This document shows, piece after piece, positions 1 through 64,000 of a DNA stretch of 64,000 nt (within the stretch, counting starts at the first letter, position 1; each line of letters begins with the position of its first letter). The stretch comes from Octopus sinensis. Lineage: Eukaryota. The stretch spans positions 15,128,001 through 15,192,000 of the forward strand of contig NC_043006.1 in assembly GCF_006345805.1 (NCBI RefSeq). The letters run 5' to 3'. A program made the position numbers and the translations under genes. The notes beneath the pieces are model-generated. The model did not search any database, had not been told where the DNA came from, and was given only the letters and a program-made list of their open reading frames with translations.

Positions 1-231
1 TATGTATGTATGTATGTATGTATGTATGTATGAATGTATGTATGTATGTATGTATGTATGCATGTATGTATGTATGTATGTATGTATGTATGTATGTATG
101 TATGAATGTATGTATGTATGTATGTATGTATTTATGTATGTATGTATGTGTGTATGTATGTACGTATGTATGTATGCATGTATGTATGTATGTATGTATG
201 TATGTATGTATGTATGTATGTATGTATGTAC

Positions 232-262
<31 letters not shown>

Positions 263-550
263 TGTATGTATGTATGTATGTATGTATGAATGTATGTGTG
301 TGTGTATGTATGTATGTATGTATGTATGTATGTATGTATGTATGTATATATGCATGCATGTGTCTATGTATATATATTGTTATGTATGTATGTATGTAGT
401 ATGTATGTATGTATGTGTGTGTGTATGTGTGTATGTATGTACGTACGTTTGTATGTATGTATGTGTATGTATGTATGTGTGTGTGTGTATGTGTGTATGT
501 GTGTGTGTATGTATGTATGTGTGTATGTATGTATGTGTGTATGTATGTAT
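1..550. repeat. (TATG)n microsatellite grading into (TG)n
   Basis: Direct tetranucleotide repeat; source of the spurious MYVC ORFs. Confidence 0.98.
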
Positions 551-559
551 CTATCTATC

Positions 560-875
560 TCTTTTATATTTTGCTTGTTTCAGTCATTGAACTGCGGTCG
601 TGCTGGGGCACTACTTTGAAGGGTTCAATGGAACAAATCGCCTCTAGTATTTATTATTTGAGCCCTGTACTTATTCTATGGGCTTCTTTTGCTGAATAGG
701 AGCTACAGAGGCGTAAACAAACCAACTCAGTTTGTCAAGCGGTGGTGGGTATAAACGCAATGAGAAAGACACACACACATATATAATCGACGGGCTTCTT
801 TCAGTTTCCGTCTACCAAATCCACTCACAAGGCTTTAGACGGCCCGAGGCTATAGCAGAAGACACTTGTCCAAGG
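560..875 (-). mobile_element. SINE family B, 5'-truncated copy
   Basis: Reverse complement of the tail ggcggtgctccagcatggccgcagtcaaatgactgaaacaag and of the central ccttgggcaagtgtcttc segment seen in full copies at 34114 and 61546. Confidence 0.85.
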
Positions 876-890
876 TTTTACACATATATA

Positions 891-1306
891 AGGCACCGAG
901 CTGGCAGAACCGTTAGCACGCCGGGCGAAATGCGTAGCCGTATTTCGTCTGCTGTTACGTTCTGAGTTCAAATTCCGCCGAGGTCGACTTTGCCTTTCAT
1001 CATTTCGAGGTCGATTAAATAAGTACCAGTTACGCACTGGGGTCGATATAATTGACTTGATCCGTTTGTCTGTCCTTATTTGTCCTCTCTGTGTTTAGCC
1101 CCTTGTGGGTAGTAAAGAAATAGGTATTTCGTCTGCCGCTGCGTTCTGAGTTCAAATTCCACCGAGGTCGACTTTGCCTTTCATCCTTTCGAGGTCGATT
1201 AAATAAATACCAGTTACGCACTGGGGTTGATATAATTGACTTAATCCGTTTGTGTGTCCTTGTTTGTCCTCTCTGTGTTTAGCCCCTTGTGGGCAATAAA
1301 GAAATA
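891..1306 (+). mobile_element. SINE family C, dimeric copy
   Basis: Head gagctggcagaaccgttagcacgccgggcgaaatgc; body gttctgagttcaaattccgccgaggtcgactttgcc present twice; ends gggcaataaagaaatag. Confidence 0.9.
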
Positions 1307-1597
1307 GGCATTACACATAGGGCCTGAACACCGAAACCATTGAATATTCTACAAAAAAGGAAAGTTCAAAATTAAGTTCATATTACTATTTCTTTAAGAA
1401 TATCCTATAATCATTCAAATATCCACTACATGTAACCCTAGAAAATTATATTATTACACTTCAGTGGAAATATCGAATTGTGCAATCTCCGAAAGAAATT
1501 AGAATGCATCACAACAGATACTATGATACGTCTGTTTAGCAAGGAGTTTGCTCCCTTTATCTTTTATCGCTTCAAAATTATGCATGCGATATATACT

Positions 1598-1990
1598 CTT
1601 TTATTATTTTATTCTTTAACTTGTTTCAGTGATTTGACTGCGGCTATGCTGGAGCACTGCCTTTAGTCGAACAAAAAGACCCCCCAAGACCTATTCTTTG
1701 TAAGCCTGGTACTTATTCTATCGGTTCTTTTGCCGAGCCATTAAGTTACGAGGACATCGGTTGCCAATAGATATTGGCGGACACACACACACACACACAC
1801 GTACACACGCACACACGCACACACACACACACGTACACACACACGCACACACACACACACACACGCACACGTATACACACACACGCATATGCATACGACG
1901 GGCTTCTTCCAGTTTCCGTCTACCAAATCCACTGACAAGGCTTTGGTCGGCTCGAGGCTATAGTAGAAGACACTTGTCCAAGGTGTCACA
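1598..1990 (-). mobile_element. SINE family B, 5'-truncated copy
   Basis: Same tail and central block as other family B copies, with an internal (CA)n tract. Confidence 0.85.
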
Positions 1991-2429
1991 CGTATTATTA
2001 TTGTAAAAATTCAAAGTCTTACGGCTGTTTCTGGGATATCTTCGAGTATGGGATATTCCGTCATCAGAGACAAATAAGGAAAAAAATAGGGAAAATGAGA
2101 ATGGTATATATTAATGAGATGACAACATAAAAGAAGGGAGTAAAAGAAGAAGAAGATGGAAAGAAAGAAGAAAAAAAGAAGCATAAAAGTTCATAGTTCA
2201 ACTTTCGGAAGTTATAGAAACAAGAGCATGAGTCCTTAGGTGCAATCCCGCGTAGATCCATGAGCGTAAGTCTTTAGGTGCAACCCTATATGTATGTATG
2301 TATATAATGGCTATCCATTCGTGACCAAAGAAGATCATTACTAACCATTGTCCATGCAAAATGCATGCAATGTGCATGCATAAGGTTATTACACCAGCAG
2401 TCGGCTCTTCTGTACCTGTGATAGATACA

Positions 2430-3070
2430 TTCCACCTAGAAGGATATACCTTTGCTATCCAGAAACAAGAGATAGCTTGTAAATAGCTGATAAACACTGC
2501 TATACCAGTGTGGAAGATATCACACACGTTATCATCAGCTGCCCTCATATGTCTATGAGATATTACCACTCTCTGAGGGCAAGGGCTACCTAGAACGGTA
2601 TCTGCACAAAGTATTGCCCTGATTTATACATGAAAGACATGTCAGAACCACCATATATTCACACCTTTAAAAACAAGGAATACTAGTTAAACACGCCAAT
2701 AAAAAAGAAAGAAAAAAAGAAGGAAAAACAGCAATTCGGTGCAAACATAAAAAACTTGATATTGTTCTGTGAGACAGGAAACAAAAGTCATGTACTGTTG
2801 TAGAAATCAGCTGCCCAGCAGATGCGGATGTACTATCAAAAGTCCTGGGAACAGAGAACATTTATGGTGGATTAATTCGGAACCTATAGTTCTTATACCC
2901 TGACTATAAATTCTTATTTGTACCTATTATCATAAGTGTATCAGGCTATGTACCTACAAATCTACACAAAAACCCCGAAACACTAGGTTTTTCGATGAAA
3001 CATCAAAAGAAACTGACGCACATTCTCAAAATCCAATCTTGTCGTTTTGATAGCAACCAGTTTGGACTCT
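2430..3070 (+). pseudogene. Decayed restriction-like-endonuclease (RLE) non-LTR retrotransposon fragment (R4/NeSL-like C-terminus)
   Basis: Hand translation gives EGYTFAIQKQEI, EDITHVIISCPHMS (CCHC knuckle half), DIVL.DRKQKSCTVVEISCPAD and LYPDYKFLFVPIII; contains stops and frameshifts. Confidence 0.7.
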
Positions 3071-3240
3071 CTTAAGAAGAACTTGAATAAAACATACATA
3101 CATAATGCATATATACCAATATACATACATAGACACATGCATGCATACATACATACACACATGCATGCATACATACATACATACATACATACATACATAC
3201 ATACATACATACATACATACATACATACATTACTGGAGCA

Positions 3241-3408
3241 ACTGGCCCGATAACTGAAGAGATGCCGGCGTGGGTTTCCGCCGCAACATCCGAAACTCGG
3301 AGTTTTTTCATGGCTACTGAATAATTGTCATATTATATTTACAGGTAAATTCCTATATTTACATAATATCGAGGTCTCTTTCATTCTTTTGTTGTCTTAC
3401 CATTTCTA
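3241..3408 (+). mobile_element. PLE pseudo-LTR-like repeat, second copy at 61249-61420
   Basis: About 170 bp clearly alignable with 61249-61420, which lies downstream of a GIY-YIG PLE; contains a hammerhead-like motif. Confidence 0.65.
3249..3309 (+). ncRNA. Type I hammerhead ribozyme-like motif, core CUGAAGA
   Basis: GATAA-CTGAAGA-GATG...CATC-C-GAAA-CTCGGAG-TT-TTTTC; one extra C before GAAA and one stem I mismatch. Confidence 0.55.
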
Positions 3409-3409
3409 T

Positions 3410-3514
<105 letters not shown>

Positions 3515-3683
3515 TTAATAAGGGTGAGAGAATTAGATACTAATTTAATAGTATATCTATTCAACCCTGTTCGTGTGAGCTAACAATCGTACTGATTTTC
3601 ATGGGAAACATGTATTTTTGTGGTTGAAACCTATTGGATCTATTACTAGTGCTAGAGTGAGCCATATAGTGGCCACTCTCTTA

Positions 3684-3747
<64 letters not shown>

Positions 3748-3748
<1 letters not shown>

Positions 3749-4048
3749 ACAATTGCAGCGTGGAAGGTGTTTGTAAGCCATTTAAGAAACACACAAAAGC
3801 CGTTCGATTCACTTCAACATTTAAGTTTAATTTGTCAAAATATTTTCGTCGCTTTAAGACTGCGACCTGTTCACTGACAAAGTCCGTGCTGCATTTCAGA
3901 GATGCAGCACGGATTTTTGTCAGTGAACAGGTCGCGGATTTTAGCGACGAAAATATTTTGACAAATTAAACTTAAATGTTGAAGTGAATCGAACGGCTTT
4001 TGTGTGTTTCTTAAATGGCTTACAAACACCTTCCACGCTGCAATTGTT
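3748..4048. repeat. Near-perfect 300 bp palindrome (about 146 bp arms)
   Basis: aacaattgcagcgtggaagg...gtccgtgctgcat-ttcagag-atgcagcacgga...ccttccacgctgcaattgtt. Confidence 0.95.
3916..3965 (+). ncRNA. Minimal type I hammerhead-like motif with G3-C8 core; mirror copy at 3831-3881 on the minus strand
   Basis: TTTGTCA-GTGAACA-G-GTCGC(ggatttta)GCGAC-GAAA-ATATT-T-TGACAAA: 7 bp stem I, 5 bp stem II, palindromic stem III AAUAUU. Confidence 0.55.
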
Positions 4049-4087
4049 TTCGTTCCAGCACACGATCTCAGATCAAATCACTTGCTA

Positions 4088-4685
<598 letters not shown>

Positions 4686-5218
4686 CAAAAAATTACAGAA
4701 AATGACGCTTGCTTTGAGTATTTCCCGACAGTGTCGAACGCGAAATTATGGGAGAGCCTGGGAACCTATGAAATCCCATAGCTATGAGTGCGTTTATTTT
4801 TAAATTCCATTTGATATATTCGTGTAATAAGAAACTTGATAATCTTTTTCACATATCGCTTATCTGCTCTAAATAACAAACTAAATAAAAGGGTTATGCC
4901 AACTTCAAAGAAGAAAGAGAATATTATGCAAAAGGCAGATCAAGAACCTCTAGAACAAAAAATGAGGGCAAAGAAAAGAGAAAACGAGAAATATATAAAA
5001 ACGGGGTTAACAAACAGTGTTAGAGTTATTTCCCTTTATTCAAAATTTTAAAAAGTTGGGTTGAAATTATCTCCCTTCAATAAAGGAACTTTCCCGTAAT
5101 TTCCTGCGATGATTGACTGTTCATTAGTGTTTAAAATAACAATGATTAATTAGTAAATGGGAATATGTTTTGCATGGCATGCAAGTTATTAATTACCATA
5201 TTAAAAATTGCAACCACG

Positions 5219-5730
5219 CCGGCTAGCTGGTAGAATTGTTAGCACACCGGGCGAAGTGCGTAGCCGTATTTCGTCTGCCGTTACGTTCTAAGTTCAAATT
5301 CCGCCGAGGTCGACTTTGCCTTTCATCTTTTCGGGGTCAATTAAATAAGTACCAGTTACGCACTGGGGTCGATATGATCGACTTAATCCCTTTGTCGGTC
5401 CTTGTTTGTCCCTTCTGTGTTTGGCTCCTTGTGGGTAGTAAAGAAATAAGTATTTCGGCCTTTGCGTTCTGAGTTCAAATTCCGCTGAGGTCGACTTTGC
5501 CTTTCGTCCTTTCGGGGTTTGACAAATTAAATACCAGTTGCGTACTTCGGTCAATCTAACCGACTGCCCCCACCTCCCTCAAAATTTCGGGCCTTGTGCC
5601 TAGAGTAGAAAAGAATCGTTAGCACGCCGGACAAAATGCTTAGCGGCATTTCTTCCCGCTTTACATACCGAGTTCAAACTCCACTGACGTGAAATTTGCC
5701 TTTCATCGTTTCGAACTAATAAAACAAGTT
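5219..5730 (+). mobile_element. SINE family C dimer plus an adjacent decayed partial copy
   Basis: Body repeated after gtagtaaagaaataag; alternative tail gggccttgtgcctagagtagaaaagaat. Confidence 0.85.
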
Positions 5731-5929
5731 ACCTGTCGAGATAAGTCATAGAATTCAGCCTTGTGTCTACAGCAGAAAGAACATTAAATGCCACCACATA
5801 TTTGAGCCAAGAATAAATATAGACAATTAGTTTCAATAAGCAGTTCATACAATTAATTTTTTTTTCTGGCGACGCCTGTCTTTGTGTTAGGTAACATGTT
5901 AATTTTGGAGAATTCTTGATTCTTGAGAT

Positions 5930-6684
5930 CACTAGTCGTTTTCTGTAAGGAAGTCGTAGATCATCTGCGATTTGCTCCTGATCTCGACAGCGGTGTTAAA
6001 ACGGTGACTTTTAAGCTGCATTTTCATTTTGGGGAAGAGATAGAAGTCCGCAGGTGTTAAATCTGGTGAATAGGGCGAGTGCAGAAGCGATACCATGTTG
6101 TTTTTGTAGAGAAACTCACGAGTGAAGATAGTTCGGTGAAGAACCCAATTCTTTGTGCTCCACAGATCCGGGAACTTTCGCCGAATGTCATCCCTCAAAC
6201 GCTTCAAAACATTGCAGTAGAACTCTCGATTGACTGTCTGGCCTTGGGGGACGAATTCTAGATGCATAATACCACATTTGCAGGGGCGACGCTTGTGGCA
6301 GATCTTCCAGATCACTCCTCGTCTTCCAGAGGGATTCTCCTAATTTTGAAGCGCCTTTGTCACTCCAAACATTACATATGATCCATTGCCTTGTCACCGT
6401 AAGCTTGCCGAAGCATGCTCAATGTCTCTGTAGCAGACTTATCAAGTTTAAAGCAAAATTTCACGTTGGCTCTTTGTTCCTGTCCATAACGAAAATCGCT
6501 GACCACAGCATACATGGGATCACAAAAACACAAATTTCGCAACTTGCGAAGTAAACACAATGATGCCACTCGGCACACTACCTCATGAAGGTCACTGCTA
6601 ATTGTCACTGCGCACACAACCGTGTGCTGCAATCTGTTGGCACGCTGCAGAACTAGTCAGGGGACTTTTTGATACCACATCGTA
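5930..6684 (-). mobile_element. Mariner transposon remnant, internally deleted
   Basis: ORF peptides EQRANVKFCFKLDKSATETLSMLRQAYGD, GIMHLEFVPQGQTVNREFY and HSPYSPDLTPADFYLF; TIR-like end ggactttttgataccacatcgta. Confidence 0.92.
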
Positions 6685-7165
6685 TCTTCCATTGATTCTT
6701 GAGAATATCTCCCTTTCTCATACAGAGCTGAAGTTAATTGCCATTTGGTAATTATGATATCGTCTGCAGACGGATATAATTTTATTAAATCACGAATTTA
6801 TGTTGTATGGCACTTGATATATCTGTATTTGTCCATGTTATTCATATACATGTCACTAGCCACTGTGCTACATCTCTTAGCTCAATGTTGTTTAAATTAT
6901 GCAAATTAACTAGGCCATAGATGTGTCATCTTTTTGAAGCAAATTGTTTTCGTATTTGAATAGTTCAAACAAATTATATATGAAAAGCGTTTATTCATCA
7001 GAACATGTTCCATCATATTCAACTGTCTGCTACCACCGTTCTGCCAGTAGCTCAATTCCACGCTTATATCATTTGATTAGCTTAGAGGCAAAAAATATCC
7101 TTGCACCCGCTTACAACCTGATCCATAACACTGAATCCCCGTTCGCACAGGAAATAAATCACGGC

Positions 7166-8096
7166 TTAGGAAAGGTGGTAACCTGATGATGCAAGATCTG
7201 GGCTGCGGGGAGGATGAGGCTGCACTTCTAGCCCTTCAAACTCCTCAAGTTTGTCCCTGTTTACATAGGTTGTCTGTGCTGGAGCATCGTCATGTAAGAG
7301 TGTACGTCTGCCATTGTCTAATGATAGCTGGAGGTCTTTTAAAGCATCACATATCAACAGCAGCTGTTGAGCATGAAAGTTAGCGTTCTCAGCATGACCA
7401 TCTGGGAAAGGTTCAAAGCGAAACACCTCTTTTGAAATTCCACCAAACACGCAACATGACTTTCTATTCAAACTGCTTTTTGTTTGACAATAGGTTCCGG
7501 AGCCATCCCCGCTTGCAATTCGACGCCAAAAACGGGGATGTTGAAGAATCACTGGCAGCTGTCTGTAAATATTCAATGGTCGTTGAGCCTGATCATCGGG
7601 TTTGTCTCGAAGAACTTCCCGACAACATTTGTTCTTCACAAGTCCGAGTTTATAGAGGTATCGATTGACGATGCTTTCTGAGAGGACCAGGTTCTTCAGA
7701 CACTGTACAAGTGTTTGTACTTGGCTCTTGCTCAGCCTTTTCAAGCAAGTCCTCATCTTTCACAGTAGAAGATACCCACCACCTTGGTTTGCCTTTGCGG
7801 CTGGGGTCAACTTCTTTGAAACATCTGAAATAGTTTTGTGACAGTTCCTTGACCTTCCACATCAGTCATTTCTTTTGCCGCTGCCCTTGCAGTCAGTTCT
7901 ATTTTTTTCTCCACAGGTAGCGTAAATTGCCTCCAATTGCATTTTTCACCTCTTATCATAGTAGTAAAATAAAGAATAAACAATTTAGCAACGATTGGAC
8001 TACAAAATATATCGAATTCATATAATAGCATGGAGATACAAGTTGCCAAAAATTCATCAGTGAAAATCCGGAAAAGACTTTTAACTCAACCTAGTA
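7166..8096 (-). mobile_element. Second mariner remnant from a different subfamily
   Basis: Peptides LLHDDAPA and PHPPRSPDLASSGYHL; TIR-like end ttttaactcaacctagta. Confidence 0.88.
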
Positions 8097-8589
8097 TATG
8101 CTCAAGTGCCTTGGCTGCTGGAGCACATACCAGGATGGCCAATTGTTGAGCTGGTGACACCTACTGGGACATAAACACGGGTCCACGATTGTCTTCGTGT
8201 CTGCATATAACAAGTCTGTTATTCAGTTCTCTTTCTGGCGATTACCTCCCCTTTCTCATATGGCGCTTATCTTTGCCATTTGAAAATTATGATACACCAT
8301 CTGGAGGCGGAGACAATTAAACAAATAATTAAAATTTTACGTTGTACAGTATTTGATATACCTGTATTTGCGTATGTTGTATAATGATACTATTTGGCTA
8401 AGTGAGTTAAATAGACTGTAATTGCTTCTGTAATTAATGTACATTAATGGAGTGGACGTAAGTACATTGTGGTTGTTTCGTTAATCACAGAGTTGAATGC
8501 TACACAAAGCTGATTCTTCAAAACCAAAATAATGATGCCAGACTTTTGATATGTATAGATTCTAAACAAGCTAATTAGATGATATTTGG

Positions 8590-9800
8590 CGTGTATGTGC
8601 ATGTGCGTGAGTGTGTGCGTATGTGTGCATTTACGTGTGAATCGTGTGTCTGTGTGTGCGTATGAGTGTATATAGGTGTGCATAGGTACGTGTGTGTGTG
8701 AATGTGTTTTGTGCGTGTGTGCGTGTGTATGTGTGTATGTGTGTGCGTATGTGTGCATTTACGTGTGAATGCATGTGTCTGTGTGTGCGTATGAGTGTAT
8801 ATAGGTGTGCACAGGTACGTGTGTGTGTGAATGTGTTTGTGCGTGTGTGTGCGTGTGTATGTGTGTATGTGTGTGCGTATGTGTGCATTTACGTGTGAAT
8901 CGTGTGTCTGTGTGTGCGTATGAGTGTATATAGGTGTGCATAGGTACGTGTGTGTGTGAATGTGTTTTGTGCGTGTGTGCGTGTGTATGTGTGTATGTGT
9001 GTGCGTATGTGTGCATTTACGTGTGAATCGTGTGTCTGTGTGTGCGTATGAGTGTATATAGGTGTGCACAGGTACGTGTGTGTGTGAATGTGTTTGTGCG
9101 TGTGTGTGCGTGTGTATGTGTGTATGTGTGTGCGTATGTGTGCATTTACGTGTGAATGCATGTATCTGTGTGTGCGTATGAGTGTATATAGGTGTGCACA
9201 GGTACGTGTGTGTGTGAATGTGTTTTGTGCGTGTGTGCGTGTGTATGTGTGCATGTGTGTGCGTATGTGTGCATTTACGTGTGAATCGTGTGTCTGTGTG
9301 TGCGTATGAGTGTATATAGGTGTGCACAGGTACGTGTGTGTGTGAATGTGTTTGTGCGTGTGTGCGTGTGTATGTGTGTATGTGTGTGCGTATGTGTGCA
9401 TTTACGTGTGAATCGTGTGTCTGTGTGTGCGTATGAGTGTATATAGGTGTGCACAGGTACGTGTGTGTGTGAATGTGTTTGTGCGTGTGTGTGCGTGTGT
9501 ATGTGTGTATGTGTGTGCGTATGTGTGCATTTACGTGTGAATGCATGTATCTGTGTGTGCGTATGAGTGTATATAGGTGTGCACAGGTACGTGTGTGTGT
9601 GAATGTGTTTTGTGCGTGTGTGCGTGTGTATGTGTGCATGTGTGTGCGTATGTGTGCATTTACGTGTGAATCGTGTGTCTGTGTGTGCGTATGAGTGTAT
9701 ATAGGTGTGCACAGGTACGTGTGTGTGTGAATGTGTTTGTGCGTGTGTGCGTGTGTATGTGTGCATGTGTGTGCGTATGTGTGCATTTACGTGTGAATGC
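8590..9800. repeat. About 128 bp (TG)-rich minisatellite, about 9.5 units, with higher-order structure
   Basis: Unit gtgtgcatttacgtgtgaat...gagtgtatataggtgtgcacaggtac recurs about every 128-129 bp. Confidence 0.95.
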
Positions 9801-9957
9801 ATGTGTGTGCGTGTCTTCGTGTATTCACGTATGTGTGAGCCTGTGTCTTTTACGTGTGCGTGCGTGTGCATATGCGACAATGTATGCCTATGTGTGCACG
9901 TTTGTTGTTTGTGCGTGTGTGCGCGTGTGTGCGCGTGCATGTGTTTTTGCGTGTGCT

Positions 9958-9999
<42 letters not shown>

Positions 10000-10021
10000 T
10001 GCATGTGTTTTTGCGTGTGCT

Positions 10022-10067
<46 letters not shown>

Positions 10068-10560
10068 TGCATGTGTTTTTGCGTGTGCTTGTGAGTGTGT
10101 GTGTGTGTGTGTGTGTGTGCGTGTGTGTGTGCGTGTGGTTGCATGCGCGCGAACGTGTTTGCGTGTGCGTGTGCGTGCATATGTGAGTATGTTTGCCAGC
10201 GTTGTGTCTACACGGGCATGTATGTGTTTGTGCGTGTGTGTGTGTGCGCGCGTGAGTGCATGTGTTTGTGCACGTGACTGCGTGTGGTGTGGTGGTGTTG
10301 GCGGTAGTGATGTTAGTGGTAGTGGTGTATGCGTGTGTGCGTCACGTGTTCAGGTGTGCATGTGTGTGTGTGTGTCCGCCTTTCATTGTCCATGAGTGTG
10401 AGTGTGAGTATGTGTGTGGAATCCATGTATGTGTGTGCGAACCCGTGTAGTCCATGTATGTGTGTGCGCGCGTGTGTATGTACACGTTTGTGTGTGTATG
10501 CGTGCATATGTGTGCACGCGTGTATATGTGTGTGCACGCGTGTATATGTGTGTGTGTGCG
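9800..10560. repeat. Degenerate (TG)n/(GC) low-complexity tract
   Basis: Direct simple repeats. Confidence 0.9.
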
Positions 10561-10711
10561 TGCATTACTCATTGGAAAGAGTATCACTAACCACAAAGCA
10601 AGAGAAATCCTGGCGGACAGCCTACTAACGTACACCAACAGTAATTTAGTCCGCGGACTAAAAATTAACCATCAAGGTAGATAACTCTAAAAGTAGTAAG
10701 GAATAAATAAA

Positions 10712-11440
10712 TAAAAATAAACGCGCCTTTTTAAAGCCTAGCCAGGCTCATGGGCCCGTTTTCCCGGTTTCTATGGCGTATGTGTTCCCCAGCTGGATGA
10801 GACGCCAGTCCATCGCAGCATTATTCAATTTTGTCAGCTGAGTGGACTGGAGCAACATGAAAATGAAGTGTTTTGCTCAAGAACACAATGCATCGCCCAG
10901 TCCAGGAATCGAAACCACAATCTTACGATCATGATGTTGACACCCTAACCACCAAGCCACGCGCCGCCACTAAATAAATGCGCCCTTTTAAAGCCCAGCC
11001 AGGCTCATGGGTCCGGTTTCCCGGTTTCTATGGCGTATGTTTTCCCCAGCTGGGCGGAACGCCAGTCCATCGCAGCATACTCAATTTTGCCAGCTGAGTG
11101 GACTGAAATGAAGTGTTTTGCTCAAGAACACAATGCATCGCCTGATCCAGGAATCGAAACCACAATCTTACGATCATGATGTTGACACCCTAACCACCAA
11201 GCCACGCGCCGCCACTAAATAAATGCGCCCTTTTAAAGCCCAGCCAGGCTCATGGACCCGGTTTCCCGGTTTCTATGGCGTATGTTTTCCCCAGCTGGGC
11301 GGGACTCCAGTCCATCGCACCGTTACTCAATTTTGCCAGCTGAGTGGACTGAAATGAAGTGTTTTGCTCAAGAACACAATGCATCGCCTGATCCAGGAAT
11401 CGAAACCACAATCTTACGATCATGATGCTGACACCCTAAC
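10712..11440 (-). mobile_element. SINE family D, three tandem copies of about 245 bp
   Basis: tRNA-like head (reverse complement gtggcggcgcgtggcttggtggttaggg) and central ctgcgatggactggcgt block, repeated three times. Confidence 0.9.
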
Positions 11441-11761
11441 TAAGATTTAAAAAATGAGCGTTAAAACGTATACAAGGTTAAATGAATACAACTAGACTAT
11501 TATTACTGCATGACGTATAGAGGTAATTCTAAGTCTAATGAGTATCTGGTGATTAAGGTAGAATCTTAATATCATTACTTTTGTGGGAAACTCGCAGCCC
11601 CCGAGACTTTCTGAATGGTATGCCTAACGAAATATTACCTTCATTGATCTTTTCGTAGTGCTGTCCGCCTGACCGGGTTATGCGTTGTGTTCTTGAGCAA
11701 GACACTTTATTTCACGTTACTTCAGTTCATTCATCGGTAGAAATGAGAAAATGTAGAAAAA

Positions 11762-12180
11762 AGGCGGCGAGCTGGCAGAAACGTTAGCACAGCGGGCGAA
11801 ATGCTTAGCGGTATTTCGTCTGTCTTTACGTTCTGAGTTCAAATTCCGTCGAGGTCGATTTTGCCTTTCATCCTTTCGGGGTCAATAAATTAAGTACCAG
11901 TTACGCACTGGGGTCGATATGATCGGCTTAATCCGTGTGTCTGTCCTTGTTTGTCCCCTCTGTGTTTAGTCCCTTGTGGGTAGTAAAGAAATAGGTATTT
12001 CGTCTGTCTTAACGTTCTGACTTCAAATTCCGTCGAGGTCGACTTTGCCTTTCATCCTTTCGGGGTCGATTAAATAAGTACCAGTTACGCACTGGAGTCG
12101 ATATAATCGACTTAATCCGTTTGTCTGTCCTTGTTTGTCCCCTCTATGTTTAGCACCTTGTGGGTCGTAAAGAAATAAGA
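11762..12180 (+). mobile_element. SINE family C, dimeric copy
   Basis: aggcggcgagctggcagaaacg head; body restarts at gtatttcgtctg. Confidence 0.9.
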
Positions 12181-13072
12181 AATGCGTTGTGATGTCACTG
12201 GTGGCATAGAGAGGGGAGACTGGTATGCATGGGCAACTGCTGGTCTTCCATAAAGAACCTTGCCTGGACTTGTACCTCGGAGGGTAGCTTTCTAGGTGCA
12301 ATCCCATGGTCATTCAGCGGGGCCACAACTTTACCTGTTCGCCTGATGACAAGCCATGTCTCATGCAGCTCGCTTCTCGGAAAAGGTTGCTCATGCCTGG
12401 TTCAAATGCTGCTTTACTAATGAGAGATCAATTATAAGCCAGTGGCTCCAAACATTTTCGGGCTGCTAGCTCTCCCCACCACTCATCACCACAAATATAG
12501 ACCCCTTTCTGCGGCAAATTCAAAACAATTGTATTTCACAAATAACACTTAACCTGATTAACCCATTATTTTGAGTTTTTATTTTACATCTATCGCCCCC
12601 TTTCGACCAGCCCCTTATCCCGTCGTCGTGTTAACGATTCTGCTAGGTTGTTGCCTTAAAAAACAAACAATAATGTTTCTTTTTAATACAGGTAATAAGC
12701 CTAAAATTTTGGGCGGGTTTTAGCCGATTAGGTTGACCCCAATTTTTCACTGGTACTTTATTTTATTGACACCAGAAGGGATGGAAAAAACTGACCTCGG
12801 CGAAACTTGAACTCAGAATGAACCGGGAGAAATTCCACTTAGCATTTTGTCCGGCGTGGTTACAATTCTGCTAGTTCGTTGCTTCTTGTAATACCTATGT
12901 TCAAAGTTATCATCAGTAGATGGTATAAGTGGTCGCTGCCTTAAATCGAACCCGGACTGTTCAAAATAAAAATAAAGATTCTTTCAGCTTGACGCCTTAC
13001 TACTACTACTACTACTACTACTACTACAACTACTACTACTATCAGCCAATTTCAAAGACACACAAACACACG

Positions 13073-13124
<52 letters not shown>

Positions 13125-13279
13125 AATCGGAAAATGTGTGAGATCCTTGGTACAGTTTGGTATATTTGGAAAAAGAAAAAGAATGACTTCACTGGAAGTT
13201 CTAATCAGTTTAAGTTTTAATAATATAATTTTACAGTTTGGTTTGTAGATCTCTGGGGAGGTTTTTTAAAGATACATCA

Positions 13280-13723
13280 CTCTTACTCTTTTACTTGTTT
13301 CAGTCATGTGACTGCAGCCATGCTGGAGCACCACCTTTAGTCGAGCAAATCTACCCCAGGACTTATTCTTTGTAATCCTAGTATTTATTGTATCGTTCTC
13401 TTTTGCCGAACTGCCAAGTTACGGGTGCGTAAACACACCAGAATCGGTTGTCAAGCGATGTTGGTAGTGGGGACAAACACAGACACACAAACATATCCAC
13501 ACTCACGCACACACACACATATACGTACACATATATATATATCTTTATATATATATACATATATACGACGGGCTTCTTTCAGTTTCCATCTACCAAATCG
13601 ACTCACAAGGCTTTGGTCGGCCCGAGGCTATAGTAGAAGACACTTGCCCAAGGTACCACGTAGTGGGACTGAACCCGGAACCATGTGGTTAGTAAGCAAG
13701 CTACTTACCACAAAGCCACTCCT
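13280..13723 (-). mobile_element. SINE family B, full length
   Basis: Head aggagtggctttgtggtaagtagc through the tail gactgaaacaagtaaaagag. Confidence 0.9.
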
Positions 13724-13763
13724 ACGCCTTGTTCACTTATCTGGAGAAATTTGTCGGATTCGT

Positions 13764-14200
13764 CGAAAATTTTACCCAAAAATTTTTGCCGAAAATTTTA
13801 CCCAATAATTTTTCGAAAATTTTCACCGAAAATTTTAACCAAAAATTTTACAGAAAAATTTTTCGAAAATTTTCACCAAAAATTTTTCTAAAATTTTTGC
13901 CGAAAATTTTACCCAAAAAGTTTTCGAAAATTTTCACCGAAAATTTTTGCCGAAAATTTTACCCAAAAATTTTTGCCGAAAATTTTACCCAAAAATTTTT
14001 CGAAAATTTTCACTGAAAATTTTACCCAAAAATTTTTCGAAAACTTTCACCGAAAATTTTACCCAAAAATATTTCGAAACTTTTACCTAAAAATTTTTCG
14101 AAAATTTTACCCAAAAATTTTTCGAAAATTTAACCGATAATTTTTGCCGAACATTTTACCCAAAAATGTTTCGAAAATTTTTCGAAAATTTTACCCCAAA
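13764..14200. repeat. About 12/24 bp AAAATTTT-core satellite
   Basis: Recurrent cgaaaattttac, ccaaaaattttt and gccgaaaatttt monomers. Confidence 0.95.
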
Positions 14201-14439
14201 ATAACAACAAACCTTTTTAATGTATCCCCATTCATGTGAAACCACTTATTCAAGTTCAAGTCATCGATGCAATTTTATACGAATTGCTAATACACACACA
14301 CATAATAAGGGTGAAAAATTGAATATTAATTTGATTAATATGAATTGAAAACCACTGGTGTAGCATATAAGACGATAGCGGATCTTCTAGTAAAAAGGAT
14401 GACCAGTATTAATTGCTCATCCATTTTATATAAATACTT

Positions 14440-14645
14440 TCACTTTAATTGTTGCACACTTATTGAGTTTTCTCGAATTTTTGTATAATTGGAGGTGAAA
14501 TTGAAAAAACTTTACATGCCATGACCCAATGGAATCTACTTGGAAAAATGATAGGTAAATTCCAATTGAAGAAATTCTATATTGTAGAATTGTATAAAAA
14601 ACGAACGGTTCAGGAGGCAGAGAAAATCTGCCTTTTATCATAAGA
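14440..14645 (-). pseudogene. Possible highly decayed PLE GIY-YIG fragment
   Basis: Hand translation ..FFNWNLPII..SRFHWVMACKV loosely resembles the W-x-I...C region of the GIY-YIG remnants at 54899 and 59812. Confidence 0.25.
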
Positions 14646-15630
14646 GATATAGATACATATATACATATATTTATATTTATATATGTATATACATATGCAT
14701 ATACATAAATATATATATATATACATACACACATACACACACATATATATATGTATACGTACATGGACACAAAATACCTACCTACATACATACATTACAC
14801 ACGCACACACACACACACACACACACCACACACACACACACATATATATATATATACGCACTTACATTTTTACGCAGATGCAAACAAAATGTTCACTACT
14901 GATAGCATATTATTATGTGTGTGTGTGTGTGTGTGTGTATACACATACAGACTGACATGCGCGCGCGAACACAGTCATATCTGCACACATATATGGTTAT
15001 GACAGTGTATCTATAGATATACATATATATGTATACTTATCTATAGTAGTAAAAGTGAAATTCTGTCTGTCCGTCTGGATCCCCTGTATCTCAGTCTACA
15101 CTAGCTTTACATAGACCTATACCTTTTGGGAATCAGGACAGTCCCAGGATTGGAAATTTGCCCTTCATTTGGTTCTTGAAATCCAGCATTGAGATCTGAT
15201 TTAAAAGCATTTGGGTTGCTATTTCTAGCAGGTAAAGCTTGGCTGATTCTCACCATTTTGGTTGGCGTTTGTCATATGACATCAAAAATCAAGGGAAGAT
15301 AAATGACATTAGCTTCGTTAATTTTGCGCGGAGATAAGAACTTTTGGACAAATTGACTAACAGTTGGAATTCAACTTGGGACTGGAGCAATAGAATGATT
15401 GCCTTACAAGATTAATACCCATCTGTCTTTAACCTCTGATCAAACACCACCAGGCATACAGTCATTATAATCGTATTGTAGTCATGCTATTTAGCTGTCC
15501 TTAGTTTCGAGCCACAGGTCCAATTAGCCCTCTGCAGGAGCTAGCCCAAAGTCAGTATGGAGTGCGGCTTTTAAGGTAGTAAATAAAAATATTTTTATAT
15601 ACGTATATTTATATATACATACGTATATAT

Positions 15631-15676
<46 letters not shown>

Positions 15677-15717
15677 TATATATATATACATACATACATA
15701 TATATATATACATATAC

Positions 15718-15749
<32 letters not shown>

Positions 15750-15757
15750 CTATCTAT

Positions 15758-15790
<33 letters not shown>

Positions 15791-15854
15791 GATATATATA
15801 CATATATATAAAGCTAAATTTATATGTTCTAAAATTGCAGAAGAATTTGTTACT

Positions 15855-15927
15855 GGGCAGTTTATCTTAATGGTAAAGCACTCGACGCGTATTCACAGGG
15901 ATGTGAGTTCGAGTCTCACGGTTGGCC
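15855..15927 (+). pseudogene. Decayed tRNA-like sequence or SINE head
   Basis: D-loop taatggta, perfect T arm gtgag-ttcgagt-ctcac; imperfect acceptor and anticodon stems. Confidence 0.5.
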
Positions 15928-16304
15928 GGTAGCGTATTTTTCTGCAATGTATGGATAATTTACCCTGTTCACGCTATTTTGTTAGCATTATCACGCGTTT
16001 GAGAATAAAAATTTTTATTTCTGTATCTTTCAATACATCTCAACGCTTCTAAGACAAATTTGTTTACTGTCATCGTGAGTTATATATATGTGCATACATA
16101 CATGTAACGAATTTTTTTTTTACAATGTATCATGAATTTGAATGCCTCTAGAATTAAATAAAAGATGAGAATATATTGTGTTAAAAAAAAAGAAGCAGAT
16201 GATCTTAATACCGTCCCACCAGACAAAACTCACTGACTTCAAACTGTTTCTATTAGACTCAGTTTACGACGTGTTCCGAATAGGGATCCGACTAAACCAC
16301 GAGC

Positions 16305-16505
16305 TCGCAGAAAGGTTAGCACACCGGACGAATTGCATAGCAGTTTTTCGTCTGTCTTTATGTTCTGAGCTCAAATTCCGCCGAGGTCGAATTTGTCTTT
16401 CATCCTTTAGGGCTCGATAAATTAAGTACCAGTTGCATACTGGGGTCGATCTAATCGACTGGCCCCCTCAACAAAAATTTAGGGCCTTGTGCCTAGATTA
16501 GAAAA
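16305..16505 (+). mobile_element. SINE family C monomer, diverged
   Basis: gagctcgcagaaaggttagcac head; gggccttgtgcctagattagaaa tail. Confidence 0.8.
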
Positions 16506-17389
16506 TAATAGGGATCTAACTATAAATAATAGGGTAACTTACTTTGTTGCATACGAGCAAAGTTATTTTGTAGTTTCCGAATATAAAGTTCTAGTTTTTC
16601 TGATATTCATAATGATTTCTCATCTGATTGCAGCTGACCTGGAATATATTTTTATAAGTTGTAAATCTCACCTTGTTTATAACGTATATGAAGTCTATTT
16701 CAATTTAAAAAAACAACTCCTTATTCCTATGCATTTACGAATACGCTCTTGTACAATTGTTCTCAACCGGGTGATGGCTGTCAACTTGTTAATCGAATAT
16801 GACTTTGCAACACCAACACTGACAGGATACATGTACATGAGACCTAGACTAGTTAAAACAACAACAACACACAACCACTCGAGTAATACACGAAAAGCCA
16901 TTAACGTAGCATAATTTAGTGACTTCAATGATATTTACACTTTAATTGTTGTTATATGCAGAATAAAATGTTTAAAGAAAAATAAATAAATAAAATAAGT
17001 TAACCAAAAATTATTTACCTATTGAAATCGATAAATAAATTCGATTCAGAACTATCAATAAGAAAAATTTATAGAGTAAAATATTTACAGTTCAGAAAAT
17101 TACAGACAGTTAGAGATAGTCTGTATTGGTACGTGACAGGAAACAAGTCTGACCCAGCAAGAGATAAACAATTTTTCCACATATAAAACATGGAATCGTT
17201 TGATTTAGTTGTGAAGACTGTTGCAGACTTTAACATTTTATTTTCCTAGTCTACCCAGATTTATTTCTGTAGGTTTTATTATAAATAGAGCGAGATTATT
17301 CAACAGATCTGATAGTTTGTACACTCATTTGATTTTTAGTATAGAACGCAAACATCACTAATGAAATCGCTCTAATAATATGAAGTGCT

Positions 17390-18230
17390 TCCTATATACT
17401 AACCATACCTCGCATGAGTAAAGAAGGGATGAAAGCATGCATGCCCGGTACACTGCAACCTTTGTGTTTTCGGTAGAATCTCTATTAGACCGAACTCGCT
17501 CCTCAAGATTCTTGAAACCTGAGATGCTTTTTGATGACAGTTGGTTATTTCCTCATCTAATAAGCAAACACAATTCAACACCCTTCCAAGATATCTAAAT
17601 TTGTCCACAGAAGGCAGCGAGCTGGCAGAAACGTTAGCACGTCGGACGAAATGCTTAGCGGTATTTCGTCTGCCGTTACGTTTCTGAGTTCAAATTCCGC
17701 CGAGGTCGACTTTATCTTTCATCCTTTCGGGGGTCGATAAATTAAGTACCAGTTACGCACTGGGGTCGATATAATCGACTTAATCCGTTTGTCTGTCCTT
17801 GTTTGTCCCCTCTGTGTGTAGCCCCTTGTGGGTAGTAAAGAAATAGGTATTTAAATTTGTCCACAGCATTCAATTTTGTATTTTGAATAAAAATCACAGG
17901 TTTATAGAACGGGTTGGAAGCTGATTGAAACATAACAGTTTTATTTAACCTTATAGTAAGTCAAAAAAGCCATACGGGATTCACCAAGTTTAAGCATTAG
18001 GCGCTGCATGTCTCTGATTGAATGGGTTACCACGTCACAGTCATCTGCATTCAGTACATTTCTTATAAGAAAGGTGAACGTCTTTGTTTTTGCTGAAAAC
18101 CTTTCCGAATTAAATAGTTTATCGGTGCTTCTGAAATAAGTATGTACACCTACCCTGCAATCTTGGAATGCATTCGCAAGCACAACCGAAGAATACAGAG
18201 AAAACAAAGTCAGAACATTATTTGGTGATG
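17390..18230 (-). pseudogene. RTE-clade LINE reverse transcriptase fragment interrupted by a SINE
   Basis: Peptides NADDCDVVTHSIRDMQRLM, TKLNAVDKFKYL and DKFRYLG..LDEEI..QKAS. Confidence 0.75.
17611..17851 (+). mobile_element. SINE family C monomer with 15 bp TSD
   Basis: TSD taaatttgtccacag at 17596-17610 and 17852-17866. Confidence 0.95.
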
Positions 18231-18252
18231 GTCAGGTCACACAAATATACAA

Positions 18253-18591
18253 TACTAGCACTATGACCCGGCAACGCCGGGTCATAGTGCTAGTGCATGC
18301 ATATACAGCTGTCCAAATCTCCGACCAATCACATACAGCTAGCTGGCATTCAATTGGCGTATCAAGTTTCGGGCATTTTGATTGGGTTTGGGATAGAAAA
18401 TTCACAAAAAGGTCACTTCTATTGATTTTTTTAATGGCTTTGCGGGGTGACTGGGAAAATGTAAAGATATGCACGACCACCTTTGGACGGTTTTGAATGA
18501 CCATAGAAAGTGCGAGCCCTCTAACTGAAAAATTGTGGATTTGTATAAAGGACACACACACAGACATTTTGCCGTTTATATATATTGAGAT
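18253..18591 (-). mobile_element. Non-autonomous Helitron-like element
   Basis: Minus strand starts a|TCtcaatatatataaacggc and ends in a GC hairpin then CTAG|t; 5' end matches the element at 28604. Confidence 0.7.
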
Positions 18592-18599
18592 TCTGGAAA

Positions 18600-18960
18600 G
18601 GAAAAGAATGAGAACGTATGATAGCAACTGTAGGATTTGCCATTAAAAATGAGATAGTGTCAAAGCTGAATGACTTATGAATGGATACTAACGAGTGAAT
18701 CATCGCTCTACGAATAAAATTAAGAGATAATTGTTATATAGGTACATATGCACCGACTCTAGACAGCAATGAAGAAACAAAACTCAGATTTTTATGAAGC
18801 TTTAAAAAGTATTTGCGTTGCGTAGCCAATTCTGATAAAAATTACATTACTTGGTGACTTTTACACTGATTGAAACACCTGGAGATGTCATGGAAGATAC
18901 GGGGTTGAGAAAATTAATGATAATGGTTTGCTACTGCATCAGCTTATTGAAATAATCGTG
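18600..18960 (+). pseudogene. RTE-clade LINE apurinic endonuclease fragment
   Basis: Hand translation VGFAIKNEIV, GTYAPTLDSNEETK and LLGDF. Confidence 0.7.
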
Positions 18961-18992
18961 ACCGGATAACAAATGTGATACTAATATCTTCA

Positions 18993-19377
18993 GTGGAGGC
19001 GCAATGGCCCAATGGTTAGGGCAGCGGACTCGCGGTCATAGGATCGCGGTTTCGATTCCCAGACCAGGCGTTGTGAGTGTTTATTGAGCGAAAACACCTA
19101 AAAAGCTCCACGAGCTCCGGCAGGGGATGGTGGTGATCCCTGCTGTACTCTTTCACCACAACTTTCTCTCATTCTTACTTCCTGTTTCTGTTGTACCTGT
19201 ATTTCAAGGGGCCGGCCTTGTCACTCTCTGTGTCACGCTGAATATCCCCGAGAACTACGTTAAGGGTGCATGTGTCTGTGGAGTGCTCAGCCACTTACAC
19301 GTTAATTTCACGAGCAGGCTGTTCCGTTGATTCGGATCAACCGGAACCCTCATCGTCGTAACCGACGGAGTGCTCCC
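18993..19377 (+). mobile_element. SINE family A (tRNA-derived head), full length with 13 bp TSD
   Basis: Head gtggaggcgcaatggcccaatggttaggg, B-box-like ggtttcgattccc; TSD actaatatcttca at 18980-18992 and 19378-19390. Confidence 0.95.
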
Positions 19378-20017
19378 ACTAATATCTTCATTCCTTCATC
19401 TCTTTTAGATAATCCTGATGCGTTTAGCTCAGCTGAATATCCCCGAGAACTACGTTAAGGGTGCACGTGTCTGTGGAGTGCTCAGCCACTTACACATTAA
19501 TTTCACGAGCAGGCTGTTCCGTTGATTCGGATCAACCGGAACCCTCATCGTCGTAACCGACGGAGTGCTCCCACTAATATCTTCATTCCTTCATCTCTTT
19601 TAGATAATCCTGATGCGTTTAGCTCAGCTGAATATCCCCGAGAACTACGTTAAGGATGCACGTGTCTGTGGAGTGCTCAGCCACTTACACATTAATTTCA
19701 CGAGCAGGCTGTTCCGTTGATTCGGATCAACCGGAACCCTCATCGTCGTAACCGACAGTGTGCTCCCACTAATATCTTCATTCCTTCATCTCTTTTAGAT
19801 AATCCTGATGCGTTTAGCTCAGCTGAATATCCCCGAGAACTACGTTAAGGGTGCACGTGTCTGTGGAGTGCTCAGCCACTTACACGTTAATTTCACGAGC
19901 AGGCTGTTCCGTTGATTCGGATCAACCGGAACCCTCATCGTCGTAACCGACGGAGTGCTCCCACTAATATCTTCATTCCTTCATCTCTTTTAGATAATCC
20001 TGATGCGTTTAGCTCAG
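19237..20017 (+). repeat. Four tandem 195 bp units made of the SINE A 3' part plus downstream flank
   Basis: gctgaatatcccc recurs at about 19237, 19432, 19627 and 19822. Confidence 0.95.
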
Positions 20018-20529
20018 TACTATAAAAGCTTAAAATTATTTCTATATCGCTGCTTGTATTGAATCCATAACAGTTGAGTGTTTTGGGTCCACTTTAGGTA
20101 TTTCGGTTTCCGCACATATTAAAGAATGATTTTATTTCACGATACTCCAGTTTTCATTAAATTTTGCTAATAATTTTAAGAATAAGAGAATTTCATGAAT
20201 AATACATTATATTATGTTCATCTATAGTTTCCGATGAAATAAATCCCTTTCACATTCAACATATTAATATGCTGAATGACATTTACATACCACAAAAAGA
20301 AAAACAAAACGTGAAATATACTGCTGATACGGAGACTGAGTGCCTTTCAGTATCAAAGGGCATTAGATATCAAACTACTATATACGTATTGGAAAACGAT
20401 TTTATTTCCGACATAAAAGATAACATTTCAAGAGAAATGGCATATTAAACAGAATATGCTTTCATTAAAAACAATTTATGGCTATTTTCCAGGCTGGCAA
20501 CGTCAGGTATTCTGCTAGTATATATATTA

Positions 20530-20560
<31 letters not shown>

Positions 20561-20615
20561 CTATATATATATTATATATATCATATATATATTATAGTAT
20601 ATAGGTATATATATA

Positions 20616-20697
<82 letters not shown>

Positions 20698-21091
20698 TAT
20701 CTACCCACACCAGACAAAGTTGCTAGCTACAATAAGTGTGTTTTGGTAAACATCTACTTCCGGAGAAATCTAATATACACACGATTCGATTTAATTGCTT
20801 AAAGGTCAGAGCTACAGTAAATATATGAAGAAGCAAAGTTTCAATTTAACATTTAGTAATTTCCAATCTTAAAGTGGTAATTACATATTATGTATATATG
20901 TATGTGTGTGTGTGTGTGTGTGTTGTGTGTGTGTTGTGTGTGTGTATAACTGCGCACATTTGTATACATGTACACAACTATAGTCAAACACTCGAATATA
21001 TATTTACTCATTTGTTCTCCCCCCCCCCCTACTCACATAGCCATATATACATATATAAGCACACAAATATATATGTATATATATATATATC

Positions 21092-21182
<91 letters not shown>

Positions 21183-21190
21183 ATATATAT

Positions 21191-21210
21191 ATATTGCTTC
21201 AGCAATACAA

Positions 21211-21246
<36 letters not shown>

Positions 21247-21294
21247 GGCCCCTGCACAAGGATGACACGCAAATTCGTGAAGTGTTCCATATTT
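21191..21294 (+). pseudogene. U6: Full-length U6 snRNA retrocopy
   Basis: atattgcttcagcaatacaaatactaaaattggaacgatacagagaagattagcatggcccctgcacaaggatgacacgcaaattcgtgaagtgttccatattt matches canonical U6 with CpG-type changes; only (TA)n upstream. Confidence 0.95.
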
Positions 21295-21360
21295 ATAAAC
21301 AGCGGTGGTGCCCCAGCGTGGCCGCGGCCTTCGGGCTAAAACATTTTTAAGCATTTAAGG
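21295..21360 (+). mobile_element. Retroposon 3' tail fused to U6
   Basis: ggtggtgccccagcgtggccgcggccttcgggctaaaaca aligns with the SINE B tail ggcggtgctccagcatggccgcagtcaaatgactgaaaca. Confidence 0.7.
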
Positions 21361-21363
21361 AAT

Positions 21364-21443
<80 letters not shown>

Positions 21444-21677
21444 TATATAATATATATATATATCTATATATTATTATATATATATATATTTGAGTAATTG
21501 AATGAATTATCTTATTAAGGATAATTCAAAAGCTAACCGATACCTGGGTAGCAAATTCACATCAGAAAGAACACGGTTGAAGCTACGTCCCTGGGGCATA
21601 GACTACGTGTCTTCGTGCGGAAATTTGTATGTTTATTTTAAAATTATAAGTATATGAAAGAATGGAGTTGAACGATA

Positions 21678-21774
21678 TCCTTTATTCTCGACATATGTTT
21701 CGAAGGCTGCATATTCCTAATTCTGAGGGAATAAGGAGTACATAATGCAGATTTCTCGTCAGGAAAATCAAGGA
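21678..21774 (-). ncRNA. Type I hammerhead ribozyme, canonical core, GUC site
   Basis: Minus strand TCCTTGATTTTC-CTGACGA-GAA..CTGCAT..ATGCAG..TTC-GAAA-CATATG-TC-GAGAATAAAGGA: about 12 bp stem I, long stem II, palindromic stem III ACAUAUGU. Confidence 0.8.
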
Positions 21775-22574
21775 ACTTATGTCGACATCAAAATGCACAA
21801 AAAACTTTTAGCTGACCGCTCTCAAGGAGCCCATGACGATAATGAGTGTCTCTTTATAATGAGTGACGTCAGATTGGCTGAATGTAGAAGAATCTAGAAG
21901 TTTCTAAAGGTTCAAGAGTTCAAACGAAGTAGGAGGAGGGAAGCATAAGAATAGTAAGGTGAGAGAGTGCAGGTCAAAAGAATGGTGGGTTTAAATGATT
22001 TCTTTTGTGAATGAGTGCCTGTGTGTGTGACTGTATATAACTGTCTTAAAGTGTGTATGTGTGTGTCTGAATGCGTGATTGTGTTTGTAGATGGGTAGAT
22101 GTCAGAAAACTGACAGCTGTGAGGTGAAAGATCTGTGTCTGTGTGTTCGATTATGTTTACTGTAGAGAAAGGAAGTGAGAAAGAATGGGGCGAGGTGAGA
22201 GGCAACGCAAGAATGGATAGTAGTAATTGGGAATATAAGAAAATCTTTTTGACTATTGGGGTGAAATATAGGAAAAAGTTTTTTGGAAATCGAGGGGTTA
22301 TCTATATTAGTCACTATTTATATGAGTGAAAGGTGTGTCTTTTCCAGTGTAAACACCTGTAGGTAACCCCTCGATTTCCAAAAAAATTTTTCCTATATTT
22401 CACCCAATAGTCAAAAAGAGTTTGTTTGAACTCTTGAACATTTAGAAACTTCTAGATTCTTCTACATTCAGCCACTCTGACGTCACTCATTATAAAGAGA
22501 CACTCATTATCGTCATGGGCTCCTTGAGAGCGGTCAGCTAAAAGTTTTTTGTGCATTTTGATGTCGACATAAGT

Positions 22575-22671
22575 TCCTTGATTTTCCTGACGAGAAATCT
22601 GCATAATGTACTCCTTATTCCCTCGGAATTAGGAATATGCAGCCATCGAAACATATGTTGAGAATAAAGGA
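22575..22671 (+). ncRNA. Type I hammerhead, second copy with GUU site and one stem II mismatch
   Basis: tccttgattttcCTGACGAgaa...atcGAAAcatatgTTgagaataaagga. Confidence 0.7.
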
Positions 22672-22791
22672 TATTTGTTAACTAGTCGTTCAACTCCATT
22701 CTTTCATATACTTATATATATATATATATATATATTATATAATGAATATATACAAGCATATCTTCATATACATATGTTTATATATAATATA

Positions 22792-22839
<48 letters not shown>

Positions 22840-22924
22840 TTATAATATATATATGCATATATACATACATATATGTACTTACTTGCATATATATATATAT
22901 ATATATTATATAATGCATGTATGG

Positions 22925-23130
22925 GTACAGGATGTCATAAAACGTAAACAACATGAAATACGAAATACGAAAACATGGAATACGAACTTTTTTCCGAACA
23001 ACGAAAGAAACAAATGGAAAACAAGGCAAGTAACATAAAGAACGACCCTTCATCAGGTGTCGGCTGTTTATCTACTCCTCATTTCGAACAATTACAAGAT
23101 GTGTCTTCGAGAAAACTGTTGCTCCCGCAA
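22925..23130 (-). mobile_element. Unclassified repeat related to 44905-44990, with a partial hammerhead core
   Basis: Shared tacaggac/atgtcaaaaaacg and aacataaagaa..cccttcatca blocks; minus strand gacacCTGATGAaggg lacks a downstream GAAA. Confidence 0.5.
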
Positions 23131-23149
23131 AGCAAAATAAAATTAGCGA

Positions 23150-23607
23150 AATTGTTGATTTGACTGGTGTGTTCTGGAGCTCATGTCAACGGATTTTGAG
23201 TGAAGAATTGCAAATGAAAAAAGTTGCAGCAAAATTTGTACCTCGTTTGCTCACGGAAGATTAAAAGCAGTCACGACTGAATGCGTGACCCTGCTTACCC
23301 TCCTTCCCTATTCCCCCGATCTTGCTCACTGTGACTTGGTTTTGTTCTCCCCGAATGAAAAAAAAGTTCTTAAAGGTAAACATTTTGCAGATGCGAAAGA
23401 GGTGGAGAAAAAAAGGCACGACGGAAACGTTAAAAGGCATCACTTCTCAAGAGTTCCAGCGCTGCCTCGAACAGTGGAAAACGCGTCTGGACCGATGCGT
23501 TGCTTCAAATGGAGATTACTTTGAAGGCGATAAAAGTGTAAACATGTTAAACTAAGTGGATAAAACAATATTGCAAAATTCTGGTTTCTTCTTATGTACC
23601 CCTCGTA
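23150..23607 (+). mobile_element. Internally deleted mariner remnant
   Basis: Peptides LQMKKVAAKFVPRLL, PYSPDLAHCD and EQWKTRLDRCVASNGDYFEGD; end tacccctcgta. Confidence 0.9.
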
Positions 23608-23881
23608 CATAACGATAATGCGCTATTCATCTCTATAGACGAGGCATTTCTCTGACATTACATATGCAGTCTTGAGGCTAGAAATGTTATAGTATCGGGG
23701 TGGTGGTAAACAACCGGTTTTTACGCACATTAAGATCAAACTTGCCTTTTACTCCCCCCTCCCACGGGGCGATAAAATTAAGTACCTGTAAAGTACTAGT
23801 GTTGATGGTATCGACTAATACTCTCACCTCAGAATTTCTGGCTTCGTGCCTAAATTAGAAACCACTTCTGCTACATACGAA

Positions 23882-24115
23882 GGCGGCGAGCTGGCAGAAT
23901 CGTTAGCACGCCGTGCAAAATGCTTAGCGGTATTTCGTCTACCGCTACGTTCTGAGTTCAAATTCCGCCGAGGTCGACTTTTCCTTTCATCCTTTCGGGG
24001 GTCGATTAAATAAGTAGCAGTTACGCACTGGGGTCGATATAATCGACTTCATCCGTTTGTTTGTCCTTGTTTGTCTCCTCTGTGTTTAGCCCCTTGTGGG
24101 TAGTAAAGAAATAAA
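23882..24115 (+). mobile_element. SINE family C monomer, followed by decayed C-like copies to about 24500
   Basis: Family consensus head and tail. Confidence 0.9.
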
Positions 24116-24745
24116 AATTGTTAGAGACTTGGAAAATATTTTTTCTGGCTCTTTACGTTCTGATTTCAAATCCCACTGTGGTCAAATTTACCTTCCTTCA
24201 TTTCGGAGTCGATGAAATAAAGTACCAGCAAAGTAGTCGGGCCGATGATATCGACTTATTCCATCACCTCAAAATTGCTGGCTTTGTACCCCCAAAACTC
24301 AGAAACCATTACGTAGTCCACCTTTAATCGTTGAAGTATCGGAGAGACTGCTTTGCAGCCTGTTACTAAGGTTCTTTACTCTCTGAGTTTGAATTCAACT
24401 AAGATCAACTTAGCTCTTCATCCTTATGGGGGATGAATAAAATACCAGTCAAGTATTGGTGTCGATGTAATTGACTAATTTTTCTCTTTCATTTTCGGGT
24501 CTTATATCCATGTCTAGAAATAATTTCACGGGAATCCTTTTATGTTGGAAAGTTAGATACGGTATTTCTATATAGCATTTAATTTCGGCTTCATTGCTTG
24601 CTGGCATGTGGGGTCTTTCATCTTAAGTAGTATAATAGTTGTTGTTGTTCTTGTTGTTTAGTCACAGGCGAGCCAAACACAGCAGACCATCATCAAAGAC
24701 GTTTTAGCCTTGATCATCTTATTATTTTTTGGTATGTGGGCGCAT

Positions 24746-24900
24746 GAGTGGCTGTGTGGTAAGTAGCTCGCTTACCAACTACTTGGTTCCGGGTTCATTC
24801 TCACTGCGTGGCAACTTGGCCAAGTGTCTTCTACTATAGCCTCGGGCCAACCAAAGCCTTGGAAGTGAATTGGGTAGACGGAAACTGAAAAGAGGCCCGT
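24746..24900 (+). mobile_element. SINE family B 5' half
   Basis: gagtggctgtgtggtaagtagc...gacggaaactgaaaagaggcccgt, cut at the palindrome junction. Confidence 0.85.
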
Positions 24901-25063
24901 GGTTTTTAGAGTCAGGGATTTAACTGCTATTTCGGCATGGTGGTGTCTCTCAGACACCCTTATTTTTTGTTGTAAAAAATGATTACCTTTGTATGGTATT
25001 TTTCCCATGATGGCCACTTGATAATATCGATATTTAAATACCGATATTATCCTTATTTATAAA

Positions 25064-25119
<56 letters not shown>

Positions 25120-25289
25120 AATATTTATAAATAAGGATAATATCGATATTTAAATATCGATATTATCAAGTGGCCATCATGGGAAAAATACCATACAAAG
25201 GTAATCATTTTTTACAACAAAAAATAAGGGTGTCTGAGAGACACCACCATGCCGAAATAGCAGTTAAATCCCTGACTCTAAAAACCACG
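24898..25289. repeat. Palindrome with 172 bp arms around (TA)n; third direct copy at about 25608-25779
   Basis: One mismatch between the arms; each arm holds the 32 bp palindrome gataatatcgatatttaaatatcgatattatc or a one-base variant. Confidence 0.95.
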
Positions 25290-25823
25290 TTAAATGTTCA
25301 TATCGCACCATGAGATAAGACAGAGGGACAAAAAAGACTAGCAAGAAATATTATTGAATAATTCAAGTTCCAGGATTTCTAGCTTTGCTTTAAATAAGCT
25401 TTGCCGTCTTCGGTTGAATATATCAAAGTACATAAATACAGATATATATATATATATGCAGAACAAACGTTGTACTTACATATACGAACGTCCATACATA
25501 CATATATATGCACGTATGTACAAGGTCAGTTAAATTGCTCGCCAAACACCTCATAAGCACGATATGGTCAAAATAAACACCGCAGTGAATATAGTGACGA
25601 ATTATATAAATTTATAAATAAGGATAATATCGATATTTAAATATCGATATTATCAAGTGGCCAGCATGGGAAAAATACCATACAAAGGTAATAATTTTTT
25701 ACAACTAAACATAAGGGTGTCTGAGAGACACCACCATGCCGAAATAGCAGTCAAATCCCTGACTCTAAAAACCACGTTAAATGTTCGTATCGCACCATGA
25801 GAAACGTTTGTTCTGCATATATA

Positions 25824-27091
25824 CGAGGGACGTTCAATAAGTAATGCCTCTGACCCACTTGCAATTGTTTGATCTAGCTAAAATTTAGAATTATTTATAT
25901 CTCTATAGATGAAGTGGCAAATTACAGCTCTGAACCAATTCTGGTTTCTGATTTACAGGTGTTTGAACTGAGTCAAGTGTGAAATGGAGCCTGTTGAGTG
26001 TCGAGCAGTGATCTGGTTTTTGTATTTGAAAGGACGCACACCACGGGAGACTTTTGATGAAATGAAAGTAACTTATGGTGATGATGCCCCATCATATGAC
26101 CTTGTAAAACGCTGGCATCGTAAATTCAAACATGGTCGGAACTCAGTGGAAACAGCTCCCAGATCTGGTCGCCCCCCTTCTGCCATTGATGAGGCATCTG
26201 TCCGTCAAGTTGAGGCTCCCATTTTGGAAGATCGACGCATAACTATTCGCCAAATAGTCCATGAGGTCAAGATTAGTACCGGGTCTGTGGAAACTATCAT
26301 TCATGACCATTTGCATATGCAAAAGGTGTCTGCCAGAGGGATTCCCAGGTTGCTCACACCTTTCCAGAAGCAAGAACGCGTCGAGTGCTCGAGGATGAAT
26401 TTGGAGATATGCCAAGACGATGAGTCAAAATTTTTCAAAAGACTGATTACACAGGATGAAACCTAGGTCTATCACTATGATCCAGAGACCAAAGCCCAGT
26501 CAATGCAGTGTAAGCACCGTGACTCATCTTCTCCAAAGAAGGCAAGGGTGCAGCCCTCCGCTGGCAAGGTCATGCTCACAGTCTTCTGGGACCAGGACGG
26601 AGTAGTGATGACAGATTTCCTGGCAAAGGGTACCACAATTACAGGAGCCTATTATGCTTCACTTTTGAGGAAATTAAGAGAAGCTATCAAAATCAAGAGG
26701 CGGGGCAAGATCAGCAAAGGCATCCTCCTCCTGCAGGACAACGCTCCGGTCCACAACTCGCGTGTCGCCAGATCAGAAGCACAGGCGTGCGGCTATGAAC
26801 TCCTCCCCATCTTCCTACTCCTCTGACCTTGCACCCTCTGATTTTCATTTCTTCCCAGCCACGAAGTTGTTTTTGAAAGGAAAGCGTTTCCCAGATGATG
26901 CAGCCTTGATTTCTGAAGTTACGTCGTGTTTGGAGGACCAAGCTGGGGTCTTCTAAAAAATCGGTCTCCAGAGCTGCATCAAACCACTCTGGGTGGTTCC
27001 TATGTAGAAAAAGACTAATAACTGTGCCAAGTTTCGTTGCTCTACTGCCATGGGAAGTGGGTCGGGGGCGTTACTTATTGAACGCCCCTCG
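25824..27091 (+). mobile_element. Full-length mariner transposon (about 1.27 kb), disabled
   Basis: 37 bp TIRs cgagggacgttcaataagtaatgcctctgacccactt with 4 mismatches; TA on both sides. Confidence 0.96.
25984..27018 (+). pseudogene. Mariner DD34D-type transposase pseudogene
   Basis: HTH region, ITQDET*V (W to stop at 26464), LLQDNAPVH, frameshift near 26810-26820, SDLAPSDF, further stop near 26954. Confidence 0.93.
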
Positions 27092-27244
27092 TATATCTGT
27101 ATTTATGTACTTTGATATATTCAACCGAATACGGCAAAGCTTATTTAAAGCAAAGGTAGAAATCCTGGAACTTGAATTATTCAATAATATTTTTTGCTAG
27201 TCTTTTTTGTCCCTCTGTCTTATCTCATGGTGCGATATGAAGAT

Positions 27245-27299
<55 letters not shown>

Positions 27300-27319
27300 G
27301 TATGTATGTGTGTGTGTGT

Positions 27320-27552
27320 GTATGTGTGTGTGTATGTATGTTTGTGTGTCTGTGTTTGTCTCCCCAACATCACTTGACAGCCGATGGTGGTGCGTTTATG
27401 TCTCCGTAACTTAGCAGTTCAACAAAAAAAGCCGATAGAATAAGTACGAGGCTTACAAAGAATAAGTCCTGGGGTCAATTTGCTCGACTAAATGCGGTGC
27501 TCCAGCTGGCCGCAGTCAAATGACTGAAACAAGTAAAAGAGTAAAAGAGAGT
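27320..27552 (+). mobile_element. SINE family B 3' half
   Basis: tgtgtttgtctcccc...gactgaaacaagtaaaagag. Confidence 0.85.
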
Positions 27553-28018
27553 AGAATATATCATAGAATATATTATGCAATGCAATCATCTATATTTAGG
27601 ACGGCGATATGATACAATGGAGAATAGCCATCTGTTTCTATAAGGGCGAGTGACCATGTAATGGCTTCACCAGTTGATATGAAAAAAAAAACAATGATTT
27701 TAAAGTGATATGGTTCTTTGAGTCGAGATTTGTGATCGTACGTTGCTCTTTCGCATTCTCCTGTATGTGCACCAAGAAACGTCAACTTGTCTCATTTAAG
27801 TTTCATTAATGTATTATACCATACGTATTATCATTTACAGCTGCCACATAGGTTACCTGAAAAACGAGTCTTTCCTTACTTATAGGTGATATGTTTGACT
27901 AATAGCTGAGGGAACATAAGTTTTATAAATGTACATTTGCTCACCTTGTTGCCAAAATTTTCTTTTGAAAAATTTTTGCATTTAGACAACAATCATTAGC
28001 TCTTGAATTCATGGAAAT

Positions 28019-28402
28019 GGGAAGCACTCCGTCGGTTACGACGACTAGGGTTCCGGTTGATCCGATCAACGGAACAGCCTGCTCGTGAAATTAACGTGTA
28101 ACTGGCTGAGCACTCCACAGACACGTGTACCCTTAACGTAGTTCTCGGGGATATTCAGCGTGACACAGAGAGTGACAAGGCCGGCCCTTTGAAATACAGG
28201 TACAACAGAAGCAGGAGGTAAGAGTGAGAGAAAGTTGTGGTGAAAGGGTTCAGCAGGGATCACCACCATCCCCTGCCGGAGCCTCGTGGAGCTTTAGGTG
28301 TTTTCGCTCAATAAACACTCACAACGTCCGGTCTGGGAATCGAAACCGCGATCCTACGACCGCGAGTCCGCTGCCCTAACCACTGGGCCATTGCGCCTCC
28401 AC
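28019..28402 (-). mobile_element. SINE family A with 12 bp TSD
   Basis: TSD attcatggaaat at 28007-28018 and 28403-28414. Confidence 0.95.
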
Positions 28403-28603
28403 ATTCATGGAAATAGCATTTGTTAGAAAAATAAATTTGATTTAATTCATTCCAGTATATTACAGACGCTGGTGTTTTACCCAAGACTGCGAACCATTAA
28501 TTCTATTCTGCCTGGATTTGAACTTAGAGATATGTTGATTTAGGTATATTAAAAATCTGATTCTGTATTATAGTCTCTGTTAATTGCACATTTTGTAATT
28601 GTA

Positions 28604-28985
28604 TCTCTTCTCTCTCTATATAAACGGCAGTTTGTCTGTGCGTGTTTCTGTGTGTCTGTTTGCTTTTACCCTCACCCTGACCACGGCTTTCAACCGATTC
28701 TGATGAAACTTGACACACACATAGCCCAATGTCATAATTCAAAACTAACGCAGCGAAAATTTTGAAAAGTTCCCCCAGTTCTGAAAAAAATCGATAAATT
28801 CGACATGGGGTCGAGAATCAGAAACACAAACCACAGACTGTCTAGGGGACGCAATTTTTAACTAAAAAAAAAATTTACCATAATTTTTTTTCCCATTTTT
28901 TTGCTATTTTTTGGCTATAACTCTCTAAAAATGCTTTATAGTTATTTCCCTTACAAACCCGAGCAACGCCGGGCGATACTGCTAG
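28604..28985 (+). mobile_element. Non-autonomous Helitron-like element
   Basis: a|TCtc...tatataaacggc start, (GT)-rich segment, 3' hairpin cccgagcaacgccggg, CTAG|t end, no TSD. Confidence 0.8.
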
Positions 28986-29009
28986 TCATACAATAAAAAA
29001 ATCACTATT

Positions 29010-29350
29010 TTCGAGAGACATTTGAACTGTACTTGTGCTTTCATTTCTTCACTTGCTGTAATTTCAAAATATACTAAAATAAAGCGTTTTTTGTTTCCTT
29101 GTTGCGAAGACCTGCCTCAGAGCAATATTTGTTTTCACCATTTATTTTCTTTTGTTACTCTGCAACGATTCCTACCACCAATGAATCTCTTTTTTTTTTT
29201 GTTCTTCACCGTGCTCTCACCATTCAGAGCTGTTCAATTTTAAACATGAAACCAACTCATGTATTAAGACAAATATTTTCTCACGGTATACTAGTTGTGT
29301 AAATAACATCTTTTTTGTCTTGTTGGTTCAATGGAAGTAAAAATAAATTT
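29010..29350 (+). repeat. Unclassified dispersed repeat; inverted copy at about 48185-48560
   Basis: Shared blocks cctgcctcagagcaatattt, ctgttcaattttaaacatgaaa and cttgttggttcaatggaa. Confidence 0.8.
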
Positions 29351-30213
29351 ACTGTAGGTGGGCTGACAGAATCTTCAGCGCGTAGGACAAAATGCCTTGT
29401 GGTTCTTTACTATCAAAGTTTCGGCTCTTTACCAAATGAGCTCAAATCGCACTGAGGTAAACTTTGCCTTCCACCTATGGATGTGTGGTCTAAGTACAGC
29501 CTGCCAAGTGACACCGTCTGAAAAATAAAAATCAAAAACCCGCTGTTTAACCTAGCGTTAAAAACATACTTATTAGGTGAGTGTCCTTAATTATAAATAC
29601 TTAAGTGGACAGGAGAAAATGAAATTTTCATTATTTATTTTTTAAATTTAGCTAATTATTAAAGCTTACTCGTGTATATAAAATAGTTTATACTTTGTTG
29701 AGGAAGTTTAAACAAATGAAAAATGCTTAGAGGCATCTCCCGATTTCACCGAAATGATCGAAAGAATTCGGTTACAGTCCAGACATTGACTAAATGATAT
29801 CCTTTCCTCACATCATAATCGTTTCTCATTAGATTTTTGAGGCTCAATATCTTAACTATCAAACACTTGTTGCCAATAATACTGTCAATATTCTGGCTCA
29901 TAATTCTGTTTGTGCGGGTGAGTTTGGGATTTCTAGATTGGGAAGTTGCGATAAAACGTTAGGGATGGTTGTATGGTGAGGAAATTCTCTTCGCAAACAC
30001 ATGGTTCTGGTTTGGGCACTTTGAGCAAATGTCCCGGGTTGATCAATGCCCTTTATTCTTTTTCTTTCTTTTCTTCTCCTATCTCTGCTTTTAGCTGTTT
30101 CTTTGTATTTAAATGTTATTTAAAAAAAGTGAAATTTAGTTTCGTTTCGCTCGTCAGTAACTTAAATTGAAGTCTCTAACCAGGTTCACTTTGCTTTCCA
30201 TAATTCCTATAAT

Positions 30214-30603
30214 CTTTTACTTGTTTCAGTCATTTGACTGCGGCCATGCTGGAGCACCGCCTTTAATCGAGCAACTCGACCCCGGGACTTACTCTTTTGT
30301 AAGCCCAGTACTTATTCTATCGGTCTCTTTTGCCGAACCGCTAAGTAACGGGGACATAAACACACCAGCATCGGTTGTCAAGCAATGCTAGGGGGACAAA
30401 CACACACACAAACACACACACGCATATATATATATATACATATATACAACGGGCTTCTTTGAGTTTCCGTCTACCAAATCCACTCACAAGGCTTTGGTCG
30501 GCGCGAGGCTATAGTAGAAGACACTTGCCCAGGTGTCCCTCAGTGGGACTGAACCCGGAACCATGTGGTTGGTAAACAAGCTACTTACCACACAGCCACT
30601 CCT
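30214..30603 (-). mobile_element. SINE family B, full length
   Basis: Matches family consensus. Confidence 0.92.
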
Positions 30604-31055
30604 CCTATGTCGATGAAATAAACACCAAACATTGCTACACTTATTCTACACACATTTGTGACTTTATTATATAGTCCTACGAGAAGGCACATAGCTTAGT
30701 GGTTAAGGTGTTTGGTTTACGATCTTTAGGGTGTGTGTTCAGTTATCAGATCGGGCCGTGCACTAGGTTTTTGAGAAAGACATTTGATTTCATGTAGCTC
30801 TAGTCAACTCATCTGAAAATAACCAACAACTTAATGCTGGTGCAGCCCTCTCTCGCTTTCCATCTGTAACATTCCGGTTATTTCACATGGTCAACGATGG
30901 GATTGGATGGTTATAAAAATAAATAATGAAAAACTGCTCACGGCTAGCCTGGTAGATGCTACCAAATTATAAACGCTCGCAAATGACCACTATGCATACA
31001 CACGCGACTCACCGCTTATAAGCAGTGAGAAATAGTATGAATCTAAGTATGTTTC

Positions 31056-31245
<190 letters not shown>

Positions 31246-31513
31246 TTCAACACACACATACACATCCGTTATAGGCTTTGAGAGATGAAGAGGAACTAAA
31301 CATACGAAGTGTTCTTCTCCACTAAAATATTTATGCTGTCTAGACACATTCATGCTACTGCTATAAGATATACAAAAACACATAACTAGTTTGAAAATAT
31401 ATCTGAGAAAACTCTACATTGAACGAGAACAAAACCAACGTTACACCAAATTACTTAAAAATGACGATCTCTGTGAATCAGGCGTGTGTCCTTGACTGAC
31501 TCTTAAAATGAAG

Positions 31514-31862
31514 GGCGGCGAGCTGGCAGAAACGTTAGCACGCCGGGCGAAATGCTTAGCCGTATTTCGTCTGCCGCTACGTTCTGAGTTCAAATTCCGC
31601 CGAGGTTGACTTTGCTTTTCATCCGTTTGTCTATCCTTCTTTGTCCTCTCTGTGTTTAGCCCCTTGTGGGTAGTAAAGAAATAGGTATGTCGTCTGCCTC
31701 TACGTTCTGAGTTCAAATTCCGCCGAATTTGCCTTTCATCCTTTTCGGGGTCGATAAATTAAGTACCAGCTGCGCACTGGGGTCGATGTAATCGACTTAA
31801 TCCCTTTATCTGTCCTTGTTTGTCCCCACTGTGTTTAGCCCCCTGTGGGCAATAAAGAAATA
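31514..31862 (+). mobile_element. SINE family C dimer with internal deletions
   Basis: Restart after gtagtaaagaaatagg; ends gggcaataaagaaataag. Confidence 0.9.
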
Positions 31863-33163
31863 AGTAACTGACTTACGTGTGGCAGCATTATCAACTCTAA
31901 AGTTAGACTATAAAGAGATGTTCGATTCTGTCTTTCGATACTACAATCTCTTACCTTTGACAAGCTTTTATCTGTTAAAACTGTTACCTTGAGAATATTG
32001 ACTCAGAAATTCCAGAAGGTTCATACAGCTGTCATTAAGAACTGAAGCAACTAGACACAGGCAACATTGGTTATCGACAGATATTAAACTAGGATGAGAT
32101 CTTGTTTTGCTGTTCGTGTTGGCAGCAAACAACCTGTCTGCTCTATTAGGGACGTACCAAGGCTACATGTTTGTATGTACAAGGGAGTGAAAAGTTAAAG
32201 TCAAGCACATACAGAACCGTCTTAGCAACATTATACAGCCTAGGACAACTCAGTGTACTAGGCCCTATATAATTTATTTCACTGATAACAAGTCACAGCA
32301 TACATAGATCAGAATCGGACCCCCAGATATATGGAGCCCTTGGGTAAATGCCCAGTCGTAAGACGGCACTGCTCACACCTCTTTTGTTGAGGACCTGGAA
32401 ATTCCAGTAAAAGCAGCAATCCCATACAAGCATAAATGATCTGTTATTATGTTATGGGAGAAGTCCTTCATTGGGAATTGTTTATGCTTTGCCAGAAATA
32501 ATACTTATTTGAACTGTGTAACTTCTTTACAAAACATATAAAAACGTTATCTTTGAAAGAATAAATTTATATAGAACTAACATGATTGTTTTTCAGCAAA
32601 TTGGCCTCTACCATATTGTGAGTTCTTATTTCTTTGACCTCGGCGTTATTCTTCCGACGAATCTCATTGCATAATGTGTTGGCTACAACATTATAACACA
32701 TCGGTAGATAATAATAACACGTGGCATTATTAGACAACTGCTAATGATTTGGGTGATGACTTCACAAAGTCTGCGTCAGTTATCACCTTTTTGTGTTTTT
32801 ATTGCGTCTCTGTCCCTTTTGTGCACCAGGAATTTGGTTGCTATATCCTGTTCCTGGTTTGCAAACGCTGCTTTCCACATCCACCCCGCTCTAACCTTAA
32901 TGCAAAGCTGAAGGACTTTTGAATTGTTGGACTCTCAGTATTGCAACACCTAAGCCGCTGAAACCGCCCATTGTTCTGACACCAGCCTCGTGCTTTAACG
33001 GGATTTAAATAAAAATCTTCCATCAACATTTCACGTTAAATCATATTACAAACACCAGATTAAGTTGTTTTACTAAATTCTTCATTAGATTGAAAATTGA
33101 GGTGGTATATTTCAACAAAAATATGGGGCAGTGTGTGTTTCATATCCCCCACATGTCTAATTG

Positions 33164-33462
33164 GTGGAGGCACGTTGCCTAGTGGTTAGGGTAGCGGACT
33201 CGCGGTCGAGGGATCACGAGTTCGAATCTCAGACCGGGCGATGTGTGTGTTTATGAGCGAAACACCTAAACTCCACGCGGATCCGACAGAAGATAATGGC
33301 GAACTTCTGCTGACTCTTTCGCCACAACTTTCTCTCACTCTTTCCTCCTGCATCTTGCAGCTCACCTGCGACGGACCGGCGTCCCGTCCATGTGGGGAAC
33401 CTATACGCCAAAGAAACCGGGAAACCGGCCCTTATGAGCTAGGCATGGCTCGAGAAGGAACG
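33164..33462 (+). mobile_element. Mosaic SINE with family A-like 5' half and family D-like 3' half
   Basis: A-type head and gagcgaaacacctaaactccacg block, then D-type ctgcgacggaccggcgtcccgtcc and ccgggaaaccggcccttatgag. Confidence 0.8.
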
Positions 33463-33519
33463 TGTCTCATTCCTAAGTTTCATGAGTGGATTACTCATTG
33501 CTTCCCCGAAATATTTTAG

Positions 33520-33640
33520 TCAAAGATTCGCACGGGAGCTATTTTGTAATTCCATATTAGGAGTCAGATAAACTGTATTTGGATACTACAGCGAAACAGT
33601 TTACATTACTTGTGTTAATAAAACCGACCACATCTGGCAT
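33520..33640 (+). repeat. Unclassified dispersed repeat; direct copy at about 37745-37877
   Basis: Shared aaactgtatttggatactacagcgaaa and gaccacatctggca. Confidence 0.8.
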
Positions 33641-34113
33641 TTAGGTGTAAATTTCTCACCCCTACAAACCGGACAGCTCTTACTTAGCATTGCAACATTG
33701 TCAGAACCATGTAGAATGCCTCAGCACATTGCACAGCCCTCCAAGTTCTCCCACTACGCAATTTGAAACCGATTATTTTTGGTATTCTTTTGGTAAAAAG
33801 AATCTCTATCAACTCTGAAGAATTCGTCTTTTTCTCAATTTCTCAGCTACGAACGTTCTGCAAGCAATATTCCCGTAGAGAAACCCTCCATATTTGCTAG
33901 TTACTTTCAACGTTGTTGATGCACTAGGAATAATCTATCCAAAGCTATCCATTTCCATCCCAGCATCATGATCACTACCAAATACACGTGGTGCCTAGCT
34001 GTATCAGCCTTTGCCTTACCTTTGGATAACATCGGTGGCGTGGAGAGGGGAGGCTGGTATGCATGAGCGACTGCTGGCCTTCCATAAATAACCTTGCCGG
34101 ACTTGTACCTCGG

Positions 34114-34525
34114 AGGAATGGCTGTGTGGTAAGTAGCTTGCTTACCAACCACATGGTTCCGGGTTCAGTCCCACTGCGTGGCATCTTGGGCAAGTGTCTT
34201 CTGCTATAGCCCCGGGCCGACCAATGCCTTGTGAGTGGATTTGGTAGACGGAAACTGAAAGAAACCTGTCGTATATATGTATATATATTTATGTGTGTGT
34301 ATATGTTTATGTGTCTGTGTTTGTCCCCCTTGCATTGCTTGACAACCGATGCTGGTGTGTTTACGTCCTCGTCACTTAGCGGTTCGGCAAAAAAGAGACC
34401 GATAGAATAAGTACTGGGCTTACAAAGAATAAGTCCCGGGGTCGATTTGCTCGACTAAAGGCGGTGCTCCAGCATGGCCGCAGTCAAATGACTGAAACAA
34501 GTAAAAGAGTAAAGAGTAAAAGAGT
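34114..34525 (+). mobile_element. SINE family B, full length, preceded by a fragment of another repeat (34030-34113, also at 12195-12320)
   Basis: Consensus match; (GAGTAAA)n tail. Confidence 0.92.
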
Positions 34526-34529
34526 ATAC

Positions 34530-35710
34530 CTAACGCGACATTCGCGCAGACATCATGAACGGCGACTTCAAAATCGTTGTTCAACGGAGTCATGTGAATC
34601 TCGATTCTTTATCAGCAAACACTTATAATCGCTGCGCATATCAAGAAAATTTTATTGTAACTCATATCCAACTACACAAGAACTGTTTGCAACTAAAACT
34701 CTTAAGCCAATCCCAAATATTAGAGCTCTCTTGGTCAATACATATTACAAAGGGGTTTTATTCTTGGGAACTCAGAATTATTTCCAACAACTACCGTAAA
34801 TCCTCGAATATAATCCGCATTTTTTCCTCAAAATTAAAGGTCAAAATCCCTAGAGCGTACTATATACGAGGTTAGAAGTGAAAAATATTTTCTAAGCAGT
34901 GTCCGAGTCTATATTTGCTGTCCGGCAATGTTTATTCCGACGCATTTTGTGATGTCGGGCGCGAAAATACCTTAAGCTAAGCCTGAAAGCAATGAAGTCA
35001 TAAAAGAATCATCCACAACTGCAGTAAGCAAAATTTATTAAAATAAAAGTATTCAGAACACAGAATAACATGTAACAAAAACAATTTTCAAACATTCCCA
35101 TATAACAGTTAAGAACATCACTGATATTGTATTACGCATGCGCGGAAGTGTTTGTTCGACTAGGTGCTGATAGCTTAATTACGCACGACTCAAGTTAGAG
35201 AAGGGGTGCGTATTATACACAAGGTTTAAGTTTTTCAGAGGTACAGCCCCCTAAAAATCCCCTGCGTATTATACTCAAGGGCGGACTATACTCGAAGATA
35301 TACGGTATTAAACCTGTATAAATCTCGGGCAAGTCTCATACGATGGTACTGTTACTAAGCACACTGATGTATTAGACCATATACAAAGAAAGGCTACTCA
35401 ACTGATTGGCATGAAATTGCTTATCAAAATACCTCGCGCTCTGACTCATAGACATGCTGTGTCCCCTCTCTGCCTTTTCTGCAGACATTGCAATGACCTC
35501 TGTTCTTCGCAACTTACTGGTTTTTCTCATGTACTTGCCTCTACACTTCACAACATCCGTATTATGTCTACTCCGCCCCAGAACTCAGACTAATCATTAC
35601 ATCAAGTCATTCGTGCCTAGAATGCTGATCCTCTTAAATTCCAGCTCTGCGTATGTATTTCTTGCAGACGTCAACTATAGGCGCCAAGAGGAACATTAAT
35701 AACATTGACC
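34530..35710 (+). pseudogene. CR1/L2-type LINE 3' fragment split by a MITE
   Basis: Peptides LSWSIHITK, QLLNLYK (rejoined across the MITE), LDHIQRKA, ALTHRHAVSPLCLF and HYIKSFVPRM. Confidence 0.75.
34794..35305. mobile_element. Tc1/mariner-superfamily (pogo/Tigger-like) MITE
   Basis: Imperfect TIRs ccgtaaatcctcgaatataatccgc and gcggactatactcgaagatatacgg; TA TSD. Confidence 0.85.
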
Positions 35711-35871
35711 TCACTGGTCAGGGAGGACCTGCGAAATCCAACAGCACAACCACTCCGTCTAGGCCAAACAACTAAGAAACGAAAAATGACGGAAATATAA
35801 ATATTGACGTAAGCGAAGAAAACAAATTGAAGTTTAATTATTTTTCATCACAGACAGAATATAGCGATCAT

Positions 35872-36258
35872 GGATTAATTATGGAAGCACTCCGTCGGTT
35901 ACGACGACGAGGGTTCCGGTTGATCCGAATCAACGGAACAGCCTGCTCGTGAAATTAACGTGTAAGTGGCTGAGCACTCCACAGACACGTGTACCCTTAA
36001 CGTAGTTCTCGGGGATATTCAGCGTGACACAGAGAGTGACAAGGCCGGCCCTTTGAAATACAGGTACAACAGAAACAGGAAGTAAGAGTGAGAGAAAGTT
36101 GTGGTGAAAGAGTACAGCGGGGATCACCACCATCCCCTGCCGGAGCCTCGTGGAGCTTTTAGGTGTTTTCGCTCAATAAACACTCACAACGCCCGGTCTG
36201 GGAATCGGAATGGAGGTGCAATGGCCCAGTGGTTAGGGCAGCGGACTCGCGGTCATAG
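35872..36258 (-). mobile_element. SINE family A with inverted 5' head
   Basis: Body on minus strand to 36207, head on plus strand at 36211-36258; TSD atagcgatcat at 35861-35871 and 36255-36265. Confidence 0.9.
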
Positions 36259-36364
36259 CGATCATAATGTGATACGAAGCACATATGTGTTTCGTATCGA
36301 TCGGTATACTCGGTAATCAGAGTCGTTGCGATTAAGAACATGGCCAACTGTTGTAATACGTAAC

Positions 36365-36632
36365 TTGCTGTTGTAGTACAGTATTTGAGAGATGAGAGAT
36401 GAAATAACAGGCATGTGCACCTGTAGTAGCAGTGCTTAGCTTGCTATTTGAAATAGCAGATATAGGATAATACAGCAAGTTAGTGAGACAGTTCTTGGAA
36501 TATCTTGGTGTCTATTTTAGTTTCTGTGGCAGTAAATGAGATATGACACAGTATGTGAAGCCAGTAGTTGTAGTCTCTAGCTTGCAGTAGTAGTAGTAGT
36601 AGAAGGTGATGAGAGATAACAGTATGTGAACC

Positions 36633-36690
<58 letters not shown>

Positions 36691-36776
36691 AGATTATACA
36701 GCATGTATGTGAGCTCGTGGCTCTAGTACCTAGCTTGCTGTAGTAGTAGAAGTAGTAGTAGTAGTAGTAGTAGTAA

Positions 36777-36827
<51 letters not shown>

Positions 36828-36865
36828 ATGAGAGATGACACAGTGTATATGTGAGCCAGTAGTTG
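36365..36865. repeat. Compound (TAG)n minisatellite
   Basis: gagatgacacagtatgtgaaccagtag unit recurs three times between (TAG)n runs. Confidence 0.85.
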
Positions 36866-36959
36866 CGACTTCTCCTTTTCAGGTATCTTAACCCATTTTA
36901 ACTCAGGTTAACCCTGTCGAAATTTTGAAGATAGTTATATAAATAGGGATAACAAACAC

Positions 36960-37420
36960 ACAGAAGCATCCAGTTAACCTTTATTGCAGTAAACAAACCA
37001 AATACAACTCTCCTCAAACAAGGACAGTGGGTTAAAATGGGTTAAGTATGTGTGGGTGATGGGATGACGTTTGTAAGTGGAAAAGAAAAAAATGGAATAT
37101 AGAATAATGTGATAGTAATTTCTGTGTGGGATTGTGTGTGGTTGGAATGATGCCGTCAATGTCGAGAAAGAACATATAGGAAACATGGCTGAGCCTTGGT
37201 GTATGAGAATGGATGCAAGTGCTTCAGAGTATCACCATCCTGTAGTTGTTCGCTGAATGAAACAATCTAAGAGGAAACTAATAGAGCTTATACTCTGAGT
37301 TCTTAGCAAACTGTTCCTCATGATAAACCCAGTTGATGGCTTTGCTGACTTTAAGGACAGGAGACCTCTTGGTGTATGACGTAGAAGAGCAATAAAAAGT
37401 ATATTTAGCCTCATGGTCAA
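36960..37420 (-). pseudogene. Possible decayed CR1-like LINE 3' fragment
   Basis: Hand translation SISSISFL..YSEALAS..IPHRNYY loosely follows the CR1 C-terminal pattern. Confidence 0.35.
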
Positions 37421-38238
37421 GGAGAAGGAGAAAATGACCGTAAGTGATACAGAATGTGACTATATTTAAACTAACAGACGGACGAAAGTAAATACTGTGT
37501 TCTACCTCTTCTGCTATTTGTATTAAAAAGTATATGGAGACAAGATTTGAAAACTGTCAGTATGTCACTTCAATTACTTTCTCTTCTCAAGGAATATTGG
37601 TTTCAAATTTTGACACACGGACAGTTATTTCGAGGGACGGGCTAGGTCAATTACATCGACCAAAGGGATCAACTGGTAGTTATTTTATCGACACTGAAAG
37701 AATGAAAGGCAAAATCAACTTCTCAGGAATATTAACAGTAATTTTGCAAAGACAAATTCGCACGAGAACTATTTTGTCATATTCCATATAAGGGGTTAAA
37801 CAAACTGTATTTGGATACTACAGCGAAAGAAATTTTACATTATTAGCGTTAATAAAACCTTCGACCACATCTGGCACGATCACTTTTGGTAAAGTTATTT
37901 GCTTACGAATTCCAAAGCGAAATTATTTGACACAATAGGAGATCGTAAGAAACTCAAGTGTCTGGTTCTATCAGCAGGGAGCCCAGTCACCAGTCTGTCT
38001 GTCTTTATACTAATAACTTTCGTTTAGAAATTTTTAATGACACAGGTGCTTTTACTCTGATACAACTCGACAAAATTCTATATGTTCAGCATATTAGCAT
38101 TCACCTGCAAATTGAAAATTTTGTCTAAGGTACAATTTCTTTTTTTACGAGTCATCATAAAAATGATTACACTGAAACTAAGACTTATTTTCGTAAATTA
38201 ACTGTATATATATATATGTATGTATGTGTGTGTATGTG

Positions 38239-38273
<35 letters not shown>

Positions 38274-38395
38274 TTATATATACATATATATACATACATA
38301 CATATATATATATATATATTATATATATATATATATATATAGATATATATATATATATATTGTTGTATTTCGGAATGGTCATTTTGCCAGTTTAG

Positions 38396-38432
<37 letters not shown>

Positions 38433-38434
38433 AA

Positions 38435-39343
38435 TAATTAATCAATATAGGGTGGCAAAAAAAATTTTGTAGAATTCTTTTTGCCACCAGCGGCCTAGTG
38501 GGAAAAAATTTAAATAGTCATAGACCATTTTTAAGTTCAACATCAACAATCAAGGAACGGCCATGATAGGCCATTCACCCATTAGAAATAACAGCCAAAG
38601 CTTCAACCGCAAATAAAGATTAATTCCGTAAACAGGAGAAAATTTAAAAAACATTTACCCTGTAATTTCTTGTACGATGCACCGTTTCATCTGCTGTTTA
38701 ATGGTAAACTAACCTGATTAAATTAAATCAAGCCAATCTTCCATAGGCCCTCAGATTCTTCAGCAAGAAATAGCCAAGTCGGAACAGATATTTTCACGAG
38801 GCATTTCGGACCCTGCCAAGGTAATATCTGACCTAAAATTTACAAATCGTCGCACTCGCGCCAAATTTATCGGCAGCAAATAAATATAAGCCGTCGATTC
38901 CATTACGGAATTAACCAGAAAATTCATAATTAATCAATATAGGGTGGCAAAAAAAAATTTTGTAGAATTCTTTTTGCCACCAGCGACCTAGTGGGAAAAA
39001 ATTTAAATAGTCATAGACCATTTTTAAGTTCAACATCAACAATCAAGGAACGGCCATGATAGGCCATTCACCCACTAGAAATAACAGCCAAAGCTTCAAC
39101 CGCAAATAAAGATTAATTCCGTAAACAGGAGAAAATTTAAAAAACATTTACCCTGTAATTTCTTGTACGATGCACCGTTTCATCTGCTGTTTAATGGTAA
39201 ACTAACCTGATTAAATTAAATCAAGCCAATCTTCCATAGGCCCTCAGATTCTTCAGCAAGAAATAGCCAAGTCGGAACAGATATTTTCACGAGGCATTTC
39301 GGACCCTGCCAAGGTAATATCTGACCTAAAATTTACAAATCGT

Positions 39344-39346
<3 letters not shown>
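38435..39346 (+). repeat. Tandem duplication with 492 bp period, second copy truncated
   Basis: taattaatcaatatagggtggc at 38435 and 38927, copies nearly identical. Confidence 0.95.
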
Positions 39347-39406
<60 letters not shown>

Positions 39407-39413
39407 TCGCGTT

Positions 39414-39916
39414 TTAAACATTAAATGGGTCTTTTCTTTACTCCAGACACAGATGTTTTTGCGTCTGCAGGCTTCACTTCAATTAAATCAACGATACTGA
39501 AAAATCAAATGAGATGGTCTGGATATATCGTTCGAATGGTTGATGAACGCATACCCAAACAACTGTTTTTGGGTGAGCTTGCAGAGAGGAAACGAAATCG
39601 GTGTAAACCTAAAAAGATGTTTAAGGACAGCATAAGAACTACTATGAAGTCACTTGGAATGGATCCAAAGCCCATAGAAACTCTTACTTTGGATCGAGCT
39701 GGATGGCGAACAAAAGTGTGGAGTGGAGTGAAAGCTTTTGAGGAGGCAAGGATGACACATGCAAGATTAAAAGAAAATTTAAAGACGCAGGTTGTGATGA
39801 TGAAGGTGAATCTCAGTGACCCTTTTGTGTGCACAGTTTGTGACAGATCATGCCTTTCTTTTGCTGGGCTCAAATCTCATTTGCGAACCCATGTAAAACG
39901 AATCACCACCAACTAA
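39414..39916 (+). pseudogene. RTE-clade LINE ORF C-terminus
   Basis: QMRWSGYIVRMVDERIPKQLFLGEL, DRAGWR and terminal C2H2 finger CTVCDRSCLSFAGLKSHLRTH. Confidence 0.88.
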
Positions 39917-40129
39917 GGTCTGCAAATCTTACAGAGGCCTAAAAAGACATTTTCAGATCTACAAAGATCAGAACTTAACCGTAGCTCTTAGTGGTCCACA
40001 TCAGATATGCAATCTATATGGGTGTCTTTTAAATACATTTTCTGGTTAAGAAGCCACATCAGACGCCATGATGGATCTAAGGCGTAAGTACTAGAGGTGG
40101 TCAGAGTCTGTATTAGAAGTAGAGAACCA

Positions 40130-40165
<36 letters not shown>

Positions 40166-40178
40166 AGGTATACATACA

Positions 40179-40263
<85 letters not shown>

Positions 40264-40419
40264 GATTTAAAAAAATATTAATTATAATAATAATAAAGGG
40301 TAAAATCATAAATGATTTTTACCTAGTGGTCAGCGCGGAAATAAAACCTCATAAGTAAATTTTATAAATATTTTATAATTATATACATAATTATAACAAG
40401 GGCTTGGCTTGCGCCTCAC

Positions 40420-41240
40420 CACGCACTGAAACATAGACGCCAAAAGACACTATTACCACCATAAGTTCTCCAAGAAAAACACACTACATAATAGGCTAGT
40501 AGAAGACAAAAAAAATGAATTAAAACTTTGGTTTTGGCGCAGATCAGTTCAGACCGTTTGCAAGCATGATGCCGAGTGAACGCAGATCTGTTGTTAGCAA
40601 CAGCGTCAAAACAAGAGAAGCAGAGAGAAGAGAGCTTCATTTGATCCGATGTGTTCATCAAGGTCAGATGACGAGATGGGAAGAACATGTTGTTGAGAGG
40701 AAGATAAGTTGGGATGAGATGTGGAAGTGGACGACATCTCGGCTGAGTTTCCTGATTCGTTCATCTTATGATGTTTTGCCATCACCTACGAATCTAGTAA
40801 GATGGAACGTTTTAGAGAATGACATCTGCAAATGTGGAAAGGTCGGTACACTGAAACATATTCTTTCCAACTGTTCATTAGCATTGAACAGGTACACATG
40901 GAGGCACAACTTGATCCTTAAGGTTATCTTCAATGCTATAAAGAACCAAATTCATCTCAACAACACTGAGGAAAAATCGTTAAAAGTACCATCAAGAGAT
41001 TTCATTACCTTCGTGCGACCAGGTCAGCGGATCCGTTTCAAGAAGAAGATCAAGAAACTTTCTGAGAAAAATGAAAAGTGGAACGGTTATTGGAAGGAAA
41101 CTGCAGATTTACCTGGGTGCCAGGTTTTCTTTCCCATCCCAGTTTCGAAAAAACCAGATATTTTGATGTGGTGTGAAAGAAAGAAAGTTGTAAATATAGT
41201 CGAGCTAACGGTTCCTCATGATGATAATATGGATAAGCAG
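40420..41240 (+). pseudogene. RLE non-LTR retrotransposon fragment (Hero/NeSL-like)
   Basis: FLIRSSYDVLPSPTNL, CKCGKVGTLKHILSNC (CCHC), RYTWRHN, KPDILMW..VELTVP (PD-D/E motif). Confidence 0.88.
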
Positions 41241-41428
41241 GAGGATCAAGGCCTCATATCAGTGAGGGGGGGCCGGTGCGAATTGGTGCCGTCGAGAGGT
41301 AGGCCCCGAAACGGCGCGCATTCTCTCCTGATGACCCCATACACTTGCTAGCTTCCGGTATACGGAGCTTTTAACTGGTAGCACTTGCATGTGCAAGTTG
41401 TTTGCAAGACATATATATCTCATCCCAA

Positions 41429-41484
<56 letters not shown>

Positions 41485-41490
41485 GTATAT

Positions 41491-41590
<100 letters not shown>

Positions 41591-41623
41591 GTATACAATA
41601 TATTGTATACAAAATACAAAATA

Positions 41624-42153
41624 TTAGAAATAGCAGCCAAATTGATCACTATTTCTCCTACTAATAAAAGAGTCTCCATAAACAAACAGAATTTGTAACC
41701 CGTATATGGTAAACAATATATATGTATACAATATACAAAAATATACAAATAGTATATTGAATACTATTGCTCCCTTACAAGAAATCTACGAAACTTCGTT
41801 TCGTTGGTAATGTTTTTGTAACTCACGTGGTAAATTTGGAGGGAGATGCGAATTCGCCTGTCTATATAAATGTAGGGATGCTAGCAGTTCCGTTAGATCG
41901 TTCGATGTCGCTGGTCGAGCCGGTGAGTTTTTTTTTTTCACCTAGCATTTCTAGATTTATAGGAAATATTATATTGACAAGGAAATGAGCCTTCGGTTCT
42001 AATCCAGAAACGATTCGTCTATAATTAATCCATAGGCTGGGATTTCGTTATTTTCTTTCTTTTTACCATATACGGGTTACAAATTCTGTTTGTTTGTGGA
42101 GACTTTTTTATTAGTAGGAGAAATAGTGATCAATTTGGCTGCTATTTCTAATA
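41624..42153. repeat. About 90 bp inverted repeats (41624-41712, 42062-42153) around a 350 bp spacer
   Basis: ttagaaatagcagccaaattgatcactatttctcc and its reverse complement. Confidence 0.92.
41968..42025 (+). ncRNA. Type I hammerhead-like motif with U3-A8 core and GUC site
   Basis: ATTATA-TTGACAA-GGA(..gagccttcggttc..)TCC-A-GAAA-CG(ATT)CG-TC-TATAAT. Confidence 0.6.
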
Positions 42154-42288
42154 TTTTCGGTATGTGGTTTTGAGCAACTTGTTGCAATTAACCCTTTATT
42201 ATAATTAAAATATATATATGTATATATATGTATATTAGGGAGTAAATCCAAACTTGCCTAATAGTGGTTTGATCTCTAATTTAATATA

Positions 42289-42330
<42 letters not shown>

Positions 42331-42593
42331 AATGAGGGTGAAAGATTGATATTAATTTAATAATACCATTAATTTAACACCGAGTGGCTTAGCATAAAAA
42401 ACTACGGAGAAAATACAAATTTATACATAAATTATTAGAGAGTTAACCACTATGTGGATAACTCTAGTGCTAAAAATAACCCCGATAGTACAGCCACAGA
42501 AAAAGATGTTTCCAATTAGAAATAACATACATTTAACGGAAGGAAAGTGAAATATAACGAATAAATAGATTGACCCTGAACAAATTGTTTCAT

Positions 42594-43007
42594 TACTCTT
42601 TACTCTTTTACTCTTTTACTCTTTTACTTGTTTCAGTCATTTGACTGCGGCCATGCTGGAGCACCGCCTTTAATCGAGCAACTCGACCCCGGGACTAATT
42701 CTTTTTGTAAGCCCAGTACTCATTCTATCGGTCTCTTTTTGCCGAACCGCTAAGTAACGGGAACATAAACACACCAGCATCGGTTGTCAAGCAATGCTAG
42801 GGGGACAAACACAGACACAGAAACACACACACATATATATACATATATACGACAGGCTTCTTTCAGTTTCCGTCTACCAAATCCACTCACAAGGCATTGG
42901 TCGGCCCGGGGCGATAGCAGAAGACACTTCCCCAAGATGCCACGCAGTGGGACTGAACCCGGAACCATGTGGTTGGTTAGCAAGCTACTTACCACACAGC
43001 CACTCCT
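42594..43007 (-). mobile_element. SINE family B, full length
   Basis: Consensus match; (TACTCTTT)n tail. Confidence 0.93.
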
Positions 43008-43078
43008 AATATGTAATTTTACTTACATAAACATCTATATATATATACATACATACATACATACATACATGCATTACA

Positions 43079-43112
<34 letters not shown>

Positions 43113-43643
43113 AGTACGTGTATGTTGAGTTTTACAAGGAAAATATAAAGAGTGAAATTTCGGCTTACGATAGCGGTCATCAGACTGTAGTTGAATTTCA
43201 AGCCTTATACGTAGTGTTTAAGGTAGAGTATTCGTTTCGTGGGAGTGGGAAGAGAAATGTCAATAAGAAAATTAGTTGTGGTACAAATGAATTTGGAAGA
43301 AGAAAAAGGTTGTTGTGTAAGAAGAGAAGTCGAAGAAGAACAAGCGGAAAACAAATGTTTATAAGACGGGGATAGAGAAGAAAGAATAGCGGAAACATTC
43401 AACACATTGTAAAATCATTCTCTAAACTTTGGATTATTAACTGAAGCCTCCGTGATGTTTCAATTTTTAATAGCTTTTATAAAACTGCTTACTAATATGC
43501 GATAGGCAACCCATATGCCATGTAGGTTCTACACAACATAATGCAATAGAATTATGCTTGTTAGACAAGCTCCCATTCCTGTAAATACTCAATCATAAGC
43601 TCGCTGAATATCCATGTCTTCCATTTGTCTTGTAAACTCAAAT

Positions 43644-44011
43644 GTGGAGGCGCAATGGCCCAGTGGTTAGGACAGCGAACTCGCGGTCATAGAATCGCGG
43701 TTTCGATTCCCAGACCGGGCGTTGTGAGTGTTTATTGAGCGAAAACACCTAAAAGCTCCACGAGGCTCCGGCAGGGGATGGTGGTGATCCTCTTTCACCA
43801 TAACTTTCTCTCACTCTTACTTCCTGTTTCTGTTGTACCTGTATTTCAAGGGGCCGGCCTTGTCACTCTCTGTGAATATCCCTGAGAACTACGTTAAGGG
43901 TACACGTGTCTGTGGAGTGCTCAGCCACTTACACGTTAATTTCACGAGCAGGCTGTTCCGTTGATTCGGATCAACCGGAACCCTCATCATCGTAACCGAC
44001 GGAGTGCTTCC
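43644..44011 (+). mobile_element. SINE family A with 10 bp TSD
   Basis: TSD aaactcaaat at 43634-43643 and 44012-44021; two small internal deletions. Confidence 0.95.
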
Positions 44012-44361
44012 AAACTCAAATAAACACCTATCATAATAACTGATTTACCTTTCTACGTGCTTCTTATGTAATCTTAAAATCTTTCTCATGGTTTTCACTC
44101 ATTTTCCTCTTGTCTCTTCCTTTACCGCTCGTGTTTAGGACCACGTACTTCACACTATGTTTCACACATTTCTCTAAACTGCATTCATTTAAAATTCCCA
44201 TTCCGGTTGTTACGCTTTGTCATCCATTTGCCTGTAAAATTTCGAAATGAGCATGAATCCCGTGCATACTTCATTCAGTTAATGCGATTTCCTTATGTTG
44301 AAGGAGCCAGAAAATCTATAAATGCATAGATAGATAGATATATTAATAGACAGGTATATGT

Positions 44362-44397
<36 letters not shown>

Positions 44398-44400
<3 letters not shown>

Positions 44401-44608
44401 GGTGTCCCAAAAAATGTATACACACTTTAGCAGCTGATAACTCATTTGATATTTTTTCTTTCCAGATGAAACCTATAGGATTTAATGATGGCAGTCAGAT
44501 TAAGCTTTGAACAAAGAAAATTCATTCTAAAATGATACTGGAAGTGTGAAAATGCAGTTGAAGTGCAAAAACAGTTAAAGTATGCATACATTTTTTTGGG
44601 ACACCCTG
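44398..44608 (+). mobile_element. Tc1/mariner MITE (deletion derivative) inside (TA)n
   Basis: TIRs cagggtgtcccaaaaaatgtata and tacatttttttgggacaccctg; internal transposase N-terminus-like MAVRLSFEQRKFILK*YWKCENAVEVQKQ. Confidence 0.88.
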
Positions 44609-44712
44609 TATATATATATATATATATATATAATATAATAATATAAATAATATATAAATATATATATATATATATAATATATATATATATATAAATAATA
44701 TAAATAATATAT

Positions 44713-44759
<47 letters not shown>

Positions 44760-44786
44760 ATATAAATAATATATAAATATATATAT

Positions 44787-44824
<38 letters not shown>

Positions 44825-45164
44825 AATATAATATATAAATATATGCATATATACATACATATATGTACATACCAACATATATATATGTATATATGAATGC
44901 ATATATGAGTACAGGACATCAAAAAAACGTTGAACACAATGAGAAACGAAACATGCAACATAAAGAATGTTCCCCTTCATCATTTGGTAGATAGCTATGT
45001 CATTAGGTGAATGGATAAATAACGTGCAGTTTGAGAACTTCAATTATTTTTATTAAGAAAATGAAGTGAAACTGTTAAAATAATTAAAATTAGATTGAAA
45101 TAAATTATTTAAAAGATTATTCAAACCGAGTTTTTCCCCTCGTTAAGACAGTTAAACCATCTCT

Positions 45165-45556
45165 AGTGGAGGCGCAATGGCCCAGTGGTTAGGGCAGCGG
45201 ACTCGCGGTCATAGGATCGCGGTTTCGATTCCCAGACCGGGTGTTGTGAGTGTTTATTGAGCGAAAACACCTAAAAGCTCCACGAGGCTCCGGCAGGGGA
45301 TGGTGGTGATCCCTGCTGTACTCTTTCACCACAACTTTCTCTCACTCTTACTTCCTGTTTCTGTTGTACCTGTATTTCAAAGGGCCGGCCTTGTCGCTCT
45401 CTGTGTCACGCTGAATATCCCCGAGAACTACGTTAAGGGTGCACGTGTCTGTGGAGTGCTCAGCCACTTGCACGTTAATTTCACGAGCAGGCTGTTCCGT
45501 TGATTCGGATCAACCGGAACCCTCATCGTCGTAAGCGACGGAGTGCTTCCAGGTCA
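45165..45556 (+). mobile_element. SINE family A with 12 bp TSD
   Basis: TSD taaaccatctct at 45153-45164 and 45557-45568. Confidence 0.95.
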
Positions 45557-45629
45557 TAAACCATCTCTGTATAATAAAAATCATGTTGGTTGGATGGTTG
45601 ATTTCCCCGGTCACGCTTTTATATCATAC

Positions 45630-46047
45630 TTTCCTACTCTAGGCACAAGGCCCGAAATTTTGAGGAAGGGGGCCAGTCGATTAGATTAATCCGAGTATGC
45701 GACTGGTACTTAATTTATCGACATCGATAAATCAAGTAACTCAGCGGAATTTGAACTCAGAACGTAAAGACAGACGAAATACCGCTAAGCATTTCACTCA
45801 GCGTACTAACGTTTCTTATTTCTTTACCGCCCACAAGGGGCTACACACAGAGAGGACAAACAAGGACAGACAAACGGATTAAGTCGATTATATCGACCCC
45901 AGTGTGCAACTGGTACTTATTTAATCGACTCCGAAAGGATGAAAGGCAAAGTCGACCTTGGTGGAATTTGAACTCAGAACGTAGCGGCAGACGAAATACT
46001 GCTAAGCATTTCGCCCGGCGTGATAACGATTCTGCCAGCTCGCCGCC
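45630..46047 (-). mobile_element. SINE family C dimer with 13 bp TSD
   Basis: TSD ttttatatcatac on both sides. Confidence 0.92.
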
Positions 46048-46721
46048 TTTTATATCATACAAAGAGGAGGAGGAGAGAGATTGAAAGAGCGACACTGAAA
46101 ATGTTAACACAGGCGGTTGTAGGATGAATGGAGAGAAAGACTGATAGAGACGGAGAAGGTGGAGGAGATGGAGTAAATGATTGTGTTCTTGAGCGTTGTG
46201 TTCTTGAGCAAACCATTTCCTTTCACGTTGCTCCAGTCCACTCAGTCGGCGAAACTGAGTAATCTTGCGATGGACCGGCGTCCCGCCACGGAAACAAACC
46301 GGGAAACCGGCCCTTATGAATCTATATGACCCGCGATGGAAGTTTACTTTTACTTATAACACAAAATTCTTTACCCCAAAACATTTAATGAAAAGAGATA
46401 TACAAATGAGAAATTTGTCACATCTAATTTTATTATAGGCAAATAAATACTTTTCATATGAAAATTAGTGTTCATTTAATCATTTTATGGAAGCATTAAG
46501 AAATTTGACAAAAGGTTTGAACTATAACTATTGTATATATGCCATATTTCTTCATATTACCCGTGGAGTCAGTCAAAAATATACTTCCAAATTTACCTGT
46601 CATATGTTGGACAGCACTGTCGTATTTTATATAATTTACAAAAGACAACATTTTCCTTTAAAGTACAAATCTTTTATTCAAATAAAATCCTCCTTTTCCT
46701 TTTGAAATGTATAGAAGTATT

Positions 46722-46952
46722 TATTTCTTTATTGTCCACTGGAGGTTAAACAAAGGGAAGACAAACAAGGACAGGCAAAGAGATTAAGTCGATTACATCG
46801 ACTCCAGTGCATAACTGGTACTTATTTAATCGACCCCGAAAGGATGAAAGGCAAATTTGACCTCGGCGGACTTTGAACTCAGAACGTAACGGCAGACGAA
46901 ATACCGCTAGGCATTTCGCCCGGCGCGCTAACGATTCGACCAGCTCGCCGCC
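46722..46952 (-). mobile_element. SINE family C monomer with 21 bp TSD
   Basis: TSD tttgaaatgtatagaagtatt at 46701-46721 and 46953-46973. Confidence 0.95.
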
Positions 46953-47398
46953 TTTGAAATGTATAGAAGTATTGATGTCTTTCATACGCACAATGCCTCC
47001 ATTTTGGCGGAATGCTGCATTCCTGTTATAACAAACTCAGTACTTAGCCGGTGCTGTAGCTTATTAACGGAGGGAAAGTAAAAAGCAAAGTTCACCTTAG
47101 GATTTGAACTCAGATTGTAAAACTTATTTTAAAAGTGACTTAATCCACCATTTATATATTTATCTTTTCTTATTGAACAAAACCTTAGGGAATTGATGGA
47201 AAGACATTTTAAAGATGGTGTTAAAACATGAAACTATCTCCTGGCATTTGTATTTTAATTAAATTAATTAAATGATGCGACGTTGATCAGATAGTTTATA
47301 TCTGATAGAAAGAAATCAATGCTTAAATAATTATTTCAACTGGACTGTTCCTAACATAAAAAACGATCAGCCATAATTTATGTAATTTTTATAACACA

Positions 47399-47665
47399 GG
47401 TGGAGGCGCGTGGCTTAGTAGTTAGGTTGTTGGAATCATGATCGTAAGATTGTGGTTTCGATTCCTGAACAAGGCGACGCGTTGCGTTGTTGAGCAAACC
47501 ACTTCCTTCCACGTTGCTCCAGTCCACTCAGTCGGCGAAAGTGAGTAATCCTGCGACGGACCGGCGTCCTGTCCAGATGAGGAATATATACGCCATGGAA
47601 ACAAACCGGGAAACCGGCCCTTATGAGTCTATATGACCCGCGATGGAACTTTACTTTTACAAAAC
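47399..47665 (+). mobile_element. SINE family D; partial paralog at about 46190-46385
   Basis: gtggaggcgcgtggcttagtagttagg head; ctgcgacggaccggcgtcctgtcc central block. Confidence 0.88.
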
Positions 47666-48715
47666 TTTACAAAATTCTTTACCCAAAAGTATTTAAGTTA
47701 TTTCTTCTTAATTAAAGCTTTCACAATAATTCCTTTTGAATTCGTAATGTATACTAGCCATCAATATGGCTAACCACTAAGGGTGGGTGTTACTGTAGCT
47801 TTTAGCCTCAGGAGATCATCGTCTTCAGCTGGCTTTAGGCACACTATTTGTGCTCTTATGGTATTTGCAAAGGGAGTCATCCCTCTCTCGTAAGCCTAAG
47901 TGATACGCACGGACTGCAGTTTCGAGGTGTTTGCCTCTTGTCAACGCACGGTAATTTGAATTATTATATAGAATTATTGATCTCTTGCATAGGCACAAGG
48001 TCTCCATTTGGAAGGATGGTTACAGTTGATTACATAACGACTCCAGTACTTCACCGTCACTTGATTGTAGCACGTCCGGAAGGATGAACCACAAAGTTGA
48101 ACTCAGTGCGATTTGAACTGAGAAAGTAAAGAGCCAGACAATTGCTGCAAGGCATTTTGTCCTACGTGCTGAATATTCTCTCAATCCACCACAGTAAATT
48201 TATTTTTATTTCCATTGAACCAACAAGACAAAAAAAGAAATGTTATATACATAACTAATATGGCACAAGAAAACACTTGTCTTAGTACTTGAGTTGTTTT
48301 CATGTTTAAAATTGAACAGACTTGAATGGTAAATCTCGGCGAAGAAAAAAAAAAAGAGATTCGTTGGTGGCAGGAATCAGTAAAGTGGTTTACTTCAGAT
48401 TTCAGAGTAACAAAAGAAGACAAATGGCGAAAGCAAATATTGCTCTGAGGCAGGTTTTCGGAACAAGATTAAAAAAGAAACATTGTTTTTGCATATTTTC
48501 GAATTACAACAACCGAATGAATGAATCTGCGAGTGTAGTTCAAATGTAGTTCGAAAATAGAGTTTTATTATTGTCTAAAACAACTACAAAATGAGCGATT
48601 AGCAGAGATTTAAAATACCGAATTAAATTTTAATTCAATATATCTCTACGTTCAAATGTTGATCGAAAGATATTTATTTTTGATTTCAGAATCAGAAAAG
48701 AAGACAAGTAGCAAA

Positions 48716-49104
48716 TGGATGGAAGCACTCCGTCGGTTACGACGATGAGGGTTCCGGTTGATCCGATCAACGGAACAGCCTGCTCGTGAAATTAACGTGT
48801 AAGTGGCTGAGCACTCCACAGACACGTGCACCCTTAACGTAGTTCTCGGGGATATTCAGCGTGACACAGAGAGTGACAAGGCCGGCCCTTTGAAATACAG
48901 GTACAACAGAAACAGGAAGTAAGGGTGAGAGAAAGTTGTGGTGAAAGAGTACAGCAGGGATCACCACCATCCCCTGCCGGAGCCTCGTGGAGTTTTTAGG
49001 TGTTTTCGCTCAATAAACACTCACAACGCCCGGTCTGGGAATCGAAACCGCGATCCTACGACCGCAAGTCCGCTACCCTAACCACCGGGCCATTGCGCCT
49101 CCAC
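48716..49104 (-). mobile_element. SINE family A with 12 bp TSD
   Basis: TSD acaagtagcaaa at 48704-48715 and 49105-49116. Confidence 0.95.
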
Positions 49105-50479
49105 ACAAGTAGCAAAAGTATGCATAAGAATAAAAATGAAGAATAGAAATAAAAAAAATACAAGGATAGACCAAAATAAAAGTATCATGCTTTACAACAA
49201 ATGGTGAACGAAAATATAGACTTAGCTGAAATAACGAATGAAAATAGAACTGTTCAATAACTACAAAATAAAAAGGCAACTTCCTGCACAGTCTCCTAGA
49301 AAACATGAGTTCTGTGGGGGAGGAGTTAGCCCATGCTTTTAATTCAGGTTGAATGTGTGATAAAATCGAGGGGTTGCCATATTAATCTACAAAACTTATA
49401 CTTAAACACTGAAGCGATTTCAGAAATTATTAATTAACAAGTGTACCTGTTCTCGTTTGCTCGACAGAGCTTATCATCGTCGTGTAGGACGGTGATGACG
49501 ATACTGATGGTGATGATTAACAGATAAGATAGATATAACTAAAATCTAAAACAAATGTGTCAATGCATAAAAATATATCTGAATTAAGTATCCAGTTAAT
49601 ACAATAGTTAAGAAGTTTTAAATCTGGAAATCTCCCGTGTACATAATACAGGCGACTTTTACGACATTATCTTCATAGCCCTACCACTGCGTTTAATTCT
49701 AAAAGAGCTGCATATTAAATCAAACCGATCAATTGCAACGTATTTACGTTGTTCAACAACTAACAATGATAGATTTATTAACTGTCGTTGACAAAGCCAC
49801 TCAGACTGGAAGCTGTAATTGCGAATGAGCGAAAGCTAGAGGGATGTTAGTAAGTCAAAGTTTAATTCTTGATACAAAATTATCTTTGCTATAAAGTTTA
49901 CCTTCTAATAATCTTGCTTTCAACCATGCTTTTCAAATTCTTGTTTCACTGCAAAACTCATTAGCCTTATTTAAGCCACTTATAATCATAATAAAATAAC
50001 CCCTTTCCAAGGCCAGGGTTTGGAGGTGGGTGCACTACCAAAATTACTGTTGTGTATGGACTCCACTGGAAAAGCTGAGTAAATGAAACCGTTCGTCATA
50101 AAATTTTCATGAAACAAATATGGAAGTATGTTATAGCATTTCTATGAAGTGACAATCCTTTCTCTCGTCTGAGGGTGTGGGCGAAATGAAATAAAATGAA
50201 AGTATTTGTACCTGTATAAAATGAAAGTATTTGTCATTTGATTTTTAGGAAATCAAATGACGTTAAGCACAGCTTTTGTAATATGTAAGTGGTGAATTGA
50301 AAGTTAAACAATTTTTCAAGGTAAAAGCGTGACGACAGATTCTTATTCAATGGTATTTTAGTAGCACAGTCAAGTGACGGTGCGAGTGACAAAGATTGTA
50401 ATGCTGAAAAGGCATTACAAATATGAATGACGAAATTCATATTTTCATGAATCTAATTCAGCATCTATCTAACATCGTC

Positions 50480-50665
50480 GCTATTCGGGTACAAAACCAG
50501 CTTTTGGTACAAGACCCAGTGTCCAACTGGCATTTATTTTATCGATCACGAAAGGATGACAAACCAAGTCGACTTCTGCAGAATTTGGACTCAGAAAGTA
50601 AAGCGGACGAAATGCCGCTAAACATTTTTCCCGGCGCGGTAACAATTCCGCCACGTCGCCGCCTT
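50480..50665 (-). mobile_element. Decayed SINE family C copy
   Basis: Reverse complement of the head aggcggcgacgtggcgg and of the body. Confidence 0.7.
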
Positions 50666-51069
50666 TAGGAGCGAAAAATATTAATATCTGTGATATATTG
50701 AGATAAGCTGCTAAAGAACTAGCTCCATGAAGTGCCAAATGAATCTCTATTACCGATCCATGTATAGTCATAGGTAGATATTGGAACAGAGTTTTGAAAT
50801 AATTGACGAAATTCCATTAAATCAAGCATAAAACTGAAAAACAAAATCTTCAAAAGAATAGTTCCGGAGGGGACAATATTATTTTCTGGGAAATATTCTA
50901 TGCGGATGGAGATAACTTCCAACCATTTTGAAAGAGATAACAGAAACACTACACACACGCGCGCGCGCTCACACACATACACACACTTATAAATATACAT
51001 ATGTAATGTATATATATATGTGTTTGTATGTATATATGTATGTATGTATATATATATATATCTCTCTGT

Positions 51070-51120
<51 letters not shown>

Positions 51121-51180
51121 TATGTGTGTGTGCGTGTGTATCTATATCCATATATTTATATATTGAGTGAAAGAGAGAAG

Positions 51181-51216
<36 letters not shown>

Positions 51217-53612
51217 CTGGAATTGTATACGTGTCTAAAACGTCGACCAGAAATGTCTAAATGTCTAAATATTGAAATGATGATGATGATGATGATTGGC
51301 ACCAGTTTTCTTTTGCATGAAATTGCAAAGAAAAAAAAAAAAAAGAGAAGAACCTATTGGTCTGATATGACTGTGTATATCGCCAAAAACGATATTGGAA
51401 AAAAAATATATATAAACGAAAAGGAAAGATAGTTTCACAGTACGGAAAGAAAAACAAAACCAACGACAAAAGAACTGATTCTTTTGGCGAGGAATCTACA
51501 GACTCGTAATGTCTGCAAGCAGGTGAGGACGTGTTGTTAATAAGTTATCAAATAAAGAGAAAGAGAACGGGAAGGTTGTGAAAGAGTAAGAGAGCTAACA
51601 ATCAATGAATTTATCTATGGAATATAACAAAGCCGTAATCGATTGATTAACTTTGTGGAACTACCAGGGAATATTTCTTATCATTGTTTTGGTATAAAAT
51701 AAATAAGTTAGGCTTTAAATAAAAAAAAAAAACAATACATTCCATTTATTGAATGTACACAGACAATTTGAAAAGATATATTTATATAAGTACAAAAAAA
51801 AAAATGAGTTAAAAAGGGAAAGAAGAAAAAATGTCGCTATCAGGATAATTGCTGTCAATGCTTATATCTTACCTAATTTATTTACTGTTTATTTACAAAA
51901 AATAACTATCAAAATTAATTTTAACTAGTATATTTCTAATCATGTTTATAATTAAATACCTTTCACTATAAACGAGTTACCTTGAACTTATTTAAAAAGT
52001 TTCTAAGTGGAGATTAGATTTGTTTCTATTGCAAATGTTATTAATGAACAGTAAAAAAAGGCAAACTTAATGCTAAACAATTTCAGATTCTTAATTAATC
52101 AAAATTCTGCCTTTCTCTCTCTCTTTCTCTCTCTCTTCCTTTCTTTCTTTCCCTCTTGCTCTCATTCTTTCTCTCTCTCTACCCTCTCTCTTACACATTG
52201 ATACACGCACTCACATGGAGGTGAAATCACGTAAATAGCTTGAATAAAATTCGAAGCAAAGAGGAAACGAACAAACAAACCGGACAAGCGAAAGTACGTG
52301 AGTAAAAAGAATAGAAATATGAAACGAAAAAAAAAAAGCAACTAACGAAGAAGTATACACTATCGTCAGAAATTAATTAGCACCCTTGATTTGCTCTTCA
52401 CTCAAGGTATGTGCTGTCACCTAGTGGCCATATCTCGAACTATTGCTTTGTTGCGAGTTCACTGTTGCGCAGAACGATGACGTAACTTTGTTTGCAGAGC
52501 AGTTTGAGAGTCTACAGCCTTATGATGTTGACATAGCAGTGCAACAAATTGGAGTGCGGATGCAGACAAATCTTCCTTTGTTTAATAGATATAGGTAGCG
52601 CCTCGCAAGGACCGAAATCACACCATACTAAGTTTTCTCATCGCGTAAGACGTTTTGAACAGCTCATAGGTTAATTGATTTAACCTATTTAATGTAGAAA
52701 TTTGAGAAGTGCTAATTAATTTCTGACGCAAGTGTAGAGTAAAGCTTCATACGCCAAAGGAAGAAGCAGAAAAGAATCTGACGGTTCGGGTGATTACACT
52801 TTATCAAAGAAAAGAAACAGAATGGAAAAGATAATTAAGAGACTGGAGAAAAACAAAAATATGCGATACCCCAAAACGACGCCTATTCATATGCCAGGTC
52901 ATAGGTAGGATATATATATATACCAAATTGTTTGCATGTATACGTTATGATGTAGATATGTCTCTATATATTTATGTGTGTGTATGTATTGTAGGTATGT
53001 ATATGTATGTATATGCATGTATGTGTGTGTGCGTATACATATGCGTGTGTGTATGTATATATATATATATATATGCATGTATATATACGTATATATATAC
53101 ATACATGTATAAATGTGTATGCATTTGTGTGTATATTTTTATATATGTGAGCATCTATTTGCATACATATTTTGTATTTTTGTATATCTGTATGCGTATC
53201 CATATGTGTGTATAGTTGTATGTATATTTGTACTTATGATATAGATATACTTTTATGATATAGATATGATATAGATGTAATTTTATGGGTATTTTTCTAT
53301 GTGTTCGTTGCGCAAGCTATACGAAGTATCTAATCGTCGTTGGTTACTTTTTACACCGTTTATTCCTTTGGAATAAAACCAATGTTGTCTTCGAAAACTA
53401 TGTCGAAAGTAAAAGAATTTGAATAGCATCTGCGTTCAACTCCATTTATTTACTTATACTACACAAAATACTGCACCTTAACCCGGAGCTTCTACCTTTG
53501 AATAGGGTCGCTACATCCTTGTTACTTGCGTGAATTTTGCTACCCTGGTAACTGTTTATTGAATTTTCCATGTTAACGGTAAATAAAGGATAATTCATTC
53601 ATCCATTTATAT

Positions 53613-53936
<324 letters not shown>

Positions 53937-54147
53937 TCATACGAGAGAGTTATAATCAGGGGTGGATAACTACCTTATCGGAACCACCTATAACCATAGG
54001 ATACGCGGATTCTGCTCAAGTTACAGATTTAGTTGGTATTTATATTCTTTTTGCCTTAGGAAGGGATTTTCCTGAACATGCAGGAGGTTTTTATAGGGAT
54101 GATACCTTTTCCACCATTAGGAACCTATCTAATAGGAAACTTGAACT

Positions 54148-54395
54148 ATACATTATTTAAATTTGACGGATATTTGTTCTCATCTTGTTTGTTGTTAACA
54201 CAACGTTTCGGCTAAGGTATTTTTCGGAAAATACCTTAGGAATGAGAACCCAGGTTCGAAATTTCTCCAAGACACCTGATGAAGGCTGAAGAGTATATTA
54301 GCCGAAATGTTGTGTTAAAAACAAACAAGATGCGGTCAAATATCCATCCCATATAAATAATGTACATAATTCCTCATCTCTTAAATATAGAACTG
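54148..54395. mobile_element. Non-coding insertion with an internal inverted duplication of about 60 bp
   Basis: gacggatatttgttctcatcttgtttgttgttaacacaacgtttcggct versus agccgaaatgttgtgttaaaaacaaacaagatg...aaatatcc. Confidence 0.8.
54271..54316 (+). ncRNA. Minimal type I hammerhead, core CUGAUGA
   Basis: GACAC-CTGATGA-A-GGCT(..)AGCC-GAAA-TG-TT-GTGTT; the inverted partial copy preserves GAAACGTT (palindromic ACGU stem III). Confidence 0.7.
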
Positions 54396-55550
54396 TAACT
54401 TAAACTATATAAGAAAATTTTTTACAAATTTTTAAAGAATTTTGGACTCTATAACGATAGAAAATAACCATGAATCGGTTAACTTCTTGGATGTTAATCT
54501 TAATCTCATTACTGACAACTATGAACCATATCACAAGCCTAACTCCAATCTTAAGAATATAATATAAATGTTGGAAGTAATCATTCCGGTTCTGTAAAAG
54601 ACTTTTTAGTTTATAATATCTGTGAAAGAATTTCTGATGTATAGTCTATTAAGGATATTTTTGACAATAATGCTATTATAACATAGCACTCAGCAAAGCT
54701 GGGTATAAACAAAAATTGAAATATCATCCTAAAAATATGGACATCAGTATCTCCAACAACATGAATGTTTCTCATGTTAGTTATAATTTTAAACGAACTG
54801 GCAGGAATAGGAATAAGGATAGACGAAATAAGCAAAAATATCCAAATGAGAATAATGGTATATAAAACATACTAATATGAGTAGTAACGAAAATATATTT
54901 GGTGATTGCAAAGTTAGATGTAAATGTTTATTTAAAAGTTGTTGTAAGCACAAAAATGTTGTTTACAGATGTAAATCTGAAGGTGAGTTTCTTTTACATA
55001 GGGGCAACGCAGCATTTTATCAAGAAACGTATCTCTAATCACAATTACACCTTTAATAATGGGAACAGATCCTCTTGTACCAGTAAATTTATTTGGGACT
55101 TGAAAAACAAGAAAAATAGTTTTTCTGTTGAGTGGGAGATTGTAAGCAAAGCTGCTGCTTATAAATTTAGAAATTCTTTTTGTTTCTCTGCCTCGAGGAG
55201 TTATACCAAATCTAATATTCCAAGAGGTGCTTCTTAAATACAAGGATTGATTCTGATTTTTCATGTGTTCACGCATATAAATGGGCTCTCAAAAACTACC
55301 ATTAGATATACTATCATCACAAATAAATCAATTATGTTAAAGTTACTAGTATTTTGAATAGGTCGGTATTTCATGTTTAATACACTAACATCTATAACTA
55401 TAGGAATAAAAAATTCTTAGTAGATATATAAATATTAGATATTAATATTTCGTATTAAACATTAACGTTTCATCTTAAATACGGGCAAGGAGACTGATTA
55501 TTCCTGTATTTTTTGCATGTTTATGAGTTTTCAAATACTGATATCAATTA

Positions 55551-55604
<54 letters not shown>

Positions 55605-55631
55605 CATTATTATTATTATTATTATTATTAT
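55551..55631. repeat. (ATT)n microsatellite
   Basis: Direct repeat. Confidence 0.97.
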
Positions 55632-55650
55632 AAATAATTAATTACATATT

Positions 55651-56044
55651 ATGTTCTATTGTAGGCACAAGGCCCGAAAGTTTTTGGGAAAGGCCAGTCG
55701 ATTAGATCGAACCCAGTACGCAACTGGTACTTAATTTATCTACCCCGAAAGGATGAAAGGCAAAGTCGAATTCGGCAGAATTAGAACTCAGAACGTAGAG
55801 GCAGACGAAATATCTATTTCTTTACTACCCACAAGGAACTAAACACAGAGGACAAACAAGGACAGACAAACGGATTAAGTCGATTACATCAACCCCAGTG
55901 CGTAACTGGTACTTAATTTATCGACCCCGAAAGGATGAAAGGCAAAGTCGACCTCGGCGGAATTTGAACTCAGAACGTAGCGGCAGACGAAATACCGCTA
56001 AGCATTTCGCCCGGCGTGCTAACGTTCCTGTCTGCCCGCCGCCT
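55651..56044 (-). mobile_element. SINE family C dimer
   Basis: Two bodies; TSD-like taattaatta(c/t)atatt on both sides. Confidence 0.9.
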
Positions 56045-56706
56045 TAATTAATTATATATTAATTATATATTACTTTGACTCTGTCGATACTTTACCCTTT
56101 ACACCACCATCTGTAAATATAAGGATTAAAGAATGCTTAGTAGATATAATATTGATATAGAAATATTAATTAAAGAGTAAAGATGCTTATTAGGTTTTCT
56201 GCTCAGGTAGCAGTATCATATGTGGTTTCTATAAATTTAATTAAGCACGTTTCTCATGAATATGTCGATGACATTTTATAATATAATTCATAAAATTAAA
56301 TTAAAGATAAAACGTATTGACTTTGTAGTAGTTGTAGTTTAAGTAATTTATAAATAATTTTTATCAATTGGATTTGGTAACGATTCGTTTTCATTTGTTT
56401 ACATAGTTTGTGTTGACCATAACTATTGCGCGCAAATATAGATGGCGCGATACTCTAATATGGTAATTAACAAGCTGTTTTTAATAAGTCATATTTTTCG
56501 TTGTCTCCAATATTTTAACAAACGCATGCACAATTAGATGATGAATGTTACATCTCTCTCTTCCTCACTCTCTCTCTCACTCTCTTTATCCCTCTGTATC
56601 TCTCTTTCAATCTCTCTCTCTCACTCTGACACCTAGTTTACTCGAACTGAAACTGCTCCACCAGTAACAACTATTATGTATTACAAACGCACGCGCACAA
56701 CTATAT

Positions 56707-56751
<45 letters not shown>

Positions 56752-56903
56752 GTGTGTGTGTGTGTGTTTACTCTTTATCTTTTATTAAACTTTTAATACT
56801 TTTGATATTTATATAAAAAAAATTAAATAAAAAAATTAATAAATAAATAATAAATAATAATAAATAAATTAATTAATAAACAAAATAATATATAAATATA
56901 AAA

Positions 56904-56974
<71 letters not shown>

Positions 56975-57155
56975 ATAATATATATATATATATATTATAT
57001 ATATATTGTATATATATTTAAAATTTATAAGTTTAAATTATTTTAATAATTTTTTAATTTTTAACTTTTATATTTTAAAATTATTTTATGTATTGGCTTA
57101 TGTTTTTCACTGTTGATTTGCCTAATAATGGTTTTATCTCTAATTTAATATAATA

Positions 57156-57249
<94 letters not shown>

Positions 57250-57251
<2 letters not shown>

Positions 57252-57661
57252 TGTGTGTACGAGTGCTAATAGTGGTTTTTTTTAATGCATACATTGCCAA
57301 AATGCATACATCTGAGTCTGTCAAGGGTTGATCGACACTGGAAAATGTAACTCCTTTCTGGAAAATTCTCCCCTGATGAAATACCCAATTAACCAGCTGT
57401 GAAGGAGAGTATATTCGCTGAGAGCTTTTTGGTGTGTTAAAAAAATCATATACCCCACCCACTTTTCTATGACACGGTTAGGGCCTGGAATTTTCCAGAG
57501 AGACGCATGACGTGTCACTTAGTCGTATTAACTCTTCATTTACTCCACAAATGTTTTGTCGCCAATGCTGCACTTCCCCGTATCACATGTTTCAACTTAA
57601 ATATACCATGCATACAAACTATGTAATTTAAATCCAGAGCAACGCCGGGTGTGTCTGCTAG
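57250..57661 (+). mobile_element. Helitron-like element; 3' end clear, 5' end uncertain
   Basis: ccagagcaacgccgggtgtgtctgCTAG|t; a similar end lies at 20492-20519. Confidence 0.55.
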
Positions 57662-58385
57662 TTCTCTACATAAATCCCGCAAACTTTGGATTATATTCTT
57701 ACAATCTTCAAAATCCTTAACTTTTCTCCTCACCAGTAACTATTTAACATCTACCTGCTACATAAGTTAAAAAGTTGAGAGATTGTTGACCTTCACTCTG
57801 GATCCGATCGCACGAATACTTTAGAGGAAGTACATTAATATTGTAAAATCTACAAATTATATTATATCAGTCTCCGATGAAGATTCTTGTAACTTCATTA
57901 TCCGGTATGTATATATCAAGTTTTATTAGTTATGATTATCGATGCAATATACTATAACCCTATTATATAACTTACTGGAATAAAATGCAACTGAAATTTG
58001 ATAATTTGATCGCCAGACAAGGAGAGTCGTTCACTTAGATATAACTACTTAAATGTAAAGTAACTAACATAGGTAGAAATGATAGAAACTTCTGAATATA
58101 TTTATGATGTCTGAAGTTTAATATAAGAAATAAACTACCGCTATCTTGCTGTCGCAAGATCTGCTAATGGTAGACAAAACATGAACTATGCAAATTTTCT
58201 GTTGTATCTTCAAACATATTCAGGTTGTATCTTATTTTTATAAGATATATACGCATGCATATCAATATTAATTTTGATAAAATGATTAGTAAATACCGAT
58301 TATAAGAATGAAAGGTTTATGAAATAGTTAAGTGGAATAAAATGTATTAATAAACATGACATATACACAGGCACTCATATAACTT

Positions 58386-58468
<83 letters not shown>

Positions 58469-58483
58469 TGCATGCATACATAT

Positions 58484-58664
58484 ATGTGAGGGGATGCTGA
58501 AAAGTTCCTGGCTTTAAGGGTATCGCGAAAGGCCTGGCTGAAAGTCCAATCTTCCGAGTTCTTTTACAGGGTTTAGAAAAACTGAAGGACCACTGCGATA
58601 ATTTGAGAGGGGAATATGTTGAATAAAATTAACTGATCCTCCTGAAATTTTCACCACCCCTGCG

Positions 58665-58666
<2 letters not shown>
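58484..58666. mobile_element. Mariner-derived MITE
   Basis: Imperfect TIRs gaggggatgctgaaaagttc and gaaattttcaccacccctgcg; internal mariner C-terminal remnant ending GEYVE*. Confidence 0.7.
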
Positions 58667-58763
<97 letters not shown>

Positions 58764-58906
58764 TTCATTTTTGGATTTGGTTTGCAAGATTCTTTATGTG
58801 AGTTCGTGTGTTGAAGCATATTTTATTGTGTCTGTGTAGAGTCATTCTCTTTTAGTGCCTTATTATTTAACACACTCACTGGTTAAATTTCCACTCATTT
58901 ATTATT

Positions 58907-58944
58907 CTAAAATTTTCGATGCATCTTGCAACGTTTTTCAATAG
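58907..58944 (-). ncRNA. Weak minimal hammerhead-like motif with U3-A8 core
   Basis: Minus strand CTA-TTGAAAA-AC-GTTGC(aagat)GCATC-GAAA-ATT-T-TAG; stem I only 3 bp. Confidence 0.35.
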
Positions 58945-59277
58945 TTGTTGACTCTGTCCGTTATCCGAGCTGCGTTCTTTTTGTTTGTGCGCATGTGTGG
59001 GCTCAGTGTGTGTGCGCATGAATGCATGCATGTATGTATGTATGTATGCTTGTGCGTGTATGGATGTCTGTATGTGTGTGTGTGTGTGTGTTCGTATGTA
59101 TATATGTATGTATGTGTGTACGTTTGTATGTATGTATTCTACATTTTCATGTGTTTGTGTGTTTGTATGCATGTGTGTGTGTGCGTGTGCGTACCTCTGT
59201 ATCCTCGTCCGTGCATGTCTGAGTGTGTCTCTGTGTGTGTGTATGGGTTTTTGTGATTACAGACACCAACCTGACGG

Positions 59278-60250
59278 TTGACAATTTCCTAGATGTATCA
59301 TTAGATCTAAATAAGAATATTTATAAGCCTTATAAGAAGCCCAACGATAGACTTAGTTATATTAAAGTGGGTTCCTACCATCCCTCCTCATAGTGTTTCA
59401 AAATTTAGTTAAAAACATTAGCAAAAGAATTTCTAGCCTTTCCTCCGATAGGGACATTTTCAACAGCGTTGCCCCAGTATACAATAAAGCTCTAAAAGAT
59501 AGTGGATTTAGCGAGGAAATAACCTATTCACTGGGATAAAAGGAAAACAACCAATAATAGAGAAGAGGAAACATAGGAATAGGAAAACTATCTGGTTCAC
59601 AACCCCCTACTCACCCGAAGTGACCTTCAATATAGGCAAGTATTTCTTAGCACTGATAGGTTGACATTTTCCAGTCAACCATAGTTACAGAAAGATCTTC
59701 AATAGACACAACTTAAAAATCAGTTTCAGCTCTACTAATTTTAAAAATATAATCGCACACAACACACAAAAACCATAATATGAAACCAGCTGTTCATGCA
59801 GAGATAAAAATTTGTGCCCGCTAAATGGATCTTGTATGTCCGAGACCATCATTTATGAAGCCACCGTGGACTCTATACCCACTAAGGACACGGTTTCGAC
59901 GAAGAAATACGTGGGCCTTACAGAAAGTAATTTCAAGGCCAGGTTCAATAATCACACCTTGAGCTTCAGGCACTGGGATAAAAGGAAAACAACCAAATTA
60001 TCCAAATTATCCTTAAAAGATAAAAATGTCAGTTACAACATCCATTGGAAGATCTTAGCCAAGTGTAAGCCCTACACCAACGGCAGTGGAAAGTGCGGTC
60101 TTTGTGATATGGAAAGACGGCTCATCTGGAAAAGCAGCTTAGATCCCCGCTACATGTCTGAATTCAAGAACTGAACTTTTCGGATCATGTCCATGTGTAG
60201 CTAAATATTTGTTACGTTTTTGGTCCCCCCACCAAGATTACAGTTAGGAC
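59278..60250 (+). pseudogene. Penelope-like retroelement 3' part (RT thumb plus GIY-YIG), Naiad-like by recognition
   Basis: NFLDVSLDL, KRISSLSSDRDIF, YNKALKDSGF, IWFTTPY, CSCRDKNLCPLNGSC, YVGLTESNFKARFNNH, CGLC, NSRTELFGSC; frameshifted. Confidence 0.9.
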
Positions 60251-61256
60251 TTGCTTTCTATATTGTGTCCACGTACAAGTTTTTTATCTCTACTTTTTAC
60301 TTATATTTCTTATATATTTTTATATATATCTATATATTTTTCATATATATATTTTTTACATATTTATAGAGATATTGTTTTATAGGCTTATTGCTCATAT
60401 ATTTTATACACATATTTTTTCTGTATTCTACCTTCCACCCTGCATTTTCCCTGTGCGTATGTAGACGTGTATATGGAATCTTTTGTGCGCGCGTGTGGAT
60501 GTGTGCAGGTATGTGCGTATATAGACGTGTGTGTGTGTGTGCGTGCATGCGAGTATGTGTGTATATAGACGTGTTGTACTCATTGCTTATTTTTACACAT
60601 TTATTACATATTTTCCTCTATTTTGCCTTTAACCCTGTTTTTTCTTGTGCATGTGCGTATATAGACGTATGATCTTTTTTGTGCACACGTGTGTGTGCGC
60701 GTATATAGACGTGAGTATGACGTTTTTTTTGTGTGCGCGCGTGTGTGTGTGCGTATATTGACGTGTGCGGGTATGCGGGTATAGAGACGTGTGTGCGTGC
60801 ATCCGGGTATGTGCGTATATAGATGTGTTTTACTCTTATTGCTTATTTTTTTATACTTCTTTACTATTTTTTCTGTATTTTGCCTTTAGCCCAGTTTTTT
60901 CTTGCGCATGTGCGTATATAGACGTGTGTATGAACCTTTTTTTGGTGCGTGTGTGTGTTCGAGCATGTATGCGGGAATGTATATATTTTTGGCGAATGTG
61001 TGGGTGAGCATGTGTGTGTTTCAAGTGAGGGTGGATGAGTATATACATATAGGCAGATGTACGTGGATGTGCGGGCGCGCATGTGTAGGTATGGACATGC
61101 ACGCTTACGTGACTACTATGAATATTTTACCCCCTTACCTTTACTCCCTCCCCTTACTTAGCAGACATTCCAATAGCTCTTTTGTCTTAATAACAGTCAA
61201 TCACAGTAATTTTCCTTTGTTTAGCGGTCATTTTCATAGCATTTTTTCGATGGCCG

Positions 61257-61317
61257 GATAACTGAAGAGATGGCGACGTGGGTTTCCGCCCCGACATCCG
61301 AAACACGGAGTTTTATC
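61257..61317 (+). ncRNA. Type I hammerhead-like motif in the pseudo-LTR-like repeat 61249-61420
   Basis: GATAA-CTGAAGA-GATG..CATC-C-GAAA-CACGGAG-TT-TTATC; perfect 5 bp stem I. Confidence 0.6.
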
Positions 61318-61461
61318 ATGGGTACCGAATAATTCTCACATATTAATTTTACTGATAAATGCCTCTATTTACATAATATCGAGGTCTCTTTCATTCTTTT
61401 GTTGTCTTACCACCATTCCTATCGATATATTACACTATACATACACACACACACACACACA

Positions 61462-61509
<48 letters not shown>

Positions 61510-61545
61510 GTATACATGAAATATATGATATATGATAATAGGCAC

Positions 61546-61711
61546 AGGAGTGACTGTGTGGTAAGTAGCTTGCTAACCAACCACATGGTTCCGGGTTCAG
61601 TCCCACTGCGTGGCACCTTGGGCAAGTGTCTTCTGCTATAGCCCCGGGCCGACCAATGCCTTGTGAGTGGATTTGGTAGACGGAAACTGAAAGAAGCCTG
61701 TCGTATATATG

Positions 61712-61742
<31 letters not shown>

Positions 61743-61975
61743 GTGTGTGTTTGTGTGTCTGTGTTTGTTCCCCTAGCATTGCTTGACAACCGATGCTGGT
61801 GTGTCTACGTCCCCGTCACTTAGCGGTTCGGCAAAAAGAGACCGATAGAATAAGTACTGGGCTTACAAAAGAATAAGTCCCGGAGTCGAGTTGCTCGACT
61901 AAAGGCGGTGCTCCAGCCTGGCCGCAGTCAAATGACTGAAACAAGTAAAAGAGTAAAACAGTATAAAAGAAAAGA
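61546..61975 (+). mobile_element. SINE family B, full length
   Basis: Consensus match. Confidence 0.93.
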
Positions 61976-62784
61976 GTATATGTTATATGAAAGTAACACT
62001 GTTCTCTAAAGTGAAAATTTTACACACACCCCCGTACACGTGCACACGCAAGCACACATATATATTCGTATACAGATTGATGCACCCGAGGAGGTAAATA
62101 GAAACTAATATTCTAAACTACTTCAGTGTATTACTACGATTACCTTTAGACAGATATTTATGCAGTATTGCTTGATACTTCACTAATGAGCTGCTTAAGA
62201 AATTATCCTTTTGTGAACTAGCATGAACTCAATGTTAAGTCGTAACGAAAATCAACGATGGATTAATTAAGGAGTAATAGAGATAAGTTTCTGGAAATGA
62301 AAGCCATGCTACACTCCGATCAGAGATAAAAACCACTCAAAGGACTCTTTGAATGTCACTTAGAGGTTTCTTTGAAGATCACTTAACAAGTTGGTTTCAA
62401 TGAAGTGTGTCTTGGAATGCGTTTGTTCTTTATTTTCAGTTGATAATATCATTAGATGTATATTGATGGATGGTGAACTGTTCTTTGGAATCCCTTTAAA
62501 TATTTATCGTTAGGAATGTAAAGACCAATATTGCATTAATGTAAGTCAGTATGCTATTTAGTGCTGCTCTAAATATAGTTCTGTAATCTGTTTTCAACGC
62601 TGTCCGATGTAAGGAAAGGGGAAATATTTGTATTCTCTTGATACATAAGAACGTTGCAGTAAATTTTTGTTGTTAACTCTTTTAACTAAGTTTTCAAACT
62701 GGCACAAGCATCACCGGCATCATACTATTTCTTTCTCCATTTACATCACTCTCTTGAGGAGTATCTCTCCTCTACTCTGACTTT

Positions 62785-62985
62785 GCCGGGCGAAATGCTT
62801 AGCGGTATTTCGTATGCCGTTACGTTCTGAGTTCAAATTCCGCCGAGGTCGACTTTGCCTTTCATCCTTTCGAGGTCGATAAATAAAGTACCAGTCACGC
62901 ACTGGGGTCGATGTAATCGACTTAATTCGTTTGTCTGTCTTTGTTTGTCCCCTCTGTGTTTAGCCCCTTGTGGGTAATAAAAAAA
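62785..62985 (+). mobile_element. SINE family C, 5'-truncated monomer; decayed copies follow at 63190-63580
   Basis: Consensus body and tail. Confidence 0.88.
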
Positions 62986-64000
62986 CATATTTTCCTAAGC
63001 CGGAGAGAAAGAGTGACAGAGAAAAAAAAAAGTGAGAATGAATAATGCGAGGCTGAAAGAGAAAGGGGAAAAAAGGGTCAGATGTCACATGGCCATTTCA
63101 TTTCATTTCAATGTGTACGCATTCACACACACATATGCATAGTCGGTATCAGTAAAACACTGTGGGAAATTCAAGACTTACTCTCCCCACCAAATTTCTG
63201 GCCCTCTGCTTGTCTTACAGACAAATATTTACCCAGTAGAGAGTGATTGACTGGTAAATATTTTTACTCTAGGGCTTTGGTTCCCATCCCACTGAGGTGA
63301 ACTCTACATATTATCCCTCCGGGATCAATAAAATGAAATAGCCATGAAGCTCTGGGGTCGATAGCATCGGCTTACTTCCTTTAACAATATTTCTAGCCTT
63401 CAGTCGAAATTAGAAACGATATTGTCACTGCCCTTCATGTTGTGAATTCAAAACACACCGACTTCAGATTTGTCTTTTATCTTTTATGGGTCAACAAAAT
63501 AAGTGCCGATTAAGTACTGGGGTCTATATATTCGATTCAGGTCTATCCTCAAATTTTCTGGCCTCACGCCTAAATCAGAAATTCTTATTTAACCATCGGG
63601 TGGATGAGGAGTTGTATCCATGATGCTTCTTGTCCCTCAATGCCCGACGAAATCAACATAGATGATACTGTTTCAGGTCAGACCTCATCAAGCAGACGGA
63701 CGGTCACTGACATTCCACCCATGACCATCCTGTATTTCTGAAACTCATTGAATCGAGAAACTATATTACTCATTGAGTACATGTATGCAGATGACATGCT
63801 GGCTTGCTAGTTCCAAAATCTGATTGTTTATTTATCAGTCGACTTACCTAACATCATGGTCAGCCATCTGTATCTAAAAAACATTTATTTCATATCTGCC
63901 GATATCCAATGCTACCTTAAACCGTATAACAATATGATCATACGTTGATAGAATTATTTGTTTATGTAATATGCAATCTGAAATAAATCCAGGTTTGAGC

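Follow-up and report, generated by a model that had tools for sequence, protein, structure and literature searches.

The U6 copy and its insertion site

The unit at positions 21191-21360 of the window (the whole 64 kb stretch of DNA that was analyzed) consists of a U6 snRNA copy followed by a LINE-type retroposon 3' tail of about 40-60 nt, which is referred to as the X tail in the following. The features of the locus are listed below.

21067..21194, no strand: left half of the (TA)n tract (TRF, period 2, 66 copies)
21191..21296, + strand: U6 snRNA retro-pseudogene, near full length (Rfam RF00026, 107.1 bits, plus sequence reading)
21297..21303, + strand: junction or filler AAACAGC (homology to covariance model R2 begins at 21304; gapped and ungapped alignments with SINE B differ here)
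21302..21325, + strand: tail hairpin 1, GCGGU-G-GUGC-CCCA-GCGU-G-GCCGC (fold, 19/22 identity, pair counts)
21326..21337, + strand: tail hairpin 2, GGCC-UUCG-GGCU, with a cUUCGg-type tetraloop (fold; identical hairpin in the Octopus vulgaris locus L004, (-) ~15351)
21338..21360, + strand: tail end, AAAAC and then an imperfect repeat with units of 8-10 nt (CATTTTTAAG, CATTTAAG, G) (the L004 copy is homologous as far as ATTTAA)
21364..21489, no strand: right half of the split (TA)n tract (TRF, period 2, 65.5 copies)

The U6 match (RF00026, + strand, 21191-21296) reached 107.1 bits, compared with a gathering score of 44, and covered model positions 1-105 of 105. U6 was the sole Rfam family in the 64 kb window, and a permissive Rfam scan of the locus returned, apart from U6, only chance matches driven by (TA)n. 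The catalytic core (GATACAGAGAAGATTAGC) is intact, including both the ACAGAGA box and the AGC triad. The match opens with 4 nt (ATAT) that form part of the (AT)n tract and mismatch the U6 consensus, and the copy may be short of about 4 nt at its 5' end, lost in the TA repeat. Apart from these nucleotides, the full-length U6 that an earlier note on this DNA had placed at 21191 was confirmed.

At its 3' end, the copy reads ATATTTAT followed by AAACAG, and a run of at least four T residues is absent. Three conserved CpG sites are now TpG or CpA (UUCGG>UUCAG, UGCGC>UGCAC and AGCGU>AGUGU). Animal U6 is not known to have an internal promoter. Upstream of the copy only (AT)n and microsatellite sequence was found, and the promoter was judged by this absence of non-repeat sequence; a scan for bacterial promoters and terminators has no bearing on a eukaryotic pol III gene. 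Animal U6 genes need upstream promoters (PMC4494074). Its CpG-type changes, the lack of a T4+ terminator after U6 and the (AT)n sequence upstream mark the copy as a decayed, promoterless retro-pseudogene and not a gene.

The U6-X unit is an insertion into a (TA)n tract, since it splits the tract into (AT)n at 21067-21194 and (TA)n at 21364-21489, whereas in a paralogous element at 53530-53722 (-) the (TA)n is unbroken and leads into the same sequence downstream. The setting is the one described earlier, a (TA)n surrounding without upstream promoter context. As both flanks consist of (TA)n, a target site duplication (TSD) around the unit is unreadable.

Just downstream of the tract lies a foldback/MITE-like element of about 1.07 kb, whose inverted arms of about 290 bp (21645-21928 and 22421-22716) share 93.6% identity, and a diverged copy of it at about 53300-53722 (-) is likewise preceded by (TA)n. 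The (TA)n microsatellite seems to travel with, or to be targeted by, this element. Broken mariner-type transposase fragments were found at 5935-7759 (-), 23034-23552 (+) and 25972-26953 (+), and an HTH_48 domain of the Mos1 type was confirmed at 25972-26463. A reverse transcriptase fragment at 17402-18231 (-), recognizable by the motifs ..NADDCDVV.. and ..VDKFRYLG.. and split where a SINE A has inserted, is what remains of an old LINE and has no relation to the X tail. A 275-aa open frame at 40524-41348 (+), in which a CxxC...H...C motif is followed by KPDIL...VELTVP, had no Pfam match, and (TA)n follows at 41430-41590; it resembles the C-terminal restriction-like endonuclease region of R2/R4/Dong-type LINEs and is a candidate for such a region.

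The X tail and its relatives

On the + strand, U6 ends at 21296 and tail homology begins at 21304, a gap of about 8 nt that comes close to the about 10 nt estimated in the earlier note. When the segment GGTGGTGCCCCAGCGTGGCCGC (21307-21328) is aligned without gaps to GGCGGTGCTCCAGCATGGCCGC of the SINE B tail, 19 of 22 positions are identical. The local score of 29 was equalled by none of 5000 shuffles (mean 12.7, sd 2.1), and the segment was the best-scoring tile in the window outside the SINE B copies. The covariance model R2 (alignment A4) was built from nine SINE-B-type tails only, the focal tail being left out to avoid circularity, and found 21304-21343 with 30.6 bits (E=1.8e-4, model positions 9-48), spanning both hairpins and AAAC. 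The homology to SINE B that the earlier note had described for the downstream segment is supported by both measures.

The window holds three tRNA-derived SINE families. The 3' end of SINE B reads ...GGCGGTGCTCCAGCATGGCCGC-AGTCAAATGACTG-AAAC-(AAGTAAAAGAG)n; the element clearly ends in a short tandem repeat, (GTAAAAGA)n, and its copies have TSDs of a few bases only. The focal tail and the SINE B tail fold alike, with a two-hairpin layout in which the sequence of hairpin 1 is conserved, while in hairpin 2 GGCC-UUCG-GGCU stands at the same position instead of CAGUC-AAAU-GACUG. In the X tail, a T5 run (21344-21348) lies ahead of the terminal repeat, which comprises only two imperfect units, CATTTTTAAG and CATTTAAG. 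Since the folding energy of the focal tail is ordinary for its composition (z = -0.23), support for the tail comes from homology and covariation and not from energy. A coding reading of the tail as an ORF2 C-terminus was rejected, as stop codons closely precede the shared GGAPAWP frame in SINE B.

For comparison, four loci of the Octopus vulgaris assembly GCA_951406725.2 (about 156-158 kb), which were reached via the C-terminal ORF of a LINE in the window and contain the same SINE B, were added, so that the total sample amounted to about 220-222 kb or ~0.01% of an octopus genome. The SINE B common to both places the window in Octopus or a near relative. With a second model (R1), in which the X tail was included, 57 related tails were gathered in about 220 kb, and two hairpins are common to them. 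About 94-94.8% of the cells are paired across these tails, compared with 20-44% when the partners are slid. Four pairs have changed on both sides, where 1.4 were expected, a number reached in 10 of 500 shuffles, and in hairpin 2 both-side changes were found in three of four pairs; pair 38-49 of alignment A2, for instance, is U-A in 48 tails and C-G in four. Many of the 57 tails are copies of a few masters and not independent lineages, and the covariation statistics are moderately strong. With this moderate strength, conserved stem-loops with covariation, as they characterize the 3' tail of a stringent (CR1/L2-type) retroposon, were observed; the CR1/L2 assignment of the X tail is made by behaviour only.

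Several versions of hairpin 2 occur at one and the same place in the tail: cAGUC-AAAU-GACUg in SINE B, GGCC-UUCG-GGCU in the X tail and CAGC-ACAUUA-GCUG in an isolated copy at L004 49073-49135 (-). The compensated hairpin pointed out in the earlier note, in which GGCC-UUCG-GGCU replaces CAGUC-AAAU-GACUG, was thus found again at the level of the family, pairing being kept via double changes across the 57 tails. An older, diverged SINE B relative at L002 16150-16530 (+), which ends in (ATAAAAG)n, has the hairpin 2 GGUC-UCGU-GACU, a third version that stands midway between those of SINE B and X. A SINE-derived satellite, made from the 3' part of SINE B (the tail plus ...AAACTTAGCGGTTCGG...), forms tandem arrays at L004 4806-5556 (-), 44681-45019 (-) and 51042-51662 (+), whose period is about 137-139 bp.

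The O. vulgaris locus L004 contains a second tail with the UUCG hairpin, GTGCCCCAGCATGGCCGCGGCCTTCGGGCTAGAACATTTTAAAGGATTTAA, at 15369-15319 (-). Over 51 nt this copy shares 92% identity with the focal X tail, hairpin 2 and the terminal part included, and its terminal repeat has diverged. No U6 adjoins this copy, which starts 9 nt after the end of a complete SINE B in the same orientation, and its 5' breakpoint differs from that of the focal unit. The homology of the two X tails spans hairpin 2, AAAC and the terminal repeat and ends where the flanks diverge. The retroposon part of the focal unit is therefore 3'-terminal, as indicated by the end shared with the L004 copy and by a layout that parallels the end of SINE B. 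Because an independent copy occurs at L004 without U6, the X tail is a mobile module, and the comparison of the two copies shows that it is the 3' end of a dispersed retroposon and not the flank of a U6 gene. The earlier suggestion that the segment might be the normal 3' flank of true U6 genes does not hold in view of this U6-free copy. U6 and other Rfam families were absent from the about 156-158 kb of O. vulgaris loci.

The second X tail is part of a composite at L004 (O. vulgaris OX597842.1) (-) 15783-15310, in which a complete SINE B, 9 nt (TACTTACAA) and the 5'-truncated X tail follow each other in the same orientation. The composite is flanked by a 13/16 match, ATATACATACATATAG / TTATACAAATATATAG. 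Since 1.3% of positions in the TA-rich sequence give a match that good, the flanks no more than hint that this composite may be a template-switch chimera, i.e. a case of tail swapping.

The sample also contains isolated tails of 50-60 nt without a SINE body, one of which, the copy at L004 49073-49135 (-), has a 10-bp TSD (TAAAAGATTT/TATAAGATTT). These isolated tails represent extreme 5' truncation of the LINE-like kind. The T run before the terminal repeat is T5 in the focal X tail and T4 in the L004 X tail, and none is present in the SINE B tail. As a pol III transcript would tend to stop at such a run, the X tail would fit a pol II LINE RNA better than a pol III SINE RNA, and the choice between a LINE and a SINE donor is inferred from only two X copies. 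In about 222 kb, a parent LINE or SINE ending in the X tail was not found, only two 5'-truncated X tails; likewise, no LINE with a SINE B tail or X tail was recovered in about 222 kb. The divergent tails at L003 14926 and L004 3425 were tried as LINE ends and rejected, since the sequence upstream of them is not LINE coding and one is part of a local repeat.

The one full-length LINE of the sample was found at L004 28436-33812 (+), with an ORF1 of 498 aa and an ORF2 of 1149 aa (Exo_endo_phos APE endonuclease, RVT_1 and zf-RVT), and a second, partial copy lies at 23972-26905. It terminates in ...TGTGCAGCCCTGTGTGGCTAATAAAGAAAC(ATCT)n, which can be aligned not to the X tail but to the end of SINE A (for example window 11760-12182 and 31511-31867), the most abundant SINE of the window, and judging from this alignment it is likely the partner LINE of SINE A.

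Larger collections were searched as well. Metagenome pattern scans, one for the U6 end and the tail at variable spacing and one for the 23-nt tail, gave 0 matches, as did scans of prokaryote genomes and viral contigs for the X tail and for that of SINE B, which is abundant, all in collections seemingly without octopus DNA. A full-text paper search for tail sequence strings also gave 0 matches. When the U6+tail open frame was compared with 5.8 billion predicted proteins, a weak test, only spurious U6-only ORFs of other organisms were obtained and none with the tail. No exact match was found in the protein collection for 17 window ORFs, among them both unit-spanning ORFs, and a SINE C-derived peptide had one match there, without contig.

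Origin of the U6-X unit

In the unit, U6 lies 5', and its 3' U-tract leads into retroposon sequence of the same orientation. It is quite probable that this is a single, dead chimeric retrocopy which arose via template switch or ligation by the enzyme of a stem-loop-recognising LINE. We infer three elements of this reading: the joining by template switching or ligation, a LINE rather than a SINE as donor, and a single event. A stringent-type LINE that behaves like CR1/L2 would supply a reverse transcriptase which recognises the two 3' hairpins and primes on the short terminal repeat. Target-primed reverse transcription would begin on the LINE's own RNA tail, the X tail, at a nick in the (TA)n tract; about 55-60 nt would be copied through both hairpins, and the enzyme would then switch template to the 3' U-tract of U6 snRNA. 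Alternatively, U6 RNA could have been ligated to a LINE RNA fragment beforehand and then copied (PMC6789731); the template switch is the more economical account, but the sequence does not distinguish it from reverse transcription of a ligated U6-X RNA. In either case, copying would run to, or nearly to, the U6 5' end, and the product, 5'-U6-filler-X tail-3', would be promoterless and have been decaying since its insertion. A U6 chimera made by a stem-loop-recognising LINE was also one of two options raised in the earlier note, and the dispersed tail, the two conserved hairpins, the 5'-truncated tails and the decayed U6 fit it.

The main competitor would be two events, in which a U6 retro-pseudogene and a 5'-truncated X element inserted separately in the same (TA)n, perhaps a preferred endonuclease target. 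The sample contains about one isolated tail per 50-110 kb. For such a tail to land by chance no more than 10 nt 3' of a given U6 and with the orientation of that U6, the odds are estimated at about 1e-4, so that adjacent independent insertions are unlikely; for the same orientation and a gap of at most 8 nt the estimate is likewise about 1e-4, and about 1% if (TA)n is favoured 100-fold. Short isolated tails are nevertheless known as ordinary insertions, and TA-rich flanks are present at other tails, since (TA)n follows L004 3425-3486 and TTATACAAATATATAG follows the L004 X copy. The tail also keeps more CpGs (5/5) than U6, which lost 3/6, a difference that speaks against a single chimera and would also fit a younger tail, but is not significant. 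No convincing repeat was found around X alone, which is not decisive because the TSDs of the tail family are very short. For a separate U6 insertion, however, a tail-less, poly(A)-less U6 RNA would have no obvious route, as bare U6 RNA offers no handle to a stringent LINE whereas fusion to the tail supplies one, and for L2 and RTE only chimeras were reported (PMC4476161). Two separate insertions are thus considered unlikely.

An amplified U6-headed SINE-like family, whose master U6-X unit would be transcribed and repeatedly mobilised through the X tail, was the other option of the earlier note and found no support, a second U6 being absent from both the 64 kb window and about 158 kb of O. vulgaris (about 222 kb together). 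The architecture, a small-RNA head on a LINE-type tail, is that of a SINE, and snRNA-headed SINEs exist, as shown by SINEU with its U1/U2 heads (PMC4494074). The sample of 222 kb moreover excludes only very high copy numbers, with 0 copies in 158 kb setting a 95% upper bound near 5e4 copies for an assumed genome of about 2.7 Gb. The T5 run after the hairpins could terminate a pol III transcript; it precedes, however, the terminal repeat on which CR1/L2-type enzymes prime, and such a transcript would presumably lack the repeat. The only other X tail adjoins something else and has a different 5' breakpoint, translated U6+tail was present in no protein-database ORF, and the upstream promoters used by animal U6 genes are not carried by a retrocopy (PMC4494074). 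A family of this kind is therefore judged improbable, somewhat more so than two insertions. A functional or variant U6 gene with its natural 3' flank is hardly credible at all: the intact ACAGAGA box and AGC triad and the high Rfam score would suit it, whereas a T4+ terminator is absent at the U6 end, conserved CpG sites are substituted, the 5' end has lost nucleotides to the TA repeat, the upstream side is nothing but (TA)n and microsatellite sequence without a recognisable proximal element, and the supposed flank is a mobile tail that occurs elsewhere without U6.

Returning to the single chimeric retrocopy, both X tails are short and lie directly 3' of a complete small-RNA-type unit, namely U6 for the window copy and an entire SINE B for the one in O. 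vulgaris L004. A wider and rather doubtful reading is that the octopus LINE that owns the X tail habitually jumps to pol III transcripts after copying a hairpin module of about 55 nt. If this were true, U6-X would be one of a population of fusions, some of them possibly transcribed and amplified, and could lead to a U6-headed SINE or reflect SINE tail-swapping in progress.

Comparison with known snRNA chimeras and retroposon tails

U6 chimeras with elements other than L1 were described in platypus (U6-L2 and U6-Mon-1) and in Anolis (U6-L2, U6-RTE and U6-AnolisSINE2) (Doucet et al. 2015, PMC4476161). They contain short LINE pieces and no poly(A), with TSDs of 1-9 bp in platypus, and the authors concluded that non-LTR elements generally switch template to U6 and that this holds for the stringent ones too (PMC4476161). 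The octopus unit matches these chimeras in every testable feature: U6 lies 5' in the same orientation, followed by a short 3'-terminal piece of a stem-loop-recognising retroposon without poly(A), and the vertebrate copies are likewise dead pseudogenes, ascribed to template switching and with very short TSDs. It differs from them in its host, a cephalopod mollusc, in its (TA)n target, which hides the TSD, and in its near full-length U6, compared with a 5'-truncated U6 in most platypus chimeras. The background given in the earlier note, which named U6/L1 chimeras and snRNA-headed SINEs, was incomplete, as U6 chimeras with stringent non-L1 LINEs and SINEs had already been published (PMC4476161). 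The class of U6/stringent-LINE chimeras is therefore already known from vertebrates, and the octopus unit may be the first to be recorded from a mollusc.

Mammalian U6/L1 chimeric retrotranscripts (Buzdin 2002, as cited in PMC4494074) resemble the octopus unit in that a full-length U6 is fused via its 3' U-tract to a LINE 3' end and inserted as a unit, and a model of ligation by RtcB has been put forward for them (PMC6789731). In contrast to the relaxed, poly(A)-dependent mammalian L1, the octopus tail has hairpins and a short terminal repeat and no poly(A). The nearest amplified analogue is SINEU, the U1/U2 snRNA-headed SINEs of crocodilians (Kojima 2015, PMC4494074), in which an snRNA-derived head is likewise placed on a LINE-type tail. 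SINEU was amplified with a fixed head-tail junction, whereas a single copy was found in about 222 kb of octopus DNA, and its head is U6 and not U1 or U2.

The locus represents no new kind of element and no new function but a decaying pseudogene. It brings to light a tail family whose hairpin 2 changes in sequence and keeps its pairing, and which is useful to define what the partner LINE recognises. CR1/L2-type 3' tails are common to mollusc SINEs and LINEs and show compensatory stem changes (Nishihara et al. 2016, PMC4824008). The octopus tails are alike in having stem-loops near the 3' end, compensatory substitutions between lineages and, clearly in SINE B, a short-repeat end, and the pattern in hairpin 2 matches that of the CR1/L2-type tails of Nishihara et al. 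(PMC4824008). Taken together, the octopus chimera extends U6/stringent-LINE chimeras from vertebrates (platypus and lizard) to a cephalopod and supports the idea that switching to a U6 template is a property common to non-LTR reverse transcriptases.
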